From: Squalus acanthias | Taxonomy: Eukaryota | Assembly: GCA_030390025.1 (NCBI GenBank) | Contig: CM059432.1 | Span: forward strand, 18,540,001-18,604,000 | Reading direction: 5' to 3' | DNA: 64,000 bases | In this document: positions 1-64,000 of the stretch, one piece after another | Layout: the number at the start of each line of letters is the position of its first letter | Numbering within the stretch: the stretch's first letter is position 1 | Program-made: the position numbers and the translations under genes | Notes under the pieces: generated by a model | What the model was told of the DNA's origin: nothing | Databases searched by the model: none | What the model saw: the letters and a program-made list of their open reading frames with translations, nothing else

Positions 1-571
1 AGCAAGCTTTTGCAAGTGTTGAAAAGCACTTATCAGCCAGGCATGATGCACTCACTATAATGATCCTTTACATATTTCAAAGCAGCTACCAAACCACTTG
101 ACTGGTATGAATCTTCCCAACGTCATTAATCCAATGACAATGTGGAGTGCACAAGTGTGTTGGAGAGTGGCTAAAGATCAATTCGGAAGGCCCCGTTTTA
201 GTAATGATACATTCAGCTCTCAGGAGACCTGTAATCGAGCATCAGGACAGCTCTTTCGCTGGCGAGCAAGGCTCCAAATATACAGAGCAGGAGGCATGTG
301 GTGGGAGTACATCACCTGGATGATGACTGCTGTCTCCAGGACTAAAAGAGCCTGGAAGGAAGCGAGGAAAAGAAATGCACGGATTAAAGAGGAGCAGAAA
401 ACGAAGGCATGAATATTACTGTAAAGTAGACAAGACATCTATACACGTGATAATAAGTAGATGTGGTAGAAAAAAAATATGCAAAAATTGTCCTAATAAC
501 AGAGAGAAATGTTAACAAGAATGTGGTGAGTAAGATATTATGAGTGAAGGATTTGGCAAATTTTATATATA

Positions 572-1041
572 AAAGAAAGAAAAGAAAGACTTGCATTTCT
601 ATAGCGCCTTTCATGACCTCAGGACATACCAAAGCGCTTTACAGCCAATTAAGCACTTTTGGAGTGGAGTCACTGTTGTAATGTAGGAAACACGGCAGCC
701 AAATTGTGCATAGCAAGCTCCCACAGACAGCAATGTGCTAATGACCAGATAATCTGTTTTTGTTATGTTGAGTGAGGGATAAATATTGGCCAGGACACCG
801 GGGATAACTCCCCTGCTCTTCTTGGAAATAGTGTCATGGGATCTTTTACGTCCACCTGAGAGCAGACGGGGCCTCGGTATTACATCTCATCCAAAATACG
901 GCACCTCCGACAGTGCAGCACTCCCTCACCACTGCACTGGAGTGTCAGCCTAGATTTTTGCGCATCAAGACACTGGAGTGGGACTTGAACCCACAACCTT
1001 CTGACTCAGAGGCGAGGGTGCTACCAACTGAGGCATGGCTG
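572..1041 (-). mobile_element. tRNA-derived DeuSINE (SacSINE1-like)
   Basis: Minus strand shows a tRNA-like head with A/B boxes (CTCAGTTGGTAGC...GGTTCAAGTCCC), a conserved body and a tail ending AAATGCAAGTCTTTCTTTT. Closely related copies lie at 4185, 21447, 29637 and 41332. Confidence 0.85.
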
Positions 1042-1220
1042 TCAGAAGTGGGGATGTTCGCTGATGACTGCACAGTGTTCAGTGCAATTCACAACTCCTC
1101 AGATAATGAAGCAGTCCATGCCCACATGCAACAAGACCTGGACGACAGTCAGGCTTGGGTTGATAAGTGGCAAGTAACATTCGCACCACAGAAGTGCCAG
1201 GCAATGACTATCTCCAACAA

Positions 1221-1437
1221 TGGTCATGATGCGGAGATGCCGGTGTTGGACTGGGGTGGACAAAAATGAGAAGTCGCACAACACCGGGTTATAGTCCAAC
1301 AGTTTTATTTGAAATTACGAGCTTTTGGAGCGCTGCTCCTTCGTCATGTACCTGACGAAGGAGCAGAGCTCCGAAAGCTCGTAATTTCAAATAAAACTGT
1401 TGGACTATAACCTGGTGTTGTGCGACTTCTCATTTTT
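1221..1437. mobile_element. Short Penelope pLTR-derived insertion forming an 88-bp-arm hairpin
   Basis: Matches the pLTR at 33493-33620. Inverted arms at 1262-1349 and 1350-1437; TSD ATCTCCAACAA at 1210-1220 and 1438-1448. Confidence 0.9.
1348..1384 (+). ncRNA. Minimal type I hammerhead ribozyme motif (Penelope family A)
   Basis: CUGACGA-A-GGAGC(AGA)GCUCC-GAA-AGCU-C; core intact, stem I only about 3 bp. Confidence 0.65.
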
Positions 1438-2297
1438 ATCTCCAACAAGCGAGCGTCTAACCATCGCCTCTTTACATTCAACGACATTACCATCGCCGAA
1501 TCCCCCACCATCAACATCCTGGGGGTCACCATTGACCAGAAACTTAACTGGACCAGCCACATAAATACTGTGGCCACTAGAGCAGGTCAGAGGCTGGGTA
1601 TTCTGCGGCGAGTGTCTCACCTCCTGACTCCCCAAAGACTTTGCACCATCTACAAGGCACAAGTCAGGATTGTGATGAAATACTCTCCACTTGCCTGGAT
1701 GAGTGCAGCTCCAATAACACTCAAGAAGCTCGACAGCATCCAGGACAAAGTAGCCCACTTGATTGGTACCCCATCCACCACCTTAAACATTCTCTCCCTC
1801 CACCACCGGCGTACCATGGCTGCAATGTGTACCATCTACAAGATGCACTGCAGCAACTCGCCGAGGCTTCTTTGGCAGCACCTCCCAAACCCACGACCTC
1901 TATCACTTAGAAGGACAAGGGCAGCAGGCGCATGGGAACACCATCACTTGCAAGTTCCCCTCCAAGTTACACACCATCCTGACTTGGAAGTATATCGCTG
2001 TTCCTTCATCGTCGCTGGATCTAAATCCTGGAACTCCCTCCCTAACAGCACTGTGGGAGAAAGCTTCACTACATGGACTGCAGTGGTTCATGAAGGTGGC
2101 TCACCACCACCTTCTCAAGGGCAACTAGGGATAGGAATAAATACTGACCTTGCCAGCGACGCCCACATCCTAGGAACGAATTAAAAAAAACATGAAACGA
2201 GAGAGATTGTACTACACAAAGGAATTTCCATGGGTCAACTTTGGTATTCTTATGTTTAGAGGCAAAGCTGGCACATAATAGATGGGTGTAACCAAAG

Positions 2298-2548
2298 GAC
2301 CTGAGGCAACATGATGAAAAAGTGTTTTACACAGCAAGTTGTTAGGATCTGGAATGCACTGCCTGAAAGGGCGGAGGAAGCAGATTAAATAATAAAGGGA
2401 ATTAGATAAATACTTGCAAAGGAGAAATTTGCAGGGCTATGGGTAAGAGCAGGGGAGTGGGACGAATTGGATAGCTGTTTCAAAGAGCCGGCACAGGCAT
2501 GATGGGCCGAATGGCCTCCTTCTGTGCTGTATCATTCTATGATTCTAT
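2298..2548 (+). mobile_element. CR1 LINE 3' end
   Basis: GATCTGGAATGCACTGCCTGAAAGG...GGGCCGAATGGCCTCCTTCTGTGCTG followed by an (ATTCTATG)n tail. Confidence 0.8.
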
Positions 2549-3428
2549 GGGGGAGAAATTCAGTATCGCCCCATTTGGGGCGCAATTATCGGCCGGGCGC
2601 AAAGATTAGCGCCTGGCACTAATTATCGCCACCGACTGCAAACTTGACTTTTATCGCCCCTGGAGGTGATTGGAGCGCTAAATCAGGCGCTTCACACCTG
2701 TCTTAAGGCGCAAAGGCCGAGGAGCGAGGCGCTACCTCAGAGCGCTGGCGAAGCTCATGTAATGTCAGTCAGCAATGGAACACACACACAATGGCATGGG
2801 CCAGGTCTTAAAGGGGATGGTTAATCTCACTTTCCATCCACATCCTGCTAATTGCAGCCTTGAATCTCGGCCTGGAGAGACCTGCACATCAAATCTGCTG
2901 GAAAGAACAATGGAGAGTACCAGGCAAAGAGCTCAGAGTGCAGCCCCCACAGTCTCTTCTAAATCGATACAAGGAATGGCAAATAAAAATGAACCTGCAA
3001 AGTGCTGCTCAGTACCCAAAACTCCTTCACACAACGTTGAAACTCTCCAGAAGTCTCTCTCTCTCTCTCTCAGAATGCATAGTTCAAAAATGGCACCAAC
3101 AATAAAAGGCAGGAAGCGGTCACCTTTAAATAGCGCTCCCCCTTTCCCTTCATGACTGCAGAACGCTCCACTCAAAGTGTCGTTGCTAGCGTCAGGCGGT
3201 AAGGCAGGGGGCGCCACTCAATATCCGCTCCGGGGCGATACTGGGGCATTGCGCACTCGACTGACATCACGATCTGCCAGTGCAGGAGATCGTGGCGGTA
3301 GTGTTTAGCGCCGCCGCAAAATGTCTAGTTAATTTCGCGAGCGGCGCAAACTTCGCCGCGCCTGGGCGCTAGATGCTTTGCGCCCCATTAGCGCCCTCTT
3401 AAGGCGCTACCAACTGAATTTTTCCCCC
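2549..3428. mobile_element. PIF/Harbinger-type MITE, family H1
   Basis: TIRs GGGGGAGAAATTCAGT / ACTGAATTTTTCCCCC with 3-bp TSD TAT. Homologous copies at 23056, 36636 and 41486. Confidence 0.85.
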
Positions 3429-4184
3429 TATGGTTCTAAACTCCTGACTCTGGGTGGAGCCCTAGAATGAAAGGCGGATCATTTTTCTAGATTAATTCTT
3501 GGGATGTGGACGTCCCCGGCTAGGCTGGCATTTATTGCCCATTACTAGCCTAATTAGGGGTGTGGGGCGGGATGGCCTTGAAAAATTGTGCTGTAGGTGC
3601 AATTGAAAGGGATGCAGACCAGTTCAGCTTAAAGTTTTCATTCACTAACATTCTTACATGCATTCAATCAACAAAAAATTCTTCCTTGTTAATTTGGTTG
3701 AATTTTGCATGTCCATGTCATCACATCTACTATGGGCTACGTGTTGACACTTGGATGCTACTGCATGTCATCATAACCATTGGAATCTCCTGCTTCTTTT
3801 ATTCGGCTGACAGGAATACAGCCAAACTTTACACCTCTAACCTTGTCTGAGGAAAATTCCCTCAAACACCCGGGAAGGGAGGCCATAGAGGGTAATGGAG
3901 AGGGATACATTTTAGATCTGGATGGAGCAAGCAACATCACGTTGCCTCTTGTGAATTGCAGCCTCCACAGCACTGCTTGGCTGACAAGTGGAGGTATCTT
4001 CAGCTCTACCTTTAGATTCTGGTGCTTGAGTACCAATGGGTGGGCGCAGCGTGCTTCTGGTCAGGGCTGCTCTATCCTGGCATCCATCTGTTGGCTCGCC
4101 TTCTCTTCAAAAAAATCACAAATATTGATTCCTAGCTGTAAATATTGGAGCTGTTGGGATAAAAAAGGCAGCAGCATGACAATT

Positions 4185-4653
4185 AAAAGAAAGAAAGACT
4201 TGCATTTCTACAGCGCCTTTCATGACCACCGGACATCCTAAAGCGCTTTACAGCCAATGAAGTACCTTTGGAAGTGTAGTCACTGTTGCAATGTAGGAAA
4301 CACGGCAGCCAATTTGCGCACAGCAAGCTCCCACAAACAGCAATGTGAGAATGACCAGATAATCTGTTTTAATGATGTTGATTGAGGGATAAATATTGGA
4401 CAGGACACCGGGGAGAACTCCCCTGCTGTTCTTCAAAATAGAGCCACAGGACCATATTACATCCACCTGCGAGGGCAAATGGGGCCTAGGTTTAATGTCT
4501 CATCCGAAAGATGGCACTTCCAACAGTGCAGCACTCCCTCAGTACTGCACTTGAGTGTCAGCCTAGATTTTTGTGCTCTGGTCTCTGGAGTGGGACTTGA
4601 ACCCACGACCTTCTGACTCAGAGTTAAGGGTGCTACCCACTGAGCCATGGCTG
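4185..4653 (-). mobile_element. DeuSINE (SacSINE1-like)
   Basis: Full-length copy homologous to 572-1041. Confidence 0.85.
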
Positions 4654-5924
4654 ACACAAAGAGGCACAAAGAGGCTTGACAACCTCAGGATCAACAGAAC
4701 ACCCCCCTCCACCACCTCCACACAAGAAATGGTCTGAAAATTCTTTACTTAATTTTATCGCTAGGCTCTTTAAATGAACTTGCATATATAGGCAGGAACC
4801 TCATAAATATATGCAACTAGGGGTCCTATCATTTAGATAGGACCTGGCTGCCAGCCTTCAGGAGGCCTGAACTTTGTAGGGCCAAAGCCGGTGAGCTGCC
4901 TCCAGATGCCAGATTTGGGTGGGTAGCTGGCCATTGGGCTGTTAAATGAGGCCCGGCCGTTAAAATGGATTGGGCTTCTCACTGCAGCTCCCAGGTGGAC
5001 AACCCTCCTCGTCCAGCTAGCTTCCCACCTGGGTGTTAAAATTTCCCCTTCTAGCTCTGCAAGGCCCTTCACTTCTCTAATGAATTGGAATTAGCATTTT
5101 GCATCTTATTGTTAGTAAAGCAGTCACCATCTTCCCAAATCCCAGTGCTGTCCTACCACTAAAAGGAACAGATGTCTAGTTAAATGGATTTGTTTATTGT
5201 TTGAGCAAAGAGGCACTTCCAAAATCTTTCATCACATTGTTATTTTTGTACACTGCAGAGAGGCTAATGCTATTATGTTTGGCTTGCTACAGGTTTTCCT
5301 ACATTCAGAGACTTCAATTTTGCGTTTGCTAACTAGATTGGAGAAAACATTACATTATACTTAATGTTTCCTGTGATTCCAGTTTTTTTTCTTCGTTTTG
5401 CTCCCTTCTTCTCTTGAAAGTGGTGACTCATGCTAGAAAATAGTTCCACAGATGCTATCAGCCCTTTGATACATTGCCCAAGTAGTTACTCATCACCCTT
5501 GAGTTTGAGGCCACGGGCAGCCTGCGCGAGCGGAAATATCAATATCGAGCCGCCTGCCTTGTCAGCAGCAGCCCTCAAGTAGGTCCTGGGAGGGGTGGGG
5601 ATTGGAGCGAGCTATGGAGGGTGGGGAGGCGATCTCCTGCGATTGGTCTAATGTGGCCTGCTATTCAATCGTAAGGGTAATCACTGCCGAACCTAACCGA
5701 GTCCTGACTCCCTACACAAGCAGTTAAAAATTAGGAGGAGTTACATCAAAAATAACAAAAGGAGGCAGCAACTCTGGTTCAATTTTCCCTTCTCTATATT
5801 ATTGACCCTGAGGCAAACTGTGCCACATCTCCTGCCTTTCCACATGAGATCATCTGACTGAACACAGGGCAACGATTGAGTCTCCCTGGTCTTTGTGGCT
5901 CAGTACCAGCAATATGGCACATAT

Positions 5925-6320
5925 GCAGAAGCTGGGGTTGTTCTCCACAGAGCAGAGAAGGTTAAGGGAAGATTTGAAAGTTGTGTTCAAAATCATGAAT
6001 GCTTTTGATAGAGTAAATAAAGAGAAAGGTCGGTAACCAGAGGACACAGATTTAAGGTGATTGGCAAAAGAACATGAGGAAACCTTTTTTTTACACAGCG
6101 AGTTGTGATCTGGAATGCACTGCCTGAAAGGGTGGTGGAAACAGATTCAATCGTAACATTCAAGAGGGAATTAGATAAATACTTCAGGGGACAAAATTAC
6201 AGGGCTATGGGAAAGAGCAGGGGAGTGGGATTAATTGGAGAGCTCTACCAAAGAGCGACACAGGCACAATGGGCCGAGTGGCCTCCTTCTGGGCTGTATC
6301 ATTCTATGATTCTATGATTT
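5925..6320 (+). mobile_element. CR1 LINE 3' fragment
   Basis: Degraded KLGLFS...RRLR and WNALPERVVE coding remnants plus an (ATTCTATG)n tail. Confidence 0.8.
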
Positions 6321-6586
6321 CATGACGTGAGTAGGAATATAGTGTGGTAACATTCAATACTCCACCCTTTGCATCATGAACCACTTTCTCTCATCAGTCC
6401 TGAACTTGCCTTTTAGCAGTTTCTACTCATGTTCTCAGTCATCACTTAACTTGAAATAATGCTCAGGATTAACCTATTCACCTCGCATCTTATATATCTC
6501 TATAATGTCCATTCTCATTCACCTTTCAAAACTGAGGAATCCATATTTTTATAAACTTTCCTCATAATTCAGTCCTCTGACACTAA

Positions 6587-7385
6587 GGGCTGGATTTTCT
6601 CAGCCCCGAGGAGGCAGGTATGGAGGCGGGACTGCGGGAAAGTTGCAGAACTTGCCAGGAGGTGGGAAGCCGTCCTGCCCCGGGTCCTGTCTCCTTGGAG
6701 GCGGGAAGGGATTAAAGCTTATTAACTGCCTGTTAACAGGTAGTTAACAGGCAGAAAATAGGATTATCCCCATTTTTCGTGCTGAAGTGTGGGCTTCCCG
6801 ACCTGGGGGAACCCCGCTGGGGTGTAGGAGGTGAGTAGGAGGTCTGTGATGGTCGGAGGGGTCTGAAAGTGCGATGTAGAGGTGAGTGATGGGTGCAAGT
6901 GTGGAGTGGTAAATATGTGAGGTGAGTGTAAAGTGTTAGAAAATGTTAACTTACCTTTGTTTCTACCTACAGCCATCAGCCACTGTGGAGCTGGAGTCCC
7001 CGACATCTCCATTGTAGAGATCACAGACTGGCTGTTGGATCCTCCGATCCAACAGCCAGCTGATTTCTGCAAAGTAGAAAGGTTTGATGAGTCCTGAACA
7101 CAAGGACTCATCAAACTACACAGAATGTCAGTGTTTGATAGCTTCACAGAGCTGTCAAACGATGATATTTCTTCTTTCAAAAGTTCTTGACAGGTGACTC
7201 GTCATATGTTGGCGTGCTCTGTCACTGACTTCCCCCTAATTGGCCTGCTGAGCCCACCGGGCGGGCTTAACAAGGTCAATCAGCAGAAATTCACGCTGGT
7301 TGGCCAGAAGCTGATAGAGGAGGGATTGAAACCCGGCAAGCAGCAGTCCCGCCTCCAAAAGCTTCCCATTCAGAAAATCCAGCCC
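6587..7385. mobile_element. PIF/Harbinger MITE, family H2
   Basis: Perfect 14-bp TIR GGGCTGGATTTTCT and TAA TSD on both sides. Homologous to 18392-18984 and 60642-61419. Confidence 0.9.
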
Positions 7386-7390
7386 TAAAT

Positions 7391-7591
7391 GGGGGGTGAG
7401 GGGGCGTGGTAATTTGAACCTAACCTGTCAGGTGGGAATCGGGCAGGTTCAGGTCGGACACCCAATTTTACACCCGCCTAATTTTACTCGACCTTGACTT
7501 CAATGGACAGTAAAATTGGATGGGGGCGGGTGCAAAACTGGCAGCCAATCCGAACTTGTTCGGTTCCCACCGGACGGCTTAGGTTATCCCC
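7391..7591. repeat. Degenerate palindromic MITE
   Basis: Imperfect inverted arms around a TTGACTTCAA centre; similar element at about 48132-48288. Confidence 0.5.
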
Positions 7592-8551
7592 CTAGGGATC
7601 AGCAGTGTCTTCTGCTGAATAGCTGTTTCCATAGTTAACAAATAGTCTTGCTTCACATGTGGTGTTCCACTGTGTTAGGTTGAAATCCTAGGCTATGCTT
7701 GTTACAGGGGCAGTACATTTCCATTCCCGACTGCAATACTACACCTAATGTGCTGTGGTGGTGCAATTGGTGTCCTGCCTGAGTTACTGCAGGAAACCAG
7801 TGGAATCCATGTGGAATCTCTGCCCCAATAACTTTTTCATTCGATAGCGTGTTGACATTTTTATCTGATGTTACTCATTATATCAATTCTGGTTTCTAGT
7901 TACTAATTGTTTTGTCGGGCAGTTTGTGTAGCTGTAGCTCTTAAGAACATAAAAGGCATAACTTAAAACATCTAAAGCTATTACAACCATGCACAAAGCA
8001 TAAGATGAAAGGAATCTAGTTAGTCAACTAGAACACAAAACGTTAATTTCACCATGATATTCTTAGAGTACAATATAAATGGCATACTGAGCACTGCAAA
8101 CCTAATATTACAATCTCGCTCTGATAATGTATAAGATTATTCATGGCATACATAGATTATAATAGATGGTTTACAGTCAGTTACAAGGCAGTAATTCAGT
8201 TGAGGGGGCTGATGACATAAACTCTGCTCAAATGGTTTATGACTATCCAGAAGACTGAATTACTGCCTCAAAATCAGCACCAGGCATTTACCTATAGTCT
8301 ATCTTTATGCTTACATTTTGTATTCATTGTGCAGTAAGTGAAGTACAGGCAATGTGGATGGAGGCGAAAGGGTAATAAACCTGATAATAACATGGGAGTA
8401 AGAAATGTCAGATTTGTTTTAAATGAATTCTTCATCTATGGACGAATTCCAGACTCCATCAACCTGCTTCAGCAATCTCTAACATATGAAGCAGTCAGCA
8501 AAGTGTGTGTTATGAAGAAACTCAAAGTATTAGATGCATATCCATGGCCAC

Positions 8552-8745
8552 TGTCGTAAGAATGAGCCTTACGCGTGGTGAACTTAAAGTAAGCTTTAAT
8601 CAACTAAAAAGGTGCTACATACAAAAGAGGTCTTACTCTATGCCTCTCCAGGATCCAACTGATCAGTCCAGTATTTATCCTGGACTAATCACAGGAAGTG
8701 ATGCAATAAAGTTCGAGTCACAGGAAGCTGTATTGTGTTACCACA
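8552..8745 (-). repeat. 3' LTR of the Gypsy element
   Basis: No difference seen from 12799-12992. Confidence 0.97.
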
Positions 8746-8757
8746 TTCTCCCCCCCC
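8746..8757 (-). promoter_or_regulatory. Polypurine tract
   Basis: GGGGGGGGAGAA immediately 5' of the 3' LTR on the element strand. Confidence 0.9.
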
Positions 8758-8763
8758 AAAAGA

Positions 8764-11700
8764 TTAGGAGGCCGGGTTGCTCCCTCCATTTCGTAGCCGC
8801 TGGATGAGGGAGAGCCGCACCCGTTTGGGTTCTCGTAGCGGTAGAGGGCCCCTAGCCCGTTTACCCGCCGCGGGCCGTGGACCAGAGTCCGAGTGATCCA
8901 GCCCGCTCTGTGAGGGGTCAGGACGATCCTGACTGTGTACTGGTGCCCGAACAGGTGTCGGGCAGGGCTGTGGCAGATCCGTTTCCGAGCGTACGGTACG
9001 GTGTGGATCGTGGCTGCGCGTGCGAGCCCCGACGGGCTCATAGTCAGTCTGCCCCAGGTCGGCACGCTGGAGTGAGGTACCAGCCGGCGTCAGATCCAGA
9101 TCGTGATGAGAGGCACCTGGCAAGCCCAGAGATGTGCCTGGTACAATATCATCCCCTGGTGTCCCTCTATGTTTCGGCGGGCAGGGAGCCAGATCCCGCA
9201 ATGACACGGTAGATTCCCGACCGTCAGGATACCGAATATAGGCGTAGGTAGGGTTGACGTCAGTGAGCTCAACCTCATCTACCAGGGGGTCATTCTTAGA
9301 CGCCTGGACATATCTTCGGAGTAGCACTGGTCCCGGTGCAGTCAGCCACGACGGGAGAGATATCCCATAGGATGAGCGACGCTGAAATCGGAAGAACCGT
9401 TCATGAGGCGTCGTATTTGTGGCGGTCGAAAGGAGGGACCGTGTGGAGTGTAATGCGTCTGGAAGTACTGCTTCCCATTGCTGGTTGGGTAGGCCCCGAG
9501 ATCTCAAAGCCAGACGTACCGCATTCCAGATGATAGCGTTATAACGCTCGACTTGCCCATTCCCGACCGAATGATAAGGCGTCGTTTTGCTGGCAGCAAT
9601 ACCCCGTTCCGAGAGATAGGCCTTGAGTTCTCCTGACATAAAAGAAGGGCCCCGATCCGAATGAACATAGGATGCCATGCCACAGAAAGCAAATACCTGC
9701 TCAAGGCAGCTGATAACCGTGGTCGTCAGCATATTGGGGCAGGGAAAGGCAAACGGAAAACGGGAATACTCATCGACCATGGTCAATAGATAAGTGTTGC
9801 GAGTTGAAGAGGGCAACGGCCCCTTAACATCGATGCTAAGCCGTTGCATTGGCTGGGTCGCATGTATGAGTATACCACCCGAGGGGCGGAAAAACTGAGG
9901 TTTCAATTCCGCACAGACTCTGCAGTCTGAGCACATCTTCTTTACATCCCCGGTAGAGAATGCGAAATTTCGGGACCGCACGAAGTGTAGCATGCGAGTA
10001 ACGCCCGGATGACACAACCCATCATGGATGTCTACGAGCGTAGAGGGTGCCATGGCGGAGCAGAATGCTCGTGTGAGGGTATCCGGAGCCACATTCTCCT
10101 TGCCAGGTCGATAGTGGATGGTGTAACCAAAAGAGGCCAATTCCAGCCGCCAAAGCTGGATTTTATTATTTTTAATTTTGGTCCGTTTTCGATTATTGAG
10201 CATGAAGGCGACCGATCGCTGGTCCGTGATTAAGGTAAAGTGCTGGCGAGCTAGGAGATGACTCCACTTCCGTACTGCCTCTATGATGGCTGTAGCTTCT
10301 TTCTCGACTGGAGGATAATGTAGCTCAGCCCCTTGAAAAGTCCTGGACAAAAATGCCACCGGACGACCTTCCTGATTCAGAGTGGCCGAGATCGCCACCT
10401 CCGAGGCATCACACTCAACAACAAAAGGAAGACTCTCATCGATGGAGTGAAGAGCCGCTTTCTCCAACTGTTTTTTCAGGAGGTTAAAGGCTGCAACAGC
10501 CGCTGTGTCTAGTGGGAATGTGCTGGCCTTCAGTAGAGGTTGGATTCGGTCCGAGAAGTTAGGAATCCATTTAGCATAGTATGCAAACAGGCCGAGGGCC
10601 CGGCGCAAGGAGGCCGGATTCTTAGGTGGCGGGAGTTCTTGGAGTGGGCGAAGCCTTTCAGGGTCAGGTTTAATGATGCCATTGCCCACACAATAGCCAA
10701 GGATGTTGATGGTTGGTTGTGACTCAATGGATTTAGCCGCATTTAATGTCAAATTACGGTGCTGGAGTGCATCCCAAAATCGTTGGAGATTGGCGTCATG
10801 TTCCCGCTGATTGCGACCTGCGACAGTAATATTGTCCAGATAAGGAAACGTATCCTTCAAGTCTTCCTGTTTGACCAGGTCATCCATTGTTCGCTGGAAG
10901 ACAGCCACTCCATTAGTGACCCCAAAGGGGAGGCGACGAAATTGATACAGCCGTCCATTGGCTTCAAAGGCCGTATACTGCTTGTCTGAGACCTTCAAGG
11001 GTACCTGATGATAGGCACTTTTCAGATCATATGTTGAGAACACCGTGTACTCAGCCAGTTTATTAACCATATCATCGATGCGCGGCAATGGGTATGCGTC
11101 CAAGTCCGTATATTGATTGATAGTCTGTGAATAGTCAATGCACAGCCGTTTCTTGTGAGGTTGTAGAGGGTTCTTAACAATAACGACCTGGGCGCGCCAT
11201 GGCGACGAATAAGGCTCGATGATATCCTCTGCTAAAAGCCGAGAAATCTCAGCCGCAATAAAAGACTGGTCTTCCTGACTGAAACGTCGTGACTTTGTTA
11301 TAATCGGTTTGCATCGAGGAGGGATACTGGTAAACAGTGAGGGTTCATCCAGTGAAGCTGCTGACAATGCACAGAACGGTAATCGAGGTAGTATATTAGA
11401 AATAGTGAGTTCAGGTTTGGATCCGCCGAACTCAATGGTGAGCTTCTTATGCTGCTTTTGAAAATCCAGCCCTAAGATAAGATCACTACATAAGTCCTTG
11501 AGCACCGAAAGCCGGGTGGAGGGATACCTGTGACCATTAAGTGTTATTTCAACCATACAAAAGCCAGAAATTCTGGTATTAAGTGATGACTGAGCCATCG
11601 CAATTGCCTGGTCCGATGGGAAAACATGTAGCTTTAACTCTGCAACAATCTGTTCCCTAATGAAACTATCAGTGCTACCTGAGTCAATTAAGGCATCTAA

Positions 11701-12720
11701 AGTATGTCCATTAATTGATTCTTTTGTAGCTGCATGGAATAGGTTCTGAGGACAAGCAGCTGTAATTGGTGTCGTTGCACAAAGAGTGGCTGAAACTCTA
11801 GGTGTGTTTCTTCGAGAGGAAACCCAAGAGGAAGCACGATAGATTTTAGCCGGAACATCTTGACAGGCCCTTACCGGGGCAGTTCGGTAGGACTTTGCTT
11901 GATAAGCCCTCGTAGAGGCTCTTGATAGGGTCATTTTGCAAAGGTTTGCCTTTTTGTTGCAATGACTGCAAAACGCATTGCGAGCAGGGCAGAATTTCCG
12001 AGGGTGAAACTCATCACCACAAAAGAAGCATTTCTTAGATTGCCAAGAGGCTGCCACAGTGGGGTCATCATCCTCTTCATCAGTGAAGTCATCAGATTGA
12101 TCGTCAGGGATAAAGACCTCCCTAATAGAGTTCACCTGTGGCCTCTTAAATTGCCTGACTGTAGTTAAGGCAGTAGACCGAGGTCTGGGCACTGTATAAA
12201 GGTCTGCATTTCTTTTTGCCAGATCTAGAGAGCAAGCCATGTCATAAGCTCTCTGAAGCTCAAGTGTCTTACTTTCCAGTAGACGCTGGCGTATAAATGG
12301 GGAGGCAAGCCCGCAGATGATAGCATCATGGATCATTTCTTCACGGTACAGCTCAGCTGAGGCCGCCTGAAAGTTACAGTCCATACTAAGTCTGCGAAGC
12401 TCTTGGAGGAATTTATCAATGGATTCCTCCGGCCCTTGTTGTGCTGTAGCTAGATGATGTCTGGCATAGACCTCATTCGGTGTCTTAGTATATAGTCTCT
12501 TAAGCGTCCGAATTGCCTCCTCGTAACTGCCCCATTCCTCCACATACTGAAATACATTCGGGGTGACACAGTTGATGAGTATCCGCAACTTTGAGTCATC
12601 ATCAGCCTTGCAATATTCAAGAAAATTGTCAAACGTGCGATACCAGTGTTTCCACACCTTACCGGCTGCTGGGGTGTTTGGGTCCAAGTCAAGACGCGAT
12701 GGTTTAAGGATGTTTTCCAT
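8764..12720 (-). CDS. gag-pol: Gag-Pol polyprotein, 1318 aa
   Basis: CCHC knuckle CFFCGDEFHPRKFC, protease LIDSGS, RT YDLKSAYHQ/LPFG/YLDN, RNase H CDAS...EKEA...TDQ, integrase HHCC plus D(SID)-D(SDRG)-E(VERYN). Uninterrupted; no chromodomain recognised. Confidence 0.97.
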   Translation of the reverse strand: MENILKPSRLDLDPNTPAAGKVWKHWYRTFDNFLEYCKADDDSKLRILINCVTPNVFQYVEEWGSYEEAIRTLKRLYTKTPNEVYARHHLATAQQGPEESIDKFLQELRRLSMDCNFQAASAELYREEMIHDAIICGLASPFIRQRLLESKTLELQRAYDMACSLDLAKRNADLYTVPRPRSTALTTVRQFKRPQVNSIREVFIPDDQSDDFTDEEDDDPTVAASWQSKKCFFCGDEFHPRKFCPARNAFCSHCNKKANLCKMTLSRASTRAYQAKSYRTAPVRACQDVPAKIYRASSWVSSRRNTPRVSATLCATTPITAACPQNLFHAATKESINGHTLDALIDSGSTDSFIREQIVAELKLHVFPSDQAIAMAQSSLNTRISGFCMVEITLNGHRYPSTRLSVLKDLCSDLILGLDFQKQHKKLTIEFGGSKPELTISNILPRLPFCALSAASLDEPSLFTSIPPRCKPIITKSRRFSQEDQSFIAAEISRLLAEDIIEPYSSPWRAQVVIVKNPLQPHKKRLCIDYSQTINQYTDLDAYPLPRIDDMVNKLAEYTVFSTYDLKSAYHQVPLKVSDKQYTAFEANGRLYQFRRLPFGVTNGVAVFQRTMDDLVKQEDLKDTFPYLDNITVAGRNQREHDANLQRFWDALQHRNLTLNAAKSIESQPTINILGYCVGNGIIKPDPERLRPLQELPPPKNPASLRRALGLFAYYAKWIPNFSDRIQPLLKASTFPLDTAAVAAFNLLKKQLEKAALHSIDESLPFVVECDASEVAISATLNQEGRPVAFLSRTFQGAELHYPPVEKEATAIIEAVRKWSHLLARQHFTLITDQRSVAFMLNNRKRTKIKNNKIQLWRLELASFGYTIHYRPGKENVAPDTLTRAFCSAMAPSTLVDIHDGLCHPGVTRMLHFVRSRNFAFSTGDVKKMCSDCRVCAELKPQFFRPSGGILIHATQPMQRLSIDVKGPLPSSTRNTYLLTMVDEYSRFPFAFPCPNMLTTTVISCLEQVFAFCGMASYVHSDRGPSFMSGELKAYLSERGIAASKTTPYHSVGNGQVERYNAIIWNAVRLALRSRGLPNQQWEAVLPDALHSTRSLLSTATNTTPHERFFRFQRRSSYGISLPSWLTAPGPVLLRRYVQASKNDPLVDEVELTDVNPTYAYIRYPDGRESTVSLRDLAPCPPKHRGTPGDDIVPGTSLGLPGASHHDLDLTPAGTSLQRADLGQTDYEPVGARTRSHDPHRTVRSETDLPQPCPTPVRAPVHSQDRPDPSQSGLDHSDSGPRPAAGKRARGPLPLREPKRVRLSLIQRLRNGGSNPAS

Positions 12721-12786
12721 GATGGGTGATTCCCTGGATCCTTAGTTCCGAGTTCGTCCAAAAAGTTTGAGTGCGAAGTTTTTCAA

Positions 12787-12797
12787 AGTTGATTAAA
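12787..12797 (-). promoter_or_regulatory. Non-tRNA primer-binding site, putatively self-priming
   Basis: TTTAATCAACT lies 1 nt downstream of the 5' LTR, has no TGG start, and is complementary to AGTTGATTAAA in the LTR (12842-12852). Confidence 0.75.
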
Positions 12798-12798
12798 T

Positions 12799-12992
12799 TG
12801 TCGTAAGAATGAGCCTTACGCGTGGTGAACTTAAAGTAAGCTTTAATCAACTAAAAAGGTGCTACATACAAAAGAGGTCTTACTCTATGCCTCTCCAGGA
12901 TCCAACTGATCAGTCCAGTATTTATCCTGGACTAATCACAGGAAGTGATGCAATAAAGTTCGAGTCACAGGAAGCTGTATTGTGTTACCACA
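12799..12992 (-). repeat. 5' LTR of the Gypsy element
   Basis: Element strand has a TATA-like GATAAATA, poly(A) signal ATTAAA and TG...CA ends. Confidence 0.97.
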
Positions 12993-14412
12993 GCCACCCA
13001 CTCAACTTTGACATCACGCATGGGGGCCAATTTGTCGCGCCATTTTTGGGTGGAATATGGCGGTAACCTGCTGAAAATCGTGGGCAGCACTTACCGCCCC
13101 TTTCCCGCTGATTAACGGTCTGCCGCCATTTTGGTGGGGGCCTTCATATGGGTGGCCCAGCCACCAACCAAAAACAGGCAGGCACCTTATTAGCCCATGT
13201 CCTGTGCTGTACATAGGAAGGTGATGGAATTTTTGGGCTTCCACTGTATGGAGCATGTACTGCGCAGCTAAAAAAAAAAATTCTCAGGAGGCAGCCGCCC
13301 TGACAATCCCCCTCCGAACTGAGACTGAGAGGAAACCTTTAATGCTCATCTTAAGTTTTGGTGCTTGTTGGAAATCAAGGGCCAGAGGTGCACGGTTTCC
13401 TGACTTGTACAGCGGGGTGCTGAGGCAGAAAGACTCCCCCTTTAAATGTCGTTAGTTCTGAGGTCAGCGGGTTATCATGTTCTCTTTGGAATAAAATGGC
13501 AGAGATTCTGCAACTCTATTTGCAGCACACTGATGTAAAGATACCCCTGTATGAATCAGAACTTGCAGGTGCAACGATCCCATCTCTTCACAGAGCAGCG
13601 AGAGGAGGTGTGAGTTCGCAAGTCTCCAACTCAATTTGAGGAATCCAAGCCCTGTTTCACCTCTGCCTAAAATCCCTGGCTCTTCTGTGGGTCTGTCTGT
13701 CCCAAGCTTCACTTTTCCTTTATTTTAAAAGCAACCTGTCCACTTAACCAATGACTGACTGTACGGAAGTCCAGGTCTTACCCTTTAACTTTCATCATAT
13801 ATTTCTACGTCTAATTACTGTCAATGAAGTGTGTTCCTTAATTGTTGTTACTGCCTTTAATCTTCTTTATTTCAATGAAAACATACACAGTCTGTCAGAC
13901 TGTGCAGGTTACTTAACCTTTGATACCATTATATGTTATTAATAAAGCTTAATTGTGAACTCTCCTTAAAAAATTCCCTGATTCCATGTTCTTTGTAATA
14001 AAGTGATCTGCGAACAATTCTGCAGTTATGCACCAGTCTTGATGAATTATCATTAATTAGCTCGCTGATTTATTTTTGAAACAATCATTACTTCAAATAC
14101 TGGTAAGCGACTGATATAAGAAACCTGCTCACTGTTGGAATATTTTACATCAGATAATCTCTAAAGAATTAATGGATGCCCCCTACACCCCCCGCCCGCC
14201 CCCTCTCACTCCCAACATAGAGTAATATTCAACTTAGCCTTTGTCTTTCTAATGATTCATTACAGTAGCTCAGCTGGTAGCACTCTTGCCTCTGAGTCCG
14301 TAGATTGTAAGTTCCTGCTCCATATGAAGAGATAGAGCTTATAGTCTAGATTGACATTACAATGTAGTGCTGAGGGAATGCTGCATTCTTGTGAATGTTA
14401 AACTGAGACCCG

Positions 14413-14986
14413 GGGGGGGAATTTTCACAGGAAGAAACAGGTGTGTTGGAGGCGAGGGGGGGGAAGTGAAAGTTGGAAAAATCTAAAACCCGACCCAAAC
14501 TCACTTCCAACCCGCCCACTTTCACCTTTTACTCAGGCGCGACGGGGGCGGGCAGCCAACCCGCTGCCAGGAGGCGGGTTGGCAATTTAAGTATGATAAT
14601 GAGGCCTGAAGTCTCTACTTTAACCTGCTTTGCAAGTTTAACTAAAGGAGGCCGGGGATCCCAGGGCTTGGGAGCATCCTTGTGGACTGGGAGGAGCAGG
14701 AGTGCTTCCTCCCGCCCCCCCCAAGCTCCAGCACCAGCAGCCCGCACCCCCTTGGGTCGGGGATCAGAACCCCCCGGGATCACAACTCCTTGCACCCCCC
14801 CACCCCGGATCAGGGATCGGACACCCACCCCGGGCTTGGAACCCCCCCCACCTCACCTGGACCCAGCACTTACCTGTTGCTGCGGTAACTCCACAGCTTG
14901 TGGGAAAACCCGGAACTCCGGGTTTCCCGCCGTCTACAGGATCCCCACCCGCACCATGCGAATGGGCAACAGGAAAATCCTAGCCC
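14413..14986. mobile_element. Harbinger-type MITE, family H3, inside a degraded DeuSINE starting near 14264
   Basis: Ends GGGGGGGAATTTTC / GAAAATCCTAGCCC with probable CCG TSD; related in reverse orientation to 27370-28173. Confidence 0.65.
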
Positions 14987-17962
14987 CCGTCTTCCTATTG
15001 CAGTGGTTCAGCAGTACCATGAGTCATCACTTCCTGGATCGGTGTTTTTTTTTAAATGATCATTCCCCCGCCCCCCAGTCGAGAGTAGAATTTAAGAATT
15101 GTGGGGCGCACCATCACCACAAGGACTGCAGTGGTTTAAGACAGACCATCGCCACCTTTTGTGGGCAACTAGGAATGGAAAATAAACAAAAGATTGGCAT
15201 GAATACCATCAATACCTGCCGTGCTACCATTGGTTAGATGACACCTGCAAAGTGTGCTTCCTCCCATTAAACTACCTCATTAAGGAATGTCTATTAGTGC
15301 TGCACACACCACTGGCATTTCAAACCTTCATGCAGATGTATCCTGCTGAGTCAGATGCCAACTCAGTACAGCAGTTTCTTCGGACCCGAATTTTTGTTGG
15401 AGACCGGACTTCTCAATAATTGGCACTAGTCTAAAGGATCTCTTTGGATGAATAATCTTTTGGAATCAGGAAGTATTTATAGAAAATTTCTTTGGGAAGT
15501 GAAACAGGTGGAGTAGGGTTCATGTATATAGGACAGGTTAGACACGGACTGAGAAAGGGTCAGGTTTGATGGTTTGAATGGCCTTTCTCATTCCATACTT
15601 CCTTATATTCTAATATTCTAAACTTACTAAGTGGATGAACCCATGGCCTTTTTTTCCATGTTTTACAATACAGTCTTCGAGTTAACTGTCCTGTTGTTCA
15701 GATTAGTGTGCATGTGTACTCTGTACGGAAAATTCTTCCGATAAGCTTTTCCTAAGACCTGGATCGTGACTCCTTTCAATCTGCATTTTGTTAACCAATG
15801 AGAATAAAGCCGATCATAGTTTAGACATTCAGTCCTGAAATCCTCCTTGTCCACCATATCTGACCCCTTTATTTGCATATTTATTCAGAACATTAGCCAT
15901 AGCTTGTAACTGAACCACTCCTACAAGCAGCTTTGTCGTGCTGCTGTTTTAGTTCCTTTTGTGGGACAAGAGCATTTGTTTATTTAATTTTTAGCATTGT
16001 AGATTATTACTGTCATGGGCACTTGCTGTCAAAGTGGGCCGTAAAGGAATGAAAGAAAATATGTAATTGAGAAGTTTATTTGCCTTAAGTTAAGACCAGA
16101 TCCTATGGTCGAAATTCCTAAAATCAAGAACAGCTTGCTTCTTTGCGAAAATATTTATTTAAGACCACAATCTAATTATATTATGGAAGAGGATTTCCTC
16201 CGTGCAGGAAGTGTGGCAAAATCTCAAACGCTTTCTTAATAAATGGGTTTATGATTTCACTACCCCTCACGCTTGGAGAAAATCATCCCCCCCCCATTAA
16301 TTTACCAGTAGGCATCACCATAGATTGTCACAGCACTTGTTTATTTCTTCGGAACCCTGGAATTGCAATTTGCGATCAGACCAGTAGGGGATGCTTGCAG
16401 CTATTTGTTTGACATTTTGGAATCGTTGTTCAATTATTAATACATTCAAATGAAATGAGGTTATAATGGAAATTAATGCACTTGTTGAAATAAGTCATGC
16501 AGAGTCTGCACATACAAGATGAATTCTGTGTTGGCTGAAATTGTGTAGCCAGGATGCATTACGTGCCAGGATAATCTGTCAGCAGTCTGCAGATCTATCC
16601 CTCATCGCAAACACAGCTGCAATGATTAGACTGAATTGATAACTGTGCTCACAATGGGGCAGATTCTACCCGACCTGCCAGGCAGAAACTGAGCAGTTAA
16701 AAACGGGCAGGTTACTTACCCGCGCCGAACTCGATCCTTTCCTGCCGCCTCTGATATTAACCTGCTAGGTTCTGCAGGCGATTGAGGCGCCCGCCTCAAG
16801 CAGGCGGGGGCCTCGTGAGTTTATGCAAATCAGGGTCCTATTGTGTCACTAGGTTCTCGATGGCATCTTAACTGGAGCCTGAGCGGAGAAGCCACCGCAG
16901 CTTTCCGGCCATCAGGCTGGTTTTGTAAGAGTCATAGAATCATAGAATCATAGAAAGTTACAGCAGGAGCAGGAGTGGGGGGAACCCGGGGCAGCAGAGG
17001 CCTATACTGTCCTTGTGGGGCCTGGAGGAGCACTCCTGCCCCACAAAGGGAAGTTTAAAACTTACTTACGTCGCCTGTTCATCGTGCCGACCAGGTTTCA
17101 CTGAGAGGGCACCTCACGCATCAGCAAATAAAATGCCATCGGTGTCCCATCTATGTCATAGGATCTCGATTATCATAAACGTACCCGAAAAAATAGTGCA
17201 TCGAAATCACAGGGGGGTAGAAATGGCTGTAAAAAAAATACAAAAGCGAGGAGATTATGTTGCGTGGGTGCAAGACACTGCTTATGCCACCTTTGGAGTA
17301 TTATGTGCAATTCTGGGTATCTCATTATAGGAAGGATATTGCAGCCATAGAAAAGGTACAGTAAAGATTCACCAAAACTCTACCAGAAATGGAAGACCAT
17401 AGTTCTGAAGAGAGTGGACCCCCCGCCCCCCGTGTCAAAGAGGCCAGAAAGTCCTCTTCAGAAACAGGGAGCCACCATACAAAATCTAATCTATGGGGGC
17501 CACAGTCCTGGCCTGGACCCTCGGGTGAGCCCCACATCTGCATTTGGTCGGCTGGTCTCACCAGACGGACCTGCACCTACCTGCTGGGTCCCAAAGAAGG
17601 CTTGTGGTGTGAGAGCTTCGAAGTTTAGAGTTCCCTCCCCACATATGCCGCTGGCCTTGCAATGACGTATCCAACGTTTCGCTGAGATTTCGCTATAACC
17701 ATAACAGATTTTTGGGGCCAATGAACTTCAACTATCCAACCAGATTGTTGTGTAATCAGATCTCAGATGACCAGATTTTCAAAGCCATATATCCTAGTTA
17801 CGTGGTTCCAAGGTTCTCCAGTCGCTACTTGATTCAGCTATAGTGCAGATGTACTTGGGATGAAAGAAACACTTAATTGAAGTCTTAAAGCTGAATTAAG
17901 TCGTGAATACACCATCCATAGCTCGATCTAAACAGTAAGATCACATGGTTTTAGGTGGCGAG

Positions 17963-18094
17963 CAATGTTCCCGCTAAGCTGCGCGGCCGCGTGGTCATCG
18001 GCTCACTGGCTTTTATATTGTAGATACCGCGCATGCGCAACAATTTGAGTGGGCCTTGCAGTGGGGGAGACAGTGCAGCTTACGGGGGACATTG
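17963..18094. mobile_element. 132-bp hAT-type MITE
   Basis: TIRs CAATGTTCCCGCTAAGCTGC / GCAGCTTACGGGGGACATTG and 8-bp TSD GTGGCGAG / GTGGAGAG (7 of 8 match). Confidence 0.8.
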
Positions 18095-18391
18095 GTGGAG
18101 AGTGCATGTATTGCAATACACAAGGTATCACAATTGTGTGGGACAGGCTGGATGGAACAGAGTGTCTTTTCCTGTCCGTCATCACTCGTACATTCGTAAG
18201 TTTAAAGCATTTATCTCCCCTTTATTTGTTTTTATTGTTGTGGTTATGTGAGCCTTCAACTGCGTGTGGTATGGGTTTACTTAGTTTCGAGAGTTTCAGT
18301 CCTGACGTCCTTACCTCAGTGAAAGCTCGGGCATTTTGTTTTCTGCTTTGGTAAGCCTGGTTCTGTTTGCCTACCTTTTGAAGGAAAGTTA

Positions 18392-18984
18392 GGGGGTGAT
18401 TTTGCCAATGGGGAGCTTTTGGAGGTGGGTCTCCCAATTGTCGGGTTTCAGTCCCGCCTCCAACAACTTCTGGCCAACCCACGCTATTTTCTCTTGATTG
18501 ACTTTGTTAAGCCCGCCCAGCGGGCTTAGCAGGCCAATTAAGGGAAAGCTGGTTGCAGAGCACGTCAACGTATGACGTTTCATCTGTCAAAAAATTTTGA
18601 CAGATGAATTGTCATCATTTGACAGCTCTGTGAAGCTGTCAAACACTGACATTCTCTGTAGTTTGATGCCGACCCCCGCAGACCCAGTACTTGCCTCGCT
18701 GAGCTGCCGTGTTTTGGAGCCTTCGGGAAGCCCGCACTTGTGAGGGCAAAAAGGGGATAATCCTATTTTCTGCCTGTAAACTACCTGTTAACAGGCAGTT
18801 AATAAGCTTTAATCCCTTCCCGCCTCCAAGGAGACGGGACCCGGCGCGGGACGGCTACCCGCCTCCTAGGAAGATGGCATGGAGGCGGGTTGGGGGTGGG
18901 TCGGGCACCCGCCCCCAAATTCTGCCATTTTCTCAGCAGACCCACCTCCATACCTGCCTTCCCAGTGCTGGCAAAATTGCCCCC
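18392..18984. mobile_element. PIF/Harbinger MITE, family H2, reverse orientation
   Basis: TIRs GGGGGTGATTTTGCCA / TGGCAAAATTGCCCCC and TTA TSD. Confidence 0.88.
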
Positions 18985-20189
18985 TTAGTGTGAGAGCCTT
19001 AGGGGAGGAAGAGTTGAGTTTGGGTTTGAATATTCAGTTAAGGTCAATTTCACCAGGACTCAAGCCAAAGTAAAACTATGCTTTGAAAATTAAAACCAAG
19101 ACAAAAATACCCACTGCTAATGAAATTGGTGCTTAAATGGATCCTGATGCATTATTGTTCCTACTGCTAGTCTAACTGAAGGATGTCTCACAATTTACAG
19201 TTTCAGTACCAATCCTCATAATCCTCCGATCTAATCTGAATTAATCTCCAAAACTCCACTAATGAGAGATTCCTGTTGCATGCCCCTTTACTGACGTGAC
19301 CCTTCAAACTCCAGGGTCTGGCATTCTAGATCAAACATTAATTATTTCCTAATGAATAGGACTAGCAATAGACTCTTCAATTCTGGATGCTGCTCACTGC
19401 TTCCTCTGATGGATGCAGTAGCTCTGAATAATGCACTCTCCTTTAATTGGACCGAGTTCAAAGCTGCCTGTACTCCCAATACTGGCACTATTCAATGAGA
19501 AACAGGGAGTGATGAGCAAGCCTCCCTCGACCAACACCACGAAAGAGGGAGCAATTGATCATTCAGCTCATTGCCATTTGAGTGCTTATTGCTGTGCTCA
19601 AAATGACCGATATTACCCAGATAAGAATGGTCACTGAACTTCAAAATAATGAATCATAAGTGAAGTGCTTTGAGATGGTTCTGAGATGCGCAATAAGGCA
19701 GTGTAAACATTGAAACCTTTTCTTTTCCTTTTCAGCTGTCAAGATCGCTTTACTAACACTGCGCTGCTCCCATAAGGTCAACAACATCAGCTGTCTTCAA
19801 TGAAATACAGCAAACGTTAACCTGACTTTGCCTTAAGAAGTTGGGAAACAGCTTCTAAAGGACAAAACTCCCCATGGCCTTCCCCAATTGAACTAACACC
19901 ATTCAGCTTGACTCTTCCGATCTATATTTACATCTATCATTGTATGCTAGCCTTTCCAGTTGCAGGAAAATGTATATATATTGATGATTGAGGGATAGAC
20001 TGGGGTGGCTGGGGGTGTTTGAGGGCCAACAGGAAATTTAAAGGGATGAGAGCACTTAATGGTAAGTGGCCGCATGCATGGGAGCAAAAATGTTGCTGTC
20101 TTTACAAAGACAGTGCAGGATTTAAAAAGTGGCTGGTAGAAAGCAGTGGTAGCTACAATACATTTGGAATCAGAAAATGAGGTGTGTGA

Positions 20190-20410
20190 GCAAGTGACGG
20201 AACGACGTGGCCTCCAAGCTCCCTGTTTGACGGCTGCCGAAGTGAAGGTCCTGTTGCATGAGATGGGAGCGAGGAGGGGTGTCCTGTTTTGGCACTTCAG
20301 GACACCTCCCCAGAGGCGAGAAAGGCATCATGCCTGTCAGGAGCTGGTAGCTTAGGTCAATGCTGTACACACCGACTGCACCACCAGGGAACACGTGCAG
20401 AAGAAAAATG
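20190..20410 (+). pseudogene. Degraded Myb/SANT-like exon, probably Harbinger-derived
   Basis: Reads APCLTAAEVKVLLHEMGARRGVLF...PPQRRERHHACQELVA*VNAV...EHVQKK, which parallels the domain at 54473-54712. Confidence 0.55.
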
Positions 20411-21446
20411 GCATACTTTTCCTTTCCTTGACTCCAAGCCGTTTGTTGGAAGGTGTGTCTTGGAGCCAGCATTCTAACCTTTGTCGCACTTCTGTCATTG
20501 TCAAGCTGGAAGATCACTCCCAGTTGTCCAGAACAAGATAACGCCTTACGTCACTTTGCATCCTTCTCACCAATGTTTGCAAGCACCAGTGCAGCTAACA
20601 CATTCTGCAGGATGCAGTTGAGTGAGTTTGAGGAGGTAGAACCGTGTGAGTCACAGCGAGCAGGTGAGGAAGTGGTGGCAGAGGTGGAGCAGGAACCTTC
20701 AGTCAGGATGGCTACACATCTACCATCAATTACACCTCTATTTTGCAAAAGCAACAGTGAGTTGGCCTGCTGTGTCATGCTGCTACTGCAATTCAGTGAG
20801 AAAGGAGAAGAAAGTGTCGGCTAAGCTGACCAATGCATCAGTCACCTGTTTGGTGCACTGAAGGCAGCACATCGACTGATACTGCCGTTAACCTTCATGG
20901 TAACTTGGAAGGAGGCAGCAGAAACGTTGCGGGGTGCTGGTGAACTTGGAGTCATATAGAGTCATACGGCACAGAAGGAGGCCATTCGGCCCATCGAGTC
21001 CGTGCCATTTTTTTTTCCAGTGTCCAGTTTGGAGTGTCATATCAAAGTTGGAAGTTGGCTTCAGGTGTCCTTGTAGCACATGGCATAGACCTACAACTGG
21101 CTAACCTGATCTCTGTGAAGATAGCTTCCCTCAATCATCGCCAGTTACAGATCTAGGAACTGCAGATATGATTGGCGACATAACAACAGCTGCACACAGC
21201 CCAACTCTGTGCCCGCTGATCTCCCTGGCACGCCTTCCTTCATCTTGTACCAATAAACCCTTGAACTAAAGCAATTGGAGCACTTCAAAAGCAACCTTAT
21301 CTTTCATTTTAAATTGCCCTGCCAGCTGGCATGGGACGCATAGTGTGCAGTAGATGGCACTTCATTTCCTGAGCTGGAGTGAGCATTCATGTTGTAAGAG
21401 CCCTTTTCATAACTACTCTGCTTTTACCTTTTCAGAGAAAAGTGCC

Positions 21447-21905
21447 AGCTGTGGCTCAGTGGGTAGCACACTTCGCCTCTGAGTCAGAAGGTTGTGGGTT
21501 TAAGTCCCACTCCAGGGACTTGAGCACATAAAAAAAAATCTAGGCTGACACTCCAGTGCAGTGCTGAGGGAGTGCTGCACTGTCGGAGGTGCCGTCTTTC
21601 GGATGAGACATTAAACCGAGAGAGTCTGCCCTCTCTCGAGTGGCCGTAAAAGATCTCATGGCACTATTTTGAATAAGAACAGGGGAGTTATCCCTGGTGT
21701 CCTGGCCAATATTTATCCCTTAATCAACATAAGAAAAACAGATTATCTGGTCATTTTCACATTGCTGTTTGTGGGAGCTTGCTGCCGCGTTTCCCACATT
21801 ACAACAGTGACTACACTCCAAAAGTACTTCATTGGCTGTAAAGCACTTTGAGACGTGCAGTGGTCGTGAAAGGCGCTATATAAATGCAAGTCTTTCTTTT
21901 TTTTT
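21447..21905 (+). mobile_element. DeuSINE (SacSINE1-like)
   Basis: GTGGCTCAGTGGGTAGC head and GGCGCTATATAAATGCAAGTCTTTC tail. Confidence 0.85.
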
Positions 21906-22159
21906 GGTTAGACTAACTCGCGCTCGGAATTGCAATCCCTGTCGCCTGACTGAAATATTAGAATGAAGCTCTGGCACAAGATGCACTAGAGCAATTTACA
22001 AAGCTCAACTGGAAAATGGGCTGTAGTGCGATTCCAGCGTGCTCACAGGCTGCTGAATTTCACAGCCCCAGCCTCCTGAATCGGGATCGCTCCCACTGGA
22101 AAATTTCACCTGTGGTTTCAAACATTGTACCAGACAAATTTGTTCTCATTTTAAGTATG

Positions 22160-22380
22160 TGGTGGTTAGGATCTGGAATGCACTGCCTGGGAGGGTGGTG
22201 GAGGCAGACTCAATCGTGGCTTTCAAAATTGGATAAGTACCTGAAGGAAAAGATTTTGCAGGGCTACGGGGAAAGGGCGGGGGTGTGGGACTAGCTGGTG
22301 TGCTCTTGCAGAGAGCTGGCACGGGCTCGAGGGGCCGAATGGCCTCCTTCTGTGCTGTAACCATTCTATGATTCTATGAT
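22160..22380 (+). mobile_element. CR1 LINE 3' end
   Basis: WNALP remnant, 3' stem-loop and ATTCTATG tail. Confidence 0.8.
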
Positions 22381-23055
22381 ATTAGCGATTATTCTACAAA
22401 TTCATAATTTAGTGAATTCAGATGGTTAAAATTACGAAGGATTTGGGAGTTTTCAATATGGACTTTTAAAACTGAAGGAATGGACTAGAAATACAGAACT
22501 GTTCAGAAGAGATGCTGGGAAGCTTGACCAAGTTCGAAAGGTATCATGGGTTATTATGGCTTCAGAATGTTGAAGACTAACTGCTGTGTTCAGGAGACGT
22601 GATGTACTTTCACAGATATAAGGGCCAGTTTAAAGATTGCAACAGACAGTCGCCTGGCTAGACCTTGGAAGACACTGAGAAACTATCATACACAATAGCA
22701 AACTGTTTTTGCAGCAGCAAGAAAGTTATAAAGACAGCCATTTCGCAATAAGTTTGTGAGGCAAAGTTAACACATTTGTCGCACAAAACTTAAAAAAAAA
22801 TATTATTATGTTCTGTAGTTCAAGCAACTCTTTTGTTGTTAGCAGTTGAAACAGAAACTCAAATATTTAGGAGCCGGTCAGTGGATTTCAGGCGAGCTCG
22901 CTGCTTCAACAAACAACAAAAATCACAAGACAACACAAAGAAGGTGTCGACGAAGAATTAACCCCTCAGTCTCCCAAAACAGAAGAATAGAGCGTTCTGC
23001 GTTTTGTGTTGCACTACTGACTAAGGTTGTAAGCATCTCTATCTGTAAAACCATT

Positions 23056-23896
23056 GGGGGAAAAATTGGGTATCGCCCATTTTGGGGCGCTAATATTGGC
23101 CGGGCGCAAAGTTTAGCGCCCGACGCTAATTATTGCCTCCGACTGCAAAATTTGCCTCTAGCGCCCTTGGAGGTGATTTGAGCGCTAAATCAGGCGCTAC
23201 ACACCTCTCTTAAGGCGCTAATGTCAGGGAGCGAGGTGCTACCTCAGAACGCTACCAAAGCTCAGGCGATGACAGTTACCATGGAAGCCAGACAGACTGG
23301 CGCCGTCCAGTTCTTAAAGGGGAGGGGCCATCTTGCTGGCCAGCCACACCCTGATCATTGCAGCCTTGAATCTCGGCCTGGAGAGACCTCTAAAGTAATT
23401 GTGTTGGAAGCACTAATGGATAGGTCCAGGGAAAGAGCTCGGCGCTTAGGAACCTCAAAAGTGGTGCTGAGGGCCAAAACTCCTCAGGACAGCATTAAAT
23501 CTCTCCAGACGTCTCTCTCCCTCTCAACCTGCGTGTAGCAAAAGTTTTGCCGACAAGAAAAGGCAGGAAGCGCCTGCCTTTAAATAGCGCTCCCCCAGCC
23601 CCTTCCCGACTTGAAAACGTTCCCCTCTAACTGTCGTTCCTAGCGGCAGGCGCTAAGGCAGGGGGCGCGACTCAATATCCGGTCCGGGGCGCTACCGGGG
23701 CGTTGCATGCTCGACTGACGTCGCAATCTGCGGGCACAGGAGATCGTAGCGGTAGTGTTTAGCGCCGCCGCAAAACGACTGGTCAATTTCGCAAGCGCCG
23801 TTAAAATCGCCGGGCTCAGGCGCTACGTTCCTAGCGCCCCGTTAGCGCCCCCCAGAGGCACTAATGGGAGGCGCTAACCAACCGAATTTTTCCCCC
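23056..23896. mobile_element. Harbinger MITE, family H1 variant
   Basis: TIRs GGGGGAAAAATT / AATTTTTCCCCC; body homologous to 2549-3428; TSD imperfect. Confidence 0.8.
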
Positions 23897-24962
23897 AAAT
23901 GTGTTTTAATGTCAGTAAAACCAATTAGTTAGAAAAGTTTTCAGGCTTGGTTGGTCCTTACCTCTCAGTACCCTAAAGCAGTAAAGAGAGAGATAAAAAA
24001 GACTTACAATTGTTAATGGTCTAGATCAGTGGATCTGCACTGGGTCCAACTGAGACTCAAATAGAAAAGATCAAGGGGAACCGTGTCAGAAATGGTGAAA
24101 TAAGAAACTTCCGCTGTGGAACCTCAGAGTATGTAGGTAACATCGATGTACACACCATCTGTTACTGTGGGCTTTAATCCTCGAGTAAGCCCACAAGGCA
24201 AAACCTCCGGCAATTTCTGCTTCAGTCAACAGTGCACATTTTTATTAAGACGTCTTCTGCTTGCCAGAAATACTTACATCTAAATGAGGACCTAGGAGAT
24301 TTGCCAGAGCTCTTTTCTCTAATGATTTCAGAAGTGAATATCAGATGCAGATGCCGACAGAGACAAAGGGTTATATTTTCCTCTGTTTGATAATTTCAAT
24401 GAAAAAACAGGTATGAGCTGCAATGTCAATACAGCTCACTAACAGACTATTTGCCCATGTTCGGCAGTCCTCTGAGGATTCCCATCCTTCCACTCTTCAG
24501 TAAAAAGTGAGTGGAAAAGCCAATTTTTACTCAATAAGCCTTTGTTCAATCACGATTGATGAACTCGTGCAGAATTCCATACTGCTACAGTGCAATCAGA
24601 AAGCATTTTACTTACATATGAACATACGAACATACGAATTAGGAGCAGGAGTAGGCCACTCGGCCCCTCGAGCCTGCTCCACCATTCAATAAGATCATGG
24701 CTGATCTGATTACTCCACATTCCCGCCTACCCCCGATAACCTTTCACCCCCTTGCTTATCAAGAATCTATCTACCTCTGCCGTAAAAATATTCAAAGACT
24801 CTGCTTCTACTGGCTTTGAAGAAGAGAGTTTCAAAGACTCACGACTCTCTGTGAGAAAACATTTCTCCTCATCTCTGTCTTAAATGGGCGACCCCTTATT
24901 TTTAAACAGTGACCCCTAGTTCTAGATTCTCCCACAAGAGGAAACATCCTCTCCACATCCAC

Positions 24963-25105
24963 GATAGCAAAATACTGCGGATGCTGGAAATCCGAAATAA
25001 CAACAGAAAACGCTGGAAAAACTCAGCAGGCCAGGCAGCATCCGTGGAGAGAGAAACAGAGTTAACGTTTCAGGTCGAAGACCTTTCGTCAGAACTGGAA
25101 AAAAG
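24963..25105 (-). mobile_element. Short Penelope family B 3' end
   Basis: TSD CATCCAC at 24956-24962 and 25106-25112. Related sequence at about 30398, 50797, 55211 and 62900. Confidence 0.75.
25060..25096 (-). ncRNA. Minimal type I hammerhead ribozyme motif (family B)
   Basis: AGUU-CUGACGA-A-AGGUC(UUC)GACCU-GAA-ACGU-U-AACU, with stem I AGUU/AACU. Confidence 0.75.
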
Positions 25106-25244
25106 CATCCACCTTGTCAAGACCCCTCAGGATCTTATATGTTTCAATCAAGTCACCTCTTACTCTTCTAAGCTCCAGCGGATACAGGCCTAGCCTGTCC
25201 AACCTTTCCTCATAAGACAACCCGCCCATTCCAGGTATTAGTCT

Positions 25245-25362
25245 TGATGCGGAGATGCCGGTGTTGGACTGGGGTGGACAAAAATGAGAAGTCGCACAAC
25301 ACCAGGTTATAGTCCAACAGTTTTATTTGAAATTACGAGCTTTTGGAGCTCTGCTCCTTCAT
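25245..25362 (-). mobile_element. Short Penelope family A pLTR insertion
   Basis: Matches the pLTR 3' part; TSD CAGGTATTAGTCT at 25232-25244 and 25363-25375. Hammerhead G12 is mutated to A. Confidence 0.85.
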
Positions 25363-27369
25363 CAGGTATTAGTCTAGTAAACCTTCTCTGAACTGCTTCC
25401 AACGCATTTACATCCTTTAGGTCAGACCCGGTGTAGTGAAGTTAATGAATCAGATTTCAAAATATTAACGTAGCAGTGACACAAATGAATAGTACAATAA
25501 AATGTCGTCCGAGTGAATGGATGCAAAAGCCATGTGTGGGTGTATCACAGCGGAGCAGAAGTAATTGGACAAGAGGGCGGGTCAGGAAGGCCACAGACGT
25601 AGGAGGCGCATAACTTGCTGCAAGTACCACCCCAGCTAATGGGGGCATCCTCAGAGATCAGTAGGAAGGGTCAGCCTTCCCCACTGCACGAGTGGCAGTG
25701 GAATTTAATTTCAAAGACACATGAGCCTTCCAGGCATCCAGAAGGGGTGATTCAGGAGTTAGCTACTTATCTTTTGGACAATCAGCACTTTCTTCACTGT
25801 GCAAAGAAAGATTCGCGGACTGCAAAATACAGTAAAGCAAATTAATTTTGTTTCAATTGTAATGATCTGTGGGCTTAATGTGTTTTGCTCATGTGTTTGC
25901 CATTTGTATGTCAGGAGCTTCTCTGTGTCAGGATATTCCCTGGTGATAAGTGCTCCCCTAATCGAAGGAGTACCAGCGAGAACAGCTGCAAAGCCAACTG
26001 GTGAGGTGCAGGGGTTACAGAAGAATCTGTACCTGCATCTGTGGCTAACTCTGATGTACTTGCATCAGTGCCAAGGGTCTCCTTTGCTGAAGTAGCTGTG
26101 GCCTCAGAGGCAGTGCCTACTTGTGCAGGGCTAAGAGACGGCATAGAGCTGCCACAGAGCTGAGTGCCAGTGCTCCGGTACAGGGCGTCTCCGATGTGTC
26201 TGAGCATAAAAAGATTCCTCACGCTTATCAAGCAAGTTGAAGGTGGCCATCACTGCATGTTGGAGTTTGAGCTCCAAAGACTCTATTGCAGCAGTGGAAG
26301 CCTTCATGGAAGGTATTCATTTTGGGTCGATGACTTACACAATGAGGCCTGCACTGCAGGTGCCTCTGGTGTTGCCACAAACTCAATGCAGTGCAAATGA
26401 CTCCTGCTCAATTGTATTAACCATGTGGAAGATGACATATCTGCATATCTGCACCCCCCCCCTCCCCCGCAACCCCCCATCCTTCCAGGCCGCCTTTCAG
26501 TGTAATATGCACGGAGACTAGTGACTTCTCAATATTGTCCTGCTCTTGTAAGAGACTCATTGCAATGCAAGACCACTAAGGGGTTTATTTTTGAGTTTTA
26601 TGCAAATATTTTCATTGTGTTCAGTGCTAAAGACAACTTCCATAAGTGAGTCCTCGTTCCCTACAAGCCCAAGCATGACCTTATACATGCAATATCTGGC
26701 ACTGCAGAGTGCCCAGAGGTCACACATAAAATCCCTTTACTGTAGTGGATATGTCGTAAACCCACTTATGACCTCTGAGACTTTAGAGAGCGGTAGAAAA
26801 AACACTCTATCAAACTGAGGCTTAGGTTATCAACTATGGAACATGTTTATTAAAAGCTGATAAACAGTAGCGAAGTCAAAACAACAATTTGCTCTATGTA
26901 CTTCCCCTGAAATGCAGAAAATGCTAAACAGATGTAACTCTTCCCTAATATTCTTATTAAGAATAATATTAAGTGGGGTGCTTTGCATATTCCCCATAAA
27001 TTGCTAACCTTGCCCTTGAAGGCCTTAATAGAACTGAGGTTCTGGGAACATGTTCCCTGAGATCTATCCTTGGTAATCTTTGAAGTTTGATTGGGCACAA
27101 AGGAGATCAAAAATGTATCTGTTAAAATCAAATAAAGCTAGAAATGAAACATATACTTAAAGAGGCAGAAGATGCCTGTAGTTTCTATCTAGATAAGCAT
27201 TAGAACCAAATCCACTTATGAACTGACTGCAAATTTCTTTAGTCTTAATTGACCACCTAGGAACAAAGCAAACAGCTATCAGATGATATCAATCCCAAAA
27301 ATTTGACCATTGAAATACATTCATATTAAAGCCCCACCTTGCCTCATAGCAACAACCTGCAGACACATG

Positions 27370-28173
27370 AGGTTGAATTTTCATGGGGAAGGATGGTTGG
27401 GAGCGGGGGAGCTCTGATGCGGGTGGGAAACCCGGGAGAACAGGTTTCCCGTAGGCCCTCCTTACTTTAATGGCGGGGCCTGATTTGCATCTGAAGCCTT
27501 TGTTTCCTGCCCGCAGCCGGACAGATGGAGAGGCTGGCTCGTTGCAGGCAGATAGGCCTTCGGCACTAGGCCGCACAGAGGGATCGGGCAGGGACCAGGG
27601 TGGGGGCAGGGAGATGAGGATGATTGCGGCCGTCGAGGGACCAGAGGGGGGGTGTGGGTGGGGGGGAAGAGGGGAGAACGATTGTGGCCAGCCTCCAGAG
27701 GATCGGCCGGCCATCATCGGCAGGGGGAGCAGGATCAGATCGGGGCCAGCCACCAGAGGATCATGGGCGGCCTCAGGATGGTCAATGGGGGGTGATCGGA
27801 GGCCTCGTGAGGGGTTCTCCGATTGCAGGGCGGTGTGTTAAGCAGGGACCCTGGATCCAGGAGGTAAGTGTAAAGGCACTTAGCTCCTGGATGGAGCTCT
27901 CCCCACTTTGCTGTAGCTGCCGGTTTTTAAGAACTGTTTAAAAACAAAATGGCAGTTAAAGAAGCGGCTACCAGCCTCACTGTAATATTTAAATTGACGT
28001 CCCGCCTCCTGGCAGTGGGTTGGCTGCCCGCCTCCGACTCGTCCCCGTCCCGCCTCCGTTAAAACCGGAAGTGGGCGGGTTGGGGGCGGGTTCAGGTCGG
28101 GATTCCAATTTTTAAGATATTTGCTACCCCCACTCTCCAAACCCATCTGTTTTTTCAGGTGAAAATTCCCGCC
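27370..28173. mobile_element. Harbinger-type MITE, family H3
   Basis: Ends AGGTTGAATTTTCA / TGAAAATTCCCGCC, ATG TSD, GC-rich body. Confidence 0.65.
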
Positions 28174-28265
28174 ATGAGCTGTGGAATGCAAGAAAGTGGA
28201 TTTTACCCCAATTCAAACACATTAATAAACTGTCAGTTTCCTAAACATAAATATTAAAATATACA

Positions 28266-28885
28266 GGGGAAAAATTGAGTTGCGCCCCCGTTGCCGAAAT
28301 TAATCGGTAGTGCCCCAAGAGGGAAGCGGGGCGCTACTGGAAACGCCGCGCCTCCCTCTTGGGGCGCTACGAGGGACTATCGCGGCACTACATGCTGTGG
28401 TACTGCAGACCTTCCTCCCCTTCTTAAAAGGGGAGGGGCCTAGCACAGCGTGACCCGGGGCCCAGCTGGGCCACCGGGGATCGGAGTGCCGGCAAAAGTG
28501 TCCGGCACTCAAGAGAAGTGCCGGGCTCACGGAGCGCAGCCGGCACTCTGCGGGGGTGCTGAAGAGGAGGCCGGGGACGGCAATGGGGGCAGGTGCTGGC
28601 AGTCACCTCGCCTTTAATTAGCGCTGCCCTGGCCGCAGGTAGGCCCCCCTGACCCCATTGGACATAGCGTCCGGCGGTAAGTCAGGGGGCGCTACCGAAG
28701 ATCGTGGCCGGGGCGCGAGCGGGGCGCTGCGCTGTGCATGGCGATGATGTCATTGCCGGTGGCGCAGCTGAATTTCGCTGGAGGCGTTGACGGCGGCGCC
28801 GCGCCCGGGCGCTAGTTGCTTTGCGCCCTGTTTGCGCCCTCTTAGGGCGCTAACGGGAGACGCAAAGCAACCATATTTTTAGGCC
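28266..28885. mobile_element. Harbinger-type MITE related to H1
   Basis: GCGCC-rich subterminal motifs shared with H1; ends GGGGAAAAATT / ATTTTTAGGCC. Confidence 0.6.
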
Positions 28886-29636
28886 ATAGACTTTTTTTTA
28901 TAATGAATTACAACCAAAGTATTTATTTATCAAAACCCCCATATGATTCAGGAGAGCAGTCAGAAAGTTGCACTTCATCTCATACCAGTTGGTCCCCCCT
29001 CATCCATCACCACTACTAACCCCTTTTCACAATGTGCCTATTTATCACTGGCTACTTCTGAAGGTATCTGCTCTGATGCCTACTACAAGCAGGAGTGGTG
29101 ACTGTTAGTGCTGTGGTGAGTGGTGTCCTTCCGATTCAGCGAGAGTGAGACTAGGCTCTGTGAGGAGAGCAGATGGTATAATACAAGTAAGTGAGTACAA
29201 TTATCCATTTGGGTATTACATTATCATTCCTTGAAGTATATAACAGAAAAAAGCGAGAGAAAGAACATGTGATGAATTGGTAAGTACAAATCAATAGCCT
29301 GGATCAATTAGAGAGGGGGGATTTAATGGTAGAGGATTTAGAAAAAAAAGAAGCCATCAATCTCTAAGCTTAAAGTAAAATTCCAAACAATGTTATGGTC
29401 TGTTAAATATCATACTTTGGAAGACAGAAGAGTTGTCTTGAGGATTGATTAGTGTGACATGTTGATAGATTAGCCTATTGCAATTAGGTCTCTGGGAATA
29501 ACATAGCTTTCTTCTTGTGAAGGAAGATACTTAGTGATTTTATCAAATCTTTTCCTAATTGTATTTTTAATTAATCAATAATGGACACCGTAACGTATTA
29601 CTTTTTTCTCCTTTTGTTGTGCCTTTGCTTTGTGTT

Positions 29637-30092
29637 AGCTGTGGCTCAGTGGGTAGCACACTCACCTCTGAGTCAGAAGGTTGTGGGTTCAAGTCTCACT
29701 CCAGGGACTTGAGCACATAAAGCTAGGCTGACACTCCAGTGCAGTGCTGAGGGAGTGCTGCACTGTCAGAGGTGCCGTCTTTCAGATGAGACATTAAACC
29801 AAGGCCCCGTCTGCTCTCTCAGGTGGATGTGAAAGATCCTGTGGCACTATTTCGAAGAAGAGCAGGGGAGTTATCCCTGGTGTCCTGGTCAATATTTATC
29901 CCTCAACCAACATAACAAAAACAGATTATCTGGTCATTATCACATTGTGGGAGCTTGCTGTGTGCAAATTGGCTGCTGCATTTCCCACATTGCAACAGTA
30001 ACTCCACTTCAAAATAGTACTTCATTGGCTGTAAAGCACTTTGAGACGTCCGATGGTCGTGAAAGGCGCTTTATAAATGTAAGTCTTTCTTT
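29637..30092 (+). mobile_element. DeuSINE (SacSINE1-like)
   Basis: Full-length copy homologous to 21447-21905. Confidence 0.85.
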
Positions 30093-30149
30093 GCTTGATT
30101 TTTGGTACTGTATCCCTGTACACATTGAGATAAATGTGGAATTCCCACC

Positions 30150-30342
30150 CTAACCCTCTCTACCTCTTTCCTCCTTTAACATGATCCTTAAAATCTACCT
30201 CATTGTCCAAGCCTTTTGGTCACCTGTCCTAATATCTCCTTATGTGGCTCGGTGTCAAATTTTGTTTGATAACGCTCCTCTGAAACACCTTGGGACATTT
30301 TGCTACGTTAAAGGTGCTGTATAAATGTAGTTTGTTGTTGTC
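30150..30342 (+). mobile_element. L2 LINE 3' end
   Basis: CTTAAAATCTACCTC...AAAGGTGCTGTATAAATGTAGTTTGTTGTTG tail. Confidence 0.65.
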
Positions 30343-30544
30343 GTAAATTTAAAGGGTTAGCACTCCTGGTGCAGAACTTCGCACAACAGGAATGTACGAT
30401 AGCAAAATACTGCGGATGCTGGAAATCTGAAATAACAACAGAAAACGCTGGAAAAACTCAGCAGGCCAGGCAGCATAAACTCGACTTTAATGGATGGAAA
30501 AGTTGAAAGTTGTACGGGCTGCAAATCAGGCATGGATGAAAACT

Positions 30545-30900
30545 CATAGAATCATAGAATCATAGAAAGCTACAGCACGGGAGGAGGCCATTTCGGCCCA
30601 TCGTGTCCGCGCCGGCCAACAAAGAGCTATCCAGCCTAATCCCACTTCCCAGCTCTTGGTCCGTAGCCCTGCAGGTTAGAGCATCCCAAGTGCACATCCA
30701 AGTACTTTTTAAATGTGGTTAGGGTTCCTGCCTCTACCACCCTTTCAGGCAGTGAGTTCCAGACCCCCACAACCCTCTGGGTGAAGAAATTTACCCTCAA
30801 ATCCCCTCTAAACCTTCCACCAATTACTTTAAATCTGTGCCCCCTGGTTTTGACCCCTCTGCTAAGGGAAATAGGTCCTTTCTATCAACTTTATCTATCA
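30545..30900 (-). mobile_element. CR1 LINE 3' fragment
   Basis: (CATAGAAT)n tail and CR1 C-terminal coding remnant. Confidence 0.8.
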
Positions 30901-31139
30901 TGTGGGGCTACAATTCCCGATACTTGCTCGCAGCGGTGTGCTGTTGGAAAATTTATCCCTAAATTATTTTCAGCTAGGACGGTATATATTTTTGAGTTTT
31001 TTTTACTCCTTTTTTTTTAACTCTGCATTTTTTGGGCTTCCATGTTTCAGACTACTCTTGTAAGTAAGCTGTAGCTGCCTATGTTCCAAGAATATTCCCA
31101 TTAAACTGCTCTCCCATGTTAGTTGTTATTGTTAACGGT

Positions 31140-31375
31140 TCTCTCTCCTCAGGTACTGTTCCTCCTCTCCTTCAAATCTGCCGTCATCACCCCTCGCCTC
31201 AAAAAACCAACCCTTGACCCCTCCGTCCTTGCAAACCACCACATCATCTCCAACCTCCCTTTCTTCTCCAAAGTCCTCGAATGTGTTGTCGCCTCCCAAA
31301 TCTGTGCCCATCTTTCCCGAACTCCATGTTTGAATCCCTCCAATTAGGTTTCCGCCCCTGCCACAGTCCCGAAAG
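31140..31375 (+). mobile_element. L2 LINE RT fragment
   Basis: FKSAVITPRLKKPTLDPSVLANHHIISNLPFFSKVLE...QLGFRPCHSPE. Confidence 0.8.
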
Positions 31376-33583
31376 CTGCTCTGAACAAAGGGCAAATCCT
31401 AACCCTGCGCCAGCGAATGTCCATTTCCTGTGGATGGATACGATCTGTCCAGCTGAAACTTGACAGATGACATGTTCTGGGTTTAGGCGCAGGCACGTCG
31501 CATGCGGAAACCCGGAACTTGCGGGGCACTTATGACTGCGTATGCGTATGTGGTCATAGGCCCCGGAAAATCCGGGCCATTATTTCTTTCTTTCTTTGGA
31601 AAATGGGGTGGAACTCGGTTCAGCTGAGATTTTACCCCATTTCTTACGTCCTGCTATTTTGCAGTAGGGGGTATGGGCGCACATGTCCTCCTTGTCTGGG
31701 TCTGGGGGGCTTTCCTTGGCCATCACGTAAATTCTGCCATTCCGCCCTTATAAGACCTCCGAATAACTTTAATTACCTGAGAGCTAACGTGAGTCCTGCT
31801 GAAGTTCTGGGAAAGGCACCAAACCCTCATTCCCCAAGAGAACCGATTACCTTTAATTTAAAAAGTGCCACCCGGCACTTCCTGGGCCTCCTCTTCTTTG
31901 TCAGAGTGACATGGTGCCAGTCCAACATTTCAGCCGGTAGTTTGGCATGGGCACGACTGAAGTACAATGTACTTACTGGTACAATGCGTCTTCCCCACTC
32001 ATTGAAGTAACCCCATGCCTGTAAATTGGGAATGGGGTCTGGGCTGGTCCTGCTCTGCTGGAGTTAGGGCCCGCTCCACTACTCCAGCGCTGGAGTAATT
32101 TCAGGATCTGGGTTACTATACTGGCCCCAGGTTCGAATTTAGCCCAGGCTTATTCTTGTCTGTTAGCTGTAAGGGTTCTACACAAAGTTTAGGTAGTTAT
32201 AAACTACTTCTCATGGAATGTAGGGTTGAAAGCCTTGAAACATCTGCCAGCAAAAGTGCTTTCCACTCGCCCAGAGCTGCATTGTAATTGCCTGACTTGG
32301 CTGCTTCCCACCAGTGCGTGCTGTCGCGCAGAATGTGCATTACAAATATTTGGTATGCAAATCTGTCCATTAAGTGGCTTTAATTAGGCAGCCAGTAATA
32401 TTTCTGAAGTAATGCGTCCCTTCTGTGCGGCACTAATTTCATCCATTTGAATTGGGCATTTGAGAGCATCTTGGTTCTCTGGTTTTAGGGATTAGCTTAT
32501 TGCTGATTTGTGAAGTGCCGCTGATATATAGCTCAGGAATTGCAATCTCATCTCAGATAAGGAGAGGTGCAATAACACTTGCCATCCACAAATGAGTTTC
32601 ACTTTTCTGCTTCCACGTCTTTAAATGAACCATTTGTTGCAATTACAATCTCACCTCATCCTCAAATTTAGATCGAAACTGTGATAATTGAGCTGACTAG
32701 GATCAAAGCTGTAGCTTTAGGCAGCCATTGAAAGTTTAATGCCAAACTTTCTCAAATGTTTACATTTTTAACACAATGGCATTTATTTTGGCCAGCAGTG
32801 CTAGGAATGTTCAGATGCCTTTCCAGTTCTTTCATGTAATTTTTTTTTACATAAAATCAAGAAAGATAACCAACTCAAGTTAGCAAAGTTATTTAATGCT
32901 CATCTCAATTTCATATTTCCCAAAGTCCACAGAGTCATTGCCTGCAGCCATGTTGCTATTTGTGCCCGTCAGCCCCATGCCGTTCCCTGTAAGACCACAG
33001 GAGTATTTATTTTAGACTCAATGAGGACATGTTAGGCAGAATTGTCCCCTGCAGTTATACTGCTTTTCCAGCAGTGCTGTTGTAGAAAGTATGTACAGAC
33101 CTTTAATTTTAATATTTCTTGAAATGCTTTGCCAGGCAAAAAGGTTTTTCAAAGTGAAATAAAATTGGTGAATGTAACAAGCAGTCTTTCACTGATAAGG
33201 CAGGAAACATGGTTGTGACTGCAGGGGGTAGTGATAGACAACAGAGATAAACAAACCCCCTTAGTATTGGAGACATGGTGTCTCTGGTGACCTTCCTGAG
33301 GTGAGAAGGCAGACCTTTGAAGTTTTGAAATGCAGAATACGACGTAACTCATGAACCTAATCAAGTGGTTTTCTGCCACCTTTGTAAACTTTAGGAGTGA
33401 ATGAACAATTTTGGGCTGTGTTAAGGATAGCCACATAGGATGAGTTAATATAAAAGTTTGACAGACCAAACAGCTCAGACCAACATTAAAGGCCATGATG
33501 CGGAGATGCCGGTGTTGGACTGGGGTGGACAAAAATGAGAAGTCGCACAACACCAGGTTATAGTCCAACAGTTTTATTTGAAA

Positions 33584-33620
33584 TCACGAGCTTTCGGAGC
33601 GCTGCTCCTTCATCAGGTAA
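33584..33620 (-). ncRNA. Minimal type I hammerhead ribozyme motif in the 3' pLTR
   Basis: UUAC-CUGAUGA-A-GGAGC(AGC)GCUCC-GAA-AGCU-C-GUGA; predicted cleavage between 33588 and 33587. Confidence 0.78.
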
Positions 33621-33884
33621 AGTGAGGGAATGCAAATCAGCAAAGCAGATATAGACAGAGAACAATGTGTTTCTGACTGCCCTCCATTACACCTCGGCAG
33701 AGATACAATCAGTCAGGAAGGCATTACATCAAAGACACAGCAAAATACAGCTAAGACAATGAGGTGGGGTCACAGGGGGTCCAACGTGTCAAATGCTGCA
33801 GTCTGCAGTTAAGCTTTTTACTTTTTTTTAAAACTGGAAATCACATCTGTGAACAAGACAACGATGACTTGAGTCTGGATGACT

Positions 33885-36563
33885 CTACGTCATGTAGCGT
33901 GACATGAAACCAAGATCCCGGTTGAGGCCGTCCTCATGTGTGCGAGACTTGGCTATCAGTTTCTGCTCGATGATTTTGCGTTGTCATGTGTCTCGAAGGC
34001 CGCCTTGGAGAATGCTTACCCGCAGATCCGAGGCTGAATGTCCTTGACTGCTGAAGTGTTCCCCGACTGGGAGGTAACAATCCTGCCTGGTGATTGATGC
34101 GCGGTGTCCGTTCATACGTTGTCTCAGTGTCTGCATGGTCTCGCCGATGTACCATGCTGCGGTGCATCCTTTCCTGCAACGTATGAGGTAGATAACGTTG
34201 GCCGAGTCACATGAGTATGTACCATGTACCTGGTGGGTAGTGTCCTCACATGTGATGATGGTATCTGTGTTGATGATCTGGCATGTCTTGCAGAGGTTGC
34301 CGTGGCAGGGTTGTGTGGTGTCGTGGTCGCTGTTCTCCTGACAGCTGGGTAATTTGCTGCGAACGATGGTACTTTTGAGGTTAGGCGGCTGCTTGAAGGC
34401 GAGTAGTGGAGGCATGGGGATGGCCTTAGCGAGGTGTTCATCGTCATCGATGATATGTTGAAGGCTGTGAAGAACATGGCATAGTTTCTCCACTCCGGGG
34501 AAGTACTGGACGACGTAGGGTACTCTGTTGGTTGTGTCCCGTGTTCGCCTTCTGAGGAGGTCTATGCGATTTTTCCCTGTGGCCCGTTGGAACTGTCGAT
34601 CGACGAGTCGAGCGTCATATCCCGTTCTTACGAGGGCGTCTTTCAGCGTCCGTAGGTGTCCATCGCGTTCCTCCTCGTCTGAGCAGATCCTGTGTATTCG
34701 CAGGGCTTGTCCATAGGGGATGGCTTCTTTAACGTGGTTAGGGTGGAAGCTGGAGAAGTGGAGCATCATGAGGTTGTCCGTGGGCTTGCGGTAGAGTGAA
34801 GTGCTGAGGTGTCCGTCTTTGATGGAGATTCGTGTGTCCAAGAATGAAACTGATTCTGAGGAGTATTCCATGGTGAGTTTGATGGTGGGATGGAACCTGT
34901 TGATGTTATCGTGTAGTCCTTTCAGTGATCCTTCGCCGTGGGTCCAAAGGAAGAAAATGTCGTCGATGTATCTGGTGTACAGTGTTGGTTGGAGGTCCTG
35001 TGCAGCGAAGAAGTCTTGCTCGAACTTGTGCATGAAGATGTTGGCGTATTGGGGTGCGAATTTGGTCCCCATGGCTGTTCCGTGTGTTTGGGTAAAAAAC
35101 TGGTTGTCGAAGGTGAAGACATTGTGGTCAAAGATGAAGCGGATGAGTTGTAGGATGGCGTCTGGAGATTGGCTGTTGTTGGTGTTGAGTACTGAGACTG
35201 TCGCAGCGATGCTGTCATCGTGGGGGATACTGGTGTAGAGTGCCGATACGTCCATCGTGGCGAGGAGTGTTCCTGGTTCAACTGGTCCGTGGGTGCTGAG
35301 TTTCTGTAAGAAGTCTATGGTGTCACGGCAGAAGCTGGGGGTTCCCTGTACGATGGGTTTCAGGATGCCCTCGACGTACCCAGAGAGGTTCTCACACAGG
35401 GTTCCGTTGCCTGATACGATAGGACGTCCGGGTGTGTTGGCTTTGTGTATCTTTGGGAGGCAGTAGAAGTCTCCCACGCGGGGAGTACATGGGATGAGAG
35501 CGCGTAGGATGCTTTGAAGGTCTGGATCGAAGGTCTTGATCAGTCTATTGAGTTGGCGGGTGTGTTCTTTGGTCGGATCTGCGGGTAACTGTCTGTAGTG
35601 TTCCTGGTTGTCCAGTTGTCGGTATGCTTCTTTGCAATAGTCCATTCTGTTCTGTATGACGATGGCTCCTCCTTTGTCCGCTGGTTTGATGACGATGTTG
35701 CGGTTGGTCTTGAGAGCGTGGATGGCGTTGCGTTGTGCTCGGGTGACATTCTGGACTGTCTTGTGAATGCGGCTGATGAATCTGGCGTTGATGCATTTCC
35801 TGACAGCTTGAGCATACATGTCAAGCTTAGGGCAGCGACCCTCCGGAGGGGTCCAATTTGACTCTTTCTTCTTCGGTTGCTGCACTGCGGGTCCCTCTGT
35901 CTGCTGTTCCGGATCATTGATTGTCTCATTGGGTTCGTTGCTGACATCTTGGGATTTGTGGAAGTATTCCCGGATCCTCATTCTCTTGATGAATTCCTCT
36001 GTGTCTGCCGCGAGACCGATGGGGTCCATTTTGGTGGTGGGGCAGAACTTGAGCCCTCGGGCGAGAACTTCAATTTCGTCTGGTTGAAGCGTGTGGTCGG
36101 ACAAGTTGACGATGGACTTCCCTGTGGTTGCAACCGTGGTACCGGGGGAGGCTTGGTTGCTGCTGGTGGTGATGCCGAGTTTCTCAAGCTTCCTGTTCTT
36201 GATGCGCTTGTAGGCAGCGTAGTTCCGTTGCTATGTCTGTTTGGCGGTGTCTCGTAGCTGGTCTGCTGTGTCCTGAGCACAGGCTGAGAGCATGGACTCT
36301 ATCTTGGTTTCGAGGTTGCGGCGTCTGCTGTAGAGCTGGTGTACGAGATGGTTGAGGAGTGTGCGAGAGGTACAACGGCAGAGTCTCTCAGCGTAGTCTG
36401 TGTTGTATGTCGACTTGAGTGGGTTCGTGATCTGTAGTCCTTTCGGGATCTTGTCTGCTTTCTTGCATCTCTGTAGATACTTGAGGTCTGTGTCGATATG
36501 CGCGATCTTCTTGGAGATTCTCTCCACTTTGAGCTGGCAGTTTGTGGTGTCAATACTGGCCAT
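33885..36563 (-). pseudogene. Penelope (probably Neptune-type) RT and GIY-YIG endonuclease ORF, about 892 codons, two premature stops
   Basis: One frame from MASIDTT to FMSRYMT*, with stops at 36231-36233 and 33984-33986. Motifs KPADKG, MDVSALYTSI, GTAMG, RYIDD, CHGNLCKTC and VIYLIRC...WYIGET. Confidence 0.92.
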
Positions 36564-36635
36564 GATGCGGAGATGCCGGTGTTGGACTGGGGTGGACAAA
36601 AATGAGAAGTCGCACAACACCAGGTTATAGTCCAA

Positions 36636-37816
36636 GGGGGAGAAATTCAGTATCGCCCATTTGGGGCGCAATTATCGGCCGGGCGCAAAGATTAGCGCCT
36701 GGCGCTAATTATCGCCACCGACTGCAAACTTGACTTTTATCGCCCCTGGAGGTGATTGCAGCGCTATATCAAGCGCTTCACACCTGTCTTAAGGCGCAAA
36801 GGCCGAGGAGCGAGGCGCTACCTCAGAGAGCTGGCGAAGCTCATGTAATGCCAGTCTAGCAATGGAACACACACACAATGTCATGGGCCAGTTCTTAAAG
36901 GGGATGGTTAATCTTGCTTTCCATCCACATCCTGCTCATTGCAGCCTTGAATCTCGGCCTGGAGAGACCTGCACATCAAATGTGCTGGAAAGAACAATGG
37001 AGAGTACCAGGCAAAGAGCTCAGAGTAAACATAGAAACATAGAAACATAGAATCTAGAAGCAGGAGTAGGCCATTCGGCCCGTCGAGCCTGCTCCACCAT
37101 TCAATACGATCATGGCTGATCATCCAAATCCAGTACCCTGTCCCTGCTTTAATCCCCACAGTACACATATCCCACCCTACCCCCATAACCCCACGTATTT
37201 AATTCCCCCTAACATATCCCATCCTATCCCCATAACCCCACATATTTAATCCCCCCTTAACACTAAGGGTCAATTTATCATAGCCAAATCAACCTAACCC
37301 GCACATTTTTGAGTACAGCCCCCACAGTCTCTGCTAAATCGATACAAGGAATGGCAAATCAAAATGAACCTGCAAAGTGCTGCTCAGTACCCAAAACTCC
37401 TTCACACAACGTTGAATCTCTCCAGAAGTCTCTCCCTCTCTCTCTCAGAATGCGTAGTTCAAAAATGGCACCAACAATAAAAGGCAGGAAGCGGTCACCT
37501 TTAAATAGTGCTCCCCCTTTCCCTTCATGACTGCAGAACGCTCCCCTCAACCTGTCATTGTTAGCGTCAGGCGGTAAGGCAGGGGGTGCCACTCAATATC
37601 CGCTCCGGGGCGATACCGGGGCGTTGCGCACTCGAGTGATGTCATGATCTGCCGGCGCAGGAGATCGTGGCGGTAGTGTTTAGCGCCGCCGCAAAATGTC
37701 TAGTTAATTTCGCGAGCGGCGCAAACTTCGCCGCGCCTGGGCGCTAGATGCTTTGCGCCCCATTAGCACCCTCTTAAGGTGCTAACGGGAGGCGCAACCA
37801 ACTGAATTTTTCCCCC
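36636..37816. mobile_element. Harbinger MITE H1 inserted in the Penelope 5' pLTR
   Basis: Same TIRs as 2549-3428; CAA TSD; pLTR sequence resumes exactly after it. Confidence 0.9.
37028..37310 (-). mobile_element. 5'-truncated V-SINE (HE1-like) with CR1 tail
   Basis: V-domain-like ATGTGCGGGTTAGGTTGATTTGGCTATGATAAATTGACCCTTAGTG, CR1-type tail, TSD GAGTA. Confidence 0.7.
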
Positions 37817-37834
37817 CAACAGTTTTATTTGAAA

Positions 37835-37871
37835 TCATGAGCTTTCGGAGCGCTGCTCCTTCGTCAGGTAA
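37835..37871 (-). ncRNA. Minimal hammerhead motif in the 5' pLTR
   Basis: CUGACGA...GAAAGCUC core intact; first stem I pair mismatched. Confidence 0.65.
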
Positions 37872-40248
37872 AGTGAGGGAATACAAATCAGCAAAGCATA
37901 TATAGACAGAGAACAATCTGTTTCTGACTGCCCTCCATCACACCTCGGCAGAGATACAATCAGTCAGGAAGGCATTACATCAAAGACACAGCAAAATACA
38001 GCTAAGACAATGAGGTGGGGTCACAGGGGGTCCAACGTGTCAAATGCTGCAGTCTGCATTAAAGGAACATTAAAGGAACATTTCACTATCTCTGATTGAT
38101 TGATTTACTGCAAAAAGGAAGGAAAGCTGTATAAAGCACAATGGCTAAAGAATATCAGCACTGCAGTCAGAAGAAGGTGGCTTGGCCACTCATCTCGCCG
38201 AGGATCAAGCTGCAGTCGGAGGAAGGAGGGGCCTGGCCAGTCTTTTCGCTTAAGAGGACCTACAATCAACGCTGGACCGATCATCGGCGGGTGGTTGTAT
38301 GTATGATTTCCTGTAATATTATTGGTGAACTGCTCGAATAGTGGTTGGGGTTTTGAATCTGTCTTAGGAACAATAAAAGGTTAAAGACAGAACCCGTGTG
38401 TCTGGTGTAATTTCTCATGAGTCTCAAGTCTGAACTCTATAACCTGTTGGACGGGGCGAGGGGTAATTCCGCACGTCTTACACGGGGGCGGTCAGATGAC
38501 GAGAATGGGTCAGGGGTCTGTTACACTAGATTTTATGAGTCCAATGCATTTTTTTCAGGAAATGAAATTAAAGGCACCTGTACATATTGTTTGTCATTAT
38601 CATCCTAGCAACGTGGCTGCTCGTAATGCCAGAACATAATAGGTGTCCAGCGTTGCTAATTAAGGCACATGGCTTTGAATGCCCACAGCGGTGAGTGCAA
38701 TCAATTCAGGGGCCATCAATGCACTCATCTACAACCGCACGTTTGATATCACAAGGATGCCTGTCACTTTGGACTGCAGCAGATATCTAGCTACAGTAGG
38801 AGAAGCCATTTCCCAACCCCCCCACCCCCACCCCCCGCCACCACTCCCACTTAGTCCCAAACTTCTGGGTTCAGTTTGATACACTACTGGCAACCCGCTC
38901 TCATGAATCATGACACCAATGTCCAAATGCAATGAAGCTTGTACTACAGCCAAAAGTATCACACATACCATTTCAAGCAGCACTACACATGTCTAGACAA
39001 ATTGGCATGCCTGACAGTATAACCCTCATCCCTACCTCCAGGGTTTGTACAATAATGTTGTGTGTGGCATGCTCCATAGCTTCTTTCTGAAAAGAGGCCT
39101 CAGTATTTATGTTGAAAAGCAGCACGGCAACACCATGTTGTGGGAATGAGAGTCCACACTTCCTGAGTACCTCAATGTCCTGGGCAGCCTGTGGGACCAG
39201 CGCACGATGAGTTAAAATAGCATTCTGCTGAGCATGGGATTGTAAGCTATGTATTGTGTAAGGGAGCTCAAGGCAATGGGAATCTCCATAGATAAGGAGG
39301 ATGATGGAATATTTGAAAGTAGGCGCTCAGCAATGTCTGAGATGACCTGGAATATGTCAGCCTGGTCCCTGGAAATGGGTGAGTTCAAGAGGACAACGTA
39401 ACCATGGTAACGAGATGATTGGAATGGATTAAGTAGGGCAAAGTGCATTTTGCTGGGTCCATGTTTGTTATTCTGCTGTCACCTGCATGTATCTTTGCTT
39501 CACTACGATTTATTGGTAATATGCATGGAATGGAATGATTAAAGGTAAAAATGGTAAAGAAGTGTGAGCGAATCACTGTATAGAAGCACTCATATGGGAA
39601 TTGTGAGCATGGTGTCGCAATAAAGACCTGATCCTGCATTGTTACAACTGTATTTGTGTGTCTACTCTGGTGTTTTAGGTAACGAGATGAATTCGAACGA
39701 GAAAGCTGTCCAATACTTGGCAGGGTGAAAAGGTGAAAATGCCAATCGAGAATTAGTATCAGTACCAGCAAGGAAGATTGGACCAATAGGCACTAATTCC
39801 ACATATCTTCCAAAGAGTACCACAGCCACACCGTTTTCGTAAAAGGTCAAATCATACCTACCATGTAAAAGTGTCCAAACCGCCTTGTTCTATACTTTCA
39901 GACTCATTCCTCCAATGCTATCTACTGCCATCTTATGTTGGGCTCTTGCTATATTGTAATCAATAAATAGCTAGCACAATGCTCAAGTCATATCAGTGCA
40001 ACTACTGTACAACCTTTATCGTGTAACATGTGAATCTTATCATTGAATCATAGAATTTTACAGCACAGGAGGAGACTATTCTGCCCATCACAGCTATGCT
40101 GATTCTCTGAAAGAGCCATAAACATAGTTCCATTCTTCTGCCCATTTCCCAAATCTTTTTAAATGTTTCTTATTTCAAATATTTATCCACTTCCCTTTTA
40201 AACGCTATTTTGCTTCCACCCCTGTTTCCGGCAGGGCATTCCATGTCC

Positions 40249-40749
40249 CTGTAAGAAGGACATGGAAGGCTAAAGATATTCCGGTAAAAACGAAGTTAAG
40301 TGTTTATGAAGCGATGATTATCCCCTAATTATTGTACGGGTCTGAGTGTTGGAATAGGGGAAAAGTTGACAAGCAAAAGATACTAACAGCAGAGATGAGT
40401 TGGTTAAGAGGAATACTGGGAGCATCCAGGATGCAAAGAATCATGACTGATGGAATAGGAACATGGCTTGGACAAGTAACAACGCTTACAAGGAAGATCC
40501 TAGAAAGACGACTGCGATGGTTTGCACAGGTTCCAAGACTGGAAACAGCTAGAGTACCTTTCATGGTCCTGCAAACATAGATACATGGGACAGGAAGCGC
40601 TGGATAGACAATGTCAAGGGCAACTTGTCACAGAAAGGGATACAGATGACTGAAGCGGCCGGGCTAGTTCAGAACTGACAACAGTGGAGTGAAGTCATTC
40701 GGTCCCATTCTCGCTGCTGAGCTGACGGATGACATTTTAGCAGTAACAG
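40249..40749 (+). mobile_element. RTE-clade LINE 3' fragment inside an old CR1
   Basis: TKLSVYEAMIIP*LLYGSECW...RRLRWF...RKRWIDNV; TSD TCCATGTCC at 40240-40248 and 40750-40758. Confidence 0.8.
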
Positions 40750-41331
40750 TCCATGTCCTAACAATCCACTGAATTAAAAAACTCTCCCTTTGTTCATTTG
40801 GTGATTTACAATTATGCCTTCGTAGTTACTGGCTTGCCGACCAGTGAAAATGATCAAACCTTCACATGCTGGCAGCTTGAGTTGGCATTGTGTTGCCCTT
40901 ATTGTTTCTACTTTGTTTCAGATATTTGACGCCTAACCTACCATTATTCCTAAATGATTCCCCTGTAGAAGAAGTAGGTAAGTTGACAGACTTCAAAAGC
41001 AGCTGGGATTCTGCTGGTCTTAGACCTCTTTGTCTATGTTTTGGCAGAATTCTGAAAATGAGTCAGTCACATCCTGAATCTGACAGCTCTCACCTCATAG
41101 AGCAAAGCAATATATACATTTACAGCAATGGAGCTGTTCAGTTAAAAGTGAAAATTAATACTGGCAATAGAAGCAAGTTTTTTGTTTTGTTTAAAAAGCC
41201 ACATTGAGAAGTTTGCTCACTTGGTTCCTGGGAAAGAAATACTCTGTTCCCCATGGCAACTTCAAACTGGAGAACAACATGTTGCATGCAGGATAAAATC
41301 ATTTTCCAGATGGTTCCCTTACAGCCAATGG

Positions 41332-42659
41332 AAAGAAAGATAACATTGCATTCATATAGTACCTTTCACAACTTAGGACGTCTCAAATCGTTTCATAGTC
41401 AATGAAGTACTTTTGAAGTCCCATTACTATAGTAATGTAGGGAAACACAGCAACCAATTTGTCCAACAAACAGCAATGAGATAAAGGGGTAGAAATTAGG
41501 TCGCGCCCCATTTGGGGCGCAAATATCGTCTGGACACAAATATTAGCGCCTGGCGCTAATTATCGGCACTGACAGGAAACTTCACTTTTACCGCCCCCGG
41601 GAGGTGAGTGGAGCGCTAAAGCAGGCGCTGCACACCTGTCTTAAGGCGCAAAGGCCAAGGAGTGAGGCGCTAACTCAGAGCGCTGGCGAAGCTCATGTAA
41701 TGTCAGTCAGCAATGAAACACACACACAATGGCACGGGCCAGTTCTTAAAGGGGATGGTTAATCTTGCTTTCCATCCACATCCTGTTCATTGCAGCCTTG
41801 AATCTCGGCCTGGAGAGACTTGCACATCAAATGTGCTGGAAAGAACAATGGAGAGTACCAGGCAAAGAGCTCAGAGTGCAGCTCCCACAGTCTCTGCTAA
41901 ATCGATACAAGGAATGGCAAATCAAAATGAACCTGCAAAGTGCTGCTCAGTACCCAAAACTCCTTCACACAACGTTGAATCTCTCCAGAAGTCTCTCCCT
42001 CTCTCTCTCAGAATGCGTAGTTCAAAAATGCCACCAACAATAAAAGCCAGGAAGAGGCCCCCTTTAAATAGCGCCCCCCCCCAGCCCCACAGCGATTGAT
42101 AGCGTTCCAGTCTTCTGGTCGTTGGATGCGCCAGGCGGTAAGGCAGGGGGCGCCACTCAATTTCCGCTCCGGGGCGCCACAAGGGCGTTGCACCATGGAA
42201 TGACATCACAATCTGCGCGCGCAGGTGGTCGCAGCGGTAAGTTTTAGCGCCGCCGCACAATCTCAAGTTAAGTTCTCGAGCGGCGCAAACATCGCTGCGC
42301 ACGGGCGTTAGCGGCTTTGCGCCCCATTAGCGCCCTCTTAAGGCGCTAACGGGAGGCGCAACCAAGTGAATTTTTACCCCAAAAGGTCAAATATTCTATT
42401 CTTAGATGATGTTGGTTGAGGGATGAATTTGGCCAATACAACTTCTCAATTTTCAAATAGTGTCCATGGGATCTTTCACATTACCTGAGGGAGCAGACAA
42501 GGCCCTGATTTAATGTCTCATCCACAAGATGGCACCTCCATCAGCACAGTACTCTCCCACTAGTAGCCTAGATTCCATGCTCAAGTATCTTGCAGTGGGA
42601 GTTTGAACCCATGACCTTCTGACCTAGGGGACAAGAGTACTATCATTGAGCCAAAGCTG
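41332..42659 (-). mobile_element. Older DeuSINE split by a MITE
   Basis: Tail part at 41332-41485 and head part at 42384-42659. Confidence 0.7.
41486..42380. mobile_element. Harbinger MITE, family H1
   Basis: TIRs GGGGTAGAAATT / AATTTTTACCCC with AAA TSD. Confidence 0.85.
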
Positions 42660-42859
42660 ATACAATAACAGCTTGCCTTTCACATGGATAAAGTAGGATG
42701 ATATTTGCCTTCTGACTTCAGAATGGAGAAATATTAAGCAGTTTGGGGCCTTTTCTTGGAGGTTTACTTGGCACAGAATCCATCCCTTTCCAGCACAGCA
42801 TCCCAGAGAGTGAAATGACCACTGGTAAGCAGGGCGTCCCATCTCCCCAAACCCAACTA

Positions 42860-43580
42860 GAATCAGAGAGTCATAGAATGGTTACAGCACAGAAGGAGGC
42901 CATTCAGCCCATCGAGCCCATGCCGGCTCTCTGCAAGAGCACTTCAGCTAGTCCCACTCCCCTGCCCTTTCCCCGTAACCCTGCAATTTTTTTTCCTTCA
43001 GGTAGGTACTTATCCAATTCCCTTTTGAAAGCCACGATTGAATCTGCCTCCACCACCCTTTCAGGCAGTGCATTCCAGATCCTAACCACTCGCTGTGTAA
43101 AAAGGTTTTTCCTCATGTCGCCTTTGGTTCTTCTGCCAATCACCCTCAATCTGTGTCCTCTGGCTCTTGACCCTTCCACCAATGGGAACAGTTTCTCTGT
43201 AGCTACTCTGTCTAGACCCATCATGATTTTGAACACCTCTATCAAATCTCCTCTCAACCTTCTCTGCGCTAAGGAGAACAACACCAGCTTCTCCAGTCTA
43301 TCCACGTAACTGAAGTCCCTTATCCCTGGAACTATTCTTGTAAATCTTTTTTGCACCCTCTCCAAGACCTCCACATCCTTCCTAAAGTGGGGTGCCCAGA
43401 ATTGGACACAATACTGCAGTTGAGGCCGAACCAGTGTTTTATAAAGGTTCATCATAACTTCCTTGTACACTAAGCCTCTATTTATAAAGCCCAGGATCCC
43501 GTATGCTTTTTTAACCGCTTTCTCAACCTTCAACGATTTTTGCACATAACCCCCAGGTCTCTCTGTTCCTGCACCCCCTC
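42860..43580 (-). mobile_element. CR1 LINE 3' fragment
   Basis: ORF 42904-43545 with LYKTLVRPQLQYCVQFWAP...RRLRGDLIEVFK. Confidence 0.9.
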
Positions 43581-45133
43581 TAGGGGAATCAAGGGATATG
43601 GGGATCAGGCGGAAGAGTGAAGTTGAGGTTGCGGATCAACCATGATCTTATTGAATGGCGGAGCAGGTTCGAGGTGCTGTAAGGCCTACTCCTGCTCCTA
43701 TTTCTTATGTCTGATCCACAAAGACCAAGAACAAATAAATTGCTTCAATCCCTTCAATTAAGAGCATTACCAGTACAGGTACAGTCATGTCAAGCAACTA
43801 GAATGCATTAATGCACTCCTCCCACTTATGTAATGACTACATAAAATATATATGTGAATGTACACTTCTGAGAATTCAATAAAAAAGGGCGATTGTGTGC
43901 AGGTCAGCAGAATTACCCACGCATGCTTGATTTTTGACCTCCTTTGACCAATGCTGATAAGGAGAAGTGACTGCTACCCTTATCCATTGCAACACCTACT
44001 GGAAATGTTCCTCGAAATGTTGTCCTTTCCAGAGCTAAAGTGCACATTAGTGGGATAGGACTCCAAAGGCAGAGCTGTTAATATTGAATAAAAAGTAGGT
44101 GTGAGATTTTCAGTCAGAAGTCAGCCGTATACGCAAAGCTTTACTTCACACTGAAAAGATAAAATAGTTCAAAGCGCCTCTATCACATGAGTTACAGTGG
44201 CAGCTTCAGTCCGATTTCACAGTCCTTTTAACTGCTGATGCAGCAAAAGAGCCCCCGATCGTCTTCAGTTACCATTACAGTGGCTGAATCGCATCTCCTG
44301 GTAACCACAGGAAAACTGCTTCAAGCCAATATTCTGTCAGAAACTACCTGTAAGGGTGGTTTCATATCAGGAATGATGGAATCTTGCCACTATGGAAAAG
44401 CAGCTGTTGCAAAGTTCTGGCAATAAATGTACATTTTTAAAAGTTAAAACATAACCTGATATTGTGCACTATTTTAATGATTGAAAAGAACTGACTATCT
44501 TGTCAGCTATTTTCAATTATTCGTAGTTACACCAATATAGGAGGCCCCTAAATAGCATTGGTGGTTGTGAGTGTGGATGATGTACCTGTGGTTCTCTTTT
44601 GTTTTCTCTGCTGCAGGGCAATTGCTAGATCTGGGGCTGTTCTCCGATTTGGAGCAGAAAAATCCTGTATTAAACCTGCAGAGGACTCAGCGCATCTGTG
44701 GATGCTCTAATGGCCCAATCAGCGAAAGCAAAAGAAACTGCAGAGGTGGGAAATGAGTCATTTTTAACTGGGAGGCCGTGGGATGTTTGCGTAGTATTCA
44801 TCATGATCCTGAGCCTGGGCAGAAATGATTGTCTAGGTGTAGCGAATACAGGAAAATCAGGCAGCTCATCTAATGATTCCTTGCTGGCATTTGCCCTTCC
44901 TCTCATACTCGCTGCACCCATTCAATCTAATACACCCAGGCACAGGATCTGGAAAACCTAACCTGCCCCTCTGACTGAGGAGCAGGCAAGTCCCTCTGAT
45001 CCATCAGTAACACCAGCACCTCAAATAGGTATCTTCTCCCAGAGCTCCAAGAAAATAGACATCCTAAACGCACTGCTCCGACTGCCATGCTCTGAACCCT
45101 TAGTCATCAGACAGCAAGAAAATGGGTTTTAAG

Positions 45134-47205
45134 GAACATAAGAAACATAAGAATTAGGAGCAGGAGTAGGCCATACAGACCATTGAGCCTGCTCCACCAT
45201 TCAATAAGATCATGGTTGATCCTCAACCTCAACTTCACTCTCTCATCCGATCCCCATATCCCTTGATTCCTCTAGAGTCCAAAAATCTACCTCTCTCAGC
45301 CTTGAATATACTCAGCAACTAAGCACCCACAGCTCTCTGGGGTAGAGAATTCCAAAGTTTCACAACCTTCTGAGTGAAGAAATTTCTCCTCATCTCAGTC
45401 CTAAATGGCTGACCCCTTATCCTGAGACTATGACCCCTAGTTCTAGACTCTCCAGCCAGGGGAAACAACCTCTCAGCATCTACCCTGTCAATCCCCCTCA
45501 GAATCTTATATGTTTCAATAAGATCACCTCTCATTCTTCTAAACACCAGAGAGTATAGGCCCATTCTACACAATCTCTCGTCATAGGACAGCCTTCTCAT
45601 CCCAGGAATCAATCTAGTGAACCTTTGTTGGAATGTGGTGGAATAGCCATATTTCAGAGAAATACATCATCCTATAAACAGATTTGATAATATTAAAACA
45701 TTACAAACTGGGGTTAAAAATCTGAAAGCCTCGGCGACACAGGCCGTGAAACAGAAATACAGACTTATGAGATAAGACGGTTTGTTAATACAAAGCTGTG
45801 AACACAAGCTTTGAAATGGGAATTGGTTTGTAAATACAGAGACAAAGCCCCTATTGAAGCAAACCATTGGCACTTCCAGAATGTCTAGAGTTTGGGAGAA
45901 AAACAATGGAATGACCCAAGTAAAGTGTTATAATCTAACATGTCGAACCGTGCACAGAGCATTAAAAAAAACAAGTGCTTTTGAAAAAATGACATCAAGT
46001 AAAAGAAATACCTGTCGTAAAATAGTTTTATGTTAAACTTAGAAACAGGAAACATGATTAAATATGCAACCAATTGAGATAGCAAGAAAACAAGTAAACA
46101 CCCTAAGAGAAGTGTTTTCAATTTACAAGTTGTAAAATATACCTACAGAAAGGCTTTGAAAATATAACATCAATAGATGACACCAAGCAATTACATTGTG
46201 TTTGTATTGAAAATGGAATAGTTAGGAGACACGACGTCTAGCTTGCAAGTAGTTAAGTGATATTAGAAATTCAATAGAAAGACTTCCTAAGAATCACATC
46301 AAATAAATACTACTGTCATATTGTTTTTTATGATGGTTTTTGAAACACCTAAACAGGAGACAAGTCAAAAAGCTAACAGCTGAAATGACAATAAAGAATA
46401 GAACAAAGTCAGCAAATAATGACTTGAAACAATTAGCTTACATCATCAGGAAAACTTCAAAGGATAAACCACCAAAAAAAGATATAAAAATAAGAGCTTT
46501 TCAAATGGAAAGTCAGAAGTCGCTGGGAAGGCAAGCGTTTCTCAACTTCACAGACATGCTCTGTAAGTTTTTAACTTTGAGTCTCGGGAAATCACGGTAT
46601 TTGATTTTGGTGGATATTCTGGATTAAGAAATAAGTAGAAGTGTGGAAAAGTAATGAAGTTAAGATTTGAGAATAATATGATAAGAAATGTAAGCTATTT
46701 GTATTTTGAATGGTTAAAGTTGCGATTGCCATAACAGATGTTGACTAAATGTCGGTTCTTTAATAAATCTATATATTTTTAGAATTATCTCACAGAGTAT
46801 TTTTGTATCATCTTGCAAACTCAATTTCTGTACACTCTTCAGAAAGGAGTTGCAGAATTCTGGGGGGTATTCCAGACCCTCATAATATCCAGAAGGTTAC
46901 AGTTTAGTTAAACTTATTAAAAGTTCTATCCGGAGGACGGTAACATTTTCAGACCATTTCTTTCCTTTAGGGAGAGATAGTCTGACCTTTAGACCCAATT
47001 AAGCGTCTTATGGGATCCGGCTATCTCTAACTTTAGTTGAAGGTAAACATCTGGGGAATACGCCTGATCTGGGGTAGTCCGAAAGGGCTAGAACTTGTAA
47101 TTATCCCTTCAGGAACCCCTCTAAGGCAAGTATATCCTTCCTTAGGTACGGAGACCAAAACTGCACACACTACTCCAGGTGTGGTCTCAGCAAAGCCCTG
47201 TACAA
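45134..47205 (-). mobile_element. CR1 3' fragment (45134-45633 and 47116-47205) split by a solo LTR
   Basis: RRMRGDLIETYKI ORF; CR1 sequence resumes after 47111. Confidence 0.8.
45634..47111 (+). mobile_element. 1478-bp solo LTR, candidate foamy-like endogenous retrovirus
   Basis: TG...CA ends, TSD GGAA at 45630-45633 and 47112-47115, TATAAAA at 46483, donor GTAAGT at 46563, AATAAA at 46762. Confidence 0.75.
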
Positions 47206-48329
47206 ATTCTGTCGTTTTCACTGTGAGACAGATCCGTATGTCACTACTGGTGAGAAATCAATGCATGAGAGCAGTTAGTATGAGACCAATGTTCGAACCT
47301 GTGCGTTAGTATATTCGCAAGAATTGTTTCAGGGACAGAGATAGAGGAACTCTTTTTTTAAATGACTAATTGTATAGAATGACTAGAGGAGGGTGCATAG
47401 TTATACTTATGATGTTTATGAAGTAAATAAAAGTATTTTGGGATGTTTTATATACTAAGAAAATAAAGGAGGAATGTTATTTCTTTGCCACAGTCTCAAG
47501 GAGACCTGTTTTAGGCCTGAAAGATGGCAAAGAAGTGCTCAATTGATGCCAATTGTGCGTCTGGCAGTGAGTGAGTCCGCAGAATTAGTGGCGATCATCA
47601 ACCTTATCCCTTCTGAAAGCTGACGCAGCTGGTCTTCCTGTACATGGTCACACCAGCTCAGTGCTGACATTCCACATAATCTTTTCCGAGCCGAGATCCA
47701 TTCCATCAACTATGGAGAGTACTGACATTCAGCCACATGGAACATGCCCTGCTCATCATTAACTCCTGGCTGTAGCACTTTCCAGATTCATCACTTTCTT
47801 TTCATCTGCATCTATGTCCACTTTCTTTAGCCTTCCTTGTGTGTCTTTCCTTGACATGATCTCTCGGAGCCTGATAATTGAGATTCCACTTCTTCCCTTC
47901 AGCGCCCAGTTCCTAGGTTATCATGATGGCTTGTTAACATTGCTAATGTCTCCTGATCGGCATGCTAGGTCAGAAAGGTCACAGCTAACTCTACTGAATT
48001 GTTCACTAAAGGTCCTGCTGCAGCTGCCAGCTCACTGGCTCTTTATCAAATATTTCACCTGGAATGGTTACTTTCCAAGTGGTTCTGGCAAAGAGAATAA
48101 AAGTGAGATGAAAGGAATTAGGTGGGACTAAGGGGGTAACCCTCTCCTAACCCACCCCGGCGGGAAAATGACAGTATTGGATCGACCACCCATTTTACAC
48201 CCTGCCGGATTTTAGTTTCCCATGACTTCGGGCAGCCGATGCGATCCGATCAATGTCCCGCCGACCGGGTTAGGTTGAAATGACCCCTTAAGTAATGAGC
48301 CTGTAGGAGTGAGAAAGCTAATTGCTGCA

Positions 48330-48628
48330 GTATTCCATTTCCCACACTTCTGCTCTCACCCCTTCCTTTCCTTCCCAGAACCACGATAGGGTTCCTCCTG
48401 TCCTCACCTTCCACCCCACCAGCCTCCACATTTATCCTCTGCCATTTCCACCACCTCCAGCGTGATGCCACCACCAAATACCTCTTCCTCTCCCTCCCCC
48501 TTTCAGTATTCTGAAGGGACCGTTCCCTCTGCGACACCCTGGTCCTCTCCTCAATCACCCCCAACACCCGCTCCCCTTCCCACGGCACCTTCCCATGGAA
48601 GTGCAGGAGATGCAACACCTGCCCTTTG
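48330..48628 (+). mobile_element. Penelope ORF fragment, possibly family B
   Basis: DRVPPVLTFHP...RDRSLCDTLV...CRRCNTCP, homologous to the region before GIY-YIG in the 33885-36563 ORF. Confidence 0.7.
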
Positions 48629-48629
48629 C

Positions 48630-50243
48630 AGAGGGCACTAAATGTGGAAGTGTAGCAAACAGTGAGGAAGATGGTAATATACTTCAAGAGGAAATAGTGG
48701 CTGGTGGAATGGGCAGACACATAGCAGATGAAATTCAATGCAGAAAAGTGTGAGGTGATACACTTTGGTAGGAAGAATGAGGAGAGACAATACATACGAA
48801 ATGGTACAATTTTAAAGGGGGTGCAAGAACAGAGAGACCTGGGGGTGTTTGTGTACAAATGTTTGAAACTGGCAGGACAGATTAACAAAGCAGTTAATAA
48901 AGCATGTGGGATCCTGGGCTTTATAAATAGAGGCTTAGGGTGCGATCTTACCTTTCGGTGTGAGTTGGAAGCGGGTCAGCTAACTTGCAGGTTACGATCG
49001 TGCCCCCAACGATGCCCGACGCACAGACGTAATTTTACGTCAATTGGCCTTGTTAAGCCTGCCCTGCGGGCTTGCCGGCCAATTAAGAGAAAGTCGGTGT
49101 CAGATGACGTCAGTTGATGACGCGTCATCTGGCGGTTTTCTTAAAGGGGACACGCTCATTTTTTTTTGACAGATTGTTTTTCAGTGTTTGACAGCATTGA
49201 GGTGCTGCAAACACTGCCAATCACTGTACAAAGGTGAGCCCTTGCACCCAGGCTCTCCAGAGACTCTCTCCTTAGGATAAAACAGATGGCAGCTGCAGGT
49301 GAGGTTACAGAAGCGATCTGTCACTGGTGAGAGAGGTTCTCCCAATCAGGTGAGACTACACAAACACTTCAAACCTTATTACCTACAGAAAAGTCTAAAT
49401 ATGATTCTCACAACATTTTCTTACCTCTGAGACTCACCAGTATACCATTGGATCCTTCACACCACTTCTGCAGCTGTCATCAATGAAGAAACATTACAGC
49501 AGACTCACAGCACGCCACACTTACCCTGGCGTGGTGTCCGGACATCGGGAAGCCCGCAGTCGACCTGGCAAAATTGAAAAAAAGCCTCTTAACTGCCTGT
49601 TAACTACCTGTTAACAAGCAGTTAAGTGCCTATAATCCTCTTCCCGCCACTAGGTGTCGGGTCCATGCACAAAGCGGGGACCCGACACTTGGGAAGATTA
49701 TATGGAGGCGGGTTGGATGTGGGTTCAGGACCCGCTGTCAATCTTTGCAATTTTGCCAGCAGTCCCGCCTCCAAACCCGCCCCCTGAGCACCGGCAAAAT
49801 TCCCCCCATATAGTACAGAAGACAGGAAGTTATGCTAAACCTATATAAAACACGAGTTTGGCCCCAGCCGGAGTATTGTGTCCAATTCTGGGCACCACGG
49901 TCGTGAAGGCTTTGGAGAGGGTACAGAAGAGATTTACTAGAATGGTTCCCGGGATGAGGGATTACAGTTACGTGAATAGACTGGAGAAGCTGGGGTTGCT
50001 CTCCTTAAAGCAGAGAAGGCTAAGAGGAGATTTGATAGAGGTGTTTAAAATCATGAGGGGTTTAGATACAGTAAATAAAGACAAACTGTTTCCAATGGCT
50101 GAAGGGTCGATAACCAGAGGGCACAGATTTAAGGTGATTGGCAAAAGAACCTGAGGCGACGTGAGGAAAAAATGTTTTACGCAACGAGTGGTTAGGATTT
50201 GGGATGCACTGCCTGATAGGGTGGTGGAAACAGATTCAATAGT
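48630..50243 (+). mobile_element. CR1 fragment split by a Harbinger MITE at 48938-49807
   Basis: MKFNAEKCEVIHFG...GILGFINRG resumes at 49808; MITE ends GGGTGCGAT / AAAATTCCCCCC. Confidence 0.8.
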
Positions 50244-50855
50244 AGGTGTGGATCTGAGATCAGCTGCTTTCAAAGGGTTGCGCCACTACACATGTGAGCC
50301 CGCCCCGGTCTCATCACTAAAATGACCCTGTCGCTGGGATTTGGAGCTGGCTTAATGGCGAAAGTCCCGTCCCCACTGCACTCCCTTAGATGCAATGGTG
50401 CCCACAGAATTTCTATGGTGTTATTTTTTAATTCAACTATGAAAAAGCAGGGGAAGGAATTATTAGTTATTACTTTTAAATTATCTTTTAAAAATAGGCA
50501 TATTGATGGTGAATTTATTCCGTCATGTCTGAAGTAGAATAGAGTTTATTCCATTCTACAGTGTAATAGAAATCTGGAATTCTCTCCCCAAAAGGCTGCC
50601 ATGATGTTCGGACAATTGGAGCTTTCATGACTGAGAGGGATAGATTTTTGTTAGTTGAGGGTATCAAGTGAAATGGAGCAAAGGCGGGTATATGGAGTTG
50701 AGGTGCAGATTGAATGGTGGAGCAGGCTCGAGGGGCTGAATGCCCTATTCCTGTTCCGAATGTTCCTATGTTTAAAGCTACATTTTGATTTAAGGCGAAC
50801 AGAAAATGCTGGAAATACTCAGCAGGTCAGGCAGCATCTGTGGAGAGAGAAACAG

Positions 50856-50893
50856 GGTTAACGTTTCAGGTCGATGACCCTTTCGTCAGAACT
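50856..50893 (-). ncRNA. Minimal hammerhead motif (family B)
   Basis: AGUU-CUGACGA-AAGGGUC(AUC)GACCU-GAA-ACGU-U-AAC. Confidence 0.65.
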
Positions 50894-52217
50894 GGAAAAA
50901 GTTAAAGATGTAACAGATTTTAAGCAAGTGCAGGGGCAGGGAATGGGGGGAGGGGAGGAAAGAATAAAAGGGAAGGTCTGTGATAGGGTGGAAGGCAGGA
51001 GTGAATAAATGACAAAAGGCATGATAGTACAAAGCATGTTTCAGAGGGTGGGCCTGTAAGACATGCGGAATTACCCCTCGCCCCGTCCAACAGGTTATAG
51101 AGTTCGGACTTGAGACTTGTGAAAAATTAGACCAGACGCACGGGTTCTATCTTTAACCTTTTATTGTTCTGAAGACAGATTCAAAACCCCAACCACTATT
51201 CGAGCAGTTCACAAATAATATTACAGGAAATCATACATACAATCACCTGCCAATGATCGGTCCAGCGTTGATTGTAGGTCCTCGTAAGCGAAAAGACTGA
51301 CCAGGCCCCTCCTTCCTCTGATTGCAGCTTGATCCTCGTAGGCGAGATGACTGGCCAAGCCACCTTCTTCTGACTGCAGTGCCAATATTCTTTAGCCACT
51401 GTGCTTTATACAGCTTTCCTTGCCTTTGCAGTAAATCAGTCATTCAGAGACAGTGAAATGTTCCTTTAATGTTAGTCTGAGCTGTTTGAGCTGTCAAACG
51501 TTTACATTAACTCATCCTGTGTGGCTTGTCCTTATCACAGCCCAAAATTGTTCATTCACTCCTAAAGTTTACAAAAGTGGCAGAAAACCACTTGGTTCAG
51601 TTCATGAGTTACGTCGTACTCTGCATTTCAAAACTTCAAAGGTCTGACTTCTCCTCTTTAATCTCAGAAAAAGCTATCAGAGACACGGGGCTCGATTTTG
51701 CCAGGCCCGAGGAGGCGGGATTGGAGGCGTGTGAGGTGTTAAAATCACAAAAAATGGCGGGCGGGCCCAATCCCACCTCCATCCCGCCTCCGAGCAATTT
51801 TCCCAAATGCGAGTTTTCTGACCCCGTCTCCATCCCGCCTCCAAGAGGCGGGATAGGCCCTTAAGGCCCTTAACAACCAGTTAAGTGCCTCGATAATCCC
51901 ATTTTGAGAGGCCTTTCTGATTTTAACACTTTTCCCACGTGATTCACGTCTCCGCTGAAACACGCCAGTGAAACCTGGCGGCAGTACAAGTGGAATGCTT
52001 ACTAACAGCTGCAGCTCCACCATTAAAAAGGAGTTTTCAGCAATCATCATTTGCAGGTGGCAGAACTTTGTTGTCTCAGGTCTGGGGGAACTTTTAGCAG
52101 GCATACCCATTGTTGTGGAAGTTTGGAGCCTGACACCCATCTCCAGTGTGACCTCCTGGGAAACCCCTCTCCCCACCTTGAATGAGCGCTTCCTCAACTG
52201 AGGCATATACCAGAAGC

Positions 52218-52444
52218 ATGGGAACCATTTATTTCCTTTCCTCCTGGACATCAGATTCGGACGAAGACCAGCCGTGGCAGCAACAGATCTATGAACAACA
52301 GCACCACCAACAGCAGCAGCAACAACAGGAGCACCAAGCTGCTGCTCACCCACCTGAAGCTGCACAGGCCAGAAGGCGCCAGTGCGCGACCACATTGCTG
52401 CCCGGGATGCAAGGGACGCACTCCTCTTGGCCAGATTTGCTTAG
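52218..52444 (+). pseudogene. Putative internally deleted Harbinger transposase (N-terminus joined to C-terminus)
   Basis: MGTIYF...SDSDED...polyQ is followed, out of frame, by HIAARDARDALLLARFA*; no DDE core present. Confidence 0.55.
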
Positions 52445-52702
52445 CCTGCACAATCAAACACTTTTGCCTCGCACCTTCTTATCAGACCATCGGCAATGGC
52501 CAAGAACCTGCAGATTCCTATCACTCTGACCATCATACTGACAATTGCAAGTCATCCTAAGCCCTCAGTGTGGAAGTCCCATTAGCGATATGACAGATGC
52601 CACAACTGCAACAGTTGCCATCAGAATTTTTTATTTACAATAACCAACTGATGGCTTTTCACCATTAAACATGACATTTCACTCAAGTGACTACCCTTGT
52701 GA

Positions 52703-54712
52703 CTACTTGTTCATGATCTTCCTCTTACGCATGCGCCTACGTGGTGCTCCCCCTGTGGCTTCAGCAGATGTGGAGGCCCCTTGCTCACTTTCTTGGTGCT
52801 CCTGCCTCGACACCTTTGGCGGGTGTCCTCTGGGATTGCGAGCCTGTGAAGGCTCGGCAACAGTCTGCTGCTCCTGCGGCTGTGCAGGGGCTGAGACGCC
52901 GATCTCAGTTGGGTGGGGACTCTGGTGGGGCTCTGACCGAGGACTTTGCAGTGGCATGGTCATGTGAGCGCTTGGAGAGGAGCCCCCACTTCCTTGTTGT
53001 CTGCCACAACATCCCTCTCAGGGGTCAGCCCCACTTCAGAGCTAGCAAGTGGCTTGACAGCACCTTGCTGCATTTCAGGGGGGCCATGAGGACCCGTTTC
53101 TGTACTGGAAGTCCTACTCCCGAGGACTTGCCTGAAGGTCTGGTTTGTTTGCTCAATAGCTAACCATCGCTCCTCAAGAGATGTCAGTCTATTCTGAATA
53201 ATGACCATGTTTTCCATACCCTGGCGACTAAGCTCCTCGATGGACGTAGCCATCCTCTCCTCTACTGTAGCCATCCTCTCCTCTACGGTAGCCAGCCTTA
53301 CCATGGAGGTAGCCATCCTTTCCACGGAGGTTGCCGTCCTTTCCGTGGTGATGCGTTCATGCGCCAATGCCTCCACAAAGGCTCTGCTCATGTTAGCGAT
53401 GGACTCCTCCATTCGCTCCACACTCGCAGCGACCCTGGAGATAAAACCTGCCAGAGACTCCTGCACCTCTGCCTGGAGTTCCAGCACCGCTCTTCTTCTG
53501 GATGGACCTGGAGGCAGAGGGTCGACATGCAGCTGAGCCGAGCTGGCAGAGTCCTTCGCCCTCCGACTAGGACTCTCCACTGCTGTCCCTGTCTCCACCA
53601 TCTGCTGATGCTCACTTGTGAGCTGTGATACACCAGGTGACAACACTACACTATCTCGCGAAGGTACCACCGAGGTGTGAGTGTCTGCGCTGGTGCTGGG
53701 TGCGCTGAATTCTGCTGACGCTGCACCCTCAGAGGTTGCAGCTTCCTCTGAGGTGTCTGTTGGCTCAGGCTGTTCCTCCTGGATAGTGGGGACGGGGGCT
53801 TTCGATGGTCCTGTGGGGGAGTAAAGGAAAGAGTCAGAGGTGTGAGGCCAAGGTTACATGCACATTGAATATTGCAGATGATCAAAAGTCAATCTGTTAG
53901 AGCATCAGAATCATTATCAGTGACTCATGCAATGTCAATGAGAGAGATGATAAACTATTCTGTCACCAGCTTGCTCTGATACACCCGTCTGTCCATCCCC
54001 CACTTGCACATCATCCTCCACTCCCACGATCTCCAGGGTCGCCTCCTCCTAGGGGGTGAGCTGGGCTACTGAGGGTGGCCCTCCTCCTATCCTCGCTCTT
54101 TCCCTCTTATTGTGAGCTCTCTTTTCCTGCAATGAGGGAGACAAGTGGAGTTTGAGTGAGAATGAAGGAGTGAGTGTAGAGAATCCATAGCATAGATGCC
54201 TAGAAGGAGACAAAAAAGATTCAGTGAGGTGGCAAGACCAAGGGCCCTCCCTGTGTGTTATAAGTTGTTTTCATAGCATCACAGCGATAGGGAGTGTGAG
54301 GGCTGCATAGTCAAATAGTTAAGTGAATGTGAACATACAGAGAGAGGGAATGGGTAAGGGTGCAGGGATGTCAGTGTCAAGTGGGATGTGGAGGAAGAGG
54401 TTGTCAAAGCTGAGTGCTGGTGAGGAGAGGCAATGGGGATCAGATTGAGGGTGAAGGGAAAGTCATACTTACTCTTCCAGTGCGCAGAAGGTCATGAAAC
54501 CTCTTTCTGCACTGCAGCCAGGTTCTGCGGCACATAGATAAGGAGTTGACCTCCTGGGCCACTTGCATCCACACAGCCTTCGTCTGCTGGGGTGGCTTCT
54601 TCCTCCCTGAGGAAGGGAAGAGCACCTCCTTATTCCCTCTTGCTCCCTCCACCAGAGCTTGCAGGGCGGCGTCATCAAACCTCGGTGCAGACTTAGGTCT
54701 ACTGCTGGACAT
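52703..54712 (-). pseudogene. Three-exon Harbinger Myb/SANT (NAIF1/MSANTD-like) DNA-binding protein gene
   Basis: Exons 54712-54473, 54126-53967 and 53810-52703 with GT-AG introns in compatible phases. Motifs APRFDDAALQALV...W...RTWLQCRKRFHDL and KRAHNKRERARIGGGPP. Stop at 54049-54051 and a probable frameshift near 52960. Confidence 0.85.
53246..53350 (-). repeat. Five 21-bp tandem repeats encoding heptads
   Basis: GTAGCCATCCTCTCCTCTACN units translate to ERMATSV/ERMATVE-like repeats. Confidence 0.85.
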
Positions 54713-56198
54713 TTTGCCTGGAAGAAACTATCAGAGCAAAGGCCAAAAGGTTTGCAGTCTACAGAAGAAGCAAGGCTGCATGCAGGCCTTAAATCCAGCA
54801 GCATTGATGACATCATCGGAGGCGAGTTTCAGAATGGAAAGACTAATTGGGCCAGGGGTTCCCACACGCTGGAAATCAATTGCCCAATTAGGGGAAAATC
54901 GCATATTTTTCCCACAGCAAATGGGAGTCGGGTGGCTAACACGAAAAGCGGATGACACGCCCCCAGCCCGCCCCAATGACAAAATCGAGCCCACCATGTC
55001 TACAAATCTAAGGGGGTTTGTTTATCTCTGTTGACTATCACTACCCCCTGCAGGCACAACCATGTTTCCTGCCTTATCAGTGAAAGACTGCTTGTTACAT
55101 TCACCAATTTTATTTCACTTTGTAAAACCTTGTTGCCTGGCAAAGCATTTCAAGAAATATTAAAAATTAAGGGTCTGTATATACTTTCTTCAGGCCATAC
55201 AAAGTATGCTTCATCGACCTGAAACATTAACTCTGTCTGACCTGCTGAGTATTTCCAGCATTTACTGTGTTCATTTCAGATTTCCAGCATCCGCAGTATT
55301 TTGCTTCTGTTTTGATTTAAGGCATTGCATTCCATACATATTTTGAAAATAGTGCTTCAAGTTGTAAGCTGCCATCTGTATGCCTTGGGCATGATGCGTT
55401 ATGCACAAGACAGGCACAATGGTACCCAGTGCATCAATTGCTGAGGGATACTTTGGCCCCAGTTTGCAAAGGTTTTGCTGACCTACTTTAATGGAGTTTC
55501 TGCAGTTCGGTTACAATTTGTCATGTGCATTCTGGAGTTCAGGGACTGGCTCAAAAAATTGGAAACAAGTTACAGAAAAGTACATTTTAGCAGTTCAGCA
55601 AAAAAAAGCTTTTAGCAGCTTTTTCTACATGTGCCTCTTGCACTGTGGTTAACTGATTTTGTTAAGTCATTGATTTGCTCAGAAGCAGCACAAAACTGCA
55701 CAGCAGAGAGCCAAAGGACCAGAGAAAATAGAGTGCGAAGGCAGACAATTATCCTGCTCCGTAAGCTTGTAGTTCTATTGCTTAAGTGGCTACATGCTTG
55801 TGTTGCTAGTTAATTCAGCACATAATTAACATCTCGTAATTAATTTGCTCTGTTCCGCTTTTTAATTCCCTGCTGCACTATAGGTTTAAAAATACTCTGG
55901 CGTTCATTTTTGGTTTCCATGGCTACGACTTTATCAAAGCCTAACACACAGGCAGAGGAACAAGGAATGGATTTTTGGATTAAGGAAACAATGACAAGGA
56001 AATTGCTTTAGGAGTGGGTGGAATTTTACTTACAGTCCAGGATTAAATTGAGTAGAACCTTCTCCCCAATACTGTAAAAAAAATAAAATGATTTATTTAG
56101 CTAGGCTGCAATAAATGTCAATGTCAGCACCCATGAAGTGTATGGGATCACAAGGATTTACGAGTCCTACATGTGCAGTTTAGGGGATGGAAGAGAAT

Positions 56199-56900
56199 GG
56201 GCCAGAAATTCGGCTCTCCGGCTTCCCGCGGGTGCGAGAATCGCGCGCGTACTTACCTACCGCGCCTGCCGTTGTGCTTCGGGCCCACGAGGACTTCAGC
56301 TCCTGGGCCTCCTGCAGCTGCCGGCGCGCAGTGCTTGCGTATCCCAGGGGCGCAGTTAGTTCGAAGCGTCCCCTGGGATCACGTGGGCCATGGAGAGCCA
56401 ATCCTAGCAGGGAATCTCCATTCATAGATTTGACAGGAAGACCTGTCAAATCTATGAATAAAGATCGGCCCCAAAACCTCACTAAAACTTAAAATAAATT
56501 TAAAAAAAAATCATATTTTTAAAATAACTATAAATTACATAAATGAACTACTTTAAACAAAAATTTAAATTTTTGAAAAAATTAATTACACTTTTTAACG
56601 GTGCTAAAAATAAACTTACCTTTCTTTAAAGTATGTAAAAAAGATAAACCTGTTGAAAAAATGTTTAAATTGTACTTAATTCACCACTTACCTTGTTAAA
56701 ATCAGGCCTTGCGCCTCCTTTTTCCCCGCGCAGCTTCTCCGTACTTACCCTCACGGAGAAACCTGAAAAAAAAAACGAAATTCGAGGTCTACGCGCTGCC
56801 AGCAGCCCATGAGCCTGGTAGAAGGAAAAAAGCAAGTCGGCACCAAGGATGTAGACATATCTTGCCAGCGCAGTATTCCACCCCAAGTACCACCTCGCTC
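56199..56900. mobile_element. Harbinger-type MITE, right end not defined
   Basis: Starts GGGCCAGAAATTCG; internal palindrome ATTCATAGATTTGACAGG...CCTGTCAAATCTATGAAT. Confidence 0.5.
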
Positions 56901-56999
56901 CTTTCACCAAACCCTGGAAATACTTTCACACCCATCCCACGTTGCCAGCACTTAATGCCAGAGAGAGGATGGGAGCTATAACTAAGATCTGAAGTTTAA

Positions 57000-57130
57000 A
57001 AAAATCAGTATTAAGGCCCGAGGGCTGCAAAGTGGCCAATAGAAAATTAAGGCACTGTTCCTCAAGCTTGCATTGAGCTTCATTGGAAGAGTGTAGAAAG
57101 CCAAAGTCTCAGAGGTCAGAGTGGGATGGA
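57000..57130 (-). mobile_element. Penelope GIY-YIG C-terminal fragment
   Basis: EAQCKLEEQCLNFLLATLQPSGLNTDF on the minus strand. Confidence 0.65.
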
Positions 57131-57179
57131 GATAAATAATTGTAGTGGCTATGGTACTGGACTGGTAACCTATTGGTTA

Positions 57180-58280
57180 TAGGAACATCGGAACTTAGGA
57201 AGAGGAGTAGGCTATTCAGTCCCTCGAGCCTGCTCCGCCATTCAATGAGATCATGGCTGATCTGCGACCTAACTCCATATACCTGCCTTTGGCCCATATC
57301 CTTTAATACCTTTGGTTAATAGAAAGCTACTAACAATTGATCTAGCATCAGTTGCCATTTGCGGAAGAGAGTTCCAAACTTCTACCACCCTTTGTGTGTT
57401 GAAGTGTTTCCTAATTTGACTCCGTCAAAGGTCTGGCTCTAATTTTTAGACGATGCCCCCGAGTCCTAGAATCCCCAACCAGCGGAAATAGTTTCTCTCT
57501 ATCTACCCTATCTGTTCCCCTTAATATCCTGAAAACTTCGATCAGATCAACCCTTAACCTTCTAAATTCCAGGGAATACAACCCTAATTTGTGTAATCTC
57601 TCCTCGTAACTTAACCCTTGAAATCTGGGTATCATTCTGGTAAACCTACGCTGCACTCCCTCCAAGGCCAAAATATCCTTCCTAAGGTGTGGTGCCCAGA
57701 ACTGCTCACAGTACTCCAGGCGTGGTCTAACCAGGGGTTTGTACAGCTGCAGCATAACTTCTACCCCCTTGTATTCTAGTCCTCCAGATATAAAGGCCAG
57801 CATCCCATTAGCCTTTTTAATTATTTTCTGTACCTGTTCATGACATTTTAATGATCTTTGTACCTGGACCCCTAAGTCTCTTTGGACCTCCACTGTTTTT
57901 AGCCTTTCACCATTTAAAAAGTATCCTGTTCTATCCTTTTTAGGTCCAAAGTGGATGACCTCACATTTGCCTACATTGAAATCCATTTGCCACAGTTTTG
58001 CCCATTCACTTAATCTGTCGATATCGCTTTGTAATTTTATGCTTCCATCTACACTGCCTACAATTCCACCTATCTTTGTGCCATCAGCAAATTTGGATAT
58101 ATCATCGAAGTCGTTAATAAATACAGTGAATAGTTGAGGCCCCAACACAGATCCCTACGGGACACCACTAGTCACCTCCTGCCAATTTGAGTACCTACCC
58201 ATTATCCCTACTCTCTGTCTCCTGCCGCTCAGCCAATTTCCTAACCAGGTCAATAATTTGCCCTCAATTCCATGGGCTCA
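57180..58280 (-). mobile_element. CR1 LINE 3' fragment
   Basis: ORF 57411-58148 with LGPQLFTVFIND...KFADGTK...LVRPRLEYC. Confidence 0.9.
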
Positions 58281-59183
58281 ATTCCATTGTACATAAGAAC
58301 ATAAGAACAAAAGAAATAGGAGTAGGAGCAGACCATTCGGCCCCTCGAGCCTGCTCCGCCATTTAATGAGATCATGGTTGATCCGATTTTGGCCTCAACT
58401 CCACTTTCCTCCCGCTCCCCATAACCCTTGACTCCCCTGTTGCTCAAAAATCTGTCTATCTCAGCCTGGAATATATTCAATGACTCAGCTTCCATAGCTC
58501 TCTGGGGTAAAGAATTCCAAAGATTCACGATCCTCTGAGAGAAGAAATTCCTCCTCATCTCCGTCTTAAATGGGTGACCCCTTATTCTGAGACTCTGCCC
58601 CCTCGTTCTAGATTCCCCCACGAGGGGAAACATTCTCTCAGCATCTACCCTGTCCAACCCCCTCAGAATCTTATATGTTTCAATAAGATCACCTCTCATT
58701 CTTCTAAACTCCAATGAGTATTGGCCCAACCTGCTCAACCTTTCCTCATAAGACAACCCTTCCATCCCAGGAATCAACCTAGTGAACCTTCTCTGAACTG
58801 CCTCCAATGCAAGTATATCCCTCCCTAAATAAGGGGACCAAAACTGTACGCAGTACTCAAGGTGTGGTCTCACCAGCGCCCTATACAGTTGTAGCAAGAC
58901 TTCCCTACTTTTATACTCTATCCCCCTTGAAATAAAGGACAACATTTCACTTGCCTTCCTAATTACTTGCTGCACCTGCAAGTTAATGTTTTGTGTTTCA
59001 TGTACGAGGACACCCAAATCCCTCTGTACCGCCGCATTCTGTAGTCTTTCTCCATCTAAATAATATTTTTCTTTTCTATTCTTCCTACCAAAGTGGATAA
59101 CTTCGCATTTTCCCACATTATACTCCATCTGCCAAATTCTTGCCCACTCACTTAACCTATCTATATCTCTTTGCAGACTCTTT

Positions 59184-59918
59184 GGGCTCGATTTTGTCAT
59201 GGGGCGGGCTGGGGTCGTGTCATCCGCTTTTCGTGTTAGCCACCCGACTCCAATTGGATGTGGGAGAATTATTCGATTTTCCCCTAATTGGGCAATTGAG
59301 TTCCAGCATGTGGGAACCCATGACCCAATTAATTTTTTCAGTCTGAAAGTCGCCTCATCATTGCTGCTGCATTTAAGGTCTGCAAAGACTGGGAAGCTTT
59401 TGGCCTTTGCTGTGAGAGGGACCTGGAGGCAAAATGAGCAGCAGGTGACCTAAGTCTGCTCCCAGATTTTTTTTGTACCACCACCACCACCACCACCACT
59501 ACTACTACTCCAAAGTTCCACAACAATGGTTATGACTGCTAAAAGTTCCCCCAGAATGATGATTGATCAAATCTCCTTCTTAATGGTGGAGCTGCAGCTG
59601 ATAGTCAGCAATCCAAGTGTGCTACCGCCAGGTTTCACCGTCGTGTTTCAGAGGAGGCGTGCATCACGTCGGAAAAGTGTTAAAATCAGAAAGGCCTCTC
59701 AAAATGGGATTATAGAGGCAATTAAGTGGTTGTTAAGGGCCTTAAGGGCCTATCCTGCCTCTTGGAGGCGGGACGGAGACAGGATCAGAAACCACACATT
59801 TGGGAAAATTGCTTGGAGGCGGGATGGAGGCGGGGTCGGGCCCGCCAGCCATTTTTTGCAATTTTAACACCTCACACGCCTCCATTCCCGCCTCCTCGGG
59901 CCTGGCAAAATCGAGCCC
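59184..59918. mobile_element. MITE derivative of the 51688-54992 Harbinger family
   Basis: Same TIR GGGCTCGATTTTG and both subterminal regions; TTT TSD. Confidence 0.9.
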
Positions 59919-60641
59919 TTTATGTCCTCCTCACAACTTACTTTCCCACCTATCTTTGTATCATCTACAAATTTGGCTACAATACACTCGCTTCCTTCAT
60001 CCAAGTCATTAATATAGATTGTAAATAGTGGCGGCCCCAGCACTGATCCCTGTGGCACCCCACTAGTTACAGATTGCCATCCTGAAAATGACCCATTTAT
60101 CCCAACTCTCTGCTTTCTGGTAGTTAGCCAATCCTCTAGCCAATCTAATATATTACCCCCAACACCATGAGCTCTTATCTTATGCAGTAACCTTTTATGT
60201 GGCACCTTGTCGAATGCCTTTTTGAAATCCAAATACACTACATCTACTGGTTCCCCTTTATCCACGCTGCTCGTTACCTCCTCAAAGAACTCTAATAGAT
60301 TTGTCAATAACGATTTCCCTATCATAAAACCATGTTGACTCTGTTTGATTGTATTATGATTTTCTAAATGCCCTGCTACTACTTCCTTAATAATGGATTC
60401 AAGCATTTTGCCAATGACAGATGTTAGGCTAATTGGCCTATAGTTTCCTGCTTTCTGTCTCCCTCCTTTTTTGAATAAGAGCGTTACATTTGCGGTTTTC
60501 CAATCCGCAGGGGCTTTTCCAGATTCAAGGGAATTTTGGAAGATTACAACCAATGCATCCACTATCTCTGTAGCCACTTCTTTTAAGACCCTAGGATGCA
60601 GGCCATCACGTCCAGGGGACTTGTCAGCCTTTAGACCCATA

Positions 60642-61419
60642 GGGGGGAATTTTGCCAGCCCTGGGGAGGCGGGTAAGGAGGTGGGACTGCCGGGAAAATG
60701 GCAGAATCTGGGGGCGGGTACCCATCCCGCCCCCAATCCGCCTCCGTGCTATCTTCCCAGGAGGCGGGTACCCGACAGGTAGTTAACAGGCAGTTTTTTT
60801 GAGAATCCCTATTTTCAGCCCTGAAGTGTGGGCTTCCCGACGGCTCCAAACCTCACCAGGGTCAGTGAGGCGGGCCGTCAGTCTGCGAGGGTCGGAGGGG
60901 CCGAGACGCCCGGTGTGCAGGTGAGTGATGAGTGCAAGTGTGGAGAGGTAAGTGTGTGAGGTGTGTAAAGTGTTTTAATAAGTTTTACTTACCTTTACTT
61001 CTTCCTGCAGTCTTCCTCCCTTCAGGTCTCGGGAGTCCCTCAGCTCACCGGCGCAGAAAGCAGAATGGCCGCTGAGCTGTCAAAAGCTGCAGCCTCTGCT
61101 TCCTGCTCAGGAGAGCTCTGTAACTGAGCCTGAGTGGAAGGACTCAACTGAGAGGACAGATTGTCAGTGTTTGACAGCTTCACAGAGCCGTCAAACGCTG
61201 ACATTTCATCTGTCAAAAGCTCTTGACAGATGAAACGTCACTCGCTGACGTCACCTGCAACCGGCTTTCCCTTAATTGGCCTGCTAAGCCCACTGGGCGG
61301 GCTTAACAAGGTCATTCAAGAGAAAATAGCATGGGTTGGCCACAAGTCGATGGAGGCGGGCTAAAACCCGACAATGGGAGTCCCGCCTCCAAAAGCTCCC
61401 CATTGAGAAAATCCAGCCC
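60642..61419. mobile_element. Harbinger MITE H2 with non-matching ends
   Basis: Left GGGGGGAATTTTGCCA, right (reverse complement) GGGCTGGATTTTCTCA; ATA TSD. Confidence 0.88.
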
Positions 61420-61749
61420 ATAAGTTTGCCTAGCATTTTTTCTCTAGTGATAGTGATTGTTTTAAGTTCCTCCCTCCCTTTTGCCCCTTGATTTTCTTTT
61501 ATTACTGGGATGATTTTAGTGTCCTCTACTGTGAAGACAGATACAAAATATTTGTTCAATGCCTCAGCCATTTCCTTGTTACCCATTATTATTACCCCAG
61601 TCTCGTCCTCTAAGTGACCAATGTTTATTTTAACTACTCTCTTCCTTTTTATAAAGTTGTAGAAGCTCTTACTGTCAGTTTTTATATTTCTTGCTAGTTT
61701 ACTCTCATAAGCTATCTTTTCCCTCTATTATTTTTTTAGTCACTTAAAG

Positions 61750-62530
61750 TGTAGGGATGCTTTATGGTGCTGGTGTGGGGTGGTGTCAACCTGGCGCATC
61801 ATGTGGCAGCCAGGGTGTACAGTGTCAAGTGAAGTAAATCTGGCCATGATGATGCCATCGCTGGCCTCGCGGGCAGCAATGTTGTCGGGTGCTGATGCCC
61901 TGTGTCCTGTGCAGCATCAGGTGATTGCGGAGAAGTTTGATATTGTTGTTGGGGATGTTGGTGTGCCTGGTGATGTTGGTGTTGGGGCTGATCATCGAGG
62001 GATTCAGAGGATCAAGGTGAGTTTTTTTCAAGAGCACCGATGCTGCTGGAATAGATGGCAGCTGAAGCGATCTGCCAATGGTGAGAGAGCTTGCTCCAAG
62101 GAGGTGACAGTGGATAGAGAGTTTACTCCAAACACTTTCAAACTGCATACAGCTCAAAAGTGTTTTTCAACTCCTGGAGGCTCAAGCTTCTGTCATTGGA
62201 AAGTGACCAGCTGTGAAATGGTAGCTTTCATACCACTTTTGCAGCTGTCACCTATTCACAGCAATGGGGAGACATAGAGAACCCGACCTACTTCCCTGAC
62301 GTGATCTCCGAATGATGTGAACCCCGTTAAAAAAGTGTGAAATAGTAGTTAACAAGCATTTAACAAGAATTTAACTTTCTTAAAAGCATCCACCCCCCCG
62401 CTGCTTGGTGTCGGTTCTGTTCTGAAATCACAGACCCGGCACTTTGGAAACTTACATGGAGGCGGGTTCAGACCGGCTTCCCAATTGGAACTTTACAGCC
62501 ATATGGGAACCCACACCCGTGTTAAATTGG
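61750..62530 (-). mobile_element. Diverged Harbinger derivative
   Basis: Minus strand reads QHQHHQAHQHPQQQ...PDAAQ then NIAAREASDGIIMARF, resembling 52290-52444. Confidence 0.55.
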
Positions 62531-62599
62531 AGATGAATCATAGGGGGTTACCATCGACAATCATGGACAAACCATCATCATTATCATCATAGAAAGTAG

Positions 62600-62865
62600 T
62601 GAAACTGAATTCAATAAATCTGGTAATTTGTGGGTTCACACCTGAAAAAATGACCATGAAAGCCACTGATTGTTGTAAAAAAACCCTTGTTCACTAATGT
62701 CCTTCAAGGAAGGCAACCTACCACCCTTACTTGGTCTGGCCTACATGTGACTCCAGTCCCACACTACTGTATATAGTTGACTTTTAATGTTCTCAGGGAA
62801 ACTAGGGATGGACAATAAATACTGACTTATCAGTGTCACCCATGTCTCAAGAACAAATGTAAAGA
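62600..62865 (+). mobile_element. SINE-like repeat sharing the 3' tail of the LINE at 1042-2190
   Basis: AACTAGGGATGGACAATAAATACTGAC...CCCATGTC resembles 2123-2170. Confidence 0.55.
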
Positions 62866-63204
62866 AAGGGCACACAGCAGAGCGAATCTTTAATTCTATG
62901 TTTCTCTCTCCACAGATGCTGCCTGACCTGCTGAGTATTTCCAGCATTTTCTGTTTTTATAACATATGCATGTTCTTTGTTCTTGTGAGAGTTGAACAGA
63001 TTGTACCAAACGACTTTCATCATACTCAATGTTCTGCGAGCTCTATCTTGTGTGGAATAAAGCAGCTGACAAATTGAACCAAACGATGCCTCGCCTCGTG
63101 TTAACTCGGTCTGCCTTTGCAGAGATTGAGCGAGTACAACTGTGTGAGACACCAAGATCCAGTCCAGACCACAAGGGAGTTTCATTATAAAGTTGCCAGA
63201 AAAA

Positions 63205-64000
63205 GCAGTCAGCCTGAGGATTGGGATCTTTTTAGAAATCAGCAAAGGGGGAACCAAGAAATTGATAAAGAAAGGGAAAATGGAATATGAGCACAAACTA
63301 GCGAAAAATATAAAAACGGATTGTAAAAGCTTCTATAGGTATGTGAAAAGGAAAAGACTGGCGAAGGTAAATGTAGGTCCTTTACAGTCAGAGACGGGAG
63401 AATTTATAATGGGGACTGAGGAAATGGCAGTGAAATTAAATAAATATTTTGTTTCTGTCTTCACGGAGGAAGACACAAAAAACCTCCCAGAAATACGAGA
63501 ACAAGTGTGTGATGAAAATGAGGAACTTAAAGAAATTATTATTAGTAAAAAACAGTGCAAGCAAAATTAATGGGACTAAAAGTCAATAAATCTCAAGGAC
63601 CGGATGACCTACATCCTAGGGTTTTGAAAGAGGTGGCCATTGGGATAGTGGACGCATTGGTTGTCATCTTCCAAAATTCTATAGATTCTGGACGGTTCCT
63701 GCAGATTGGAGGATAGCAAATGTAACCCTGCTATTTAAGAAAGGAGGGAGAGAGAAAACGGGGAACTACAAACCTGTTAGCCTCACATCAGTAGCTGGAA
63801 TCTATTATAAAGGAGTCAATAAGTGGGCACTTAGAAACTAATAGTAAGATTGGGCAGAGTCAACATGGATTTATGAAAGGGAAATCCTGTTTCACAAACC
63901 TATTTGAGTTCTTTGAGGATGTAACTAGTGGAGTAGACAAAGAGGAACCGGTAGATGTGGTGTATTTGGATTTTCAGAAGGCCTTCGATAAAGTCCCACA
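63205..64000 (+). mobile_element. CR1 LINE ORF2 fragment running off the window
   Basis: KTDCKSFYRYVK...GPDDLHPRVLKE...QHGFMKGKSC...YLDFQKAFDKVP with several frameshifts. Confidence 0.9.

Follow-up and report, generated by a model that had tools for sequence, protein, structure and literature searches.

The window analyzed here, a stretch of 64,000 nt of Squalus acanthias DNA, carries an intact Ty3/Gypsy LTR retrotransposon of 4,441 bp on its minus strand (8552–12992). Its features, all on the minus strand and listed from the 5' end of the element, are as follows:

12993–12997, minus strand: target-site duplication GTGGC, 5' side, identical to its twin at 8547–8551
12799–12992, minus strand: 5' LTR, 194 bp, TGTGG...ACGACA, with ACGACA ending at 12799
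12919–12925, minus strand: TATA-like ATAAATA, 73 nt upstream of the primer segment
12842–12852, minus strand: proposed self-primer AGTTGATTAAA in the 5' LTR (LTR positions 141–151), with the proposed cut after A12842
12842–12847, minus strand: ATTAAA hexamer, a putative poly(A) signal, which is the 3' end of the primer segment
12829–12841, minus strand: predicted hairpin GCUUA-CUU-UAAGU, opening at the first base past the proposed cut
12802–12820, minus strand: second predicted U5 hairpin of 7 bp, predicted for the window element only
12798, minus strand: spacer base A, the single base between the LTR end (CA) and the primer-binding site
12787–12797, minus strand: primer-binding site (PBS) TTTAATCAACT, the perfect complement of the LTR segment at 12852–12842
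12779–12786, minus strand: TTG bulge (12786–12784) and AAAAA (12783–12779), which could pair with TTTTT at 12857–12853, probably fortuitously
8764–12720, minus strand: single open reading frame of 1,318 codons encoding Gag, protease, RT, RNase H and integrase
8746–8757, minus strand: polypurine tract GGGGGGGGAGAA, adjoining the 3' LTR
8595–8605, minus strand: the same 11-mer, AGTTGATTAAA, in the 3' LTR
8552–8745, minus strand: 3' LTR, 194 bp
8547–8551, minus strand: target-site duplication GTGGC, 3' side, 5 bp with the same letters as the 5' copy

The length of 194 bp was assigned to the LTRs by reading and comparing their ends (a raw repeat search gave 201 nt), and the two LTRs are identical at 194 of 194 positions. 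The polyprotein matched the Pfam families PF00078, PF17917, PF17919, PF17921 and PF00665, and its best match in the PDB was the Ty3 Gag-Pol polyprotein (E = 7e-57). We placed the element in Ty3/Gypsy (Metaviridae) based on its domain order of protease, RT, RNase H and integrase, its RNase H of the Gypsy type, and the presence of both the zinc domain and the core of the integrase. The nearest protein clusters in a feature search were those named "K02A2.6-like." A single gag-pol frame is also found in Mag-family elements such as Jule.

The original prediction described an element without a chromodomain, and this description was borne out: Pfam returned no Chromo match in the window polyprotein at E values up to 0.01, and PF00385 (the chromodomain) was absent from all 120 homologs among the matches listed. 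Filing the element with the Tf1/sushi group of chromoviruses was rejected on the grounds of the missing chromodomain.

The element has almost no non-coding sequence: only 6 nt separate the stop codon of the polyprotein (8764–8766) from the polypurine tract, and 66 nt lie between the PBS and the start of gag. The first 30 kb of the window also contain several other pairs of dispersed repeats (576–963 and 4185–4576; 2441–3357 and 22269–23811; 21536–21764 and 29719–29947; 1223–1350 and 25241–25368). These pairs have 76–96% identity, are unrelated to the element, and are probably other interspersed repeats.

On the element strand the 5' LTR is followed by A-TTTAATCAACT-TTG-AAAAA, in every letter and coordinate as first described, and there is no TGG after the 5' LTR of the window element. 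The perfect pairing of this 11-mer with the LTR segment at 12852–12842 likewise holds. It is the position of the 11-mer that is unusual. When the LTR was shuffled with its dinucleotides preserved, 8 of 20,000 shuffles gave a perfect complement, at least 11 nt long, to bases starting 0–3 nt past the LTR; by number alone, occurrences of the 11-mer in the window are ordinary (three matches with one mismatch allowed, a number reached in 30 of 100 shuffles). The core helix is rich in A/U and has two G-C pairs in the window element.

Five further A-U pairs, following a 3-nt bulge, were also part of the original prediction. The letters for them are in place, with TTTTT (12857–12853) directly preceding the LTR 11-mer on the element strand. 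These pairs are absent in a sister family from the same host (see below), and across the family the pairing decays beyond ~13 bp; for this reason we read them as probably fortuitous in the window element and rejected them as part of the conserved structure.

Pairing of the primer-binding site with the LTR in related elements

Searches with the RT-integrase region identified 1,274 homologous proteins at E values up to 0.001 among 8,000 candidates scored. The 120 homologs among the matches listed have 54–88% identity, and the named sources of homologs include shrimp, whipworm, copepod, tunicate, soft coral, sea anemone, mussel and catshark. To obtain relatives with their flanking DNA, we scanned metagenome contigs with an alignment of 50 polyproteins; a relative is encoded by 314 of the 600 pattern matches, of which we retained the best 80. 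No relatives were found in the viral contig collection that was searched. There were 48 metagenome loci of at least 4.3 kb, 13 of which have a flanking repeat pair. Six metagenome contigs (L039, L041, L052, L059, L063 and L109) have a circularly permuted layout in which pol precedes the LTR and gag.

All 11 elements with a defined LTR pair have a perfect complement of the PBS, 11–17 nt long, in their own LTR, situated 20–55 nt before the LTR end. In 10 of these 11 a single base separates the LTR end from the PBS, and after the LTR end (...CA) and the spacer the PBS opens TTTA... in the 11 elements examined. The LTRs of the window family and its relatives are very short, at 141–231 bp. A second search, proceeding from the start of gag, found a perfect complement of at least 9 nt in the same layout at 21 of 28 loci. 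The seven loci where no complement of that length was found include one with only 36 nt of upstream sequence, three decayed copies that are recognizable but mutated (L087, L092 and L099), and three for which the position of gag may be wrong (L045, L082 and the second match in L070). No alternative PBS was found between the LTR and gag in the relatives, in most of which this distance is only 13–44 nt.

The original prediction proposed looking for compensatory changes between the PBS and the LTR in related families, and these are present. We aligned the window element with 16 distinct metagenome relatives (n = 17, ~40–72% protein identity) over a region that opens 20 nt ahead of the end of the LTR segment and closes 20 nt inside the PBS. 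In the core of 10 pairs, standard pairing is found in every one of the 169 cells that have letters (cells cannot be counted as independent, the 17 sequences being kin). Six of the 10 core positions vary on both sides, and several positions show three or four types of pair. The next two pairs beyond the core are kept in 16 and 15 of the 17 sequences, and those farther out in 7–13. When the helix is taken as 18 pairs, 86.6% of its cells are paired compared to 68.3 ± 1.8% in shuffles, with none of 500 shuffles reaching 86.6%, and sliding the partner by 1–3 columns reduces the paired cells to 26–48%. The covariation score was 0.502 vs. 0.166. The minimum-energy fold includes the helix in 17 of 17 sequences, and the length of the helix varies from 10 to 18 bp across the families.

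A PBS core, TTTAATCAAC, is common to 8 of the 17 families and to both families identified in the host, and the other nine families have a different PBS that is matched, in each case, by their own LTR. The finest comparison available is between elements of one LTR family in one assembly: L032 has a G>T change in both of its LTRs and a C>A change in its PBS, while L038 and L056 carry the other pair. L034, from the LTR family of L032, has a change in the PBS without compensation. To judge from the alignment, the pairing of the PBS with the LTR is a family trait that is kept while its letters change.

Copies and a sister family in the host genome

The 66-nt module that comprises the primer segment, U5 and the PBS is present in 1,539 exact copies in the host genome, and the reversed control gave none. 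All 40 LTR-PBS copies that were scored, out of 728 candidates, are 99–100% identical. Both arms of the helix are kept in 30 of 30 host copies that were fetched, 2 of which have a G inside the run of A residues (AAAAA) after the PBS. The window family is thus both enormous and young, and an element that has no tRNA site has multiplied very successfully. On contig C1, copies of the module occur at 566513, 570760 and 575007, each 4,247 nt apart. This spacing equals the length of the element minus one LTR and marks the copies as tandem arrays of elements that share LTRs.

A search with the catshark homolog identified a second family in the same host, with 68–70% protein identity to the window element. 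Forty-nine of its 51 scored matches are without a stop codon, and 31 of them lie in an open frame of 1,315 codons. At 10 of 10 loci that were fetched (L161–L170), CAAGTTGATTAAA is present in the LTR and TTTAATCAACTTG follows the LTR. These two segments form a helix of 13 bp with no pairing beyond it. The LTR of this sister family is 215 bp in length and has a TATAAATA box.

Proposed priming mechanism and its alternatives

On this comparative evidence, we consider self-primed reverse transcription, as shown for Tf1, to be well supported in this non-chromodomain lineage, based on the covarying pairing throughout the family, the 13-bp version of the helix in the sister family and the 1,539 copies of the module. 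The core of the original prediction, namely that priming relies on a segment of the element's own LTR and not on a tRNA, is strongly supported in that the LTR segment changes along with the PBS in relatives. The window element is very probably a recently inserted, intact copy of a very abundant non-chromodomain Ty3/Gypsy family which primes its minus-strand DNA with its own RNA.

We infer that priming would proceed as follows. In the genomic RNA the LTR-derived AGUUGAUUAAA (12852–12842) would fold back on the PBS, UUUAAUCAACU (12797–12787), and the RNase H of the element would cut after the last A (A12842), at the point where the helix abuts the small hairpin. The 3'-OH left by the cut would face the base that adjoins the LTR end, and its extension would copy 43 nt back to the cut, yielding a strong-stop DNA of 43–44 nt. 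In the first jump this short DNA would move to the 3' copy of the region from which it was made, with the stretch from the hexamer to the poly(A) site as the homology used. The PBS of the progeny would be partly re-copied from the primer; in retroviruses the progeny PBS is partly copied from the tRNA primer. Such copying would allow the pairing to stay perfect while its letters drift, which fits the case of L032. In 10 of the 11 elements with a defined LTR pair, the LTR segment pairs so that its 3' end lies against the opening base of the PBS, one base from the LTR end, which is the register that a primer would need. The primer of Tf1 is 11 nt, the same length as that proposed in the window element.

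Two positions can be envisaged for the primer in the transcript, and we lean, by a little, toward a primer that is internal to it. Both host families have a good TATA box upstream of the primer, at ~74 nt in the window family and 90 nt in the second family, and a block, TCCAGG..ATAAATACT, that contains it is common to the two. From these distances, transcripts are predicted to start ~40–60 nt ahead of the primer. The TATA blocks did not come into register when the two host LTRs were aligned globally. A difficulty for the internal-primer model is how plus-strand strong-stop synthesis would avoid copying the long 5' flap.

The other position, which we consider possible without favoring it, is exactly that of Tf1: the transcript would start at the first base of the complement, the primer would consist of the 11 nt at the 5' end of the RNA, and the hexamer would be silent beside the cap. 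This is mechanistically the simplest arrangement, as run-off copying of a short primer would regenerate the PBS, and the 11-mer opens with TTAGTT, which resembles an initiator motif. Consistent with this arrangement is the fact that 13 of the 15 LTRs examined have no such TATA box far upstream, and the range of helix lengths (10–18 bp) would reflect differing start sites. Against it are the retention by both host families of a good TATA box 74 and 90 nt upstream, within a shared block, the lack of a TATA box at -30 of the 11-mer in the window element, and the fact that many of the helices begin with T. No reads matched in a raw-read run of poly(A) RNA (X16) or in a metatranscriptome (X9), and two further runs (X1 and X5) contained only short unitig-like pieces that stop at LTR ends and look like DNA.

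Wherever in the RNA the primer lies, its 3' end shows one constant feature: the segment invariably ends ...AAA, and the bases after it are in most cases GCC or ACC. ATTAAA makes up the final six bases of this segment in 8 of the 17 sequences, and likewise in the second host family; AATAAA takes that place in another 3. The remaining six have GTTAAA (three families), TTTAAA, TTAAAA or AATTAA, and two of these (L033 and L037) have a canonical hexamer farther downstream. The proposal that the primer ends in a poly(A) hexamer therefore stands, as a matter of sequence, for 11 of the 17 families and the second host family; it does not extend to the six families that differ. Overlap of the primer and the hexamer is usual but not obligatory. 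We infer that ATTAAA acts as a poly(A) signal, and the suggestion in the original prediction that the helix could mask the copy of this signal at the 5' end is speculative. A pattern search of the genome for polyadenylated retrocopies of the element made by LINEs had no matches, and none of the metagenome loci ended in a poly(A) run or started near the PBS.

When the loop is folded by itself, 9 of the 17 sequences have a predicted compact hairpin (span 13–17 nt) that opens immediately past the cut; some stem is predicted within 3 nt of the cut in 14, and no stem in the other three. All are predictions from single sequences. Tf1 reportedly requires a stem-loop between its primer and PBS, of a kind similar to the U5-IR. 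The hairpin predicted after the cut in the window family, in single-sequence folds only, recalls that stem-loop. Directly after the proposed cut there is also a motif, (G/A)CCU(A)...(U)AGG(C/U), which in most families reads GCCUA...UAGGC, ACCUA...UAGGU or GCCU...AGGU and whose closing pair is G-C, A-U or G-U, differing by family.

The inclusion of the hexamer in the helix in 11 of the 17 families, and the hairpin that abuts the helix, raise the alternative that this is a structural or regulatory RNA involved in packaging, dimerization or occlusion of the 5' poly(A) signal, with priming occurring by another route. A helix that hides the hexamer resembles the poly(A) hairpins of retroviruses. 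We regard this alternative as improbable. One arm of the helix starts exactly one base past the LTR end in 10 of 11 elements, which is the register of a primer 3' end. Relatives have no other PBS between the LTR and gag, and a purely structural role would leave the element without a primer.

Priming by a host tRNA, a tRNA half or fragment, or another host RNA, with the complement in the LTR being incidental, is more improbable still. A conserved host primer would predict a conserved PBS, and the sharing of the core TTTAATCAAC by 8 of the 17 families and both host families is as expected from this. Yet nine families have other PBSs, each matched by its own LTR, and a host primer leaves unexplained the covarying partner within the LTR. 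The 3' end of a tRNA is excluded by the absence of TGG next to the LTR in all 17 aligned sequences. Among 26 distinct host tRNA genes, complementarity to the 33 nt at and around the LTR end and PBS reached 6 nt at most; this set represents two isoacceptor types only (Lys-UUU and Cys-GCA), which leaves some room for a host primer. These were the two top-scoring kinds in a search with the Rfam tRNA model, and a smaller extra sample added no others. There is no tRNA gene within the window. The tRNA-Lys(UUU) genes on contigs C2208, C29, C1484 and C1516 are in tandem arrays with a period of ~1.78 kb, and a cluster of tRNA-Cys genes is located at 8.13–8.37 Mb on contig C13.

Chance complementarity in A/T-rich sequence has a negligible probability and was rejected, despite the 11-mer having only two G or C residues and an ordinary count in the window with one mismatch allowed, based on the LTR shuffles (8 of 20,000 reaching 11 nt) and on covariation across the 17 sequences, in which 16 further families have the same architecture with different letters.

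Relation to known self-priming elements

To our knowledge, self-primed reverse transcription has been shown only for the Tf1-type elements of fission yeast, and elsewhere it is inferred, in chromovirus relatives and some plant lineages. The covariation described above is strong comparative evidence for self-priming in another lineage, one that is very widespread in animals. A single genome contains >1,500 near-identical copies of one member of this lineage, and their reading frames are intact.

In Tf1 and Tf2, according to published accounts, the self-primer in R anneals to the PBS and the RT/RNase H of the element itself severs it from the RNA, after which the short cDNA moves to the 3' end of the RNA; the same is proposed for Tj1 (PMC4600332, PMC5341516, PMC5006619). 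Like the window element, these elements of Schizosaccharomyces pombe (Tf1 and Tf2) and S. japonicus (Tj1) are described as having no tRNA PBS, but a PBS beside the 5' LTR that pairs with RNA derived from their own LTR (PMC4600332, PMC5341516). They differ in being fungal chromoviruses whose primer is the very 5' end of the mRNA. The window family, in contrast, has an animal host, no chromodomain and very short LTRs (141–231 bp). Its proposed primer, which may be an internal part of the transcript, has a poly(A)-type hexamer at its 3' end in most cases, and the family is known here from sequence.

Self-priming has also been reported or predicted for the Tf1/sushi group, up to vertebrates, for the Tcn1 clade of plants and for the TAR lineage of Copia elements (PMC6934838, PMC4600332, PMC6317226). 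As in the window family, the assignment in those lineages is derived from complementarity of the PBS with the LTR in the absence of a match to tRNA (PMC6317226; element list in PMC6934838). They are other lineages than the window family, being chromoviruses or Copia elements. Copia and other hemiviruses, in which priming is by a half-tRNA, resemble the window element in having a PBS without the TGG of the tRNA 3' end. Their PBS is stated to match an internal part of tRNA-Met or tRNA-Ile (PMC6317226), whereas the partner of the PBS in the window element is in its own LTR and covaries with it.

The window family may belong to the C-clade (SURL-like) of the Mag lineage, based on its short LTRs and on termini that are near the published motif, which is given as TGTNATRT...AYANAACA in the description of that clade (PMC3601003). 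Elements of the C-clade, which occur in marine metazoans and vertebrates, share with the window family the order PR-RT-RNase H-IN, short LTRs and termini of the TGT...ACA type (PMC3601003). The clade is recorded from molluscs, annelids, echinoderms and vertebrates (PMC6238403, PMC8220671), and this range of hosts agrees with the spread of the homologs of the window element. We found no literature that assigns self-priming to the Mag/SURL lineage; an earlier mention in the primary papers on SURL, Jule or Tf1 is possible.

A more extensive account can be put forward, which we regard as doubtful when taken as a whole. In this account an entire non-chromodomain Ty3/Gypsy lineage across animal phyla, probably the Mag C-clade, would do without a host primer and would use an internal piece of R that ends in the poly(A) hexamer. 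A single RNase H cut after the hexamer, at the junction of the helix and the hairpin, would free a long capped primer, the helix would hide the 5' poly(A) signal, the stretch from the hexamer to the poly(A) site would suffice for the first strand transfer, and self-priming would have originated independently of Tf1. If this account were true, freedom from host tRNAs and from silencing by tRNA fragments may have aided both the spread across phyla and the burst to >1,500 copies.

The 66-nt module offers a compact natural system for the question of how an RT/RNase H produces its own primer by recognizing and cutting an RNA duplex. The link that it makes between the priming site and a putative poly(A) signal is relevant to how the 5' copy of that signal is kept silent in LTR elements. 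In addition, elements that have no need of a tRNA would be expected to escape defenses aimed at tRNA primer sites (compare PMC7472051).

The protein of the window element has 54–76% identity over 651 residues to proteins of shrimp, whipworm, copepod, tunicate, cnidarian and mussel. DNA near-identical to the element (0.5–0.77 of the words sampled) was also found in sequencing runs, among X1–X15, that bear five different organism labels. The protein identity across phyla and the near-identical DNA under five labels could each reflect either horizontal transfer or very close relatives of the host.
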